In this document: positions 1 through 7,902 of the stretch, piece after piece | Position numbering within the stretch: position 1 is the first letter of the stretch | Layout of the letters: the number at the start of each line of letters is the position of its first letter | Virus record (IMG/VR): IMGVR_UViG_2541047498_000013 | Reading direction: 5' to 3' (one strand) | DNA length: 7,902 nt | From: a virus | Lineage: Duplodnaviria > Heunggongvirae > Uroviricota > Caudoviricetes | Notes under the pieces: generated by a model | Databases searched by the model: none | What the model saw: only the letters and a program-made list of their open reading frames with translations | Told to the model about the DNA's origin: nothing | Program-made: the position numbers and the translations under genes

Positions 1-121
1 CGCCAGATTCGGTTTTAAACGTTTTGCTTTTGGTATACGTCATCGCGGTGAATGTACCGTCCTGGTTGGGAAACACGCCGTACACCAGAGATTCGTTGTT
101 GCCAAGATCGATAGTATCCAT
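1..121 (-). CDS. Small phage protein, 5' end only (first 40 codons in window; gene continues beyond the left edge); possibly YdfA/DUF1391-like
   Basis: Minus-strand ATG at 121..119 preceded by GAGG about 5 nt upstream; open frame to the window edge reading MDTIDLGNNESLVYGVFPNQDGTFTAMTYTKSKTFKTESG. Too short for the supplied ORF track. Family name is from memory of small Qin/Rac prophage proteins and is uncertain. Confidence 0.55.
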   Translation of the reverse strand, partial: MDTIDLGNNESLVYGVFPNQDGTFTAMTYTKSKTFKTESG

Positions 122-313
122 GTTGACCTCATTTCCCCTTAACGCCGGGTAGCGGAACAAAAACCTGCTGCATAGTTATTAAAGTTGAACCCTGCCGTCA
201 TGTTCATACGCCTCGGGCTGGCTACTTACCCCCTGACCACTGCTTGGTAACTCGAAGTATTGCCCGGCGTTCTGTGGGGCGGGGTGGGTGGTTGGTGTAT
301 GTAATCTACAATA

Positions 314-341
314 AAAAACTGTTTTTGTGTCAACAGTTTTT
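314..341. promoter_or_regulatory. Palindromic operator-like site (left operator candidate): AAAAACTGTT-N8-AACAGTTTTT
   Basis: Perfect 10-bp inverted repeat read directly. The 16-mer ACAATAAAAAACTGTT at 308..323 is repeated exactly at 1343..1358. A TTGACA hexamer (minus strand, 333..328) lies inside the palindrome. Confidence 0.6.
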
Positions 342-354
342 AATTGTTGTTTTG

Positions 355-381
355 GGCAAAAAAATCCCTCGAAAGAGGGAG
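355..381 (-). terminator. Candidate Rho-independent terminator downstream of the ParE-like gene (minus strand)
   Basis: On the minus strand: stem TCCCTC / GAGGGA (365..370 pairs with 375..380), 4-nt loop, then a run of 7-8 T (plus-strand A run 357..364), starting 18 nt after the toxin stop codon. The stem is short (6 bp), so strength is uncertain. Confidence 0.5.
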
Positions 382-398
382 TATGAAAATTGTTCAAC

Positions 399-686
399 TC
401 AGATAGAGAAGGGAAATTGTCGCCGAGAATGTGTCACGCTTACAATCTCAATGCTTGAAGCAGCTACTCTGTACAGGATTATGTAGTTAGGGTGGGTCAC
501 GATCTCTCTCAATCCAGAAACCCGTTCGCTTGGTGGATATAAGTACGGATGCTCAGATAGAGGTAATACCGATGTTTCAATGCGTATTTTTAGTCTACGT
601 GCTGCCGGTGGGTTCTCCTTGGCGATGTAAGTTATGATCTGGCGCAAATCATCGCGAGCAGACGGTAGCCATAAAATGGGTAACAT
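399..686 (-). CDS. parE: Type II toxin, RelE/ParE superfamily (ParE2-like, gyrase-poisoning family)
   Basis: 95-aa ORF beginning MLPILWLPSARDDL and containing LPLSEHPYLYPPSERVSGLREIVTHPNYIILYRV, which I recognise as ParE-family motifs. Its ATG overlaps the upstream antitoxin stop by 1 nt (TAATG), the typical toxin-antitoxin coupling. Confidence 0.8.
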   Translation of the reverse strand: MLPILWLPSARDDLRQIITYIAKENPPAARRLKIRIETSVLPLSEHPYLYPPSERVSGLREIVTHPNYIILYRVAASSIEIVSVTHSRRQFPFSI

Positions 687-877
687 TACTCGCTCTTGTT
701 AGTTACAGCAATTTGAGCAATAAGATTTTCCATTTCAGCCATTACCTCGTCATGTGGAATTGCGGGGCGAGTGTCTGCAAGGCTTGACGTTACTTTAGTG
801 CGCAACCATTCGTTGTAACTGTTTTCTTGTTCGGTAGTTTCGAATTCTGAAACTATCGGAGAAAGGGCTGTACCCAT
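686..877 (-). CDS. paaA2: Type II antitoxin, PaaA2-like (small antitoxin partner of ParE2-type toxins)
   Basis: 63-aa ORF with SPIVSEFETTEQENSYNEWLRTKVTSSLADTRPAIPHDEV, recalled as closely resembling the 63-aa PaaA2 antitoxin. AGAGGAG Shine-Dalgarno 7 nt upstream of the ATG; sits immediately upstream of and overlapping the toxin. Confidence 0.75.
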   Translation of the reverse strand: MGTALSPIVSEFETTEQENSYNEWLRTKVTSSLADTRPAIPHDEVMAEMENLIAQIAVTNKSE

Positions 878-904
878 GGCATAACTCCTCTTCTTGTACT
901 GTGG

Positions 905-1306
905 TCACGCCCGGCGGCTTTTTTGTGCCGCCAGCCACCTAGCAATGGTTTCTTCCATTGATTTTTTCTTGTCTTTGATTTCTTGAAGCATTTTTTCTTG
1001 GTCTTCCTCAGGAAACGCACTAAAAGCTTGGAGCAGTTCGCGTTGGCGAGGACCAATTTTCATCGTGTCAGGGGTGAAAATTTGCTCACACTCTTCAGGA
1101 GGCAATAAAAACCAATGCAATGGATGCCCTGAAACCTCAACCAGTTTATCCAAACTTGAGGCTTTAGGTGTAGCCTTACCGCTGACCCATTGTTGAACAG
1201 TTTGTTGTGTCACACCAATTCTACGGGCAAGCTCAGCCTGGCTCCATCCAGTTTCCTGAAGAAGCTTGCTGATTCTGTACATAGATACTTCTAGGGCGCT
1301 CATCAT
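905..1306 (-). CDS. paaR2: XRE-family HTH transcriptional regulator, CI-like prophage repressor / PaaR2-like regulator of the toxin-antitoxin operon; no LexA-type peptidase domain seen
   Basis: 133-aa ORF with HTH motif WSQAELARRIGVTQQTVQQWVSGK; no GDSM-type S24 protease motif in the C-terminal half. First gene of a leftward three-gene cluster, divergent from the Cro-like gene. Start uncertain: ATG at 1306 has no Shine-Dalgarno (possibly leaderless); in-frame ATG at 1282 would give MYRISKLL. Confidence 0.75.
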   Translation of the reverse strand: MMSALEVSMYRISKLLQETGWSQAELARRIGVTQQTVQQWVSGKATPKASSLDKLVEVSGHPLHWFLLPPEECEQIFTPDTMKIGPRQRELLQAFSAFPEEDQEKMLQEIKDKKKSMEETIARWLAAQKSRRA

Positions 1307-1347
1307 TATTCAATTTTACAGGTAAATACTGTTAAAAGCATCACAAT

Positions 1348-1376
1348 AAAAAACTGTTGATTGCATACAGTTTTTT
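1348..1376. promoter_or_regulatory. Palindromic operator-like site (right operator candidate) in the divergent regulator / Cro-like intergenic region: AAAAAACTGT-N9-ACAGTTTTTT
   Basis: Perfect 10-bp inverted repeat sharing an exact 16-mer with the 308..341 site. Lies in the 108-bp gap between divergent regulator genes, where a lambdoid right operator would sit; a TTGATT -35-like hexamer is at 1358..1363. Confidence 0.6.
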
Positions 1377-1414
1377 ATTGTAGGCTTTGCTTATAGTTTT
1401 TAGAGGAGGGCAAA

Positions 1415-1687
1415 ATGCTAGATAGCACTCGCGAAAAAATTAGGCAGAAATACACTCAGGCTGAAATAGGTCGTTATATGGGGGTCGCTCAACAGACTGT
1501 TTGGCAATGGTTTAGCTTTGGCGTTCCCCCAAAGCAGGTAATTCCGTTATGCCAACTAATGAAGTGGGAAGTTACCCCGCATGAAATCCGCCCAGATATT
1601 TATCCTAACCCAACCGACGGTTTACCTGTTGGATGTAAGGTTAACACATCAAATGCGCCGGAGTTGATTCATGAAAATCAAGCATGA
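1415..1687 (+). CDS. ydaS: Cro-like HTH regulator (YdaS-family)
   Basis: 90-aa ORF with AGAGGAGGG Shine-Dalgarno 4-5 nt upstream; HTH segment QAEIGRYMGVAQQTVWQWF; divergent from the CI-like gene and overlapping the YdaT-like gene by 17 nt. Symbol by analogy to the Rac prophage locus, not by verified identity. Confidence 0.7.
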   Translation: MLDSTREKIRQKYTQAEIGRYMGVAQQTVWQWFSFGVPPKQVIPLCQLMKWEVTPHEIRPDIYPNPTDGLPVGCKVNTSNAPELIHENQA

Positions 1688-2096
1688 ACACATCCGCATG
1701 GCGATGAATGCCTGGGCGCATCCGGACGGCGAAAAAGTACCGGCTGCGAAAATTACCAAAGCGTATTTCGAGCTGGGAATGACGTTCCCGGAACTGTATG
1801 ACGACAGCCATCCGGAAGCCATGGCTCGCAATACTCAGAAAATTTTCCGCTGGGTGGAGAAAGACACTCCTGATGCGGTTAAAAAAATTCAGGCGTTGTT
1901 ACCAGCGATCGAAAAAGCGATGCCGCCTCCGCTGGTGGCCCGAATGCGCAGCCACAGTTCCGCTTATTTTCGGGAGTTGGTAGAGACGAAGGAACGGCTG
2001 GTGAAAGATATTGATGATTTCGTTGCATCAGCGATCGTTCTGTTCGATCAGATGAATCGTGGTGGCCCGGCAGGAAACACTCTGGCTGTGCATTAA
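1671..2096 (+). CDS. ydaT: YdaT-family protein (CII-like regulator; historically annotated as a putative toxin)
   Basis: 141-aa ORF beginning MKIKHEHIRMAMNAWAHPDGEKVPAAKITKAYFELGMTFPELYDDSHPEA, which I recognise as near-identical in pattern to Rac prophage YdaT. Position directly downstream of the Cro-like gene matches. Confidence 0.8.
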   Translation: MKIKHEHIRMAMNAWAHPDGEKVPAAKITKAYFELGMTFPELYDDSHPEAMARNTQKIFRWVEKDTPDAVKKIQALLPAIEKAMPPPLVARMRSHSSAYFRELVETKERLVKDIDDFVASAIVLFDQMNRGGPAGNTLAVH

Positions 2097-2109
2097 TTGG
2101 GTAATAAAT

Positions 2110-2619
2110 ATGAGTAATGACAAAAAATTGACACTGAGCGTTTACGAAAACAGTCCGCACATCTGGCGTGGCGGTTTATCTGATGTGGAGCTGGCAGAGT
2201 GGTTGATACATAAAGCTAATGCGCTGCTCTGGCGTTTGTCAGCCAGAGAACAGCGCAAGGAAACCAGAATAAAGCTGGCTGATGCAGAAGCGTGTGCCGG
2301 GCTTATTGAGGATTATACAAATCTTGGTATTTCTTCAGCAGAGAGTGATCCCATTCAGCCTCTGAGCAGGGAGTCAATCCAGCACGCTGGTTGTATGGCA
2401 CATCTTGTAACTGCTCGTCAACATGAGGTGGGTATTGGATCACTTCCGGCGGGATATTCGCTGATTCCAGAGCTGGTTGAAGCAAGAAAATCAGTTCAGA
2501 AAAAGAGAGATGACGCACTTCAATTATTGAGAGAGCACTATGGCGCGATACCAGAATGCGAACAGCGTCGATACCCTGAAGGTTATGAATGGATGCAGTC
2601 TCTTTTTGAAGTTCGCTAA
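2110..2619 (+). CDS. Hypothetical phage protein (169 aa from ATG 2110; the ORF is open from 2059)
   Basis: Long ORF in the same orientation as the flanking early genes. Start chosen at MSNDKKLTL (ATG 2110), 14 nt after the ydaT stop; no strong Shine-Dalgarno. No family recognised. Confidence 0.55.
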   Translation: MSNDKKLTLSVYENSPHIWRGGLSDVELAEWLIHKANALLWRLSAREQRKETRIKLADAEACAGLIEDYTNLGISSAESDPIQPLSRESIQHAGCMAHLVTARQHEVGIGSLPAGYSLIPELVEARKSVQKKRDDALQLLREHYGAIPECEQRRYPEGYEWMQSLFEVR

Positions 2620-2836
2620 TCAATATGTCGAGACGAAGGTATGTTTCGGCGCGCAGCCAGGCTCTGTAATCCGGGAGCATTTCGGGGCTGTTACACCAGC
2701 GGTTTGTTGCTGCAACATTTAATACATGAGCCTGATAAAGGCTTTTCAAAAAATACATGTCGAACCTCCTCTGGTTCTGTCGATTGGGAACCACAGATTA
2801 TATCCGGAGGAAGGTTCGGCACCAGATGAGGTAGCC

Positions 2837-3928
2837 ATGCGTGATTACGCAAAAGTTTCTCCGCGATTCTGGCTGGGAGAAACGGGGAGAGAACTTAGAA
2901 AGGCGGGTGCAGAAGCGCAAGTTGTTGCTTTTTACCTGATGACATCCCCTCACGCAAATATGCTGGGTTTGTATTACCTGCCAGTTTTATACCTTGCTCA
3001 TGAAACCGGGCTTGGTCTGGAAGGGGCTTCAAAGGGGCTTAAAAGGGCTGTTGAAGCTGGTTTTTGTAGCTATGACCATGATGCAGAGATGGTCTGGGTC
3101 CATGAAATGGCAGCCTGGCAGGTTGGGGAAACGTTGAAGCCTGGCGATAACCGTTGTGCAGGTGTCAGGAATGAGTATGCATCATTACCTGAAAACGCTT
3201 TTCTGTCAGTGTTTTACGACAGATATAAAACGGATTTCCATCTGGATGTGAGGCGGAATAATAGCCGAAATTCGGTAAGGGGCTTCGAAGGGGCTTTTAA
3301 GGGGCTTCGAAGCCAAGAACAGGAACAGGAGCAGGAGAAAGAACAGGAACAGGACAAAAACACTATGGTTCATGGCAAAAAAAACACCACGAACCAGGCA
3401 GGGGATGTTCAGACCGTCAATCCTGGTCAGCCAGCAGGCACGACACCGGAAGCCGATTCGGGCGCTGTGCAGCAGGTGATGACCGCAGGGTCGGAGCAAT
3501 CACACCAACTGCAGCAGCCTGAAGCCGATTCCGCCATTCAGCGGGAAGCCGATCGGGTAGTCCCGGAAAGCACCGGGCAGTCTGTGGGACGAGTGGATTA
3601 TCCGGATGTGTTCGAACAGGTCTGGCGGGAATACCCGTTGCGTGCTGGGGCAAACCCGAAGAAATCCGCTTTCAGTGCCTGGAAGGCCAGATTGCGCGAG
3701 GGGGTGCCACCAGAGACCATGCTGGATGGTGTGAGGCGTTACGCGAGATACCTGGCGGCGACCGGGAAAGCGGGAACGGAATTTGTTCAGCGAGCGACGA
3801 CGTTTTTTGGGCCGGACCGGAATTTTGAAAACCCCTGGTTGCTCCCGGTAAGCGGCACGAACAACCAGCGTTGTGTGAATCATATTTCTGAACCGGATAC
3901 CGAAATTCCGCCGGGATTCAGGGGGTGA
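2837..3928 (+). CDS. Phage replication initiation protein (lambda O-like / Rac YdaU-like role), with internal repeats and a QEQEQE low-complexity linker
   Basis: Long ORF immediately upstream of the DnaC-like loader gene. Start taken at ATG 2837 (MRDYAKVSPRFWLGETGREL) with GAGG 5 nt upstream; the ORF is open from ATG 2726 but that codon has no Shine-Dalgarno. Internal AAGGGGCTT repeats and A-rich tract are consistent with an origin embedded in an initiator gene. Confidence 0.65.
   Translation: MRDYAKVSPRFWLGETGRELRKAGAEAQVVAFYLMTSPHANMLGLYYLPVLYLAHETGLGLEGASKGLKRAVEAGFCSYDHDAEMVWVHEMAAWQVGETLKPGDNRCAGVRNEYASLPENAFLSVFYDRYKTDFHLDVRRNNSRNSVRGFEGAFKGLRSQEQEQEQEKEQEQDKNTMVHGKKNTTNQAGDVQTVNPGQPAGTTPEADSGAVQQVMTAGSEQSHQLQQPEADSAIQREADRVVPESTGQSVGRVDYPDVFEQVWREYPLRAGANPKKSAFSAWKARLREGVPPETMLDGVRRYARYLAATGKAGTEFVQRATTFFGPDRNFENPWLLPVSGTNNQRCVNHISEPDTEIPPGFRG
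3021..3049. repeat. Iteron-like direct repeats, cluster 1: AAGGGGCTT x2 plus AAGGGCT at 11-bp phasing
   Basis: Copies start at 3021, 3032 and 3043 (read directly); they encode the GLEGASKGLKRA segment of the initiator. Confidence 0.5.
3277..3308. repeat. Iteron-like direct repeats, cluster 2: AAGGGGCTT x3 at exact 11-bp phasing
   Basis: Copies at 3277..3286, 3288..3296 and 3299..3308, immediately followed by a GAACAG-type hexanucleotide repeat and an A-rich tract. Confidence 0.55.
3316..3355. repeat. Imperfect hexanucleotide tandem repeat (GAACAG/GAGCAG units) encoding QEQEQEQEKEQEQ
   Basis: AGAACAGGAACAGGAGCAGGAGAAAGAACAGGAACAGGAC read directly; followed by an A-rich stretch to about 3390. 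Confidence 0.6.
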
Positions 3929-3934
3929 TGTGGC

Positions 3935-4681
3935 ATGAAAAACATTGCGGCAGCCGGGGTTCTTGAACGTATTCGCAGACTTGCACCACAGGCGTCGGTT
4001 CCACCGTACCGGACGGTGGAGGAGTGGCGGGAATGGCAACTTGCTGAAGGACGAAAACGCAGCGAGGAGATTAACCGCCAGAATCACCAGTTGCGGGTGG
4101 AAAAAATCCTGAATCGTTCGGGCATCCAGCCTCTGCACAGCAAATGCTCGTTTGCGAATTATCAGGTGCAGAACGACGGGCAAAAATACGCGCTGAGCCA
4201 GGCCAAATCCATAGCTGACGAACTGATGACCGGGTGCACGAATTTTGTGTTCAGCGGTAAAACCGGCACCGGGAAAAATCACCTTGCAGCGGCGATGGGT
4301 AACCGGCTGATGGCGAAGGGGCGCAGCGTGATTATCGTCACCGTGTCTGATGTCATGAGCGTGTTGCATGACAGCTACGACAACGGCAAATCCGGGGAAA
4401 AATTTTTACAGGAGCTTTGCAGTGTTGATTTGCTGGTCCTGGATGAAATAGGCGTTCAGCGGGAGACGAAAAACGAGCAGGTGGTATTACACCAGATAAT
4501 TGATCGCCGGACAGCATCACTGTGCAGTGTCGGGATGTTAACAAACCTGAATCATGCCGCAATGAGTACACTTCTTGGTGAGAGGATTATGGACCGCATG
4601 ACCATGAACGGTGGTCGATGGGTGACGTTTAACTGGGATAGCTGGCGTCCAAATGTCAGCAATATGAGGGTTGTGAAGTAA
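3935..4681 (+). CDS. DnaC-like replicative helicase loader (AAA+ ATPase; Rac YdaV-like)
   Basis: 248-aa ORF with Walker A GKTGTGKNHLAAA and Walker B LLVLDEIG, and overall DnaC-like layout. GGGGGTGATG Shine-Dalgarno-like sequence upstream; starts 7 nt after the initiator stop. Confidence 0.85.
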   Translation: MKNIAAAGVLERIRRLAPQASVPPYRTVEEWREWQLAEGRKRSEEINRQNHQLRVEKILNRSGIQPLHSKCSFANYQVQNDGQKYALSQAKSIADELMTGCTNFVFSGKTGTGKNHLAAAMGNRLMAKGRSVIIVTVSDVMSVLHDSYDNGKSGEKFLQELCSVDLLVLDEIGVQRETKNEQVVLHQIIDRRTASLCSVGMLTNLNHAAMSTLLGERIMDRMTMNGGRWVTFNWDSWRPNVSNMRVVK

Positions 4682-4702
4682 TTTTGTCCGGAGGAAATTT
4701 TA

Positions 4703-5419
4703 ATGGAAACCGTATCTGACGCACTGAAAGCACTGAAAAGAGCCTCTTCACATGTGGTGGCAGCTCGCCTTGGAATTAGTCGTGAAGAGGCTGTCAACGA
4801 ACTGTGGAAACTGAAACGCCGTGGAGAAGCGGATAACAAGGGGGCGATATGGTGGCTGACTCAGGCTGGTGAAAGTGAACCGGTGTCACCGGTACCGAAA
4901 GTGACGGCGCAAATGCTGACAGAGGCGATTGAACAACATGGCCCACAAACGGCGGATGAACTGGCATTGATGTTCGGAATTACCTCCCGCCGGGCGAATT
5001 CATCGCTGGCAATGGCAATCAGCAAAGGGTGTCTGATTCGCGTGAATCAGGATGGTAAATTTCGTTACTGCATACCGGGCGTTGATTTACCGGCAGAGCC
5101 GAAAGCAGCATCCGTAGCTGAAACGGAGGGTAAAGCCCTTCCTCAGCCAGCTGGTGTTGCGTTACCAGTCCAGGAAACGGCTGCACAGGAAGAAATTAAA
5201 ACAGAAGCGGTGGAGGACATTGTGAAGTTGCAGCAATCGTTCACTGAAGCGAAAGCAGATGACCTGATTCTACCATCGCTGCATGTGGCTAACCGCGAGC
5301 TGCGCCGGGCGAAAAGTAATGTTCAGAAGTGGGAGCGAGTCTGTGCTGCGCTACGGGAACTGAACAAACACAGGGATATTCTCCGGGATATTACCGCCAC
5401 CAGAGAGCAGCAGCGGTGA
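4703..5419 (+). CDS. Hypothetical phage protein with two predicted winged-helix-like segments and a C-terminal coiled-coil-like region (possibly DUF1627-like)
   Basis: 238-aa ORF with GGAGG Shine-Dalgarno 7-8 nt upstream. Segments [25 protein letters not shown] and [27 protein letters not shown] look like HTH / winged-helix motifs. The DUF name is from memory only. Confidence 0.6.
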
Positions 5420-5733
5420 GTGGCTGGAAGAAGTGGCGCTGGGCTGAAATCCTGATACTCCGGCAGTGTGCGGGAACGATGAGAGTCGAAAGCATCGGTT
5501 ATCTGATTGGCCGTAGTGAGTCAGCCGTCAGGACGAAAGCGCGGGAACTGGGTATCAGCATGATGTTACGGGGTGATTATCACCAGTCAGCCAAATGTTC
5601 ACAGCGTGATATTGAGCTGGCGTGGCAACTGCATCAGCGTGGTGTACCCCGACGGGAAATTGCCGAAAAGTTTGGGATGAAGTTGGGCGCAGTGAATAAC
5701 TACGTTTATTTCGACAGGAGGGTTCAGGAGTGA
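5416..5733 (+). CDS. Hypothetical small DNA-binding protein (two HTH-like segments)
   Basis: ORF open from 5329. Start placed at GTG 5416, which overlaps the upstream stop (GTGA) with a GAGAG Shine-Dalgarno-like sequence 8 nt upstream; ATG 5479 is an alternative. Contains [21 protein letters not shown] and [22 protein letters not shown]. Confidence 0.5.
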
Positions 5734-6032
5734 GGGTGAGGGTTTATATCGCCGGTCCGATGACGGGATATGAAAATTTTAACCGCGAGGCATTTCACAA
5801 AACGGAAGAGGTGCTGAAACGGGAAGGGCATACCGTTTTAAACCCGGCAGTACTTCCGGACGGGCTGACTCAGCCACACTACATGGATATTTGCATGGCA
5901 ATGCTCCGTTGCGTGGATGCGGTTTACATGCTGAAAGGCTGGCAGCAGTCGGCAGGTGCAGGGGCTGAGCTGGCACTGGAGGAGAAACCGGGCCATGCGG
6001 TGATTTTTCAGGAGGTGGGCAGTGAATATTGA
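5730..6032 (+). CDS. DUF4406-like protein (nucleoside 2-deoxyribosyltransferase-like fold)
   Basis: 100-aa ORF beginning RVYIAGPMTGYENFN and continuing HTVLNPA...YMLKGWQQSAGAGAELALEE, which I recognise as the DUF4406 / NDT-like signature. GTG start overlaps the upstream stop (GTGA); GTG 5736 with AGGAG 5 nt upstream is an alternative start. Confidence 0.7.
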   Translation: MRVRVYIAGPMTGYENFNREAFHKTEEVLKREGHTVLNPAVLPDGLTQPHYMDICMAMLRCVDAVYMLKGWQQSAGAGAELALEEKPGHAVIFQEVGSEY

Positions 6033-6339
6033 CCCGGCGATAACGATTGATATGGCCCTGAACGCCGGCCTGGCACTTCTTGGTTATTTCTACATTATGT
6101 TCTGCAGCGGACGATGGCTGTCACTGTTGTTCATGAAAAAATGGAATAAACGCCGTAAGCAGGAGCAACGCCAGAAGGCAATGGATGCATTTTTCGAAGC
6201 CTTCGGAATTGACGGCATGGAACCAGGGGATCCAGCTCGCGCAATCAGCAGAGGGGGTGTAGTAATCCTTGTATATCGGAGTGAAGAGAAAAATGACGAT
6301 CACAAAACAACGTGTAGAAGAAATCATATCCCGCATTGA
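6022..6339 (+). CDS. Small predicted membrane protein (one hydrophobic helix followed by a basic KKWNKRRKQEQRQK stretch), function unknown
   Basis: GTG start with AGGAGGTG Shine-Dalgarno 5 nt upstream, overlapping the end of the DUF4406-like gene by 11 nt. Hydrophobic segment MALNAGLALLGYFYIMFCSGRWLSLLFM. A 71-aa antisense ORF (6121..6336) is considered less likely. Confidence 0.5.
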   Translation: MNIDPAITIDMALNAGLALLGYFYIMFCSGRWLSLLFMKKWNKRRKQEQRQKAMDAFFEAFGIDGMEPGDPARAISRGGVVILVYRSEEKNDDHKTTCRRNHIPH

Positions 6340-6610
6340 AATGTATGGACATGGTGCAGGGTATATCGCAGACGAGGTTAATGATCTGGCTATACTGGCG
6401 CTGAATTTATCAAATATCGCGAACCTGAAGCGATACGAGCTTGATATGGGAGGTTGCGACTCGTGCGGTCAGGATTGTGGCGCTGATATGACTGAAGATC
6501 CTGATGGTGATTATGTCCTGTTTGATGACGTGGTTAAGTTGTTTGAATTTGATACAACCACTCAAAAGTTAGAAATCCCGGCAAAGGAGGCAGCCAGTGG
6601 GCAAGATTGA
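6293..6610 (+). CDS. Hypothetical acidic phage protein with a Cys cluster (CDSCGQDCGAD)
   Basis: ORF open from TTG 6269. ATG 6293 (MTITKQRVEEI) chosen; start uncertain because no strong Shine-Dalgarno. Overlaps neighbours on both sides in a different frame. Confidence 0.5.
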   Translation: MTITKQRVEEIISRIEMYGHGAGYIADEVNDLAILALNLSNIANLKRYELDMGGCDSCGQDCGADMTEDPDGDYVLFDDVVKLFEFDTTTQKLEIPAKEAASGQD

Positions 6611-7034
6611 CTATCAGGCACTGCGTGAGGCAGCACAAAACTATCAATCGACGCTGGCGTGGTATCAGGCTACCCCGGACAGCCCAAATGCTGAACGGGA
6701 TTGTGATGCGGCTCTTGCTGCGTTTAAGCGTCACATCCGTCATCGGGAAGCGGATATTATCGCTGATTTGCTGGATGGACTGGAAGAAGCAAAATCACAA
6801 CTCAACGAGCAGCGTGAGTATTACGAAGGCGTTATCTCTGATGGGAGCAAGCGTATTGCTGAACTGGAAGCGCGGGAAGTTCAATTACCGACTCGCTACG
6901 ACCTTCGATATGGACACCCGATAAATGCAGATGAGCGACATGTCATGATACCTAAAGAAAATGGCAGTTGGCTTTACCTGATTGACCTAGAACACGCATT
7001 ACGCGTCGCTGGCATTCGCATCAAAGGAGAGTGA
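6597..7034 (+). CDS. Hypothetical phage protein (145 aa) with a predicted central coiled-coil-like region
   Basis: GTG start with AAGGAGG Shine-Dalgarno 6 nt upstream; overlaps the upstream gene by 14 nt; stop overlaps the next gene's Shine-Dalgarno. Confidence 0.6.
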   Translation: MGKIDYQALREAAQNYQSTLAWYQATPDSPNAERDCDAALAAFKRHIRHREADIIADLLDGLEEAKSQLNEQREYYEGVISDGSKRIAELEAREVQLPTRYDLRYGHPINADERHVMIPKENGSWLYLIDLEHALRVAGIRIKGE

Positions 7035-7035
7035 G

Positions 7036-7227
7036 ATGAACGGACAAATATCAATTGTTCGACCAGGAGCATGTGACGATCGCGAAATACGAATGATTAT
7101 TCGTCTGGCGATGGGGAAAACAATAACTGCTCTCATTACTCCAGAAAATCTCGCATTAGCATTAACAGGAAAGTCAGACATGCCAGTAGAGCTAAAGCTG
7201 CGAAATGTTGAGATTAAGGTGAAATAG
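7036..7227 (+). CDS. Hypothetical small phage protein (63 aa)
   Basis: ATG with AAGGAG Shine-Dalgarno 6 nt upstream, 1 nt after the upstream stop. Confidence 0.6.
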   Translation: MNGQISIVRPGACDDREIRMIIRLAMGKTITALITPENLALALTGKSDMPVELKLRNVEIKVK

Positions 7228-7229
7228 CT

Positions 7230-7787
7230 ATGACCACTATTACCAAAGATCGACTGCTGACAATCCAGCATTGGCGCGAAACATACGGACCGGGTAGCAA
7301 CGTTGTGCTTCCAGCAGAAGAAGCGGAAGAGCTGGCACGGATTGCGCTGGCATCACTGGCAGCAGTATCGGATGAACGAGCAGCCTATGAATTATTTATG
7401 GAGAAGCGTTTCGGAGAATCTGTAGATCGCCGCAGAGCAAAAAATGGCGATAGAGATTACATGGTATGGGATATGGCGCTTGGCTGGATTATCTGGTGTC
7501 ACCGCGCCGCCATGCTTCAGGCTGGAAACTTTCGGGAAAATAAGGGTTCGTCAACCAATAATTTTCGGGAAATCTCGGAAACGTCAACCAACTATCCGGC
7601 AATCCCTGATGAGGTGTTGTCCGCAATCCTGAAGGTCGCCAGGCTTCGTGCAGATTTCGATGCTTCTGAAGTGGACAGGCGAGGTATCGGTAGTTGTCTG
7701 GATGAGGCCGAGCAAGAACTTATCGTTACCATTAACGAATACGCCAGTCAGATCGCAGTAGAAGCGACACAGGGGGAGAACCAATGA
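7230..7787 (+). CDS. Hypothetical phage protein (185 aa)
   Basis: ATG 2 nt after the upstream stop with AAGGTG 7-8 nt upstream; long ORF co-oriented with the cassette. No family recognised. Confidence 0.6.
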   Translation: MTTITKDRLLTIQHWRETYGPGSNVVLPAEEAEELARIALASLAAVSDERAAYELFMEKRFGESVDRRRAKNGDRDYMVWDMALGWIIWCHRAAMLQAGNFRENKGSSTNNFREISETSTNYPAIPDEVLSAILKVARLRADFDASEVDRRGIGSCLDEAEQELIVTINEYASQIAVEATQGENQ

Positions 7788-7861
7788 GCCGGCCAGATGC
7801 ATTTGCAGGCGTTGCTATAGCTATTGCTTTTCTAGTATATGTTATTTGTCGGTGGGGGTAA
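7784..7861 (+). CDS. Unannotated 25-aa hydrophobic peptide (MSRPDAFAGVAIAIAFLVYVICRWG), predicted single-pass membrane peptide
   Basis: ATG overlaps the upstream stop (ATGA) and is preceded by GGGGAG 6 nt upstream. Below the length cut-off of the supplied ORF track. Hydrophobic core AGVAIAIAFLVYVI. Confidence 0.45.
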   Translation: MSRPDAFAGVAIAIAFLVYVICRWG

Positions 7862-7896
7862 AAACGTTCGCCGGGATTCACACCAAGGGAGGGAAT

Positions 7897-7902
7897 ATGT
7901 CG
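7897..7902 (+). CDS. Start of a further rightward gene (only 2 codons in window)
   Basis: ATG at 7897 preceded by AAGGGAGGG 3-4 nt upstream; truncated by the window edge. Confidence 0.35.

Follow-up and report, generated by a model that had tools for sequence, protein, structure and literature searches.

Analysis of a 7,902-nucleotide stretch of DNA (IMG/VR record IMGVR_UViG_2541047498_000013, the whole of which is referred to here as the window) suggests, with a probability of roughly 85%, that two near-identical palindromic sites, site 1 and site 2, correspond to OL/PL and OR/PR-PRM of a lambdoid immunity cassette, and that their 15-bp operator units would be read by both a repressor and a Cro-like protein. 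[quoted passage not shown] The prophage is probably CP-933M, an assignment that, like the name paaR1 for the repressor gene, follows from one sentence in PMC8630535 together with elimination within one genome. Strain PV15-279 encodes two such loci only, the present one and that of CP-933P. The system is a two-sided repressor/Cro-like switch of the ordinary kind, representing an immunity type with its own operator sequence, and since its layout is classical lambdoid, no new principle is revealed. A published operator map for the present copy was not found in the literature, and the operator sequence of this immunity type seems to be previously unwritten. All features discussed below are collected in Table 1.

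Table 1 Genes and predicted operator units and promoter elements of the immunity region, in window positions.
Feature	Positions	Strand	Details
ydfA-like (DUF1391) gene start	1..121	-	Pfam DUF1391 E 1.5e-22; first gene of PL operon
PL -10 candidate TAGATT	303..308	-	19-nt spacer; 18 nt in most relatives
OL1	308..322		ACAATAAAAAACTGT; in spacer of leftward promoter; outer T (308) starts -10; position kept in 45 loci
PL -35 TTGACA	328..333	-	Between OL2 and OL1; function inferred from PL933P
OL2	333..347		ACAATTAAAAACTGT on - strand; just upstream of PL -35, one-base overlap
Intrinsic terminator-like stem-loop and T run	365..380	-	Between toxin gene and site 1; just before OL2
ParE-family toxin, 95 aa	399..686	-	Pfam ParE_toxin E 2.9e-17; ParE2 structure 5cw7_B E 3e-36; 67% identical to ParE2
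PaaA-family antitoxin, 63 aa	686..877	-	Pfam PaaA2 PF21217 E 5.6e-19; 70% identical to PaaA2
Repressor, 133 aa	905..1306	-	N-terminal HTH with 434-like recognition helix TQQTVQQW; PaaR2/DicA-like C-terminal domain
PRM -10 candidate TAAAAT	1313..1318	-	6 nt before repressor ATG at 1306
OR3	1318..1332		Weaker unit ACAGGTAAATACTGT, ACAG at both ends; in PRM spacer
OR2	1343..1357		ACAATAAAAAACTGT; abuts weak PRM -35 region; one-base overlap with PR -35
PR -35 candidate TTGATT	1357..1362	+	Between OR2 and OR1
OR1	1367..1381		ACAGTTTTTTATTGT; in PR spacer; last T starts PR -10
PR -10 candidate TAGGCT	1381..1386	+	18-nt spacer
Cro-like regulator (YdaS family), 90 aa	1415..1687	+	Pfam YdaS_toxin E 8e-10; recognition helix AQQTVWQW
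YdaT primary binding site OM	1664..1681		Exact copy TTGATTCATGAAAATCAA, TTGATT-N6-AATCAA at ydaS/ydaT junction
YdaT-family (CII-like) regulator, 141 aa	1671..2096	+	Pfam YdaT_toxin; 86% identical to CP-933P YdaT

The leftward operon carries the features of a PaaR-PaaA-ParE module, with a separate PaaR2-related regulator gene in first place followed by a PaaA2-family antitoxin and then a ParE2-like toxin. The repressor had no peptidase (S24) match in Pfam. Its HTH and that of the Cro-like protein are identical at 15 of 28 residues (54%), and both recognition helices conform to the pattern QQTV.QW. Beyond the window, the PL operon continues with ydfB, dicF and dicB according to the annotation of a 100%-identical O157:H7 genome (L001), where DicF was found.

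The preliminary description of this DNA had reported an exact 16-mer common to two palindromic operator candidates, and ACAATAAAAAACTGTT is indeed found without mismatch on the + strand at 308-323 and 1343-1358; every coordinate in that description proved accurate. Two further copies with one mismatch each are located on the - strand (332-347 and 1366-1381), so that at a tolerance of up to three mismatches ACAATAAAAAACTGTT yields four matches against 0.10 expected, a number reached in 0/200 shuffles. An inverted-repeat search returned arms of 21 nt at site 1 (303-323/332-352, 86% match, 8 nt apart) and of 15 nt at site 2 (1343-1357/1367-1381, 100%, 9 nt apart), and a perfect 17-nt match connects the two sites crosswise (306-322 with 1367-1383). 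The spacing between ACTGT and ACAGT is 10 at site 1 and 9 at site 2, a difference of 1 bp. The shorter pattern ACA-N9-TGT occurs seven times in the window (1.97 expected), five of these occurrences being inside the two operator regions. Read in this way, each palindrome is a pair of 15-bp units of the form ACA[A/G][G/T]-N5-[A/C][C/T]TGT and not one long operator. Both sites follow the same outward-facing plan of operator, TTGAnn (-35), operator and TAnnnT (-10), the -10 of PL and of PR each taking its first base from the final T of the outer unit. Palindromes of 39-40 bp arise because the paired asymmetric units sit as mirror images around the -35 hexamer. Units are spaced 24-25 bp centre to centre, and about 1035 bp separate OL from OR. 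Adjoining site 2 there is an additional unit, OR3, that was absent from the preliminary description; OR1, OR2 and OR3 all lie inside the 108-bp intergenic region between the repressor and Cro-like genes. A search to either side of site 1 gave no third OL unit; the flanks vary among relatives. The palindromes originally proposed stand as real operator candidates, but each consists of two 15-bp units and OR includes a third.

For comparison, a set of 45 related loci was assembled whose repressors are 68-100% identical and which are mostly close relatives. Units are present in all 45 at -75, -51 and -26 from the repressor ATG, as is the pair beyond the operon, and their positions hold even though the cargo between repressor and OL varies (offsets 608, ~960 and 1268). 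The OR3 position at -26 is occupied in 45/45 loci, including L045 with its different interior; it should be noted that the anchor used for placing the loci contained CCTGTAAAAT, so that the terminal TGT of OR3 was imposed, as was the PRM -10 TAAAAT, and neither constitutes independent evidence. All 20 distinct units are 15 bp long and read ACA[A/G]-N7-[C/T]TGT, with only A or G at position 4, only C or T at position 12 and an A/T-rich centre. Among close relatives, one of 45 operator columns varies as opposed to 15 of 35 other columns, counts that do not represent independent events because the related loci are mostly close relatives. In a one-genome-per-species scan, a single distant relative was identified, in Arsenophonus, with units at the comparable positions -82, -33, +465 and +488.

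These comparisons also bear on the improbable alternative that each palindrome of 39-40 bp forms one long operator for a single symmetric repressor oligomer (a tetramer or octamer), the 15-mers being mere arms of it. The mirror symmetry between OR1 and OR2, complete here (15/15) and still 13/15 with two compensatory changes in the divergent L045, would be in keeping with such an operator, as would the octamer reported for PaaR2 in solution (PMC8630535). However, OR3 stands alone, at an unchanged pitch, and its position is kept in 45 loci, and the arms are separated by 8, 9 or 10 nt while the unit always remains 15 nt. At OL, mirror symmetry is lost in L043 (9/15 inverted versus 12/15 direct) and weak in L044, L045 and L002, and by analogy with 434 the half-sites would face inward within each 15-mer instead of across the large dyad. 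Pairs of separate 15-bp units remain the preferred description. Since OR1/OR2 symmetry is retained even in L045, the pair as a whole may matter and not only its single units; the idea that unit orientation varies freely between relatives is weakened by the same retained symmetry.

In addition to units, the loci inform the promoter assignments. The preliminary description had pointed to a TTGACA embedded in the left palindrome and proposed a repressible leftward promoter. This hexamer, read on the - strand from 333 to 328, is supported as the PL -35: OL variants of 44/45 loci contain TTGAC, as TTGACA in 41 and as TTGACG in L045-L047, and PL933P of CP-933P is found at the matching place. The predicted PL start near 296 coincides with the beginning of the leader common to heteroimmune prophages. 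The PR -35 candidate keeps its TTGA in 44/45 loci, with TTTA in one OR variant, while the remainder of the 9-nt gap is variable, and the counterpart of the PR -10 in divergent relatives is TAGCCT, TAGTCT or TAATCT. PR agrees with the consensus at only 7 of 12 positions. An alternative PR -10, TATAGT at 1392-1397, was rejected: it is better-looking but not conserved, and the leader would be about 10 nt. A strict sigma-70 consensus scan of positions 1-1800 returned one unrelated site and none of PL, PR and PRM; the promoter calls consequently rest on conservation and on the analogy with CP-933P, and the overlap of OR units with both promoters is judged from hexamer positions only. No Shine-Dalgarno sequence precedes the repressor ATG, and the repressor mRNA is therefore predicted to be leaderless from PRM. 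At the other end of the operon, the terminator-like stem-loop probably marks the end of regulator-antitoxin-toxin transcription.

Both palindromes would fold if transcribed, with energies of -12 to -20 kcal/mol and z-scores between -3.2 and -6.2, which could be taken to mean that they are RNA or DNA hairpins, such as terminators, processing sites or cruciforms, and not protein sites. This is extremely unlikely: any palindrome would fold likewise, the stems are nearly all A-U, and an Rfam search of positions 1-2200 gave no family match at E up to 1. Moreover, both sites are upstream of the inferred transcription starts, site 1 being past the operon terminator, the inverted relation is lost at OL in L043-L045, and a motif that covaries with the repressor DNA-binding domain is not expected of an RNA role. 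The PL leader of about 190 nt folds no better than shuffled sequence (z = +0.9).

The covariation in question is seen when the 45 loci, all of which have the same recognition helix and keep ACA-N9-TGT, are compared with loci that have another DNA-binding domain or helix. L055 has a motif of its own, present at both positions, as do L048 and CP-933P, so the motif changes at both sites jointly with the repressor DNA-binding domain. Together with homology to CP-933P and constant position in 45 loci, this supports the earlier proposal of operators flanking the immunity genes. The inner CTGT...ACAG sequences could alternatively be viewed as LexA (SOS) boxes or other host-factor sites, providing a direct SOS link. 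LexA boxes have the form CTGT-N8-ACAG, in which CTGT and ACAG are the conserved ends, and these ends are matched; further, a repressor without a self-cleavage domain needs another induction route. Against this, the spacing is N10 and N9 instead of N8, a pattern search at up to one mismatch matched neither site, and heteroimmune relatives swap the whole motif at both sites; a host-factor site would not be expected to track the phage repressor like this. We consider a host-factor role highly implausible and retain the assignment of the units to the phage regulators.

The exchanged segment itself extends from about 292 to 1659. Four heteroimmune prophages are near-identical to the window up to ~291 and diverge beyond, matches to phage Tritos are limited to 8-291 and 1660-2094, and with L055 the right junction is at ~1035/1597. 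As site 1 is 16 bp from the left mosaic junction, the shared 16-17-mers might be recombination or module-boundary sequences, or remains of a duplication, that mark cassette exchange and have no regulatory role. Such an origin is very unlikely, given that the right junction, whether ~1660 (Tritos) or ~1035/1597 (L055), does not fall at site 2 and that variation is kept out of the units but not out of the gap between them. The repeats lie within the module that is exchanged and vary from one immunity type to another, and therefore cannot supply the shared homology for the exchange. The segment of toxin-antitoxin genes plus repressor is present at >=99% identity in about 440 of 5426 complete E. 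coli genomes. In a phage collection, no phage with the 133-aa repressor was found, the best match being 54% identical and confined to the HTH.

The closest characterized system is CP-933P, described by Jurenas et al. 2021 (PMC8630535) and Prolic-Kalinsek et al. 2023 (PMC9986795). In that prophage, PaaR2 and YdaS were demonstrated with EMSA, DNase I footprints and gfp fusions to act at OR and at PL/OL just beyond parE2; both proteins footprint the intergenic region and repress PR, PRM and PL (PMC8630535). The CP-933P PRM is leaderless, as determined by 5' RACE and N-terminal sequencing (PMC8630535), and the YdaT OM site was defined there by footprinting (PMC9986795). The present locus has the same gene order and orientation and an identical OM site, with identities of 70% for the antitoxin, 67% for the toxin and 86% for YdaT. 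PRM geometry is also alike (GATAAT + 6 nt + ATG in CP-933P, TAAAAT + 6 nt + ATG here), OL/PL is located just beyond the toxin gene in both, and site 1 abuts the same conserved flank and leader as the cloned PL933P fragment. In contrast, the parts concerned with DNA recognition differ. The repressor aligns with PaaR2 over residues 37-133 (42% identity, E 2e-20) but not over residues 1-36, the Cro-like protein gave no BLASTP match to CP-933P YdaS, and the operators are ACARK-N5-MYTGT here but repeats of the consensus GTTTAGTAA in CP-933P. Here the intergenic region measures 108 bp compared with 97 bp, and two OL units were found here compared with three reported for CP-933P.

The arrangement is likewise lambda-like. 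Operators flank a leftward operon of repressor plus cargo, a cargo slot separates the repressor gene from OL, three OR units are spaced at 24-25 bp, the ends of OR1 and OR2 overlap the PR -10 and -35, OR2 abuts a weak PRM -35 and the repressor mRNA is predicted to be leaderless. Lambda differs in having 17-bp instead of 15-bp units, three instead of two OL units, an OL-OR distance of 2.4 kb instead of ~1.0 kb and rexAB instead of a ParE/PaaA pair as cargo, and the present repressor is short and without a RecA-cleavable domain. The closest solved relative of the repressor HTH is the 434 repressor (E 3e-5), similarity being confined to ~55 residues. Operators of 434 are 14 bp long with the form ACAA-N6-TTGT, its OR3 has an ACAG half-site, and three recognition-helix glutamines read ACAA. 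The 434 helix TQQSIEQL aligns with TQQTVQQW here, with Q28, Q29 and Q33 kept, and as in 434 the half-sites are ACAA/ACAG, the centre is A/T-rich and the recognition helices of repressor and Cro-like protein begin alike. By this analogy, the 434-like helix QQTV.QW fits ACAA/ACAG half-sites. However, half-sites match while spacing does not: the operator has 15 bp and not 14, with one extra central base pair, and the 434 docking geometry therefore cannot apply unchanged. The 434 repressor also has an S24 peptidase domain for RecA-stimulated self-cleavage, which the present repressor lacks.

DicA of the K-12 prophage Qin is a full-length homologue of the repressor (28% identity, E 6e-12), and the 5' end of ydfA plus ~100 nt just upstream is 95% identical between the two prophages over 152 nt of DNA. 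The plan of dicBp (operator, TTGACC, operator, TAATCT) matches that of the present sites. As in Qin, a short repressor is probably controlled by an antirepressor (PMC10448788 for dicA-dicC-dicBp). Qin is distinguished by operators of the TGTTAG...CTAACA type, by DicC as Cro-type protein and by having no toxin-antitoxin cargo between dicA and dicBp.

The following model takes its functional steps from CP-933P, lambda, 434 or Qin. Each 15-bp unit is predicted to be occupied by one dimer of the PaaR-like repressor of 133 aa, and the Cro-like YdaS-family protein, with its nearly identical helix, would read the same units. Repressor bound at OL1 and OL2 would block the leftward PL (TTGACA...TAGATT) of the ydfA-ydfB-dicF-dicB division-inhibitor operon, and repressor bound at OR1 and OR2 would block the rightward PR (TTGATT...TAGGCT) of the Cro-like and CII-like genes. 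At OR2 it would also stimulate the weak PRM, predicted to be leaderless, from which repressor, antitoxin and toxin are expressed, until at high repressor levels OR3 would be occupied and PRM turned off. The Cro-like protein would use the same sites with the opposite outcome. Finally, oligomers may bridge OL and OR across ~1035 bp. CP-933P and lambda provide the basis for proposing binding, cooperativity and OL-OR looping; for looping, which the preliminary description had raised as a possibility, the grounds are the octamer reported for PaaR2 and the identity of residues 37-133 to that protein. In a more speculative and rather unlikely version, a pre-formed PaaR-type octamer would clamp OL1-OL2 and OR1-OR2 into a ~1-kb loop around its own gene and ParE/PaaA. 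Loss or rearrangement of the cassette would then free the ParE toxin as well as the DicB/DicF division block from PL, a double addiction that would lock the cryptic prophage in the O157:H7 chromosome, with tuning by the OL gap, which is longer by 1 bp in the O157:H7 allele (PL spacer of 19 versus 18).

The analysis provides a concrete map, with three promoters and five operator units of 15 bp, of what is the second immunity region of PaaR type in E. coli O157:H7. By analogy with the systems discussed above, this switch would hold down the dicF/dicB division-inhibitor operon and set ParE toxin expression. The related loci further represent a natural series of immunity types in which one oligomerisation domain is combined with different DNA-binding domains and operators, making them suitable for a specificity-swap study.

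Repeat search recovered both palindromes of the preliminary description with the coordinates and sequences first reported, one at the proposed leftward promoter PL (site 1) and one on the side of the proposed rightward and repressor promoters PR and PRM (site 2). ACAATAAAAAACTGTT occurs exactly at 308-323 and 1343-1358 and with one mismatch on the opposite strand at 332-347 and 1366-1381, giving 4 matches where 0.10 were expected, a number reached in no shuffle. Both sites have inverted arms, which stand 10 nt apart at site 1 and one nucleotide closer (9 nt) at site 2, and a perfect 17-nt cross-match links the two sites (306-322 and 1367-1383). A fifth such unit, OR3, was also identified. The pattern ACA-N9-TGT is found 7 times in the window versus 1.97 expected, five of these seven being inside the two site regions; the 2 matches outside the operators equal the chance expectation. 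ACAAATATCAATTGT (7044-7058), at the start of a 63-aa ORF, fits this pattern and carries an A at position 5, seen in 0 of 20 operator units.

Read outward, sites 1 and 2 follow one common design in which operator units (OL, OR) abut candidate promoter elements. The TTGACA previously noted on the minus strand of the left copy would be the -35 element of PL, and a terminator-like stem-loop parts site 1 from the toxin gene.

Candidate operator, promoter and boundary features (window coordinates)
Feature	Position	Strand	Sequence	Remark
Stem-loop	380-365	-		Terminator-like; between toxin gene and site 1
OL2	347-333	-	ACAATTAAAAACTGT	
PL -35 candidate	333-328	-	TTGACA	Begins at last T of OL2
OL1	322-308	-	ACAGTTTTTTATTGT	
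PL -10 candidate	308-303	-	TAGATT	Begins at last T of OL1; spacer 19 nt
PRM -10 candidate	1318-1313	leftward	TAAAAT	6 nt, then ATG at 1306
OR3	1318-1332		ACAGGTAAATACTGT	Leftward, last T opens TAAAAT
OR2	1343-1357	+	ACAATAAAAAACTGT	
PR -35 candidate	1357-1362	+	TTGATT	
OR1	1367-1381	+	ACAGTTTTTTATTGT	As OL1
PR -10 candidate	1381-1386	+	TAGGCT	Spacer 18 nt
Mosaic junctions	~292, ~1035, ~1597, ~1660			

A strict consensus scan called 0 of the proposed promoters, so PL, PR and PRM remain candidates. The repressor ATG lacks a Shine-Dalgarno sequence, and no good -35 adjoins OR2, consistent with PRM being activator-dependent. Between OL2 and OL1 (323-332) the window has a 10-nt gap, which it shares with 7 of 45 related loci; most of the remaining loci have 9 nt, and loci for comparison include L005 and L007. 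The extra nucleotide, one A added to a run, extends the PL spacer from 18 to 19 nt and might result in a weaker PL or altered cooperativity in the O157:H7 allele.

Relatives of the regulator were compared in 50 viral-contig loci and 1 Arsenophonus contig. All 45 loci with regulators 68-100% identical and helix TQQTVQQW carry ACA-N9-TGT units before the ATG, at -75, -51 and -26, as well as a further pair beyond the operon. The distance to this OL pair tracks the cargo: loci with the toxin-antitoxin genes have ~960 nt, those that have lost them (L041, L042) 608 nt, and those with other ORFs (L045-L047) 1268 nt. In the Arsenophonus locus, units occupy similar positions, upstream at -82 and -33 and paired at +465 and +488. 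Within OR, 1/45 operator columns vary versus 15/35 other columns (Fisher 5.6e-6), counted over 17 distinct OR sequences from close relatives, whose kinship overstates independence; variable columns cluster in the OR1-OR2 gap, TTGA excepted. Twenty distinct units yield the consensus ACA[A/G][G/T]-N5-[A/C][C/T]TGT, with position 4 never C/T and position 12 never A/G, neither being forced by the search pattern. Where a relative has a different DNA-binding domain, the motif differs as well, at both positions. The L048 regulator (helix AQQSVQKW) is accompanied by ACTTTTAAAGT. E. coli 2013C-4991 (L055), which has window 8-1035 and 1597-2094 in common, retains the toxin-antitoxin pair (DNA of the pair 78% identical) and the repressor C-terminal domain, and combines a different HTH domain with other OR units, a locally replaced OL patch and the motif TAAATAGCA.. 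/ CA.TGCTATTA.

The large palindromes are best read as two asymmetric 15-bp units mirror-placed around the -35, an arrangement that would fit a symmetric dimer of dimers. Such units are favored because OR3 occurs singly, at the pitch of the others, because unit length is constant with gaps of 8-10 nt and freely varying gap sequence, and because, as judged from 434, the half-sites face inward within each 15-mer. The 434 repressor is the nearest solved relative of the regulator HTH (E 3e-5), and Q28, Q29 and Q33, which read ACAA in 434, are retained; 434 OR3 has an ACAG half-site. The Cro-like helix is AQQTVWQW, its HTH being 54% identical to that of the repressor. The OR1-OR2 pair as a whole may matter too: mirror symmetry is 13-15/15 in every type, with two compensatory changes in L045. 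At OL, L043 has lost it, and L044, L045 and L002 show it weakly. This loss, the trivial folds of the A-U stems and the position of both sites upstream of the inferred transcription starts led us to reject RNA hairpins as the explanation of the palindromes. LexA boxes are ruled out by wrong spacing.

Window 8-2100 matches E. coli O157:H7 chromosomes at 100% identity. In strain TR01, integrase, exonuclease, dicB, ydfB and a ydfA-like DUF1391 gene precede site 1; a ParE-family toxin, a RelB-annotated antitoxin and an HTH protein lie between the sites; and a "transcriptional regulator", a YdaT-family protein, an ECs1072-family protein and replication genes follow site 2. Pfam assigns the three proteins between the sites as ParE_toxin, PaaA2 and HTH_3, respectively, and the rightward pair as YdaS_toxin and YdaT_toxin. 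The DicF RNA gene lies between ydfB and dicB, outside the window (4668-4719 (-) in the identical genome L001; Rfam 76.9 bits); with DicF and dicB in the operon of the leftward promoter, site 1 would gate two cell-division inhibitors. O157:H7 strains encode two such toxin-antitoxin-regulator loci. In PV15-279 the other is the published CP-933P locus (PaaR2 start MQKKE, intergenic region 97 bp), a homologue of which was located in CP-933M (PMC8630535). By elimination, the window is probably the CP-933M copy.

In CP-933P, PaaR2, YdaS and YdaT are the CI, Cro and CII analogues, respectively, and PaaR2 mRNA is leaderless according to 5' RACE and N-terminal sequencing (PMC8630535). PaaR2 and YdaS footprint the intergenic region and repress both PR and PRM, the latter being ~4-fold activated at low PaaR2; PL, with OL1-3 just past parE2, is repressed ~100-fold by either protein, and the octameric state of PaaR2 led its authors to propose looping (PMC8630535). 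Antitoxin, toxin and YdaT of the window are 70%, 67% and 86% identical to their CP-933P counterparts and PaaR2 shares 42% identity with repressor residues 37-133, whereas the Cro-like protein lacks similarity to YdaS. The candidate PRM has the geometry of that in CP-933P (GATAAT, 6 nt, ATG), but the CP-933P operators differ (consensus GTTTAGTAA), making the window a heteroimmune paralogue. The Qin prophage offers a parallel: DicA represses dicBp, which lies upstream of ydfA, by way of operators that recur between dicA and dicC. We found no paper mapping operators of the window's own locus.

Four heteroimmune prophages are near-identical to the window up to ~291, the predicted PL start 16 bp from site 1, and diverge thereafter, and phage Tritos matches at 8-291 and 1660-2094 only, which places both sites inside an immunity-specific cassette. 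Recombination boundary sequences were rejected as an explanation of the repeats, which vary with immunity type and sit within the exchanged module. Between repressor gene and OL lies a cargo slot, the counterpart of the rexAB position in lambda, whose contents differ among relatives: the ParE/PaaA pair of the window is reduced to remnants in L041/L042 (3400-3650), and L045-L047 (3400-4300) encode 134-aa and 81-aa ORFs on opposite strands. The ~175-nt PL leader (123-296 (-), predicted start to ydfA-like ATG) remains conserved among heteroimmune prophages, with 95% identity to Tritos over window 8-291 (leader and first ~115 nt of ydfA) and 95% to Qin over window 8-158; neither an Rfam match nor an unusual predicted fold was obtained for the leader.

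The palindromes are real, and the earlier suggestion of operators bracketing the immunity genes is supported by CP-933P homology, kept unit positions and covariation of motif and DNA-binding domain, in addition to the sequence layout. We propose that repressor dimers on OL1 and OL2 would silence PL (ydfA-ydfB-dicF-dicB) and those on OR1 and OR2 would silence PR (Cro-like and CII-like genes), with repressor at OR2 assisting the predicted leaderless PRM and OR3 shutting it when repressor is abundant. The Cro-like protein would work through the same units, and the 1035 bp separating OL from OR may be looped out by oligomers. Induction probably occurs via an antirepressor, as the regulator lacks a cleavage domain and resembles DicA and Gifsy repressors (31% identity to the latter). 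The window operators would represent a new specificity within a textbook kind of switch.

The primary site OM of the CII-like YdaT was defined in CP-933P by footprinting (PMC9986795). An exact copy, TTGATTCATGAAAATCAA, lies at 1664-1681, overlapping the Cro-like gene end and the YdaT-like ATG, and suggests that the repressor operon is probably also served by a PRE-type route. Further downstream, GGGGCTT(C/T)(A/G)AAGGGGCTT motifs are repeated in direct and inverted orientation at 3016-3057 and 3272-3324 within a 363-aa gene at the O replication initiator position and look like origin iterons. Two tandem 33-nt repeats, AAyTTTCGGGAAA....GTCAACCAA, 75% identical, are found at 7527-7591 inside a 185-aa ORF (7230-7787).

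Follow-up and report, generated by a model that had tools for sequence, protein, structure and literature searches.

A three-gene toxin-antitoxin operon in a lambdoid immunity region and its very probable identity with paaR1-paaA1-parE1 of prophage Sp4

A viral sequence (Caudoviricetes; IMG/VR record IMGVR_UViG_2541047498_000013) carries genes for a helix-turn-helix (HTH) regulator, a short antitoxin and a ParE-like toxin side by side. The arrangement raises the question of whether the three genes form one regulated module, whether such a module is already known and what a toxin would do behind a phage repressor. We analysed the whole stretch of 7,902 nucleotides, hereafter the window. The region is very probably paaR1-paaA1-parE1 of Sp4 / CP-933M, a defective lambdoid prophage. 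This type II toxin-antitoxin module of three components lies inside the immunity region, embedded in repressor-, Cro- and CII-like wiring.

Identity and layout of the operon

The three co-oriented minus-strand genes read as regulator, 63-aa antitoxin and 95-aa toxin in the initial annotation are all present (Table 1). Positions 8-4739 of the window are identical base for base to prophage Sp4 of E. coli O157:H7 Sakai, and the genes are thus ECs_1067 to ECs_1069. The Sakai names ECs_1067-1071 cover parE1, paaA1, paaR1, the YdaS-like gene and the YdaT gene. Prophage CP-933M of strain EDL933 presumably corresponds to Sp4 of Sakai. E. coli O157:H7 encodes two paralogous systems, paaR2-paaA2-parE2 on CP-933P and a homologue on CP-933M (PMC8630535; PMC4803016). 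If CP-933M is equated with Sp4, the locus is the published paralogue paaR1-paaA1-parE1. The second copy in Sakai lies on Sp12 and encodes PaaR2 (starting MQKKE), PaaA2 and ParE2, which agrees with two published paralogous systems. The primary paper on paaR1-paaA1-parE1 is Hallez et al. 2010 (Mol Microbiol 76:719), as cited in PMC8630535 and PMC4803016. The initial annotation had mentioned a paaR2-paaA2-parE2 locus in O157:H7 and considered the module probably known in kind. The first point was correct, with the present locus being the paralogue in Sp4 (PMC8630535; PMC4803016), and the second can be sharpened, as the same locus is already published and the identity to Sakai Sp4 is exact. The operon is the second copy of the O157:H7 paaR-paaA-parE system, real, correctly read and ordinary.

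Positions 399-1306 were recovered at an identity of at least 99% in 438 chromosome records, and the named ones among the matches listed are all O157:H7. Taken in full, the window is a mosaic, which departs from Sp4 after approximately position 4740. Among the complete E. coli genomes searched, none carries 80% or more of the window at a single locus, and an Rfam scan of the entire window retrieved no RNA family. RefSeq names for the three proteins are generic ("RelE/ParE family toxin", "RelB family antitoxin" and "helix-turn-helix domain-containing protein").

The regulator and antitoxin genes are separated by 27 nt including a GAGGAG Shine-Dalgarno motif. The antitoxin and toxin genes share position 686, the middle A of TAATG on the minus strand, as initially proposed. 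A terminator had also been proposed 3' of the toxin gene and was found on the minus strand as a hairpin followed by a T-run. The stem reads TCCCTC-TTTC-GAGGGA from position 380 to 365 before seven T residues; the hairpin is short, and the 51-nt terminator stretch has a folding energy of -9.9 kcal/mol. No terminator was detected ahead of position 380. A separate HTH regulator hence lies upstream of paaA-parE in the same operon, the arrangement that defines PaaR-PaaA-ParE toxin-antitoxin systems.

Table 1. Coordinates of genes, operators and candidate signals in the window (strand given as "." for unstranded sites).
Feature	Position	Strand	Description
parE1	399..686	-	95-aa ParE-family toxin, Sakai ECs_1067
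paaA1	686..877	-	63-aa PaaA-family antitoxin, Sakai ECs_1068; stop overlaps parE start by 1 nt
paaR1	905..1306	-	133-aa repressor, Sakai ECs_1069; N-terminal HTH and C-terminal domain of ~50 aa
YdaS-like gene, Cro analogue	1415..1687	+	Sakai ECs_1070; Pfam match, ORF
ydaT, CII analogue	1671..2096	+	Sakai ECs_1071; 90% identical to phage Evi YdaT
Intrinsic terminator of the paaR-paaA-parE transcript	355..380	-	stem 380-365, T-run 364-355
OL-like operator region	303..352	.	two inverted 15-bp sites, 308-322 ACAATAAAAAACTGT and 333-347 ACAGTTTTTAATTGT, 10 nt apart
OR3-like degenerate operator ACAGGTAAATACTGT	1318..1332	.	overlaps candidate PRM -10; 25 bp centre to centre from next site
OR2-like operator ACAATAAAAAACTGT	1343..1357	.	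between the -35 regions of PRM and PR
OR1-like operator ACAGTTTTTTATTGT	1367..1381	.	within PR spacer
YdaT operator OM	1664..1681	.	perfect TTGATT-N6-AATCAA; spans ydaS end and ydaT start
Candidate PL	-35 328..333; -10 308-303	-	-35 TTGACA in spacer between OL sites; -10 TAGATT
Candidate PRM -10	1313..1318	-	TAAAAT, 6 nt upstream of paaR1 ATG
Candidate PR	1357..1386	+	-35 TTGATT 1357-1362, 18-nt spacer, -10 TAGGCT 1381-1386; predicted from sequence

Toxin, antitoxin and regulator

Family assignments of the toxin and antitoxin were borne out by both domain models and solved structures. The 95-aa protein, 100% identical to Sakai ECs_1067, matches the Pfam family ParE_toxin (PF05016; 2.9e-17, 63.5 bits against a cut-off of 23) and the solved ParE2 chain 5cw7_B (E 3e-36). 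The 63-aa protein matches PaaA2 (PF21217; 5.6e-19) and the solved PaaA2 chain 3zbe (1.4e-20). PaaA2 is the only Pfam match of PaaA1 at E<=0.1, and a DNA-binding domain is absent. The copy of phage Evi served as a stand-in for CP-933P in identity comparisons, with 66% identity between ParE1 and the ParE2-type toxin and 62% between the two PaaA proteins.

The cellular target of the toxin is where the initial annotation needs revision. Gyrase poisoning had been taken as established for the ParE family, but it is not established for the present subfamily: according to PMC10886550, citing Sterckx 2016, E. coli O157 ParE2 showed neither GyrA59 binding nor gyrase inhibition. ParE2 triggers the SOS response and co-localises with the nucleoid (PMC8630535). 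In the sister copy on CP-933P, ParE toxicity, neutralisation by PaaA, and post-segregational killing with plasmid stabilisation have all been documented (PMC8630535). For toxicity, cognate neutralisation and such killing, a review includes both O157:H7 copies (PMC4803016).

The regulator had been described as CI-like, which holds for function and position. PaaR1 is not a member of the CI family though, as it lacks an S24 peptidase domain and resembles DicA and the HTH of the 434 repressor. The match to Pfam HTH_3 (2.3e-12) lies above the cut-off, as do the ParE_toxin and PaaA2 matches. The PaaR1 HTH aligns with the 434 repressor HTH (E 3e-5), including conserved Gln28, Gln29 and Gln33, the roles of which are known from 434-operator crystal structures. 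Similarity to the DicA model NF007257 extends over residues 11-130 (8.4e-14), with a score of 51.5 bits that falls below the curated cut-off of 101. Peptidase_S24 is absent among the best 25 of the 35 Pfam families matched by PaaR1 (E<=0.1), and the Sp4 repressor is described as lacking a peptidase domain in the literature, too (PMC2669165). A PDB search for PaaR relatives retrieved only generic HTH domains. The C-terminal domain of approximately 50 aa is shared with PaaR2 and two further immunity types. Overall, PaaR1 is only 37% identical to PaaR2 (phage Evi copy) with barely alignable HTH domains, and octamerisation or low-dose activation may therefore differ.

The truncated appearance of PaaR1 could suggest a decaying remnant, in which a non-functional CI is accompanied by inactive toxin-antitoxin passengers. 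Several functions of Sp4 are indeed defective, and a score of "D" was assigned to its repressor for want of the peptidase domain (PMC2669165). We consider such decay very improbable and rejected it on the intact reading frames, the signature of selection and the conserved PaaR C-terminal domain. All three ORFs are intact and identical across hundreds of O157:H7 genomes. Both toxin-antitoxin genes and paaR are under purifying selection, with dN/dS between diverged copies of 0.03-0.06 for parE, 0.07-0.31 for paaA and 0.14 for paaR. The four immunity types, with the functional PaaR2 among them, all retain the C-terminal PaaR domain. Furthermore, a passage in a review of earlier work calls both O157:H7 systems functional and mutually specific, with antitoxins that do not cross-neutralise (PMC4803016).

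Putative operators, candidate promoters and the YdaS-YdaT neighbors

Identical palindromes had been proposed to flank the operon. Palindromes do occur on both sides, but they are near-identical rather than identical. In the left palindrome, the arms (308-322 and 333-347) are mismatched at one position and lie 10 nt apart, and the right one has perfectly matching arms (1343-1357 and 1367-1381) with 9 nt between them. The 15-mer ACAATAAAAAACTGT occurs four times at up to one mismatch and only at the two palindromes; searches with shuffled versions gave an expectation of 0.28, and none of 200 shuffles reached four occurrences. Each palindrome corresponds to a pair of predicted operators, 15 bp long and similar to the operators of phage 434. 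A third, degenerate site in the right region had been missed initially. The divergent intergenic region of 108 bp between paaR1 and the YdaS-like gene hence holds three sites spaced by 24-25 bp, with two more at 308-347. This is the layout of a lambdoid immunity region, with divergent repressor and cro-like genes, a gap with multiple operators and the same operators to the left of the repressor operon. The OL-like region occupies the position of the experimentally validated PL933P/OL, which in CP-933P follows immediately after parE2 (PMC8630535; located by primer matches).

A sigma-70 consensus scan detected a promoter neither between paaR1 and the YdaS-like gene nor at OL, with the PR, PL and PRM hexamers being weak and below threshold. 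The candidate promoters were called because they occupy positions homologous to those of the mapped CP-933P promoters and are conserved between immunity types. The candidate PR is positionally equivalent to TTGATA-17-TATAAA of type 3 loci. At the candidate PL, the spacer measures 19 nt compared to 18 nt in IHE3034, and TGTTGACA is invariant when OL regions of types 1 and 3 are aligned. At PRM, CATTTTACA is conserved in type 3 loci. The short distance between the PRM -10 and the paaR1 start codon predicts a leaderless paaR1 mRNA. This geometry recurs in paaR2 (GATAAT, 6 nt and ATG), the mRNA of which was shown by experiment to be leaderless.

The two rightward neighbors match the Pfam families YdaS_toxin and YdaT_toxin, names that wrongly point to a second toxin-antitoxin pair. 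If the Pfam names ("Bacterial toxin YdaS", "YdaT") were taken literally, YdaS and YdaT would be the real toxin-antitoxin pair and PaaR merely an adjoining regulator. This seems hardly credible and was rejected: the proteins of the sister prophage were shown to be DNA-binding regulators analogous to Cro and CII (PMC8630535; PMC9986795), and a perfect YdaT operator is present here, with a motif defined by footprinting (PMC9986795). The recognition helix of the YdaS-like protein (QQTVWQW) resembles the one of PaaR1 (QQTVQQW). Such near-identity would lead to competition for the same operators and, we propose, to a bistable switch.

Among heteroimmune relatives, four immunity types were recognized, each with its own motif shared by OR and OL. 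The operators co-vary with the DNA-binding domains of the repressor and Cro between types, and the promoter hexamers and flanks stay aligned. That a single regulator governs both the lysogenic switch and the toxin operon was a conjecture of the initial annotation. For CP-933P, this has been demonstrated, with PaaR in the role of CI, YdaS in that of Cro and YdaT in that of CII at OR and OL operators (mBio 2021; PMC8630535), and the conserved architecture and operator-regulator covariation support it here. PaaR1, a repressor without a peptidase domain probably translated from a leaderless PRM transcript, would bind 15-bp operators of the form ACA(A/G)T-N5-A(C/T)TGT, three in OR (1318-1381) and two in OL (308-347). 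Binding would repress both the divergent PR, driving the ydaS/cro and ydaT/cII analogues, and the leftward PL. PaaR1 would also auto-regulate the transcript carrying paaA1 and parE1 up to the terminator at 355-380, and YdaT may provide CII-like activation from its own site at 1664-1681.

Possible roles and comparison with known systems

Within this wiring, PaaA1 would neutralise ParE1 by direct binding. Upon loss of the locus, the labile antitoxin would decay and free ParE1, leading to post-segregational killing. The resulting addiction would stabilise the prophage together with its immunity cassette. Only for the sister copy have experiments shown DNA binding, promoter regulation, a leaderless start, bistability and the stabilisation of plasmids; by analogy, these properties probably extend to the present copy. 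The literature searched yielded no experiments on operators or promoters of the present copy. In E. coli prophages, the PaaA-ParE pair travels within immunity cassettes that are interchangeable and represent at least four specificities, which agrees with the published idea of a module stabilising the immunity region.

The pair might instead act mainly in abortive infection or superinfection exclusion as a functional replacement of lambda rexAB. A superinfecting phage that halts host transcription or activates proteases would then deplete PaaA1 and trigger the defence. The slot behind the repressor is equivalent to the one of rexAB (PMC9986795), the operon is expressed from the lysogenic promoter, and PaaA2 is degraded by ClpAP/ClpXP (PMC8630535). 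The module is also common in prophages (833 of 5426 E. coli genomes) and almost absent from phage genomes (1 of 50,697 sequenced records). Nevertheless, we regard a primary defence role as unlikely. ParE1 and PaaA1 had no match among PADLOC-DB models, nor did YdaS and YdaT, and the regulator had only generic HTH matches. A literature search retrieved no published defence phenotype. The authors of the sister-system study prefer addiction and genome stabilisation; ParE2 activity was undetected in both transcriptional states, and no toxin activation followed a transcriptional change (PMC8630535). The location of paaA-parE in the rexAB slot and its diversification with the cassette would fit either an abortive-infection or exclusion module or an "immunity-cassette addiction", in which immunity-swapped recombinants are killed, instead of a simple stabiliser, and 434-like operators could permit cross-talk with imm434-type phages. 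We consider these readings to be unlikely.

The locus has little importance beyond correct annotation. The useful residue is a testable operator map of the CP-933M/Sp4 immunity type, in which OR has three and OL two 434-like sites of 15 bp. The detail added to the known locus consists of paired 15-bp operators, a third OR site, the predicted leaderless geometry and the co-variation over four immunity types.

The module shares the ParE fold, a labile antitoxin and its addictive nature with ParD-ParE of RK2 and parDE2 of Vibrio cholerae. Unlike ParD-ParE, PaaA has no DNA-binding domain, and regulation has consequently been passed to a separate repressor. A further difference to classical ParE is that gyrase inhibition is given as unobserved for ParE2, the closest characterised relative, in PMC10886550. 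As in lambda cI-rexA-rexB, a repressor gene and accessory genes are co-transcribed from PRM in the lysogen, OL/PL and OR/PR flank the operon, and the repressor mRNA is leaderless, by prediction in the case of paaR1. Unlike in lambda, a type II toxin-antitoxin pair takes the place of RexAB, the repressor is not RecA-cleavable, and the Cro and CII analogues YdaS and YdaT have no sequence relationship with their lambda counterparts. Phage 434 operators read ACAA-N6-TTGT, with ACAG in OR3 (annotated genome OL657226). The outer half-sites ACAA/ACAG in the window match those of 434 OR1-OR3, and both systems have three OR sites as well as a repressor and Cro sharing a recognition helix. The operators differ from 434 in length (15 bp vs 14 bp) and spacing (24-25 bp vs 22-23 bp), the S24 peptidase domain is replaced by a PaaR/DicA-type C-terminal domain, and the paaR1 start is predicted to be leaderless, whereas 434 cI has an annotated RBS. 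A close heteroimmune parallel is CP-933P / Sp12, with the same succession of a leaderless-type repressor gene, antitoxin, toxin and terminator, OL/PL on the left, OR and divergent ydaS-ydaT on the right, and OM. The two differ in immunity specificity, with YdaS being 23% identical (phage Evi copy) and operators of the ACAATAAAAAACTGT type here vs the GTTTAGTAA type in CP-933P. Compared to paaR1-paaA1-parE1 of CP-933M / Sp4, the locus is the same, with nothing different within the three genes.

Identity of the module and its products

The initial annotation described three co-oriented leftward genes, with an overlap of antitoxin and toxin genes and a terminator after the toxin. The open reading frames and the sequence agree with this layout. 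Position 686 is common to both genes and reads TAATG on the minus strand, a 27-nt gap separates the regulator gene from the antitoxin gene, which is preceded by a GAGGAG ribosome-binding site, and a terminator-like hairpin starts nineteen bases past the toxin stop. Everything described is present, except that the two palindromes flanking the operon are near-identical and not identical.

Assignment to the ParE and PaaA2 families holds in profile searches and against solved structures. The toxin matches Pfam ParE_toxin (2.9e-17) and E. coli O157 ParE2 (chain 5cw7_B, 3e-36), and the antitoxin matches PaaA2 as its only Pfam family (5.6e-19) and as a structure (3zbe, 1.4e-20). The regulator matches HTH_3 and related Cro/C1 models in Pfam, has the 434 repressor HTH as best structural relative (3e-5), and matches the NCBIfam DicA model over its full length with a score under threshold. 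The label CI-like fits its location and its role, but the protein does not belong to the CI/LexA family. No peptidase is among its 25 best Pfam families listed, and the literature describes the Sp4 repressor as lacking a peptidase domain (PMC2669165). SOS induction through repressor self-cleavage is therefore not expected. The divergent genes match Pfam families named 'YdaS toxin' and 'YdaT toxin', labels that are misnomers.

Features of the window
Feature	Position	Strand	Detail
DUF1391 gene, first of leftward operon	start 121	minus	
Conserved stretch	122-295		G-rich block GGGGCGGGGTGGGT at ~268-281
OL palindrome	308-322/333-347		one arm mismatch, spacer 10 nt
Terminator-like hairpin	380-355	minus	TCCCTC-TTTC-GAGGGA + T7
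parE1, 95 aa	399-686	minus	ORF list and sequence
paaA1, 63 aa	686-877	minus	ORF list and sequence
paaR1, HTH protein, 133 aa	905-1306	minus	ORF list and sequence
Candidate PRM -10	six bases ahead of paaR1 ATG	minus	TAAAAT; sequence
Third OR site	1318-1332		ACAGGTAAATACTGT, degenerate
OR palindrome	1343-1357/1367-1381		perfect, spacer 9 nt
Candidate PR	-35 in spacer between operators		TTGATT-18-TAGGCT
Candidate PL	in spacer between OL operators		TTGACA
ydaS-like (cro-like) gene	1415-1687		
YdaT operator	1664-1681		TTGATT-N6-AATCAA, perfect copy
ydaT	1671-2096		
186-aa ORF	2059-2619	plus	
ECs1072-family gene	2303-2758	minus	NCBIfam 2.1e-30
Gene in replication-initiator position	2726-3928	plus	RefSeq start later, 2837
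DUF4406 gene	5730-6032		2e-33
Ead/Ea22-like gene	6597-7034		2.2e-13

Gyrase poisoning, attributed to the toxin from its family, is not established for this subfamily. A passage in PMC10886550, citing Sterckx 2016, reports O157 ParE2 as neither binding GyrA59 nor inhibiting gyrase. The same toxin induces SOS and shows co-localisation with the nucleoid, and PMC8630535 describes its target as yet to be found. A defence role of the pair is speculative: none of the PADLOC models searched matched toxin or antitoxin, and a literature search found no defence phenotype of the module.

Positions 150-2100 are 100% identical to each of the 15 best-listed chromosomes, of which those named are E. coli O157:H7. 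Base-for-base identity to Sakai extends over 8-4739, and the counterpart region is annotated 'prophage Sp4, lambda-like phage', with ECs_1067 (plasmid stabilization system protein), ECs_1068, ECs_1069 (phage repressor protein), ECs_1070 and ECs_1071. A further copy in the Sakai genome lies in prophage Sp12, where ECs_2279-2281 are PaaR2, PaaA2 and ParE2; this PaaR2 has the N-terminus MQKKE, as does the PaaR2 sequenced in PMC8630535. Of the two paralogous systems in the literature, the studied copy lies on CP-933P, with 'a homologue' on CP-933M (PMC8630535, PMC4803016). CP-933P is identical to Sp12. The Sp4 match and the homologue on CP-933M, which we take to equal Sp4, therefore identify the window locus as the CP-933M/Sp4 copy, paaR1-paaA1-parE1. 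The Sp12 copy and the literature also bear out the initial annotation's mention of a paaR2-paaA2-parE2 locus in an O157:H7 cryptic prophage. The locus is thus already known, being named and published, and the regulation of its sister copy has been worked out in depth. The initial observation is confirmed, and its interpretation was essentially right. Our additions are confined to the operator and promoter map of this immunity type, the 434-like repressor-operator pair and the covariation across four types.

Distribution and surroundings

The module (399-1306) was found in 833 of 5426 complete E. coli genomes (blastn, words of 11), with at least 99% identity in 438 records, and the CP-933P-type locus in 633 of the 5426 (megablast). 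A search with ParE2 protein (tblastn, E<=1e-5) found a ParE2-like toxin in 1 of 50,697 phage genome records, Escherichia phage Evi (LR597642). Resident prophages, often defective ones, look strongly enriched for the module compared with deposited phage genomes.

A mosaic junction lies inside a DUF1627 gene, from 4740-4816 onward. Identity to Sakai Sp4 ends at 4739, with 5 mismatches in 4740-4813 and unrelated sequence after 4816. In none of the complete E. coli genomes of the collection does 80% or more of the window occur at a single location. In its right part the window is similar to other lambdoid and Stx phages; over 6009-7605 the match to Stx1a phages is ~96%. The DUF4406 and Ead/Ea22-like genes in this non-Sp4 part are unremarkable nin-region or accessory genes of the lambdoid type. 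A gene for an 'ECs1072 family phage-associated protein' with no Pfam match lies antisense between ydaT and the replication genes, overlapped on the opposite strand by the 186-aa ORF. The protein in replication-initiator position has no Pfam or NCBIfam match and carries a low-complexity linker, QEQEQEQEKEQEQD, at ~residues 207-220.

Immunity types and covariation

At least four immunity types can be distinguished among related E. coli loci: the window with IHE3034; CP-933P with phage Evi; two strains with a 132-aa PaaR, 64-66% identical to PaaR1; and one strain with a 166-aa regulator. Phage Evi represented the CP-933P type in the comparison; its ParE and the solved ParE2 have the same sequence (100% identity). 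Identity between window and Evi is 90% for YdaT, 66% for ParE, 62% for PaaA, 37% for PaaR and 23% for YdaS, and conservation in PaaR is confined to the C-terminal ~50 residues.

Every type carries a repeated motif of its own at both OR and OL, while conservation across types extends to the G-rich block left of OL, to YdaT and to the PaaR C-terminal domain. Such motifs in constant flanks are a classical mark of immunity cassettes that can be exchanged. The operator assignment is supported because the motif changes by type while the flanks stay constant. When PaaR1 (905-1306) was compared with the regulators of related loci (L002, from E. coli 2013C-4991; L006/L007; L003/L008), only the C-terminal ~45-50 residues were shared, with the motif LLQxFxAFPEEDQ...ARWLAAQKxRRA, and the HTH domains were swapped between types. 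This suggests that the DNA-binding heads are interchangeable and sit on a shared oligomerisation module. dN/dS between diverged copies is 0.03-0.06 for parE, 0.07-0.31 for paaA and 0.14 for paaR; the genes are therefore maintained, not decaying. The ~170 nt between OL and the DUF1391 gene are highly conserved in all four types, with no convincing ORF and no Rfam match, and may serve the PL transcript as a conserved leader or an element of the antitermination type.

Operators, promoters and known systems

A repeat search recovered the two long palindromes. The 15-mer ACAATAAAAAACTGT occurs four times at no more than one mismatch, all within the palindromes; 0.28 copies are expected in shuffles, and four were reached in 0 of 200. 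A third site, found with the relaxed pattern ACARTN5AYTGT, overlaps the candidate PRM -10. OR therefore consists of three 15-bp sites, spaced 25 and 24 bp centre to centre, and OL of two sites at 25 bp. Each palindrome is thus a predicted operator pair in inverted orientation. OR is tripartite as in lambda and 434, whereas the window OL has two sites only.

The half-sites ACAA/ACAG are those of phage 434, whose operators in the annotated genome read ACAA-N6-TTGT (OR3, ACAGTTTTTCTTGT); the window operators exceed them by one base pair. In the PaaR1 recognition helix, TQQTVQQW, Gln28, Gln29 and Gln33 of the 434 repressor (TQQSIEQL) are retained, residues with roles known from the 434 crystal structures. 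The sequence QQTVWQW in the YdaS-like protein is consistent with competition with PaaR1 for the same operators.

We infer candidate promoters PRM, PR and PL, all below the consensus-scan threshold. The PRM geometry equals that of the leaderless CP-933P paaR2 (GATAAT, six bases, ATG) and is kept in a third immunity type. In alignments of operator regions across related loci, TGTTGAT and TGTTGACA do not vary. Published CP-933P EMSA and PL primers match the corresponding Evi and JNE120393 sequences, which confirms the window OL as positionally equivalent to PL933P. The YdaT operator covers both the end of the cro-like gene and the start codon of ydaT, and the CP-933P site was footprinted at exactly the equivalent ydaS/ydaT junction (PMC9986795).

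Experiments on CP-933P assigned the CI-like role to PaaR2, which is translated from a leaderless mRNA, the Cro-like role to YdaS and the CII-like role to YdaT (PMC8630535). They also showed that PaaR2 and YdaS bind overlapping operators in a 97-bp intergenic region, that a further operator set, with PL933P, follows directly beyond parE2, and that the locus behaves bistably and has a plasmid-stabilising effect (PMC8630535). By analogy, the window locus, which has the same anatomy with a different specificity, would most likely work like the CP-933P copy.

Follow-up and report, generated by a model that had tools for sequence, protein, structure and literature searches.

The window, by which we mean the whole stretch of 7902 bp analysed here, is by sequence comparison the immunity and replication (early-right) region of a lambdoid prophage of the E. 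coli O157 type. Chromosomes of E. coli O157:H7 match it, with 100% identity to NZ_AP018488 and others over 2700-3950 and, for NZ_AP018488, 99.8% identity across 8-4816 followed by divergence; the prophage carried in the window may be defective. Among its genes (Table 1) is one for a 363-aa 'hypothetical protein' for which Pfam returned no family at E<=0.01, and which belongs to PHROG 1701 ('DnaD-like helicase loader'), a group of DnaD-like or replisome-organizer proteins. Because of the position of its gene and the identity of the neighbours, we take this protein to be the phage replication initiator. Its C-terminus shows weak DnaT-like similarity, and the product of the DnaC/IstB-like gene is presumed to be the partner of this C-terminal domain.

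An AlphaFold2 (AF2) model of the N-terminal domain is of modest confidence overall (mean pLDDT 58), with a helix at residues 60-73 in a block of pLDDT 74-79 and values below 50 for residues 131-164. In canonical winged-helix proteins the third helix is the recognition helix, and the model places helix 60-73, the third, in this predicted role.

Table 1. Genes, protein domains and sequence features of the window (nucleotide positions unless marked aa).
Feature	Position	Strand	Description
RelE/RelB toxin-antitoxin genes	399-877	-	
cI-like repressor gene	905-1306	-	
YdaS/Cro-like gene	1415-1687		
YdaT/CII-like gene	1671-2096		
'ECs1072 family' gene	2303-2758	-	
Initiator gene	2837-3928	+	363-aa 'hypothetical protein'; winged-helix N-domain, linker and C-domain (predicted)
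Initiator N-domain	aa ~1-130		Predicted winged-helix
Initiator linker	aa ~131-185		Predicted disordered
Iteron cluster 1	3020-3062	+	Exact AAGGGGCTT at 3021-3029 and 3032-3040; degenerate unit at 3043-3051; phased partial unit at 3054-3062
Candidate unwinding region B	3180-3245	.	Lowest GC of the gene (0.38); between the clusters
Iteron cluster 2	3277-3314	+	Exact AAGGGGCTT at 3277, 3288 and 3299; half unit AAGCC at 3310-3314
GAACAG-type hexanucleotide repeat	3317-3362	+	Found by Tandem Repeats Finder; encodes acidic (EQ)n linker; top strand strongly purine-rich
A-rich tract GACAAAAACACTATGGTTCATGGCAAAAAAAACACC, candidate unwinding region A	3355-3395	+	A-rich; mosaic joint at ~3357
DnaC/IstB-like AAA+ helicase-loader gene	3935-4681	+	PF01695, E=4e-19; PHROG 50 'DnaC-like helicase loader', E=3e-83
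DUF1627 gene			

Two phased arrays of a 9-bp word within the initiator gene

When both strands of the 7902-bp window were searched, the exact 9-mer AAGGGGCTT was found five times (at 3021, 3032, 3277, 3288 and 3299) and at no further site on either strand, against about 0.06 exact occurrences expected from base composition. Tandem Repeats Finder reported two arrays of period 11 (3021-3047 and 3277-3312), one of period 6 (GAACAG, 3317-3354) and no other repeat array within the window, and a repeat search paired 3016-3057 with 3272-3313 at an offset of 256 bp. The word has the architecture AAG-GGG-CTT, that is, palindromic arms around a G/C core, and its 9 bp recur every 11 bp, one word per helical turn, with both clusters of the window in direct orientation. 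The preliminary description of this DNA had counted three repeats at 11-bp phasing in each cluster, which is exact for cluster 2 and for the units at 3021 and 3032; the copy at 3043-3051, AAGGGCTGT, however, departs from AAGGGGCTT by three mismatches, or by deletion of one G, and is degenerate, so that cluster 1 comprises two perfect units and a partial one. The half unit that ends cluster 2 completes a 12-bp palindrome, GGCTTCGAAGCC, at 3303-3314. An 11-bp period is not divisible by three, so that the reading frame shifts from each unit to the next and all three frames are used (GLEGASKGLKRA, VRGFEGAFKGLRS). The peptide EGASKGLKRAVEAG, encoded by cluster 1, is the third helix of the winged-helix domain and its predicted recognition helix, and cluster 2 encodes residues 147-160, inside the predicted disordered linker.

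The hexanucleotide repeat and A-rich tract that follow cluster 2 had also been pointed out beforehand; the period-6 array and a strong strand asymmetry are borne out, but the tract is only mildly AT-rich (GC 0.45, compared with 0.53 for the whole gene). Its AT skew reaches 0.87, and 72% of the bases in 3313-3395 are purines. The (EQ)n peptide is kept in nearly all homologues, with GAA used at 59-67% (background 51%) and CAG at 58-75% (background about 60%); as these codons lie near background, the exact GAACAG sequence is not under DNA-level selection, and the repeat is primarily a flexible (EQ)n linker. Its mean purine fraction is 0.80-0.83 family-wide. A second segment of low stability lies between the clusters, where GC content falls family-wide by 0.10 to 0.15, some 100 nt before cluster 2, a signal that is only partly at the DNA level because a conserved F/Y/K-rich motif is encoded there too. 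GC at synonymous sites (GC3) is lowered by 0.06-0.22 across the family, over a stretch that starts some 90 nt before cluster 2 (residue 117 onward) and extends past the repeat. The GC profile of the gene contained no strong AT-rich element.

The words are preserved as DNA

With the N-terminal 175 residues as query, 1,192 protein clusters were retrieved at E<=1e-3, and annotated phages with homologues include those of Klebsiella, Shigella, Escherichia, Acinetobacter and Ralstonia. Contigs sampled at one genome per species yielded 71 loci from Gamma- and Betaproteobacteria and from metagenome-assembled genomes assigned to Acidobacteriota, Planctomycetes, Elusimicrobia and others, and 69 genes of 45-80% identity, spanning several phyla, were aligned by codon. 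In these 69 homologues the codons of cluster 1 were nearly invariant (GAA 98%, GGG 95%, GCT 85%, AAG 100%, GGG 89% and CTT 94%, where 17-62% would be expected from each gene's own usage), as were those of cluster 2 (GAA, GCC, CCT and AAG each 100%, CCC 96%, CGA and AGC each 100%). The codon spanning the spacer between units was variable (TCG in 59%), flanking codons were near expectation, and the 2-nt spacers drifted. Ranked by excess fixation of synonymous codons, the cluster codons took places 1-7 among 92 conserved columns (Mann-Whitney p=4e-8). Within the cluster zones of the 69 loci the density of the exact word was 6.75 per kb, compared with 0.03 per kb elsewhere, a 220-fold enrichment, and the word was essentially absent from flanking DNA, promoter regions included. 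A few homologues (L054, L074) had no recognisable cluster 1.

This codon-level comparison shows that both arrays are under purifying selection acting on the DNA rather than on the peptide. It also answers the question, raised in the preliminary description, of whether the repeats are conserved beyond what the protein requires: the synonymous sites are frozen in 69 homologues.

Orientation flips and exchange of the N-terminal module

In most lineages cluster 2 consists of the reverse complement of the word, AAGCCCCTT, at the same 11-bp phase and still directly 5' of the same Ser-Gln-(Glu-Gln)n. The inversion converts the encoded peptide from EGASKGL to EAPSKPL and leaves the DNA word and its phasing unchanged. 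Among 55 homologues classified by cluster 2 orientation, 36 were inverted, 9 direct (the window and the isolated phage Fraca among them) and the rest mixed, isolated phages being included in the sample. A divergent subfamily (L009, with Klebsiella phage ST13-OXA48phi12.4 and relatives), whose N-domain is 31% identical, has a different word, GAAAGGGTT, at 11-bp phasing in both clusters. The word is the same across very different hosts, yet differs with the subfamily of the initiator N-domain.

Both arrays travel together with this domain. The C-terminal half of the initiator, from position 3357, is about 92% identical in megablast comparisons to that of many coliphages having other N-domains, and the mosaic joint to this exchangeable C-domain falls at about 3357, just past the repeats and the EQ tract. 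Conversely, in relatives the same N-domain with its words is also fused to other C-domains, beside primase-helicase genes; one distant homologue (P0118) has PF09524 in its differing C-terminal part. As the N-domain and the words occur with varied C-domains, the words belong to the N-domain module, akin to the arrangement in lambda O and in pSK41/pPR9.

A two-array layout recurs in a sequence-unrelated family

Phage Tritos shares the C-domain of the window's initiator but has a sequence-unrelated N-domain, hhalign detecting no homology between the N-domains of the two families (probability 0.1%). Its gene nonetheless carries GTCAC(G) at gene nucleotides 129/139/149/160 and again at 389/399/409/420/430, and the second cluster is followed by a hexamer repeat (ACAGAT/AAAGAT, peptide TDKD) and then by the same joint as in the window. 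Relatives of Tritos behave alike: Aeromonas and Pseudomonas phages have the Tritos word, a spring-water phage has CGAACGC at 122-144 and 333-363 and then (GAA)n, and Ralstonia phage Firinga has GCAACG at 130-182 and 401-431 and then a GAGAAG-rich tract. Initiators of the Tritos type present two phased clusters, both in direct orientation and 211-271 bp apart, with lineage-specific words (GTCACG, CGAACGC, GCAACG). A purine-rich, relatively low-GC tract 3' of the second cluster is common to the window and Tritos families, and the peptides that it encodes differ.

Within the window's own family, the anchor distance between the clusters takes only the values 89, 93, 97 and 105 codons (4, 24, 28 and 1 genes, respectively), and the steps between these values are multiples of 12 nt, which is as close as an in-frame change can come to one helical turn. 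We regard this as suggestive of a turn-quantised spacing between the arrays, not as proof, because few independent indel events underlie it. The conserved layout, the 12-nt steps and the recurrence in a sequence-unrelated family lend support to the earlier suggestion that two iteron clusters might permit initiator-mediated looping.

A putative replication origin and how it might open

Because the words are preserved as DNA, and not as protein, across distant bacteria, they are very likely binding sites of the initiator and very probably mark an origin. In our assessment the region is probably the replication origin of the prophage, embedded in the gene for its own initiator. Judged by sequence comparison, the element would be of a known kind, an iteron origin within an initiator gene, in a family that we have not found characterised; its distinctive traits appear to be 9-bp, orientation-tolerant words at one per turn and a second, likewise conserved array that lies some 270 bp further upstream, over the codons of the predicted recognition helix. 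A literature search by sequence strings and keywords, incomplete in coverage and thus no proof of novelty, returned no account of the word or of this family's origin.

The following mechanism can be envisaged. Monomers of the winged-helix N-domain would bind the phased words of clusters 2 and 1 next to one another along the same face of the DNA helix; the array on cluster 1, about 270 bp upstream of that on cluster 2, would touch the latter, with the intervening DNA looped or wrapped. The resulting strain, together with supercoiling and transcription from the early promoter, would open a segment of low stability beside cluster 2, for which the candidates are the purine/A-rich stretch 3313-3395 and the AT-rich stretch 3180-3245. 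The purine-rich DNA of the GAACAG repeat may add to the unwinding tract. The DnaT-like C-domain would then recruit the DnaC-like loader with host DnaB.

We advance more tentatively, and with clear doubt, the idea that this represents a general 'bipartite' design for origins of winged-helix phage initiators without ATPase activity, in which one array lies in the region coding for the DNA-binding domain and the other in that coding for the linker, about 25 turns apart with whole-turn spacing, and the initiator bridges the two, looping or wrapping the roughly 270 bp between them and melting the adjacent tract. As the upstream array coincides with the codons of the predicted recognition helix, the reader and its site would on this bipartite reading be the same DNA and would have to co-evolve.

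Alternative explanations

The most serious alternative, which we nevertheless consider unlikely, holds that the words are initiator sites serving mainly autoregulation, handcuffing or copy control, or a linker for recombination between N- and C-terminal modules, and that the origin lies elsewhere. The mosaic joint directly after the repeats and the EQ tract would fit such a linker, there is no strong AT-rich DNA unwinding element (DUE), and the two separated arrays resemble the control iterons of plasmids, as known from P1 and R6K. Wherever such an architecture has been characterised (lambda, SPP1 and pSK41), however, the intragenic repeats are the origin, which makes this explanation the less parsimonious; moreover, the window has no other repeat array, the word is essentially absent from flanks and promoter regions in 69 loci, and recombination linkers require neither 11-bp phasing nor inversions in which the word survives.

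Pairing of the two clusters over about 250 nt as RNA or single-stranded DNA, in a long-range stem controlling translation or stability of the initiator message, seems improbable as the explanation of the words. In inverted-type homologues cluster 1 is indeed complementary to cluster 2, with a predicted duplex of about -46 kcal/mol; the segment of an Acinetobacter phage folds with z=-7.2 and its clusters paired, and that of the window with z=-3.9, via local hairpins. The nine direct-type genes, including those of the window and Fraca, nevertheless keep the words with no long stem (about -25 kcal/mol), mixed orientations exist, and in the Tritos-type families both clusters are direct. Cognate pairs of clusters were no more stable than non-cognate pairs (permutation p=0.10), the spacers were without co-variation, and no Rfam family matched. 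Given that such pairing is open to clusters of the inverted type, a second, non-origin role of the words is possible.

Marginally less probable again is that the words are bound by a protein other than the initiator, be it a host factor, a ParB-like partition protein or a phage regulator. A ParB-family gene does adjoin the initiator gene in some relatives, but the neighbours vary (a DnaC-like loader or a primase-helicase downstream, different regulators upstream), and the N-domain is the sole component that always accompanies the words, which are constant across host phyla and change with the N-domain subfamily.

It is hardly credible that the repeats simply reflect duplication of a peptide, EGASKGL, and have no function as DNA: although the same heptapeptide occurs in both clusters of the window and of several enterobacterial homologues, the 11-bp period shifts the frame between units, cluster 2 falls in a linker predicted to be disordered, synonymous sites are frozen, and most lineages have the reverse-complemented word in cluster 2, which then encodes EAPSKPL. 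The DNA word thus persists under a changed peptide, which refutes the explanation. The preliminary description had named a repeated peptide with synonymous divergence among homologues as the outcome that would speak against an origin, and frozen codons together with orientation flips are the opposite of it.

Two further readings were tried and rejected. A programmed -1 frameshift at A_AAG_GGG (3031-3037) has the right frame and is not conserved, because it needs the variable spacer base, which is A here and G in 59% of homologues; Shine-Dalgarno-like pausing sites are ruled out by the inverted copies.

Comparison with characterised origins

The region shares with the intragenic-iteron class phased words at a domain boundary, conservation at the DNA level and a loader gene downstream. 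Like the putative one here, the origin of lambda, experimentally proven to lie within O (PMC7466680), is central within its initiator gene, where the N- and C-terminal domains adjoin, and occupies the same place in the lambdoid early-right operon. In both, the iterons are followed by a purine/A-rich tract on the coding strand (window GACAAAAACACTAT resembles lambda GACACAAAAGACACTAT), and the division into an N-terminal half that confers origin specificity and a C-terminal half that meets a loader encoded by the next gene is presumed to hold here as in lambda. Lambda has four (in its family four to six) palindromic iterons of 18-19 bp, 20-24 bp apart, instead of 9-bp words at 11-bp phasing; the same analysis run on lambda O found a single cluster and no second upstream array, in contrast to the two arrays of the window; the loader is lambda P there and DnaC/IstB-like here. 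The parallel with lambda drawn in the preliminary description thus extends to iterons inside the initiator gene, but the initiator is not a homologue of lambda O (no sequence homology, no Pfam match) and the AT-rich element is much weaker in the window than in lambda.

Akin to the window, SPP1 has a replisome organizer that is not an ATPase and whose own gene embeds the repeats: oriL lies within gene 38, as experimentally proven, with G38P binding AB boxes next to the DUE and G39P as the loader, and a 356-bp oriL fragment is sufficient in vitro (PMC5737612). The window protein differs in having no match to PF09681 or PF09524, and repeat type and host clade are different as well. SPP1 also has a second G38P-binding region, oriR, a discrete and distant site in the phage genome (PMC5737612), whereas the second array of the window lies about 270 bp upstream in the same gene.

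The RepA_N initiators offer a third parallel, comprising a winged-helix N-terminal domain, boxes within the initiator's own gene, and exchange as a module. In pSK41, where the evidence is again experimental, the Rep boxes sit centrally in rep and are bound by the winged-helix domain, the segment encoded by the origin is a dispensable linker, and the C-terminal domain recruits a host replication protein, the DnaG primase; in pPR9 the N-terminal domain and origin have been swapped as one unit (PMC5703833). At the sequence level, the window protein has no PF06970 match; RepA_N proteins belong to plasmids of Gram-positive bacteria and the window to a phage module of Gram-negative bacteria, and pSK41 has one cluster of four boxes and DnaG as partner, compared with two clusters and a DnaC-like loader.

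Origins of SaPI elements consist of short, 5-6-bp iterons read by a winged-helix domain, in two opposed sets flanking an AT-rich region (PMC9371898). These opposed sets resemble the inverted-type homologues described here, whose clusters flank the segment of lowest GC. Unlike the window, SaPIs have the origin downstream of rep and not inside it, their initiator is a self-loading helicase, and the sets are much closer together, the window's own clusters being direct and not opposed. No natural plasmid that relies on the present module was found in our searches; one match to a small 'plasmid' was rejected as a mis-assigned linear chromosomal fragment carrying a prophage.

Implications

If true, the origin reading would give a rule by which origins could be located from sequence in many replication modules of temperate phages and prophages that are orphans in Pfam, a large class with >1,000 protein clusters in the database searched, ranging from enterobacteria to Acidobacteria and including Stx-converting and Acinetobacter phages. 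In EHEC strains, the N-domain with its words would further predict the replication specificity of co-resident prophages and the incompatibility between them. The region is also an unusually clean natural case of DNA-level selection within coding sequence, in which the word is kept while its orientation and the peptide flip. To our knowledge, how initiators without ATPase activity open DNA is still an open question even for lambda O and G38P; the recurrence of two arrays in a sequence-unrelated family leads to the testable prediction that such initiators do so by looping or wrapping between arrays. As a matter of annotation only, some relatives of the window's initiator carry the label 'replication protein O' in database records.

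Two phased clusters in initiators with dissimilar N-terminal domains

The arrangement of two phased word clusters within the initiator gene of the window also occurs in Escherichia phage Tritos (L241) and in four further loci encoding Tritos-type initiators (L242, L243, L244 and L245). Tritos-type initiators have no detectable sequence similarity to the N-domain of the window initiator, and the C-terminal domain is common to Tritos and window initiators. In L241–L245 the clusters consist of short words phased at ∼10 bp, the word varying by lineage (GTCACG, CGAACGC or GCAACG), with an inter-cluster distance of 211–271 bp and with the second cluster followed by a purine-rich repeat of 3 or 6 nt.

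Within the family of the window initiator (window 3020–3314 compared with the homologous loci L003–L080), cluster 1 and cluster 2 lie 89, 93, 97 or 105 codons apart, distances that differ only in 4-codon steps. Such a step corresponds to about one helical turn, and this spacing pattern suggests that the relative helical phase of both arrays must be kept. Two homologues from metagenome-assembled genomes (MAGs) stand out: (i) in L072 (Acidobacteriota), cluster 2 comprises eight phased units (gene nt 470–555); (ii) L074 (Ignavibacteriales) has no recognisable cluster 1, and its words, of the variant form GAAGGGGTC, make up two sets close to each other (2932–3090), after which the coding strand carries a pyrimidine-rich (CTCCTG)n repeat.

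The tract behind the last iteron reads GACAAAAACACTATGG in the window (3353–3368); Tritos has GATCAAAACACTATGG and lambda has GACACAAAAGACACTATTAC (J02459 about 39120–39137; 521–538 of our lambda segment, L247). This likeness could reflect a common element of the unwinding region; it could also be a chance match among A-rich sequences.

Cluster 1 of the window also contains A_AAG_GGG (3031–3037), whose frame fits the X_XXY_YYZ pattern of a -1 slippery heptamer. As the heptamer requires a particular base at a variable spacer position and homologues do not conserve it, we rejected it as a slippery site, and it is probably meaningless.

Other genes in the window

Coordinates of additional features
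Feature	Sequence	Coordinates	Strand	Basis
Tritos word clusters	L241	1154–1192 and 1414–1496		
RelE/ParE-RelB toxin-antitoxin pair	window	399–877	-	RefSeq annotation of identical sequence
ORF	window	2059–2619	+	PHROG 8304, E=6e-120
ORF	window	2303–2758	-	NCBIfam 'ECs1072 family', E=2e-30; ORF annotated by RefSeq

Beyond position 4816, the window diverges from the O157:H7 annotation reference, which has an IS66-family insertion at this point; the genes in 4817–7902 match PHROGs, mostly of unknown function. This divergence shows that modules have been exchanged immediately downstream of the replication genes.

The two tabulated ORFs overlap on opposite strands, and each matches a database family. 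Likely at most one is a real gene, and the family of the other may have been built on shadow ORFs. The toxin-antitoxin pair directly adjoins the cI-like repressor gene, within the prophage immunity region.

Follow-up and report, generated by a model that had tools for sequence, protein, structure and literature searches.

Eight closely packed small genes as the probable filling of a variable accessory slot in a Rac-like lambdoid prophage

Gene layout and junctions

The window analysed here is a stretch of 7,902 nucleotides, and the run under study (positions 5416-7861) consists of eight tightly packed small genes, p1 to p8. Its left neighbour, outside the run, is a 238-amino-acid DUF1627 gene (4703..5419; Pfam DUF1627, E 2.3e-81). 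All features of this stretch described below lie on the plus strand. A reading of the sequence alone had reported that every junction either overlaps or leaves at most 2 nt, and this observation is confirmed for all eight junctions, where stop and start codons overlap or abut at distances of -47 to +2 nt. Every junction was verified in the nucleotide sequence and in the list of ORFs. The p1 start, GTG at 5416, shares bases with the TGA that ends the DUF1627 gene (GTGA), and the GTG of p2 at 5730 overlaps the p1 TGA at 5731-5733 in the same way (GTGA). The GTG of p3 at 6022 lies 11 nt inside p2, whose stop is at 6030-6032; the ATG of p4 at 6293 lies 47 nt inside p3, which ends at 6339; and the GTG of p5 at 6597 lies 14 nt inside p4, which ends at 6610. 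A single nucleotide separates the p5 TGA (7032-7034) from the p6 ATG (7036) and two separate the p6 TAG (7225-7227) from the p7 ATG (7230), while the p8 ATG at 7784 overlaps the p7 TGA at 7785-7787 (ATGA). The starts of the first seven genes are identical in the RefSeq annotation of a 99.7%-identical E. coli O157:H7 prophage. Two starts, 6269 and 6293, had been offered for p4; we keep 6293 and drop 6269 because the RefSeq start and an end-to-end alignment with PHROG 3126 agree on it.

The proposal that the run forms one translationally coupled operon is plausible. Co-transcription and coupling across 5416-7861 are suggested by the single coding strand, the overlapping or nearly touching codons, the lack of any plus-strand promoter-like site in a simple consensus scan of 4600-7902, and a simple scan of the same interval that returned a single weak terminator-like site, within p3. 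The rest of the operon, as seen in an O157 relative (L001), is looser, with spacings from small overlaps to gaps of 245 nt. The tightness of the junctions is nonetheless generic: it is the same whichever partner adjoins and is independent of this gene order. Other partner combinations give equal distances, of -4 or -14 nt (p2 to p5), -14 nt (p3 to p5), +1 nt (p5 to p7) and -4 nt (p7 to p8), and a DUF977-like gene in place of p1 likewise overlaps the p2 start by 4 nt.

The encoded proteins

The products of p1 to p7 all match PHROG families (E ≤ 1e-24). Pfam and PHROG searches found no structural or lysis role among the proteins of the run, in agreement with the sequence-only reading.

The first gene, p1 (5416..5733; 105 aa; PHROG 323, E 1.8e-24), is predicted to encode a DNA-binding protein with two helix-turn-helix units. 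Its Pfam helix-turn-helix matches are all below their cut-offs, the best being Sigma70_r4_2 at 21.2 bits against 25.7. The AlphaFold model (pLDDT 76.5) shows two three-helix units, and Foldseek returned no match reaching E 0.001, the weak ones being bipartite helix-turn-helix DNA-binding domains. NCBI names the homologues 'DNA-binding protein'.

The DUF4406-like protein that had been recognised by eye is p2 (5730..6032; 100 aa), which matches Pfam DUF4406 at 115.1 bits against a cut-off of 22 (E 2e-33) as well as PHROG 355. From its structure model (pLDDT 87.8) it is predicted to be a compact member of the nucleoside 2-deoxyribosyltransferase (NDT)/DNPH1 fold. The top 30 PDB fold matches are NDT, DNPH1, MilB and one unnamed conserved protein, at probability 1.00 and TM scores of 0.66-0.75. 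Across 30 homologues Y6, D53, S74 and E80 do not vary, and the placing of this Tyr, Asp, Ser and Glu set may resemble that of the catalytic residues of DNPH1.

A DUF4752 protein is encoded by p3 (6022..6339; 105 aa; Pfam PF15944, E 7.5e-39, 132.1 bits against a cut-off of 27). It is probably membrane-anchored, because a single N-terminal hydrophobic segment is followed by a basic stretch; the Kyte-Doolittle maximum over 19 residues is a borderline 1.54, at residues 11-29. The overlapping p4 (6293..6610; 105 aa) aligns over residues 1-105 with positions 1-105 of PHROG 3126 (E 2.5e-66). With 22 aspartate and glutamate residues against 8 lysine and arginine residues it is acidic, as are p5 and p7, and its N-terminal ~80 residues are paralogous to the N-terminus of p7 (BLASTP, 32% identity, E 2e-6). 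It had been described as a Cys-cluster protein, a label that does not hold: the cluster is not conserved, because its middle Cys is Phe in several homologues. Homologues of p4 are present in virulent Salmonella siphophages, and in several phages the adjoining genes are annotated Eae or Ea22.

Three members had been called unknowns, which understates what can be said of p5 and p6. An Ead/Ea22-like protein is encoded by p5 (6597..7034; 145 aa; Pfam Ead_Ea22, PF13935, 51.4 bits against a cut-off of 27, E 2.2e-13). It is built of an Ead/Ea22 N-terminal segment, a helix-rich middle and a C-terminal domain that differs from that of lambda Ea22; since p5 has no match at E ≤ 0.2 among PDB sequences, this domain does not match the solved lambda Ea22 one. 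Breakpoints of similarity inside the gene, at 6760-6850, coincide with the domain border. The product of p6 (7036..7227; 63 aa; PHROG 1222, E 1e-40) is 93.7% identical to HkaF of phage HK620. A 134-kb myovirus and Dhillonvirus phages have homologues too, and p6, like p4, is found in virulent phages.

The largest member, p7 (7230..7787; 185 aa), is a chimera that carries the N-terminus and conserved core of the 'DUF551 protein' family. A Pfam scan found no match in p7, DUF551 (PF04448) included; in the alignment it ends, in a helical segment, short of where its relatives carry DUF551. It shares 95% identity with O157 DUF551 proteins over residues 1-132 and 96% with another group over residues 37-185, and the family alignment shows N- and C-terminal modules to be exchangeable. 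Two 33-nt tandem copies (7527..7591; repeat family D1), encoding NFRENKGSSTN and NFREISETSTN, form the linker from the core to the C-terminal module, flanked by breakpoints at 7480-7510 and 7600. The run closes with p8 (7784..7861), a 25-aa hydrophobic peptide (Kyte-Doolittle maximum 2.12) of a conserved family of 25-27-aa membrane peptides. It has no annotation in the O157 RefSeq record. Across 38 distinct DNA variants its ORF stays intact, and the peptides fit the pattern M.WPEAF...ICRWG. In each of 11 distinct p7-p8 junction contexts it shares 4 nt with the gene before it.

A variable slot between two anchors

The eight genes occupy a slot between a left anchor, formed by the replication genes and DUF1627, and a right anchor, formed by p8 and, in relatives, by hokD, DUF968, RusA and Q after it. 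Both L001 and the prophage of E. coli 20.1 (L002) carry hokD, DUF968 and RusA to the right of the slot, and L002 carries Q as well. DUF1627 and p8 recur with many different fillings. The E. coli 20.1 prophage is the most direct example, having the same immunity genes, replication genes, DUF1627 and downstream genes around a slot that holds mainly DUF977, DUF4014 and others; the only likeness there is between a short DUF551 ORF and part of p7. The whole window is a three-part recombinant, and a crossover of two parental prophage lineages falls in the 5′ end of the DUF1627 gene, where similarity blocks of L002 type and O157 type overlap at 4681-4816. Exchange follows gene boundaries and common N-terminal segments: of 957 similarity breakpoints, 63% are no more than 30 nt from a junction, where 19% would be expected. 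The slot genes are promoter-less and small, they are exchanged singly or as domain-sized pieces, and each recurs in many other contexts.

The distribution of the genes does not support a novel multi-gene system, since the eight do not travel together. Loci were gathered separately for each gene from its best 80 matches, and near-duplicates were merged only if identical. The complete order is confined to ~10 near-identical O157-type contigs (L003-L013) out of ~500 related viral loci; elsewhere the genes are found singly or in different pairs. The neighbourhood counts come from loci that are partly related and not phylogenetically independent, and within 3 kb they give p3 or p4 near p5 in 5 of 37 cases, p3 near p4 in 14 of 42, any other gene near p6 in at most 6 of 27 and any other gene near p7 in at most 13 of 35. 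The commonest arrangements are p4 alone (31), p6 alone (23), p7 alone (16) and DUF1627-x-p2-p5 (14). Each gene has 7-16 sequence contexts upstream and 4-23 downstream, the downstream count omitting p3 on account of a bias in how its loci were chosen. Some part of the run is present in 2539 of 5426 complete E. coli genomes, and at least 80% of it in only 287 of them; the top of the matches listed consists of O157-type strains. Components that co-occur in a kept order across diverse genomes, as a multi-gene system would have, were not found. The order of the eight genes is a product of clonal descent within a single prophage lineage and not of functional linkage, and the run is a shuffled set of independently mobile phage accessory genes that already have annotations in hundreds of E. 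coli O157 genomes.

Interpretation and alternatives

Very probably the run is what fills a variable slot for accessory genes, situated in the rightward early operon of a Rac-like lambdoid prophage. Transcription would reach the slot genes from an early promoter ahead of the replication genes, and translation would pass from gene to gene by coupling or re-initiation where stop and start codons overlap, which would be why the junctions stay tight whatever the neighbours. Each product may then act alone, on the host or on phage development. Ranked by support, the likely roles begin with p5, a putative oligomeric protein of the Ea22 type; such proteins bias lambda and Stx phages towards lysogeny and away from lysis. 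Next come p2, which by its modelled fold may be a small enzyme with nucleosides or nucleotides as substrates, either an N-glycosidase or one resembling deoxyribosyltransferases, and p1, which would bind DNA through its two modelled helix-turn-helix units. They are followed by p3 and p8 as likely small membrane proteins and, last, by p4, p6 and p7 as likely accessory proteins.

The sequence-only reading had favoured a functional cassette, that is, eight genes forming one co-adapted system for host takeover, anti-defence or exclusion that requires joint expression. This is now highly improbable. All eight junctions do overlap or nearly touch, and the order is kept at 99.5-99.7% identity in the 287 genomes, but the same tightness arises with other partners, and the 287 genomes hold near-identical copies beyond which the genes separate freely. 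Co-occurrence largely refutes such a system, and a prophage with the same backbone fills the slot differently. PADLOC, too, matched no defence-system component at E ≤ 0.1 in nine proteins. Two findings had been named in advance as counting against the cassette. One, that the genes do not co-occur across genomes, was made; the other, that every member has a characterised housekeeping function, was not. Overall, the earlier interpretation of the run is partly supported. Smaller units, either DUF1627-p1-p2 as a replication add-on or p3-p4 as a membrane protein with an acidic partner, fare somewhat better and are still improbable. Close p1 homologues (≥79% identity) follow DUF1627 in 36 of 36 cases and precede p2 in 35 of 36, and the order DnaC-DUF1627-p1-p2 recurs. 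At 62-68% identity, however, the p1 homologues of Salmonella, Pantoea and Citrobacter adjoin neither DUF1627 nor DUF4406. The Salmonella and Pantoea homologues belong to a leftward operon, with exonuclease VIII or RecT on one side and xis/int on the other, and the Citrobacter ones lie downstream of exonuclease VIII/RecT and xis/int. Moreover, a survey of DUF4406 across 80 other species found DUF1627 nearby in none and p1 in two, both in the opposite order, and the position of p1 is often held by an unrelated DUF977-like gene. As for the second pair, p3 is followed by p4 in 31 of 40 neighbourhoods, and each of 37 distinct junction contexts has the 47-nt overlap, but p4 occurs without p3 in 28 of 42 neighbourhoods and in virulent phages, and p3 without p4 in at least six arrangements.

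A different possibility, unlikely but the least so of the alternatives, is that unlinked genes make the slot an anti-defence or counter-defence island, several of them each neutralising a different host immune system. The acidic p4, p5 and p7 could be mimics of proteins or DNA, and p2 could destroy a nucleotide signal or a modified nucleotide, a role that its predicted DNPH1/NDT fold with invariant candidate catalytic residues would suit. The genes also sit in early operons, and the layout is that of accessory regions that are reportedly enriched in counter-defence genes (bioRxiv 10.1101/2023.04.06.535777). Against this, a comparison that contained no anti-defence library found no homology to characterised anti-defence proteins, and Ea22, the sole relative with experiments, acts on lysogeny and not on immunity (PMC7093339). 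A literature search found no defence link for DUF4406, DUF4752 or DUF1627, and for DUF551 it yielded one paper, which only mentions a phage MazZ pyrophosphohydrolase that contains DUF551 and counteracts host restriction.

Comparison with known systems

At the level of single proteins, p2 shares the fold of the NDT/DNPH1 (Rcl)/MilB superfamily at TM 0.7-0.75, but these structures have 125-165 residues against ~100 in p2, and sequence identity is 12-23%. The closeness of p6 to HkaF links it to the early-left hka genes of HK620, from which the run differs in operon and gene order. Genes of the Ead/Ea22 and HK620 hka types usually belong to the leftward early operon. The corresponding exo-xis ('ea') region of lambda and Stx phages shares the Ead_Ea22 signature with p5, and in the leftward early operon of PhiR49_2 a run of homologues of p3, p4, p5 (Ea22) and p6 is flanked by cI and xis/int. 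The present run differs in lying in a rightward operon after the replication genes and in lacking the orf60a/61/63/73 set. Ea22 favours lysogeny (PMC7093339), and the Ea22 proteins have a mosaic build in which C-terminal domains can be exchanged, unrelated ones being accepted within the family (PMC10834534). Lambda Ea22 has 182 residues against 145 in p5, and the C-terminal domains do not match.

The CPS-53 cluster yfdQ-yfdR-yfdS-yfdT of E. coli K-12 also consists of small cryptic-prophage genes, including that of the DUF551 protein YfdS, and its overexpression alters host replication initiation and stress tolerance (PMC4776307). YfdS has a DUF551 domain, whereas p7 has none, and the YfdQ and YfdR domains, DUF2303 and HD, are absent from a Pfam scan of nine proteins. 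The sequence-only reading had likened the run to the lambda nin region (P/ren to Q). The likeness holds for place, downstream of the replication genes and, in relatives, upstream of hok, DUF968, RusA and Q, and for tightly packed, small, non-structural genes. It does not extend to gene content, as none of the eight proteins has a Pfam match to nin families (NinB, NinE, NinF, NinG, NinH and others).

The closest general counterpart is the phage accessory region, a described feature of phage genomes in which variable genes lie between conserved flanks (Silas et al., bioRxiv 10.1101/2023.04.06.535777). That survey covered isolated phages, whereas the present genes belong to a prophage. The likeness lies in the conserved flanks, here the replication genes and DUF1627 on one side and p8 with hok/DUF968/RusA/Q on the other, and in the small, exchanged, variable content. 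With such content between conserved flanks and with exchange among unrelated phages, the region 5416-7861 is an ordinary phage accessory region.

Setting of the run

The window comes from a Rac-like lambdoid prophage, of which it spans the immunity and early-right region. Minus-strand genes for a 95-aa toxin of the ParE/RelE type and a 63-aa antitoxin of the RelB type (399–877) lie directly beside a cI-like repressor gene (905–1306), also on that strand. The plus strand carries YdaS-like and YdaT-like genes, an O/DnaT-like gene (2726–3928), a DnaC-like ATPase gene (3935–4681) and a DUF1627 gene (4703–5419), directly after which begins a run of eight small plus-strand genes, p1 to p8 (5416–7861). 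The O/DnaT-like replication protein contains a Glu/Gln-rich low-complexity stretch (window about 3290–3350; QEQEQEQEKEQEQDK). Between the YdaT-like gene and the O-like gene, the rightward early operon contains a minus-strand gene (2303–2758). In a relative its RefSeq name is ‘ECs1072 family phage-associated protein’, and an overlapping 186-aa plus-strand ORF (2059–2619) is probably not a gene. Downstream of the run, relatives carry a 34-aa hypothetical ORF, hokD, DUF968, RusA and Q. The 34-aa ORF is the one that begins at ATG 7897 in the window, with a strong ribosome-binding site ahead of it (7885–7902; AAGGGAGGG).

Gene junctions and expression signals

The sequence-only reading had taken the run for one tightly coupled cassette, possibly an undescribed functional system. 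The junctions on which it drew are all found on the sequence: GTGA overlaps at 5416 and 5730, overlaps of 11 nt at 6022, 47 nt at 6293 and 14 nt at 6597, gaps of 1 nt before 7036 and 2 nt before 7230, and an ATGA overlap at 7784. Two starts had been proposed for p4; ATG 6293 stands and TTG 6269 does not, since the 105-aa form and PHROG 3126 align over their full lengths. In an O157:H7 prophage integrated beside potC, 99.7% identical over the run, the RefSeq starts of genes 1–7 are identical. PHROG families match all seven of these proteins (E <= 1e-24).

A consensus scan of 4600–7902 found no plus-strand promoter-like site and one terminator-like site, a weak one, and Rfam gave no match to a known non-coding RNA in the whole window (E <= 1). 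The prophage Pas sRNAs, tied by a paper to DUF1627 neighbourhoods, were set aside as candidates; these map elsewhere, beside the genes for holin, lysozyme and esterase. Junction distances are constant across partners: −4 or −14 nt from p2 to p5, −14 from p3 or p4 to p5, +1 from p5 to p6 or p7, and −4 from p7 to p8. The tight junctions are real but generic. They are the way in which promoter-less genes pack into a read-through operon, and are no evidence that these eight genes belong together.

Linkage among the genes

Co-occurrence was sampled in up to 80 best-matching IMG/VR loci per gene, seeded separately on p1–p7, and all window proteins were then searched against every fetched locus. Partners were scored only in loci seeded on the gene in question, a second gene being counted if within 3 kb. 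Taking the 80 best matches per gene biases the sample toward relatives of the window, and linkage should therefore be inflated, not hidden. This check did not support the idea of the cassette as a system: the full eight-gene order is confined to about ten near-identical O157-type contigs among these loci, and elsewhere the genes separate. The window's exact p7 allele occurs in one contig only (L005). From p5, p3 or p4 was reached in 5/37 neighbourhoods; p6 had any given other gene nearby in at most 6/27 and p7 in at most 13/35. The commonest arrangements are p4, p6 or p7 alone and DUF1627-(other gene)-p2-p5, and each gene occurs in 7–16 distinct sequence contexts upstream and 4–23 downstream. 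Among 5426 complete E. coli genomes, 287 hold at least 80% of the run and 2539 hold some part of it.

Closer association was seen for p5 with p2 (37/37 neighbourhoods) and for p1 with DUF1627 (36/36) and p2 (35/36). The DUF1627-p1-p2 trio was considered as a conserved module and rejected, as it falls apart among more distant homologues. In an alignment-based survey of DUF4406, the family of p2, covering one genome per species in 80 species, DUF1627 was near the DUF4406 gene in none of the 80 and p1 in two, both times downstream of p2, not upstream; a DnaC-like gene lay within 6 kb in eight. Homologues of p1 at 62–68% identity adjoin neither DUF1627 nor DUF4406. Those of Salmonella and Pantoea are flanked on one side by xis/int and on the other by exonuclease VIII, RecT or other early-left genes; in Citrobacter, exonuclease VIII and RecT lie upstream. 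Many E. coli loci have, in place of p1, an unrelated ∼135-aa DUF977-like gene with a stop that, like that of p1, overlaps the start of p2 by 4 nt (1699–2106 in locus L286; 5588–6004 in L108).

Mosaic structure of the window

Exchange is concentrated at gene borders. In nucleotide comparisons of the window with the loci, 63% of 957 similarity endpoints lay within 30 nt of a junction (19% expected), as did 48% of the 117 distinct endpoint positions. The remaining clusters fall at domain borders: at 6760–6850 in p5, after the Ead_Ea22 N-terminal segment, and at 7360, 7480–7510 and 7600 in p7, the latter two flanking a 33-nt tandem repeat. Apart from this repeat, only short, chance-level internal repeats were found, and these were discarded as recombination sites.

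The window itself is a three-part recombinant, and no complete E. coli genome contains as much as 80% of it. Positions 1–4816 are 96.2% identical to a prophage of E. coli 20.1, positions 4681–7611 match the O157:H7 potC prophage at 99.8% identity, and a third lineage supplied 7611–7760, the p7 C-terminus. The first crossover falls within the 5′ end of the DUF1627 gene. In the E. coli 20.1 prophage the backbone on either side of the slot is shared, with mostly DUF977, DUF4014 and other genes between; its sole match to the run there is a short DUF551 ORF against part of p7. Related genes also occur in other settings. Phage PhiR49_2 carries a p3-p4-Ea22-p6-like run in a leftward operon between cI and xis/int, and in Uetakevirus PAS61 related genes come after the replication genes. 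Homologues of p4 are present in virulent Salmonella siphophages, and p6 (7036–7227), 93.7% identical to HK620 hkaF, is also found in Dhillonvirus phages and a 134-kb myovirus.

Products of the individual genes

The p1 (5416–5733) family numbers 158 clusters in a 5.8-billion-cluster database and appears restricted to Enterobacterales, the one exception being a metagenome bin with the label Acinetobacter. The family's NCBI name is ‘DNA-binding protein’, and matches to Pfam HTH families are sub-threshold. Its AlphaFold model (pLDDT 76.5) has two three-helix units, with weak Foldseek matches, all to bipartite HTH DNA-binding domains. Sequence searches for solved-structure relatives of p1, p2, p5 and p7 returned nothing meaningful, and PADLOC and NCBIfam scans of the run's proteins added nothing (no usable NCBIfam match).

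A Pfam DUF4406 protein, p2 (5730–6032) has a model (pLDDT 87.8) that matches nucleoside 2-deoxyribosyltransferases, DNPH1 and MilB at TM 0.7–0.75. Residues Y6, D53, S74 and E80, which may be the counterparts of the DNPH1 catalytic residues, are invariant among 30 homologues. From the model, p2 may be a minimal (about 100 aa) enzyme of the DNPH1/deoxyribosyltransferase fold with invariant candidate catalytic residues. Such an enzyme could benefit the phage by hydrolysing a nucleotide, either modified or signalling, in counter-defence or in nucleotide-pool remodelling. Its homologues occur in Enterobacterales prophage early regions and in Vibrio, Shewanella and Aeromonas genomes.

p3 (6022–6339; DUF4752) has a single hydrophobic segment followed by a basic stretch, and p4 (6293–6610) is acidic. 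Neighbourhoods of p3 include p4 in 31/40 cases, and those of p4 include p3 in 14/42. This pair, with its fixed 47-nt overlap, is a second effector candidate, and might form a membrane-anchored two-protein exclusion or counter-defence module. The readings of p4 as a ‘Cys-cluster’ protein or a zinc-binding one were rejected: there are three Cys only, the middle one being Phe in several homologues. The N-terminal ∼80 aa of p4 (6293–6540) and p7 (7230–7470) are homologous (32% identity, E 2e-6); one N-terminal module has therefore been joined to different C-terminal parts in the same slot.

p5 (6597–7034) carries the Pfam Ead_Ea22 signature above threshold, and its C-terminal domain gave no match to the solved lambda Ea22 domain in a sequence search. 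Ea22 proteins are tetrameric, lysogeny-favouring and mosaic, with exchangeable C-terminal domains that include DUF551 (PMC7093339, PMC10834534). The p7 (7230–7787) family is likewise modular, with a variable N-terminus, a conserved core (residues ∼38–125), a repeat linker and alternative C-termini. The allele in the window has a helical segment at its end and no DUF551 domain, and p7 was therefore not counted as a DUF551 protein. Its tandem repeat, two 33-nt copies at 7527–7591 (NFRENKGSSTN / NFREISETSTN) with breakpoints on either side, looks like a linker between exchangeable modules.

The last gene, p8 (7784–7861), encodes a conserved 25–27-aa peptide, predicted to be transmembrane, with the pattern M.WPEAF...ICRWG in many prophages. 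The ORF stays intact across 38 different DNA variants, and its 4-nt overlap with the gene before it is constant, whichever gene that is. It is unannotated in the O157 RefSeq record examined (L001). p8 is the right-hand anchor of the slot.

A probable accessory-gene slot

We consider it very probable that the run is what currently fills an accessory-gene slot, one of the type described as phage ‘accessory regions’. The anchors are fixed and the content between them varies, exchange occurs at gene and domain borders, and each gene is distributed independently. Transcription would read through from an early promoter, overlapping genes would be translationally coupled, and every product would act independently. 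The eight-gene order is put down to clonal inheritance within one prophage lineage. That one slot member, not the cassette, is a new kind of effector is improbable; p2 is the best candidate. Every member but p8 has an existing Pfam or PHROG family, and the arrangement can already be found, annotated, in public genomes.

What this does, for the most part, is clear away a false lead: tight packing in a phage early operon cannot be taken as evidence for a functional system. In practical terms the gain is modest, a well-delimited EHEC-type prophage slot with DUF1627 as left anchor and an unannotated micropeptide as right anchor. With fixed anchors on both sides, the slot is therefore convenient for harvesting accessory genes to screen. 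The individual genes of chief interest are the DUF4406 mini-enzyme, the Ea22-like protein, whose relatives affect Shiga-toxin prophage lysogeny and induction, and the conserved p8 micropeptide. Most of the genes in the slot are of the Ead/Ea22 and hka type, which is well known from leftward early operons in lambda, Stx phages and HK620.

Follow-up and report, generated by a model that had tools for sequence, protein, structure and literature searches.

The two overlapping genes described here, which lie in a 7,902-nucleotide stretch of viral DNA (from here on, the window), encode members of the DUF4406 and DUF4752 families. We lean somewhat towards the view that they are two independent accessory genes, placed together by modular recombination, of which the first would encode an enzyme of the nucleoside 2-deoxyribosyltransferase (NDT) type acting on (deoxy)nucleoside 5'-phosphates. 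The DUF4406 protein is a minimal member, of ~95 residues, of the NDT superfamily. A model in which the two genes form a coupled module was largely refuted by the distribution data. Judging from their Pfam and PHROGs scores, which are far above chance, both ORFs are real genes, and both were already known: their DUF families are catalogued, the O157:H7 prophage that carries them is well sequenced, and RefSeq already names the two products DUF4406 and DUF4752 in prophage Sp6 of E. coli O157:H7 (ECs_1513 and ECs_1514). The ORF coordinates and the 11-nt overlap agree with the preliminary description of this DNA, which had also called the DUF4752 gene strongly initiated; this is fair, since an AGGAGG precedes the second GTG by 6 nt (Table 1).

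Both genes would be accessory members of an operon of the delayed-early (post-replication, nin-like) class in an E. coli prophage of the lambdoid/Rac type. From 4703 to 7787 the genes are co-directional and overlapping, and start/stop overlaps of 4, 4, 11, 47 and 14 nt are spread along the whole operon. Promoter-like and terminator-like sites were no commoner than in shuffled sequence, and searches against Rfam and NCBIfam gave no matches.

Table 1. Features of the DUF4406 and DUF4752 genes, in window positions.
Feature	Positions	Strand	Remarks
DUF4406 gene	5730..6032	+	GTG start, 100 aa; identical to ECs_1513 / WP_001310212.1
Tyr6 codon	5745..5747	+	Candidate partner of the Glu nucleophile; Y 0.91, F 0.07; aligns with DNPH1 Tyr24 and DmtZ Tyr6 (weak hhalign)
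Pro39 codon	5844..5846	+	Right after beta2; P 0.99; DmtZ Pro57 in the global hhalign
Cys55 codon	5892..5894	+	Canonical third catalytic position; C 0.82, D 0.08; aligns with DNPH1 Asp80 and DmtZ Asn77
Ser74-Ala-Gly-Ala-Gly-Ala-Glu80	5949..5969	+	S-x-G-x-x-x-E; Ser a candidate for binding the 5'-phosphate, Glu for the covalent nucleophile
Rare substitutions A84E and L87P	5979..5990	+	Helix alpha3, just past the nucleophile
Shine-Dalgarno AGGAGG of the DUF4752 gene	6010..6015	+	Within the DUF4406 3' end; 6 nt 5' of the GTG
DUF4406/DUF4752 overlap	6022..6032	+	11 nt; also the mosaic junction, with E. coli homology breakpoints at 6010-6028
DUF4752 gene	6022..6339	+	GTG start, 105 aa; identical to ECs_1514 / WP_001017965.1
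Predicted transmembrane segment	6052..6111	+	Residues 11-30 of the DUF4752 protein, MALNAGLALLGYFYIMFCSG; 20 uncharged residues
DUF4752/next-gene overlap	6293..6339	+	47 nt; codes for the non-conserved C-terminal tail of the DUF4752 protein; next gene 6293-6610, phrog_3126 (RefSeq gene model)

The 100-aa protein matches Pfam PF14359 (DUF4406) with an E-value of 2e-33 and 115.1 bits (gathering cutoff 22) over positions 2-90 of the 91 in the profile, and in PHROGs it falls into phrog_355, 'nucleoside 2-deoxyribosyltransferase' (4e-43). It is a full-length member of the family that shares its motifs, and in RefSeq the identical protein goes by 'DUF4406 domain-containing protein'. Against PF05014 (Nuc_deoxyrib_tr, the classical NDT family) the window protein gave no match at E <= 0.1; the DUF4406 homologue of Rac-SA53, the closest sequenced phage, reached an E-value of 0.036, and a bridging homology is provided by the actinophage DUF4406 member Reedo gp27, with 28.5 bits on PF05014 against a cutoff of 28.8. 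The AlphaFold2 (AF2) model (pLDDT 88.2, pTM 0.82) has the flavodoxin-like alpha/beta fold of the NDT type, with strands at residues 4-8, 35-37, 64-67 and 90-93 and helices at 19-31, 48-59 and 75-85, and the chain stops after beta4. The best Foldseek matches in the PDB were NDTs (2a0k, 6evs), DNPH1 (9da6, 8qhq), MilB and BcmB, with a TMq of ~0.7, which falls to only ~0.5 when the TM-score is normalised to the targets. DUF1937 was also among the structural matches (PDB 1t1j, hypothetical protein APC5043); it is a separate Pfam family, likewise without assigned function. Compared with the canonical fold, the C-terminal third is absent, including the stretch by which, in dimers of the NDT superfamily, each subunit completes its partner's active site. 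Neither the protein itself nor a profile of 34 sequences retrieved a relative from the PDB sequences, and the best structural matches of DUF4406 are to other families. The preliminary description had assigned the protein to a DUF4406/NDT-like fold and had proposed an HMM search as the check; Pfam, PHROGs and Foldseek all bear out the assignment.

The family is large (17,613 cluster representatives with E-values up to 1e-3), and a DUF4406 gene is present in 1315 of 5426 complete E. coli genomes, about a quarter (1277 at >=80% coverage). No second Pfam domain was found in 20 longer representatives of 179-358 aa. Actinophage homologues named 'MazG-like pyrophosphatase' or 'deoxycytidylate deaminase', which were considered as Rosetta-stone fusions, turned out to be inconsistently named single-domain DUF4406 proteins of 122-126 aa. 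The NDT-like effector of retron Ec86 was also considered, as a toxin analogue, and was set aside for lack of PADLOC similarity and of a retron context. The literature yielded no functional work on DUF4406, on the DUF4752 family or on ECs1513/1514, and no published assay of any DUF4406 protein.

Residue frequencies were computed over 250 DUF4406 sequences. The N-terminal YIAGPMTG stretch had been described as typical of the family, and the frequencies confirm it (Y6 0.91, I7 0.95, A8 0.85, G9 0.99, P10 0.93, M11 0.93 and G13 0.96). The signature Tyr6...Ser74-x-Gly-x-x-x-Glu80 is conserved across the family, with S74 at 1.00, G76 at 0.99, A77 at 0.98 and E80 at 1.00, and this allele keeps all of its residues. 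It corresponds to what defines the NDT superfamily, namely a nucleophile Glu in a [DS]-x-G-x-x-x-E motif together with an N-terminal Tyr or Phe. In the hhalign alignments the Ser74...Glu80 motif falls on S98...E104 of DNPH1 and on T97...E103 of DmtZ; in the global ones, Y6, S74 and E80 correspond to Y24, S98 and E104 of DNPH1, and Y6, P39, C55 and E80 to Y6, P57, N77 and E103 of DmtZ. The roles of these residues were experimentally established in DNPH1 (PMC10603095) and in DmtZ (PMC12884076). It should be noted that these alignments are weak (E 0.006-0.2) and were used for residue mapping only, so that the mapping rests on the motif and the fold.

The third catalytic Asp, the general acid of helix alpha2, is replaced: the aligned position is Cys55, which two independent global hhalign alignments place on D80 of DNPH1 and N77 of DmtZ. 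By eye, the actinophage members Ariel gp162 and Reedo gp27 apparently have an Asp there. Asp53 was also considered as the general acid; it is conserved in only 0.69 of the sequences, and position 55 was preferred because of this figure and of the two alignments. The replacement of the acid by Cys55 and the missing C-terminal extension weaken the proposal of an enzyme, although this third position can vary, since it is an Asn in DmtZ (PMC12884076).

Our best guess from these sequence features is that the DUF4406 protein may be an N-glycosidase or transferase of minimal size that acts on (deoxy)nucleoside 5'-phosphates and is made in early lytic growth. We infer that it would bind a (deoxy)nucleoside 5'-monophosphate, with the phosphate held by Ser74 and the Gly-rich loops, Met11 stacking on the base and Tyr6 selecting deoxyribose. 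The N-glycosidic bond would be cut by double displacement, via a covalent (deoxy)ribosyl-5-phosphate ester on Glu80, which Tyr6 would orient; afterwards water would take the place of the base, or another base would be exchanged for it. Because the conserved Pro39 is a feature of the transferase type, 'hydrolase' may be the wrong half of this chemistry; in DmtZ the equivalent Pro57 is the 'water-excluding' proline of transferases (PMC12884076). The likely purpose would be to adjust or sanitise the nucleotide pool during phage replication. In Mycobacterium phage Ariel, a DUF4406 gene confirmed by Pfam lies less than 2 kb from two genes whose annotations are MazG-like pyrophosphatase and DUF5664 protein, and in BFVD DUF4406-like structures are found within proteins named 'dATP/dGTP diphosphohydrolase N-terminal domain-containing protein'. 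Putative fusions of DUF5664 and DUF4406 also have entries in BFVD (A0A6J5LQ71, A0A6J5S4N9).

The proposed chemistry would be like that of DNPH1 and, more closely, that of DmtZ, the gp53 protein of Gordonia phage Ghobes, which is a dAMP N-glycosidase / deoxyribose-5-phosphate transferase (PMC12884076). Both DmtZ and the DUF4406 protein are phage-encoded and have an NDT-like fold, an N-terminal Y-x-A-x-P motif and a Pro right after beta2. In both, the residue six positions ahead of the nucleophile Glu is small and uncharged, and the third residue is other than Asp (Asn77 and Cys55, respectively). However, DmtZ is longer (161 aa), with a C-terminal lid (Trp124) that the DUF4406 protein does not have, and it does not belong to Pfam DUF4406, matching only PF05014 and weakly; the direct hhalign between the two gave E-values of only 0.03-0.16. 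DmtZ acts in phages with Z-containing (2-aminoadenine) DNA, beside PurZ0 and DutZ (PMC12884076). Pfam scans of the ORFs in the 7.9-kb window found no PurA/PurZ or Dut domain, and the ORFs at 2059-2619 and 2726-3928 had no Pfam match at all. Use of Z is not known from lambdoid coliphages. As for DNPH1/Rcl (2'-deoxynucleoside 5'-phosphate N-hydrolase), its sequence similarity to DUF4406 is non-significant on its own, and the differences comprise, besides Cys55 in place of Asp80, the absence of the helical element with Glu55 and His56 and of the C-terminal extension that gives Ser128' to the partner subunit (PMC10603095).

An unlikely alternative, which nevertheless deserves consideration, is that the O157:H7 Sp6-type copy is a decaying, impaired allele, carried as passive cargo of a prophage remnant. 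Compared with the family, this allele is set apart only by A84E and L87P, where near relatives read ALAEKLG; among the 250 sequences Ala accounts for 95% and Glu for 1.2% at position 84, and at position 87 the shares are 76% for Leu and 0.8% for Pro. Two such rare substitutions near the nucleophile mean that this allele may be impaired, and the same prophage in strain TR01 has several annotated pseudogenes. On the other hand, the ORF is intact and near-identical in ~278 complete genomes, every signature residue is kept, and AF2 still predicts the fold, though it is insensitive to point mutations. Beyond ...IFQE the C-terminus of DUF4406 proteins is variable.

It is quite improbable that the protein is a classical nucleoside 2'-deoxyribosyltransferase, working on unphosphorylated deoxynucleosides in salvage, even though this is its name in PHROGs and in many GenBank records, the best Foldseek matches are NDTs and Pro39 is conserved as in transferases. 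NDTs carry an Asp six positions before the nucleophile, where it holds the 5'-OH, and in DUF4406 this position is an invariant Ser. A small uncharged residue there, such as S98 of DNPH1, marks 5'-phosphate-accepting hydrolases and DmtZ (PMC12884076). Furthermore, the C-terminal elements of NDTs are missing, and the window protein, as mentioned above, does not match PF05014.

There is little probability that DUF4406 acts alone as an anti-defence factor, that is, as a sponge or cleaver of a nucleotide-derived immune signal or of an NAD-related molecule through a TIR/SLOG-like fold. Its NDT-type Tyr/Ser/Glu signature is better conserved than any TIR-like feature, the similarity to TIR folds is generic to the flavodoxin-like superfamily, and there was neither similarity to PADLOC effector models nor an experimental hint in the literature.

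The product of the second gene matches Pfam PF15944 (DUF4752) with an E-value of 7.5e-39 and 132.1 bits (gathering cutoff 27) over the whole profile (1-84 of 84), and phrog_667, a group without assigned function in PHROGs, at 4e-41. It is probably a single-pass (bitopic) inner-membrane protein, with its N-terminus out, its C-terminus in and a small cytoplasmic C-terminal domain, to judge from its predicted topology. The single hydrophobic helix of the preliminary description fits the uncharged residues 11-30 and the flanking charges, with a net -2 on the N-terminal side and a net +7 in the following 20 residues, a pattern kept in divergent homologues; the Kyte-Doolittle maximum of the span, 1.54, is borderline with respect to the usual threshold of 1.6. 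AF2 predicted one long helix at 5-61 and a hairpin at 72-85 with low confidence (pLDDT 67.8, from a shallow alignment), and residues 90-103, with pLDDT below 50, as disordered. The basic tail attributed to this protein was correct in that a conserved basic cluster exists, but the cluster is juxtamembrane (KKWNKRRKQEQRQK); the real C-terminal tail, the last 13 residues (DDHKTTCRRNHIPH), is an allele-specific read-through that runs 47 nt into the next gene and is missing from most family members, which have 91-96 aa. Orf90 of ST64T, ORF7 of ST104 and HK106 gp31 share the N-terminal hydrophobic helix, the basic juxtamembrane stretch and the C-terminal hairpin, and differ from this allele in the read-through tail.

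The preliminary description had proposed a nucleotide-handling enzyme coupled to a membrane partner, and the comparison of genomes went against it. Among complete E. coli genomes 859 have the DUF4752 gene but no more than 437 the intact junction, 278 of these with a near-identical O157:H7 copy, and about two thirds of the E. coli DUF4406 genes have another downstream neighbour. In 79 other species the two genes were never neighbours; in the 80 loci from other species DUF4752 was found within 4 kb of DUF4406 in only 2 and adjacent in 0. The 79 IMG/VR loci with close DUF4752 relatives have DUF4406 adjacent in 15 and absent in 63, and in Rac-SA53 an Ead gene follows DUF4406 in place of DUF4752. 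The phage records of the two families also differ: 521 for DUF4406, mostly from phages of Actinobacteria, Vibrio and Pseudomonas, and 142 for DUF4752, all enterobacterial. In the E. coli genomes homology breaks exactly at the gene boundary (~6010-6028), as is characteristic of mosaic junctions in lambdoid phages. The AGGAGG moves with the DUF4752 module, since in genomes where this follows a TraR/DksA gene homology begins at ~6010-6020, and phage matches to the module downstream of DUF4752 begin at ~6286 of the window. Adjacency conserved across lineages beyond shared descent, as expected of a two-gene module, was therefore not found, and the genes do not form a coupled system, being side by side only by ordinary prophage shuffling. 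The junction is, however, also present in some diverged alleles with 78-81% identity, so a weak linkage between DUF4406 and DUF4752 is possible.

A translationally coupled enzyme and membrane module for nucleotide-based superinfection exclusion or anti-defence is thus very improbable: the 11-nt overlap with a strong Shine-Dalgarno inside the upstream gene, the prophage accessory setting and the shared junction speak for it, but similar overlaps occur all through the operon, those of 4 or 8 nt are common 3' of DUF4406 in other loci, no PADLOC-DB v2 family matched DUF4406, DUF4752 or their two neighbours at E <= 0.1, and the sole apparent DUF4406-DUF4752 fusion (P0008) needs two frameshifts, one of them at a run of A, and is an artefact of assembly. 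The proposed exclusion or anti-defence function of the pair is accordingly unsupported.

As found, the significance of the two genes is small, both families being catalogued and their coupling dissolving on genome comparison. We give a small chance to a further reading, in which the enterobacterial DUF4406 proteins would be a distinct minimal NDT-like class (Cys for Asp, no C-terminal lid) which, rather than a canonical dNMP, might use a nucleotide that is damaged, modified or derived from defence, such as a chain terminator, a deaminated nucleotide or an immune signal built on ribosyl. If this were true, a very common prophage gene would by itself counter defence or sanitise the pool. What value remains is in the DUF4406 family, which is large and has an enzyme-like signature, so that assigning it an activity would cover thousands of phage genes.

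The two overlapping open reading frames of the preliminary description were found as real genes: both start with GTG, they share 11 nt, and an AGGAGG sequence lies 6 nt ahead of the second start codon, in agreement with the strong initiation proposed for that gene. Pfam models DUF4406 and DUF4752 were each covered whole, PHROGs placed the two proteins in phrog_355 ("nucleoside 2-deoxyribosyltransferase") and phrog_667 (unknown function), respectively, and both exact sequences are present in RefSeq under the same DUF names. The description of the pair is therefore correct, except for one detail of the membrane protein (its basic tail). The genes are bona fide members of DUF4406 and DUF4752, respectively; by fold and signature, the first belongs to the nucleoside 2'-deoxyribosyltransferase (NDT) superfamily. 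Both families are already known, and the pair does not make up a novel type of system.

The window represents the early-right part of an E. coli prophage of the lambdoid/Rac type. The genes for ParE and the PaaA2-type antitoxin lie directly downstream of the HTH repressor-like gene, in the same orientation; this trio (399-1306) is similar to the paaR2-paaA2-parE2 module known from O157:H7 prophages, located at the immunity region. The 2726-3928 product, which has a low-complexity QEQEQEQEKEQEQ linker in its middle, sits where the related TR01 and Sakai Sp6 prophages have a replication protein. Small overlapping genes, all in one direction, occupy 4703-7787, and include DUF1627, DUF4406, DUF4752, phrog_3126 and Ead/Ea22-like genes, among others. 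Prophage Sp6 of E. coli O157:H7 Sakai is 99.9% identical over 4681-7605, where the gene pair is ECs_1513 and ECs_1514, while the immunity and replication region of the window is unlike that of Sp6. None of 5426 complete E. coli genomes matched at least 80% of the window in one place (best coverage, 67%), so the source prophage is a different mosaic. Given that the DUF4406 gene belongs to a long overlapping operon 3' of the replication genes, and that shuffled sequence contains sites resembling promoters and terminators at least as often as the window does, its expression is most likely early lytic and not lysogenic.

Features of the window, with positions, strands and supporting matches
Feature	Position	Strand	Remarks
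ParE toxin	399-686	minus	Pfam, E 2.9e-17
PaaA2-type antitoxin	686-877	minus	E 5.6e-19
HTH repressor-like gene	905-1306	minus	
YdaS-like and YdaT-like genes	after the minus-strand block	plus	
400-aa protein	2726-3928	plus	no Pfam match
DnaC/IstB-like ATPase	downstream of the 2726-3928 gene	plus	
Small protein	5416-5733	plus	HTH-type matches, sub-threshold only
DUF4406 gene	5730-6032	plus	100 aa; Pfam, E 2e-33
DUF4752 gene	6022-6339	plus	105 aa; Pfam, E 7.5e-39

Judging from sequence comparisons, DUF4406 and DUF4752 are not a functional unit. Of the 5426 complete E. coli genomes, 1315 have the DUF4406 gene (1277 at ≥80% coverage) and 859 the DUF4752 gene; the junction between them is intact in 437, and 278 of these hold the near-identical O157:H7 copy. 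Where the junction is broken, homology on the DUF4406 side ends at window ~6018-6028 and on the DUF4752 side begins at ~6010-6020; the breakpoints are thus the gene boundary, which fits the module exchange in lambdoid phages. The final few DUF4406 codons are part of the ribosome-binding region of the DUF4752 module, and for this reason DUF4406 C-termini diverge after ...IFQE. At 80 DUF4406 loci of other species, a DUF4752 gene was found within 4 kb in two cases and adjacent in none; the downstream neighbour varies widely (by eye, some are Ead/Ea22, VRR-NUC or cytosine-methyltransferase-like), and 4- or 8-nt overlaps occur often. Looking from the other gene, of 79 IMG/VR loci with close DUF4752 relatives, 15 have DUF4406 next to them and 63 lack it. 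The closest sequenced phage, Rac-SA53, has an Ead gene behind its DUF4406 gene. Furthermore, DUF4406 is abundant in phages of Arthrobacter, Vibrio, Gordonia, Mycobacterium and Pseudomonas, none of which appeared among the DUF4752 matches. These adjacency counts and breakpoints speak against the coupling of an enzyme to a membrane partner that had been proposed, and the exclusion or anti-defence role suggested for it found no backing. PADLOC returned no defence component resembling either protein.

The sole database fusion of the two domains, P0008 (a 169-aa protein from Logan assemblies), was rejected because it needs two frameshifts, one where the genes meet and another at an A-run that follows DUF4752 codon ~37; an error of sequencing or assembly is its most likely origin, not a natural fusion.

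The natural reading of the DUF4752 product is a predicted single-pass inner-membrane protein, N-out/C-in. Homologues down to 23% identity keep an uncharged segment (16-26 residues) with an acidic N-flank, followed by a strongly basic stretch and a short C-terminal beta-hairpin; in HK106 gp31, an Asp interrupts the N-terminal hydrophobic stretch. The AlphaFold model, of low confidence, has residues 5-61 in one long helix and 72-85 in a hairpin. The basic stretch noticed earlier does exist, but it is not a tail: its conserved part is juxtamembrane. The last 13 residues are a non-conserved read-through, predicted to be disordered, with a 47-nt overlap with the next gene (6293-6610). As phage matches to the downstream module start at ~6286, this tail seems to have arisen incidentally, from a recombination junction within the gene end. 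The 142 phage records of the family are confined to lambdoid and P22-like phages of enterobacteria, and a literature search returned nothing on it. The accessory slot that it fills differs from phage to phage: HK106 has it in the early-left operon, phage L immediately behind ninA, and Stx phages beside TraR/DksA-like and Ead/Ea22 genes. In HK106 (phage locus L165, 2447-3654), the DUF4752 gene lies two genes upstream of an annotated queuine tRNA-ribosyltransferase, possibly DpdA-like; the proximity of this nucleobase-exchange enzyme, of an unrelated family, is probably coincidental.

The AlphaFold2 model of the DUF4406 protein (34 homologues) is confident (pLDDT 88.2, pTM 0.82) and consists of an alpha/beta unit of four strands and three helices. 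Foldseek searches against the PDB matched it to NDTs, human and rat DNPH1/Rcl, and the CMP N-glycosidases MilB and BcmB, which, together with the Pfam and phrog_355 assignments, confirms the NDT-like fold. The TM-score of these matches is ~0.7 when normalised to the query and only ~0.5 when normalised to the target, a drop that marks the protein as a minimal version of the fold. The model ends after beta4 and has no counterpart of the C-terminal segment with which subunits of NDT and DNPH1 dimers extend into the partner's active site; PDB searches found no DUF4406 structure. PF05014, the classical NDT model, does not match the protein of the window. The actinophage member Reedo gp27 reaches 28.5 bits on PF05014 against a cutoff of 28.8, and this bridging sequence supports homology to the classical NDT family beyond fold likeness. 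The protein should not be named nucleoside 2'-deoxyribosyltransferase, though many annotations use that name. The single-domain DUF4406 proteins of Mycobacterium phage Ariel (gp162; locus L082, 1474-1854) and of Arthrobacter phages Daob (gp55; L083, 1468-1845) and Reedo (gp27; L084, 1504-1872) carry inconsistent GenBank labels, "MazG-like pyrophosphatase" or "deoxycytidylate deaminase". For Gordonia phage Ghobes gp53 (L170, 42692-43177), which is DmtZ and has been characterised experimentally, the label is still "deoxyuridine triphosphatase".

DUF4406 residues, their conservation in a 250-sequence alignment of the family, and the residues aligned with them in weak global alignments
DUF4406	Conservation	Human DNPH1	Phage DmtZ
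Tyr6	0.91 (Phe 0.07)	Tyr24	Tyr6
Gly9	0.99		
Phe22	1.00		
Pro39	0.99	no equivalent aligned	Pro57
Tyr51	0.99		
Asp53	0.69		
Cys55	0.82 (Asp 0.08)	Asp80	Asn77
Ser74	1.00	Ser98	Thr97
Gly76	0.99		
Glu80	1.00	Glu104	Glu103

The global profile alignments to DNPH1 and to DmtZ are mutually consistent, with weak E-values (0.006-0.03); the DNPH1 sequence was confirmed against PDB entries, and DmtZ was equated with Ghobes gp53 through published residue numbers. In DNPH1 the catalytic triad is Tyr24, Asp80 and Glu104, of which Glu104 forms the covalent glycosyl-enzyme intermediate, and Ser98 holds the 5'-phosphate; Phe17 of MilB, the counterpart of Tyr24, fits ribose, and F17Y moves MilB towards deoxyribose substrates (PMC10603095). 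DmtZ loses its hydrolase as well as its transferase activity when Tyr6 or Glu103 is mutated; its third residue is Asn, not Asp, and Pro57 is a transferase-type proline with proposed water exclusion; the lack of Asp/Asn at the 5' position is taken to mark monophosphate substrates (PMC12884076). The DUF4406 protein of the window lacks both the canonical Asp general acid, with Cys55 at the aligned position, and the canonical C-terminal active-site extension. By eye, Ariel gp162 and Reedo gp27 have Asp at the position matching residue 55, so the Cys55 of enterobacterial members would be a derived variant.

The best-supported mechanism that we infer is cleavage of the N-glycosidic bond in a (deoxy)nucleoside 5'-monophosphate by way of an intermediate covalently bound to Glu80. 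Water or another base would be the acceptor; a literature search found no published assay of a DUF4406 protein. DmtZ is the functionally nearest characterised analogue, although the DUF4406 protein stands outside the DmtZ group and no gene of the PurZ/DutZ type turned up when the ORFs of the window were scanned with Pfam. A further reading, in which DUF4406 would be a minimal Cys variant of the NDT-like enzymes with a non-canonical or defence-derived nucleotide as its substrate, seems quite improbable.

Two substitutions, A84E and L87P, mark the O157:H7 Sp6-type DUF4406 allele at codons 84 and 87 (window 5979-5990), four and seven residues past the nucleophile. In the 250 sequences, position 84 is Ala in 95% and position 87 Leu in 76%, with Glu/Pro in ~1%. 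The activity of this allele, which is fixed in ~278 complete genomes, may be below that of a typical member of the family.

Regarding the role of the family, the Pfam-confirmed DUF4406 gene of Ariel lies <2 kb from annotated MazG-like pyrophosphatase and DUF5664 genes, and DUF5664 proteins are dATP/dGTP pyrophosphohydrolases (PMC12884076). In addition, BFVD lists DUF4406-like structures within proteins that are named, in the database names only, for a DUF5664-type dATP/dGTP pyrophosphohydrolase domain. This context gives some support to a role of DUF4406 in dNTP/dNMP metabolism.

What the first reader, a model, noticed from the sequence alone, without database searches (positions are those of the whole stretch)
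7784..7861. Unannotated 25-aa hydrophobic peptide gene translationally coupled to the upstream ORF
The ATG at 7784 overlaps the stop of the 185-aa gene (ATGA) and has a GGGGAG Shine-Dalgarno 6 nt upstream. The product MSRPDAFAGVAIAIAFLVYVICRWG is essentially one transmembrane helix. Small hydrophobic peptides of this kind in prophages can act as membrane-active toxins or modulators of membrane proteins (general knowledge; function here unknown). It is missed by length-filtered ORF callers.
Basis: seen in the sequence. Interest (0 to 1): 0.45.

Follow-up and report, generated by a model that had tools for sequence, protein, structure and literature searches.

The report
Unannotated prophage small membrane peptide gene
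A 25-codon gene for a one-helix membrane peptide sits at the end of a prophage early gene and is skipped by standard annotation; it is conserved as a coding sequence and occurs in roughly a third of complete E. coli genomes, but its function is unknown.

Summary
ATG 7784 overlaps the TGA (7785-7787) of the 185-aa gene. GGGGGAG (7772-7778) lies 5 nt upstream. The ORF 7784-7861 encodes MSRPDAFAGVAIAIAFLVYVICRWG.

One 25-codon ORF is not beyond chance, but comparison shows a real gene family (M-x-[W/R]-P-[E/D]-A-F ... I-C-R-W-G-stop, 25-28 aa):
- Among 206 prophage copies, 198 keep the ATGA start/stop overlap behind at least five different upstream gene ends.
- 201 stop directly after the final Gly, using TAA, TGA or TAG, ahead of many unrelated downstream sequences.
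- Indels are in frame.
- Window versus a diverged copy: 26 differences, 17 at third codon positions, pN/pS 0.27.

The family is absent from Pfam, NCBIfam, PHROGs and PADLOC. RefSeq left it unannotated in all five records inspected. The exact 25-aa sequence is missing from a 15-billion-protein collection.

It most likely encodes a Trp-flanked single-pass inner-membrane peptide, made by translational coupling with an Ea22-like early gene. Function is unknown. A partner-binding membrane modulator fits better than a stand-alone type I toxin.

There is no direct translation evidence. The adjacent 34-aa peptide gene is translated in published O157:H7 Sakai RIBOseq. Rare G5-to-G6 alleles fuse the two peptides.

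The parts
7230..7787 (+). Upstream 185-aa gene. It belongs to the mosaic Ea22-like / 'MTTITKERL...' early-gene family and here lacks the C-terminal DUF551 domain. Its last codons carry the SD for the small ORF.
   Evidence: One search gives the ORF. One search finds no Pfam hit and one search finds PHROG hits of unknown function. One search shows homologues that share the N-terminal and central modules and end in DUF551 or other tails. RefSeq calls it 'hypothetical protein' or 'DUF551 domain-containing, partial'.
7772..7778 (+). Shine-Dalgarno-like GGGGGAG, 5 nt before the ATG, inside the upstream gene.
   Evidence: The equivalent GGAGGTG or GGAGGA is present in all upstream contexts listed.
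7784..7787 (+). ATGA start/stop overlap (ATG of the small ORF, TGA of the 185-aa gene). This is the site of the inferred termination-reinitiation coupling.
   Evidence: The overlap is conserved in 198 of 206 family copies behind at least five different upstream gene ends.
7784..7861 (+). Small ORF, 25 codons plus TAA: MSRPDAFAGVAIAIAFLVYVICRWG. It is the window allele of a 25-28-aa family with conserved ends, [W/R]P[E/D]AF at the N-terminus and ICRWG at the C-terminus.
7799..7849 (+). Predicted transmembrane core, residues 6-22 (AFAGVAIAIAFLVYVIC), with a small-residue stripe G-x-A-x-A-x-A.
   Evidence: Kyte-Doolittle 2.66 over 17 residues. One search shows G, A and F columns conserved. AlphaFold2 models the equivalent residues as one helix, at moderate confidence.
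7854..7858 (+). G5 tract directly before the TAA stop. G6 alleles elsewhere fuse this ORF to the downstream 34-aa ORF, which lies in the -1 frame.
   Evidence: L097, L098, L099: TGGGGGGTAAAA.
7862..7896 (+). 35-nt spacer with the SD (GGGAGGG, 7887-7893) of the next gene. No terminator-like hairpin was seen.
   Evidence: One search finds no terminator-like site in the homologous stretch of L002.
7897..7902 (+). First two codons (ATG TCG) of the neighbouring 34-aa single-helix peptide gene (MSDDISL[A/V]MEGALAVIAVVGVYCLVVFLM[D/E]RLGN), cut by the end of the window.
   Evidence: WP_001278460/50. Sakai ECs_5710 is XECs145, with RIBOseq signal.

Best explanation
The ORF at 7784-7861 is a genuine protein-coding gene. 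It is the window's allele of an uncatalogued family of 25-28-residue peptides found in lambdoid prophages of Escherichia and Shigella.

Shown by sequence comparison: the start codon, the SD, the 4-nt ATGA overlap with whichever gene lies upstream, the reading frame, and the stop immediately after the C-terminal Gly are all conserved, while both flanks are swapped by mosaic recombination.

Inferred mechanism:
- Ribosomes finishing the preceding Ea22-like early gene reinitiate at the overlapping ATG with help from the SD. The peptide would therefore be made together with that gene, probably from the early rightward transcript during lytic development, and possibly at a low level in lysogens.
- The product inserts into the inner membrane as one helix. 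A Trp or aromatic residue sits at each interface (WPEAF ... CRWG). The acidic N-terminus would face the periplasm and the Arg-containing C-terminus the cytoplasm.
- It acts through helix-helix packing along its conserved small-residue face (G-x-A-x-A-x-A). The partner could be itself, the adjacent 34-aa peptide where that is present, or a host or phage membrane protein.

Its biological effect is not known. My best guess is a membrane-protein or membrane-state modulator that serves the phage (host takeover or exclusion), not a self-standing toxin.

The confidence given applies to 'real, coupled, membrane-peptide gene'. The specific mode of action deserves about 0.3.
For: (1) Boundaries. Of 206 copies found by scans that did not constrain start or stop, 198 have ATGA and 2 have GTGA. 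201 have a stop directly after CRWG, using TAA (185), TGA (15) or TAG (1).

(2) Flanks. The upstream gene end varies while the SD and ATGA persist...PLPEPPQEV[R/N]Q...AVEATQGENQ (this window)...GLISVEDVLR...LKNIEQEVNR...ERGGHEEGDK. The downstream sequence varies too: the 34-aa gene plus hok/sok, hok/sok directly, ParDE, a PAPS-reductase/DUF3440 pair, or terminator-like hairpins.

(3) Samples anchored outside the ORF. 90 of 91 copies upstream of the 34-aa gene are intact. 5 of 6 new copies found through the DUF551 gene end are intact, by translating the sequences printed.

(4) Indels are in frame: 6 nt between the window allele and the 27-aa alleles, and a 6-nt deletion in L148.

(5) Substitutions. 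In the 48 interior nucleotides that the search pattern left free, none of 49 unique sequences has an in-frame stop. Column entropy is 0.85 at codon position 3, 0.47 at position 1 and 0.27 at position 2, and pN/pS is 0.46. Window versus L096: 26 differences in 72 nt, 17 of them at position 3, pN/pS 0.27, simulation P about 0.0002. Other diverged pairs behave similarly.

(6) More than 40 peptide variants keep P4, A6, F7, G11, I23, C24 and W26 and remain hydrophobic between them.

(7) Hydropathy and the AlphaFold2 helix.

(8) Indirect expression evidence. In Sakai RIBOseq, XECs145 is the 34-aa gene called with a 60-nt 5' extension that covers the last 22 nt of the small ORF and the spacer. In LB it has translatome RPKM 346, RCV 4.35 and coverage 0.99 (PMC5597208). 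That study considered only ORFs of at least 30 aa.

(9) Natural fusions of the small ORF to the 34-aa ORF occur in two different backgrounds. This weakly suggests that both are translated.
Against: - No direct evidence of translation of this ORF exists (no initiation-site profiling, tagging or mass spectrometry).
- The interior substitution pattern does not by itself discriminate the sense frame from the antisense frame that shares its wobble positions (pN/pS 0.36 versus 0.46). The call therefore rests on the conserved start, SD and stop, and on position 2 being less variable than position 1.
- The commonest allele carries an Asp inside the hydrophobic core (AIAIDFLVY). This may mean relaxed constraint or a functional polar residue.
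- A few copies are broken: ATA start, 1-nt deletions after ATG, a TAG at codon 3.
- The 3' half of the window-type allele is identical at the nucleotide level to the 27-aa alleles linked to the 34-aa gene, so within that clade conservation reflects recent common descent.
- Topology, partners and function are inference only. Nothing here tests them.
Confidence: 0.78

Rival explanations
1. It is a membrane-depolarising toxin of the type I kind (like Hok, Ldr, TisB, Ibs, ShoB or ZorO). In this reading its production is harmful to the cell and it serves addiction, abortive infection or lysis timing.
For: It is a very short, strongly hydrophobic single-helix peptide. It lies in prophages immediately upstream of hok/sok loci in many copies (Rfam sok hits at L002 4437-4611 and L096 3180-3354). 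It also sits next to other toxin-antitoxin cargo such as ParDE in L094.
Against: - No match to any Pfam, NCBIfam or PADLOC family, including the type I toxin families.
- No Rfam RNA overlaps the ORF.
- No own promoter or structured leader is apparent. Instead the start overlaps the stop of an ordinary upstream gene and has an exposed SD, the opposite of the tight translational repression typical of type I toxins (established knowledge).
- It lacks the charged or polar tail common in those toxins.
- There are up to 5-7 copies per genome.
- The hok/sok neighbour is only one of many alternative downstream neighbours.
Confidence: 0.1
2. The stretch is conserved for a non-coding reason, such as a promoter or operator for downstream cargo, an RNA element or a recombination hotspot. 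Alternatively, the 49-codon antisense ORF (7881 to 7732) is the real gene. In either case the 25-codon sense ORF would be incidental.
For: The antisense frame that shares wobble positions is open in 48 of 49 unique interiors and has pN/pS 0.36. The 3' half of the ORF and the spacer are nearly invariant at the nucleotide level within the clade linked to the 34-aa gene. A weak promoter-like match lies on the minus strand at the ORF's 3' end in L002.
Against: - The antisense ORF has no conserved start. In many contexts there is none, or the first start falls inside the overlap. Its length varies from 37 to over 100 codons depending on the flanks.
- The sense ORF keeps ATG, SD and a stop at exactly the same codon, using three different stop codons in unrelated downstream contexts.
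- Synonymous sites between clades are near saturation (pS about 0.79, i.e. 14.3 of 18.2 sites) while the peptide ends stay identical. This is not what a DNA or RNA signal would give.
- No Rfam family matches.
- The promoter-like count does not exceed shuffled expectation.
Confidence: 0.05
3. The functional product in window-type prophages is a two-helix protein of about 72-74 aa. It would arise when ribosomes slip -1 on the G tract at G-GGG-TAA (7854-7861) and read through the spacer into the 34-aa ORF. Alternatively, G5/G6 tract-length variation could switch between separate and fused peptides.
For: The 34-aa ORF lies in the -1 frame and that frame is open across the 35-nt spacer. A G5 run immediately precedes the stop. 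G6 alleles encoding 74-aa fusions exist in two different sequence backgrounds (P0035, P0036; L097-L099). AlphaFold2 models the fusion as two helices joined by a loop.
Against: - Only 3 of 206 copies are G6.
- No classical X-XXY-YYZ heptamer or nearby stimulatory structure was identified.
- In the other clade the Gly codon is GGA or GGT and there is no downstream 34-aa ORF, so the tract is not a family feature.
- The 34-aa ORF has its own SD and ATG.
- In a fusion the second helix would have the opposite orientation to the one expected for the free peptide (inference).
- The G6 contigs could be decaying copies.
Confidence: 0.04

Closest known systems
Type I toxin peptides of enterobacteria (Hok/Gef, Ldr, TisB, Ibs, ShoB, DinQ, ZorO)
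   Same: They are under 60 aa and essentially one hydrophobic helix. They are often missed by annotation and are frequent in prophages. A hok/sok locus is a common downstream neighbour of this gene.
   Different: There is no sequence relationship. No antisense RNA or repressed leader is detectable. This ORF is translationally coupled to an upstream gene rather than silenced. It has Trp-flanked ends rather than a charged tail. Toxicity is untested.
Small inner-membrane regulatory proteins of E. coli (AcrZ, MgtS, MgrB, KdpF, CydX, PmrR; named from my own knowledge of the field)
   Same: They are single-pass peptides of 25-50 residues that act by binding a larger membrane protein. Several are co-transcribed with, or placed at the end of, the relevant operon. 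A small-residue packing face is plausible here.
   Different: This peptide is phage-encoded and has no homology to any of them. No partner is identified. It is coupled to a soluble Ea22-like protein of unknown function rather than to a transporter or kinase operon.
The neighbouring 34-aa peptide (RefSeq WP_001278450/60; Sakai ECs_5710; XECs145 of Hücker et al. 2017, PMC5597208)
   Same: It is also a one-helix prophage peptide, lies in the same intergenic 'gap' before hokD, was long unannotated, and is restricted to Escherichia and Shigella. It is always preceded by the small ORF in the 91 copies sampled and is occasionally fused to it.
   Different: The sequence is unrelated. It exceeds the 30-aa thresholds, so it is now annotated and has RIBOseq support. 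It occurs in only one of the many downstream contexts of the small ORF.
Phage small membrane proteins made early for superinfection exclusion or host takeover (e.g. T4 Imm, HK97 gp15; from my own knowledge)
   Same: They are phage-encoded, membrane-embedded, and expressed with early genes rather than with the lysis cassette.
   Different: Those proteins are larger, about 60-160 aa and often multi-pass, and unrelated in sequence. No exclusion phenotype has been tested here.
Start/stop-overlapping (ATGA) translationally coupled gene pairs in bacterial and phage operons
   Same: There is a 4-nt ATGA overlap with the SD embedded in the 3' end of the upstream gene, conserved across contexts.
   Different: Nothing unusual, except that the downstream partner is only 25-28 codons long and the unit 'last about 20 nt of the upstream gene plus the small ORF' travels together through mosaic exchanges.

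Membership tests
Genuine protein-coding small ORF | Reading frame kept open, with conserved start and stop, in diverged homologues and in different flanking contexts | tested here: met
   198 of 206 copies have ATGA and 201 of 206 stop directly after CRWG. 90 of 91 and 5 of 6 copies are intact in the samples anchored outside the ORF. Indels are multiples of 3.
Genuine protein-coding small ORF | Excess of synonymous over non-synonymous change in this frame | tested here: met
   pN/pS is 0.24-0.56 in pairwise comparisons and 0.27 for window versus L096, with 17 of 26 differences at codon position 3 and simulation P about 0.0002. Entropy runs position 3 > position 1 > position 2. Caveat: the wobble-sharing antisense frame scores similarly in the interior. 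It is excluded by its lack of conserved boundaries.
Genuine protein-coding small ORF | Direct evidence of translation (ribosome footprints at the start, or a detected peptide) | not testable with these tools
   Only indirect evidence is available. XECs145 in Sakai RIBOseq covers the last 22 nt of the ORF and the spacer with coverage 0.99. That study excluded ORFs under 30 aa. The peptide string is absent from the searched literature and from the supplements of the EDL933 RNAseq/RIBOseq paper PMC5331693.
Translationally coupled gene pair | Start codon overlapping or abutting the upstream stop, with an SD inside the upstream gene | tested here: met
   ATGA is at 7784-7787 and GGGGGAG at 7772-7778. 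Both are conserved behind at least five upstream gene ends.
Translationally coupled gene pair | Downstream translation depends on upstream translation | not testable with these tools
   This needs a reporter fusion with a premature stop placed in the 185-aa gene.
Single-pass membrane peptide | Hydrophobic stretch long enough to span the bilayer, predicted helical | tested here: met
   The 17-residue window scores Kyte-Doolittle 2.1-2.7 in three alleles. AlphaFold2 gives a helix over residues 3-31 of the fusion protein, mean pLDDT 69. No dedicated TM predictor or experiment was available.
Type I toxin-antitoxin toxin (Hok/Gef, Ldr, TisB, Ibs, ShoB and similar) | Sequence membership of a known toxin family | tested here: not met
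   No families at E <= 1 in Pfam, NCBIfam or PADLOC for the 25-aa and 27-aa peptides.
Type I toxin-antitoxin toxin (Hok/Gef, Ldr, TisB, Ibs, ShoB and similar) | Antisense RNA antitoxin overlapping or adjacent, and an own promoter with a translationally repressed leader | tested here: not met
   The Rfam gathering-threshold scan finds sok only at the separate hok locus downstream, and nothing over the ORF. The ORF start overlaps an upstream gene's stop with an exposed SD. No plus-strand promoter-like site was found upstream in L002. A novel, undescribed sRNA cannot be excluded.
Type I toxin-antitoxin toxin (Hok/Gef, Ldr, TisB, Ibs, ShoB and similar) | Toxicity or membrane depolarisation on expression | not testable with these tools
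   Requires an expression experiment.
Catalogued phage protein family (PHROGs) | Significant match to a PHROG profile | tested here: not met
   Only weak hydrophobic matches, best E = 0.01 over three alleles, to different PHROGs of unknown function.
Programmed -1 frameshift site | Slippery sequence with the downstream ORF open in the -1 frame, conserved across the family, plus a stimulatory element | tested here: inconclusive
   The G5 tract before TAA and an open -1 frame into the 34-aa ORF are present in the window-type clade. The tract is absent from the other clade, which uses GGA or GGT. No stimulator was identified. The fused forms are G6 alleles at the DNA level.

The most novel reading that the evidence does not exclude
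In window-type prophages the 25/27-aa peptide and the adjacent 34-aa peptide would form a two-component membrane device. Its stoichiometry or covalent linkage would be switched at the G5 tract before the stop, either by -1 ribosomal slippage at G-GGG-UAA or by G5/G6 length variation, yielding a two-helix fusion of about 74 aa. Together with the hok/sok locus immediately downstream, this device would govern membrane integrity during prophage induction or superinfection. That would make it a new kind of phage-encoded micro-protein exclusion or abortive-infection module.
Probability: 0.06. Interest if true: 0.7.

Novelty: new member of a known kind. Interest (0 to 1): 0.4.

Why it matters
Small membrane proteins are a recognised but badly under-annotated class. 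This family is a clean example of the problem.
- It is conserved as a coding sequence.
- It is present in about 670 (window-type clade) and about 1,700 (second clade) of 5,426 complete E. coli genomes, often in several copies and including O157:H7.
- It falls below the 30-codon thresholds of gene callers and of the published EHEC ribosome-profiling screen.
- It is absent from Pfam, NCBIfam, PHROGs and PADLOC.

It marks the 3' end of the Ea22-like early-gene module, exactly where prophages carry variable toxin-antitoxin and defence-like cargo. A function in membrane physiology during induction or superinfection would therefore bear on Stx-prophage biology. The practical value is a defined motif and coordinates that allow annotation and a simple set of wet-lab tests. 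Conceptually it is not surprising.

Tried and rejected
- Phage GenBank collection (INPHARED): no blastn match for 7740-7902. The junction is seen only in chromosomal prophages and IMG/VR prophage contigs.
- Pfam, NCBIfam, PHROGs and PADLOC: nothing significant for three alleles of the peptide, the 34-aa neighbour or the fusion.
I used the 45-aa mis-started database entry P0004 instead.
- Literature: the peptide string 'ICRWG' gave only irrelevant papers. The supplements of the EDL933 RNAseq/RIBOseq paper contain none of the peptides. Papers mentioning DUF551 say nothing about a downstream small ORF.
- K-12: the DUF551 gene yfdS in CPS-53 is followed by yfdT, and no family member lies in that 12-kb region. 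The other K-12 prophages were not scanned.
- Interior dN/dS as sole proof of the frame: rejected, because the antisense frame sharing wobble positions scores as well. I relied on boundary conservation instead.
- The 45-aa GTG-start version annotated in some records: rejected as the family's start. The window has an in-frame stop 17 codons upstream with no alternative start. Other upstream contexts lack the extension. The extension overlaps the conserved DUF551 C-terminus in another frame.
- Idea that the ORF belongs to the hok mRNA (mok-like): rejected. The Rfam sok/hok hit starts 42 nt (L096) or about 215 nt (L002) after its stop, and many copies have no hok nearby.
- AlphaFold2 of the 74-aa fusion gave only two helices at pLDDT 69 and pTM 0.37. 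That is too generic for a fold search, so none was run.
- The whole-window search found no complete E. coli genome covering at least 80% of the window. The window is a mosaic, and its exact source was not identified.
Full report
**What is in the window**

Searches confirm the finding to the base.
- The 185-aa ORF (7230-7787) ends in TGA at 7785-7787.
- An ATG at 7784-7786 overlaps that stop (ATGA).
- The purine run GGGGGAG lies at 7772-7778, followed by a 5-nt spacer.
- The ORF 7784-7861 encodes MSRPDAFAGVAIAIAFLVYVICRWG and ends in TAA.
- The peptide is dominated by one hydrophobic stretch. Residues 6-22 score Kyte-Doolittle 2.66 and overall GRAVY is 1.24.

The ORF alone proves nothing. Twenty-one ORFs of at least 20 aa overlap the last 1.1 kb of the window, and an ATG overlapping a TGA stop needs only an A before the stop.

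The window is the immunity, replication and early region of a lambdoid prophage. It carries:
- a ParE/PaaA2/HTH module;
- YdaS- and YdaT-like genes;
- a DnaC/IstB-like ATPase;
- DUF1627 and Ead/Ea22-like genes.

No complete E. coli genome in the collection covers 80% of the window, so it is a mosaic.

**Annotation status**

The last 263 bp are 100% identical to O157:H7 prophages. In five RefSeq records inspected, the stretch between the upstream gene and a 34-aa 'hypothetical protein' is left empty.

The exact 25-aa sequence is not among 15 billion predicted proteins. A 27-aa allele, MIWPEAFAITGVAIAIDFLVYVICRWG, is annotated in a handful of GenBank records. It sometimes appears as a 40-45-aa form started at an upstream GTG or ATG. 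No Pfam, NCBIfam, PHROG or PADLOC family matches.

**Is the frame conserved?**

I collected copies in three ways.

(a) Anchoring on the first 22 nt of the downstream 34-aa gene, outside the ORF. This gave 91 prophage copies and 14 distinct sequences. The ORF is intact in 90. The alleles differ by an in-frame 6-nt indel and by scattered substitutions.

(b) A protein search with a mis-started 45-aa database entry. This revealed a second, much more diverged clade (for example MTWPEAFTTVGIAMAVALVVYSICRWG), including Escherichia albertii.

(c) A degenerate DNA pattern fixing only WPEAF and C-[R/S]-W-G, with a free gap of 40-56 nt.
- In one genome per species, 15 stretches matched. Three carry the family: E. 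coli, Shigella flexneri, and a 1.8-kb 'Segatella copri' MAG contig, probably a contaminant, whose copy is frameshifted. The other 12 have arbitrary gap lengths.
- In IMG/VR it found more than 120 loci, almost all with a gap of exactly 48 nt.

Over the 206 pooled copies, for which start and stop were not constrained:
- 198 begin with ATG overlapping the upstream stop as ATGA, and 2 begin with GTGA;
- 201 have a stop codon immediately after the terminal Gly (TAA 185, TGA 15, TAG 1);
- more than 40 different peptides occur.

A fourth sample anchored on the DUF551 gene end added six new copies. Five are intact, including still more diverged alleles: MSWPDAIVTLGMVFAVAFVVYSICRWG and MMNWPEAFTAVGVAIAVAFILYSLFRWG.

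**Flanks are swapped, the unit is not**

The gene upstream ends in at least five unrelated ways:
- ...PLPEPPQEV[R/N]Q (DUF551);
- ...AVEATQGENQ (this window);
- ...GLISVEDVLR;
- ...LKNIEQEVNR;
- ...ERGGHEEGDK.

Every one of them retains a GGAGG-type SD and the 4-nt overlap.

Most of these upstream genes are mosaic relatives of one another. They share an N-terminal 'MTTITKERL...ARIALASLEA' module and a central 'FRENK.SSTNNFR...DEAEQELIVTIN' module. The window's 185-aa protein is a version without the DUF551 domain. DUF551 is described in the literature as a portable C-terminal domain of Ea22 variants and of K-12 YfdS (PMC10834534, PMC4776307).

Downstream of the stop the sequence is equally variable:
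- the 34-aa gene followed by hok/sok (this window's type, as in L002);
- a hok/sok locus directly (L096, Rfam sok hit 42 nt after the stop);
- ParD/ParE on the other strand (L094);
- a PAPS-reductase/DUF3440 pair (L097, L099);
- several hairpin-terminator-like sequences.

The small ORF is therefore the last gene of the Ea22-like early module. It sits at a mosaic boundary where toxin-antitoxin and defence-like cargo is inserted.

**Substitution pattern**

In the 48 interior nucleotides left free by the pattern:
- none of 49 unique sequences has an in-frame stop;
- column entropy is 0.85, 0.47 and 0.27 for codon positions 3, 1 and 2;
- pN/pS is 0.46.

Window versus L096 shows 26 differences in 72 aligned nt, 17 of them at position 3 and 2 at position 2. 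That gives pS about 0.79, pN about 0.22 and pN/pS 0.27. Random placement of the same number of changes reached this in about 1 of 5,000 trials. Other inter-clade pairs behave alike.

One caution arose. The antisense frame that shares wobble positions with the sense frame is also open and has pN/pS 0.36. The window's 49-codon antisense ORF 7881-7732 is in that frame. I therefore checked its boundaries. It has no conserved start; in many contexts there is none, or the first start lies inside the overlap. Its length swings from 37 to over 100 codons with the flanks. Only the sense ORF has fixed ends. I conclude that the sense ORF is the selected coding unit.

**What the peptide looks like**

The alignment shows P4, A6, F7, G11, I23, C24 and W26 invariant, and M1, W3, E5 and R25 nearly so. 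This describes:
- an aromatic, acidic N-terminal cap (WPEAF);
- a hydrophobic core of about 17 residues with a stripe of small residues (G-x-A-x-A-x-A);
- a C-terminal I-C-R-W-G.

The window allele has R3 and D5 in place of W3 and E5 and is two residues shorter. AlphaFold2 models the region as one continuous helix at moderate confidence, using the 74-aa natural fusion as the vehicle.

By the positive-inside rule (established knowledge) the Arg-bearing C-terminus should be cytoplasmic. This is inference, not a test.

**Expression**

The ATGA overlap plus SD is the textbook arrangement for termination-reinitiation coupling. Its preservation through every upstream swap argues that it matters.

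Direct evidence of translation is lacking. The EHEC Sakai RIBOseq study considered only ORFs of at least 30 aa (PMC5597208). It did report XECs145, which is the neighbouring 34-aa gene called with a 60-nt 5' extension. That extension covers the last 22 nt of the small ORF and the whole spacer. In LB, XECs145 had transcriptome RPKM 79, translatome RPKM 346, RCV 4.35 and coverage 0.99. I mapped it to prophage Sp6.

Footprints over the extension are what terminating ribosomes on the small ORF would leave. However, multi-copy mapping and initiating ribosomes on the 34-aa gene could also explain them.

**The neighbour and the G tract**

The 34-aa gene starts at 7897, 35 nt after the TAA, in the -1 frame, and that frame is open across the spacer. 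A G5 tract (7854-7858) directly precedes the stop.

Two different sequence backgrounds carry G6 alleles that fuse both peptides into 74-aa proteins (P0035 and P0036; L097-L099). This loosely suggests that the two peptides can work as one unit. It also raises a low-probability frameshift or phase-variation idea.

Against that idea, only 3 of 206 copies are G6. The other clade uses GGA or GGT and has no 34-aa gene.

**What it most likely is and does**

- Firm: a real, conserved, uncatalogued small gene whose initiation region is locked to the end of the preceding gene.
- Likely: a single-pass inner-membrane peptide.
- Speculative: it acts by helix packing with a partner (itself, the 34-aa peptide, or a host or phage membrane protein) to adjust membrane function for the phage early in development.

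I rank a stand-alone type I toxin lower, for four reasons:
- there is no family match;
- there is no antisense RNA or repressed leader;
- expression is coupled and open;
- there are up to 5-7 copies per genome.

**Prevalence, novelty and score**

The window-type clade is present in 674 of 5,426 complete E. coli genomes. The second clade is present in 1,724 of 5,426.

This is a new, unannotated member of a well-known kind, the small phage or bacterial membrane proteins. It is useful for annotation and easily testable, but not conceptually surprising. I score interest at about 0.4.

Noticed in passing
window 7897-7902 (continues beyond the window); L002 4258-4362: A second one-helix micro-protein gene (34 aa, MSDDISL[A/V]MEGALAVIAVVGVYCLVVFLM[D/E]RLGN) starts 35 nt after the small ORF, in the -1 frame. 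It is annotated in RefSeq. It corresponds to XECs145 / ECs_5710 in Sakai, which has a strong RIBOseq signal in LB. In 91 sampled copies it is always preceded by the small ORF.
   Followed up: partly
window 7854-7858; L097 1053-1277, L098 556-780, L099 3001-3225: A G5 tract lies directly before the TAA stop. Natural G6 alleles in two different backgrounds fuse the small ORF and the 34-aa ORF into a 74-aa two-helix protein. This could be simple indel decay, phase variation, or a hint of -1 slippage.
   Followed up: partly
L002 4437-4761; L096 3180-3354; Sakai L331 2256-2468: A hok/sok-type type I toxin-antitoxin locus (Rfam sok, 115 bits) lies just downstream of the module. It comes after the 34-aa gene in window-type prophages and 42 nt after the small ORF's stop in the other clade. 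Other copies carry ParDE or a PAPS-reductase/DUF3440 pair at the same place, so this junction behaves as a cargo-insertion hotspot.
   Followed up: partly
window 7230-7787 compared with L064, L165, L204, L030 upstream genes: The 185-aa gene is a short member of a highly mosaic Ea22-like family, with shared N-terminal and central modules and interchangeable C-terminal domains including DUF551. Its last six codons (ACA CAG GGG GAG AAC CAA TGA) are homologous at the DNA level to the DUF551-type ending (CCG CAG GAG GTG CGC CAA TGA). The SD-bearing tail therefore travels with the small ORF.
   Followed up: partly
window 399-1306, minus strand: A ParE toxin (399-686), a PaaA2-type antitoxin (686-877) and an HTH repressor (905-1306) form a three-gene module. 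It resembles the paaR2-paaA2-parE2 system, which I recall from the literature as an O157:H7 system (resemblance from memory, not tested here). It lies next to the YdaS/YdaT-like genes.
   Followed up: no
L227, L236, L250, L270, L311 (immediately after the DUF551 gene stop): Unrelated small hydrophobic ORFs of 26-43 aa, for example MALFIAGAVIGGCLTWLACWYNRKDY, directly follow DUF551 genes in other, non-enterobacterial phage contigs. The rate is 5 of 95, against 25 of 1,507 for arbitrary ORFs of at least 100 aa in the same loci. This is a weak hint that a small membrane peptide after this gene type is a recurring arrangement.
   Followed up: no
window 7732-7881, minus strand: A 49-codon antisense ORF shares wobble positions with the small ORF and therefore mimics purifying selection (pN/pS 0.36). 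It lacks conserved ends in other contexts. This is a reminder that dN/dS alone cannot assign the strand for short hydrophobic ORFs.
   Followed up: yes
L094 and L095 (start region of the small ORF): One allele has ATA in place of the ATG (…GCGCCAATAAGCTGG…). Annotators called a 45-aa version from an upstream GTG that overlaps the DUF551 C-terminus. This is either a dead copy or a copy that uses an alternative start.
   Followed up: no
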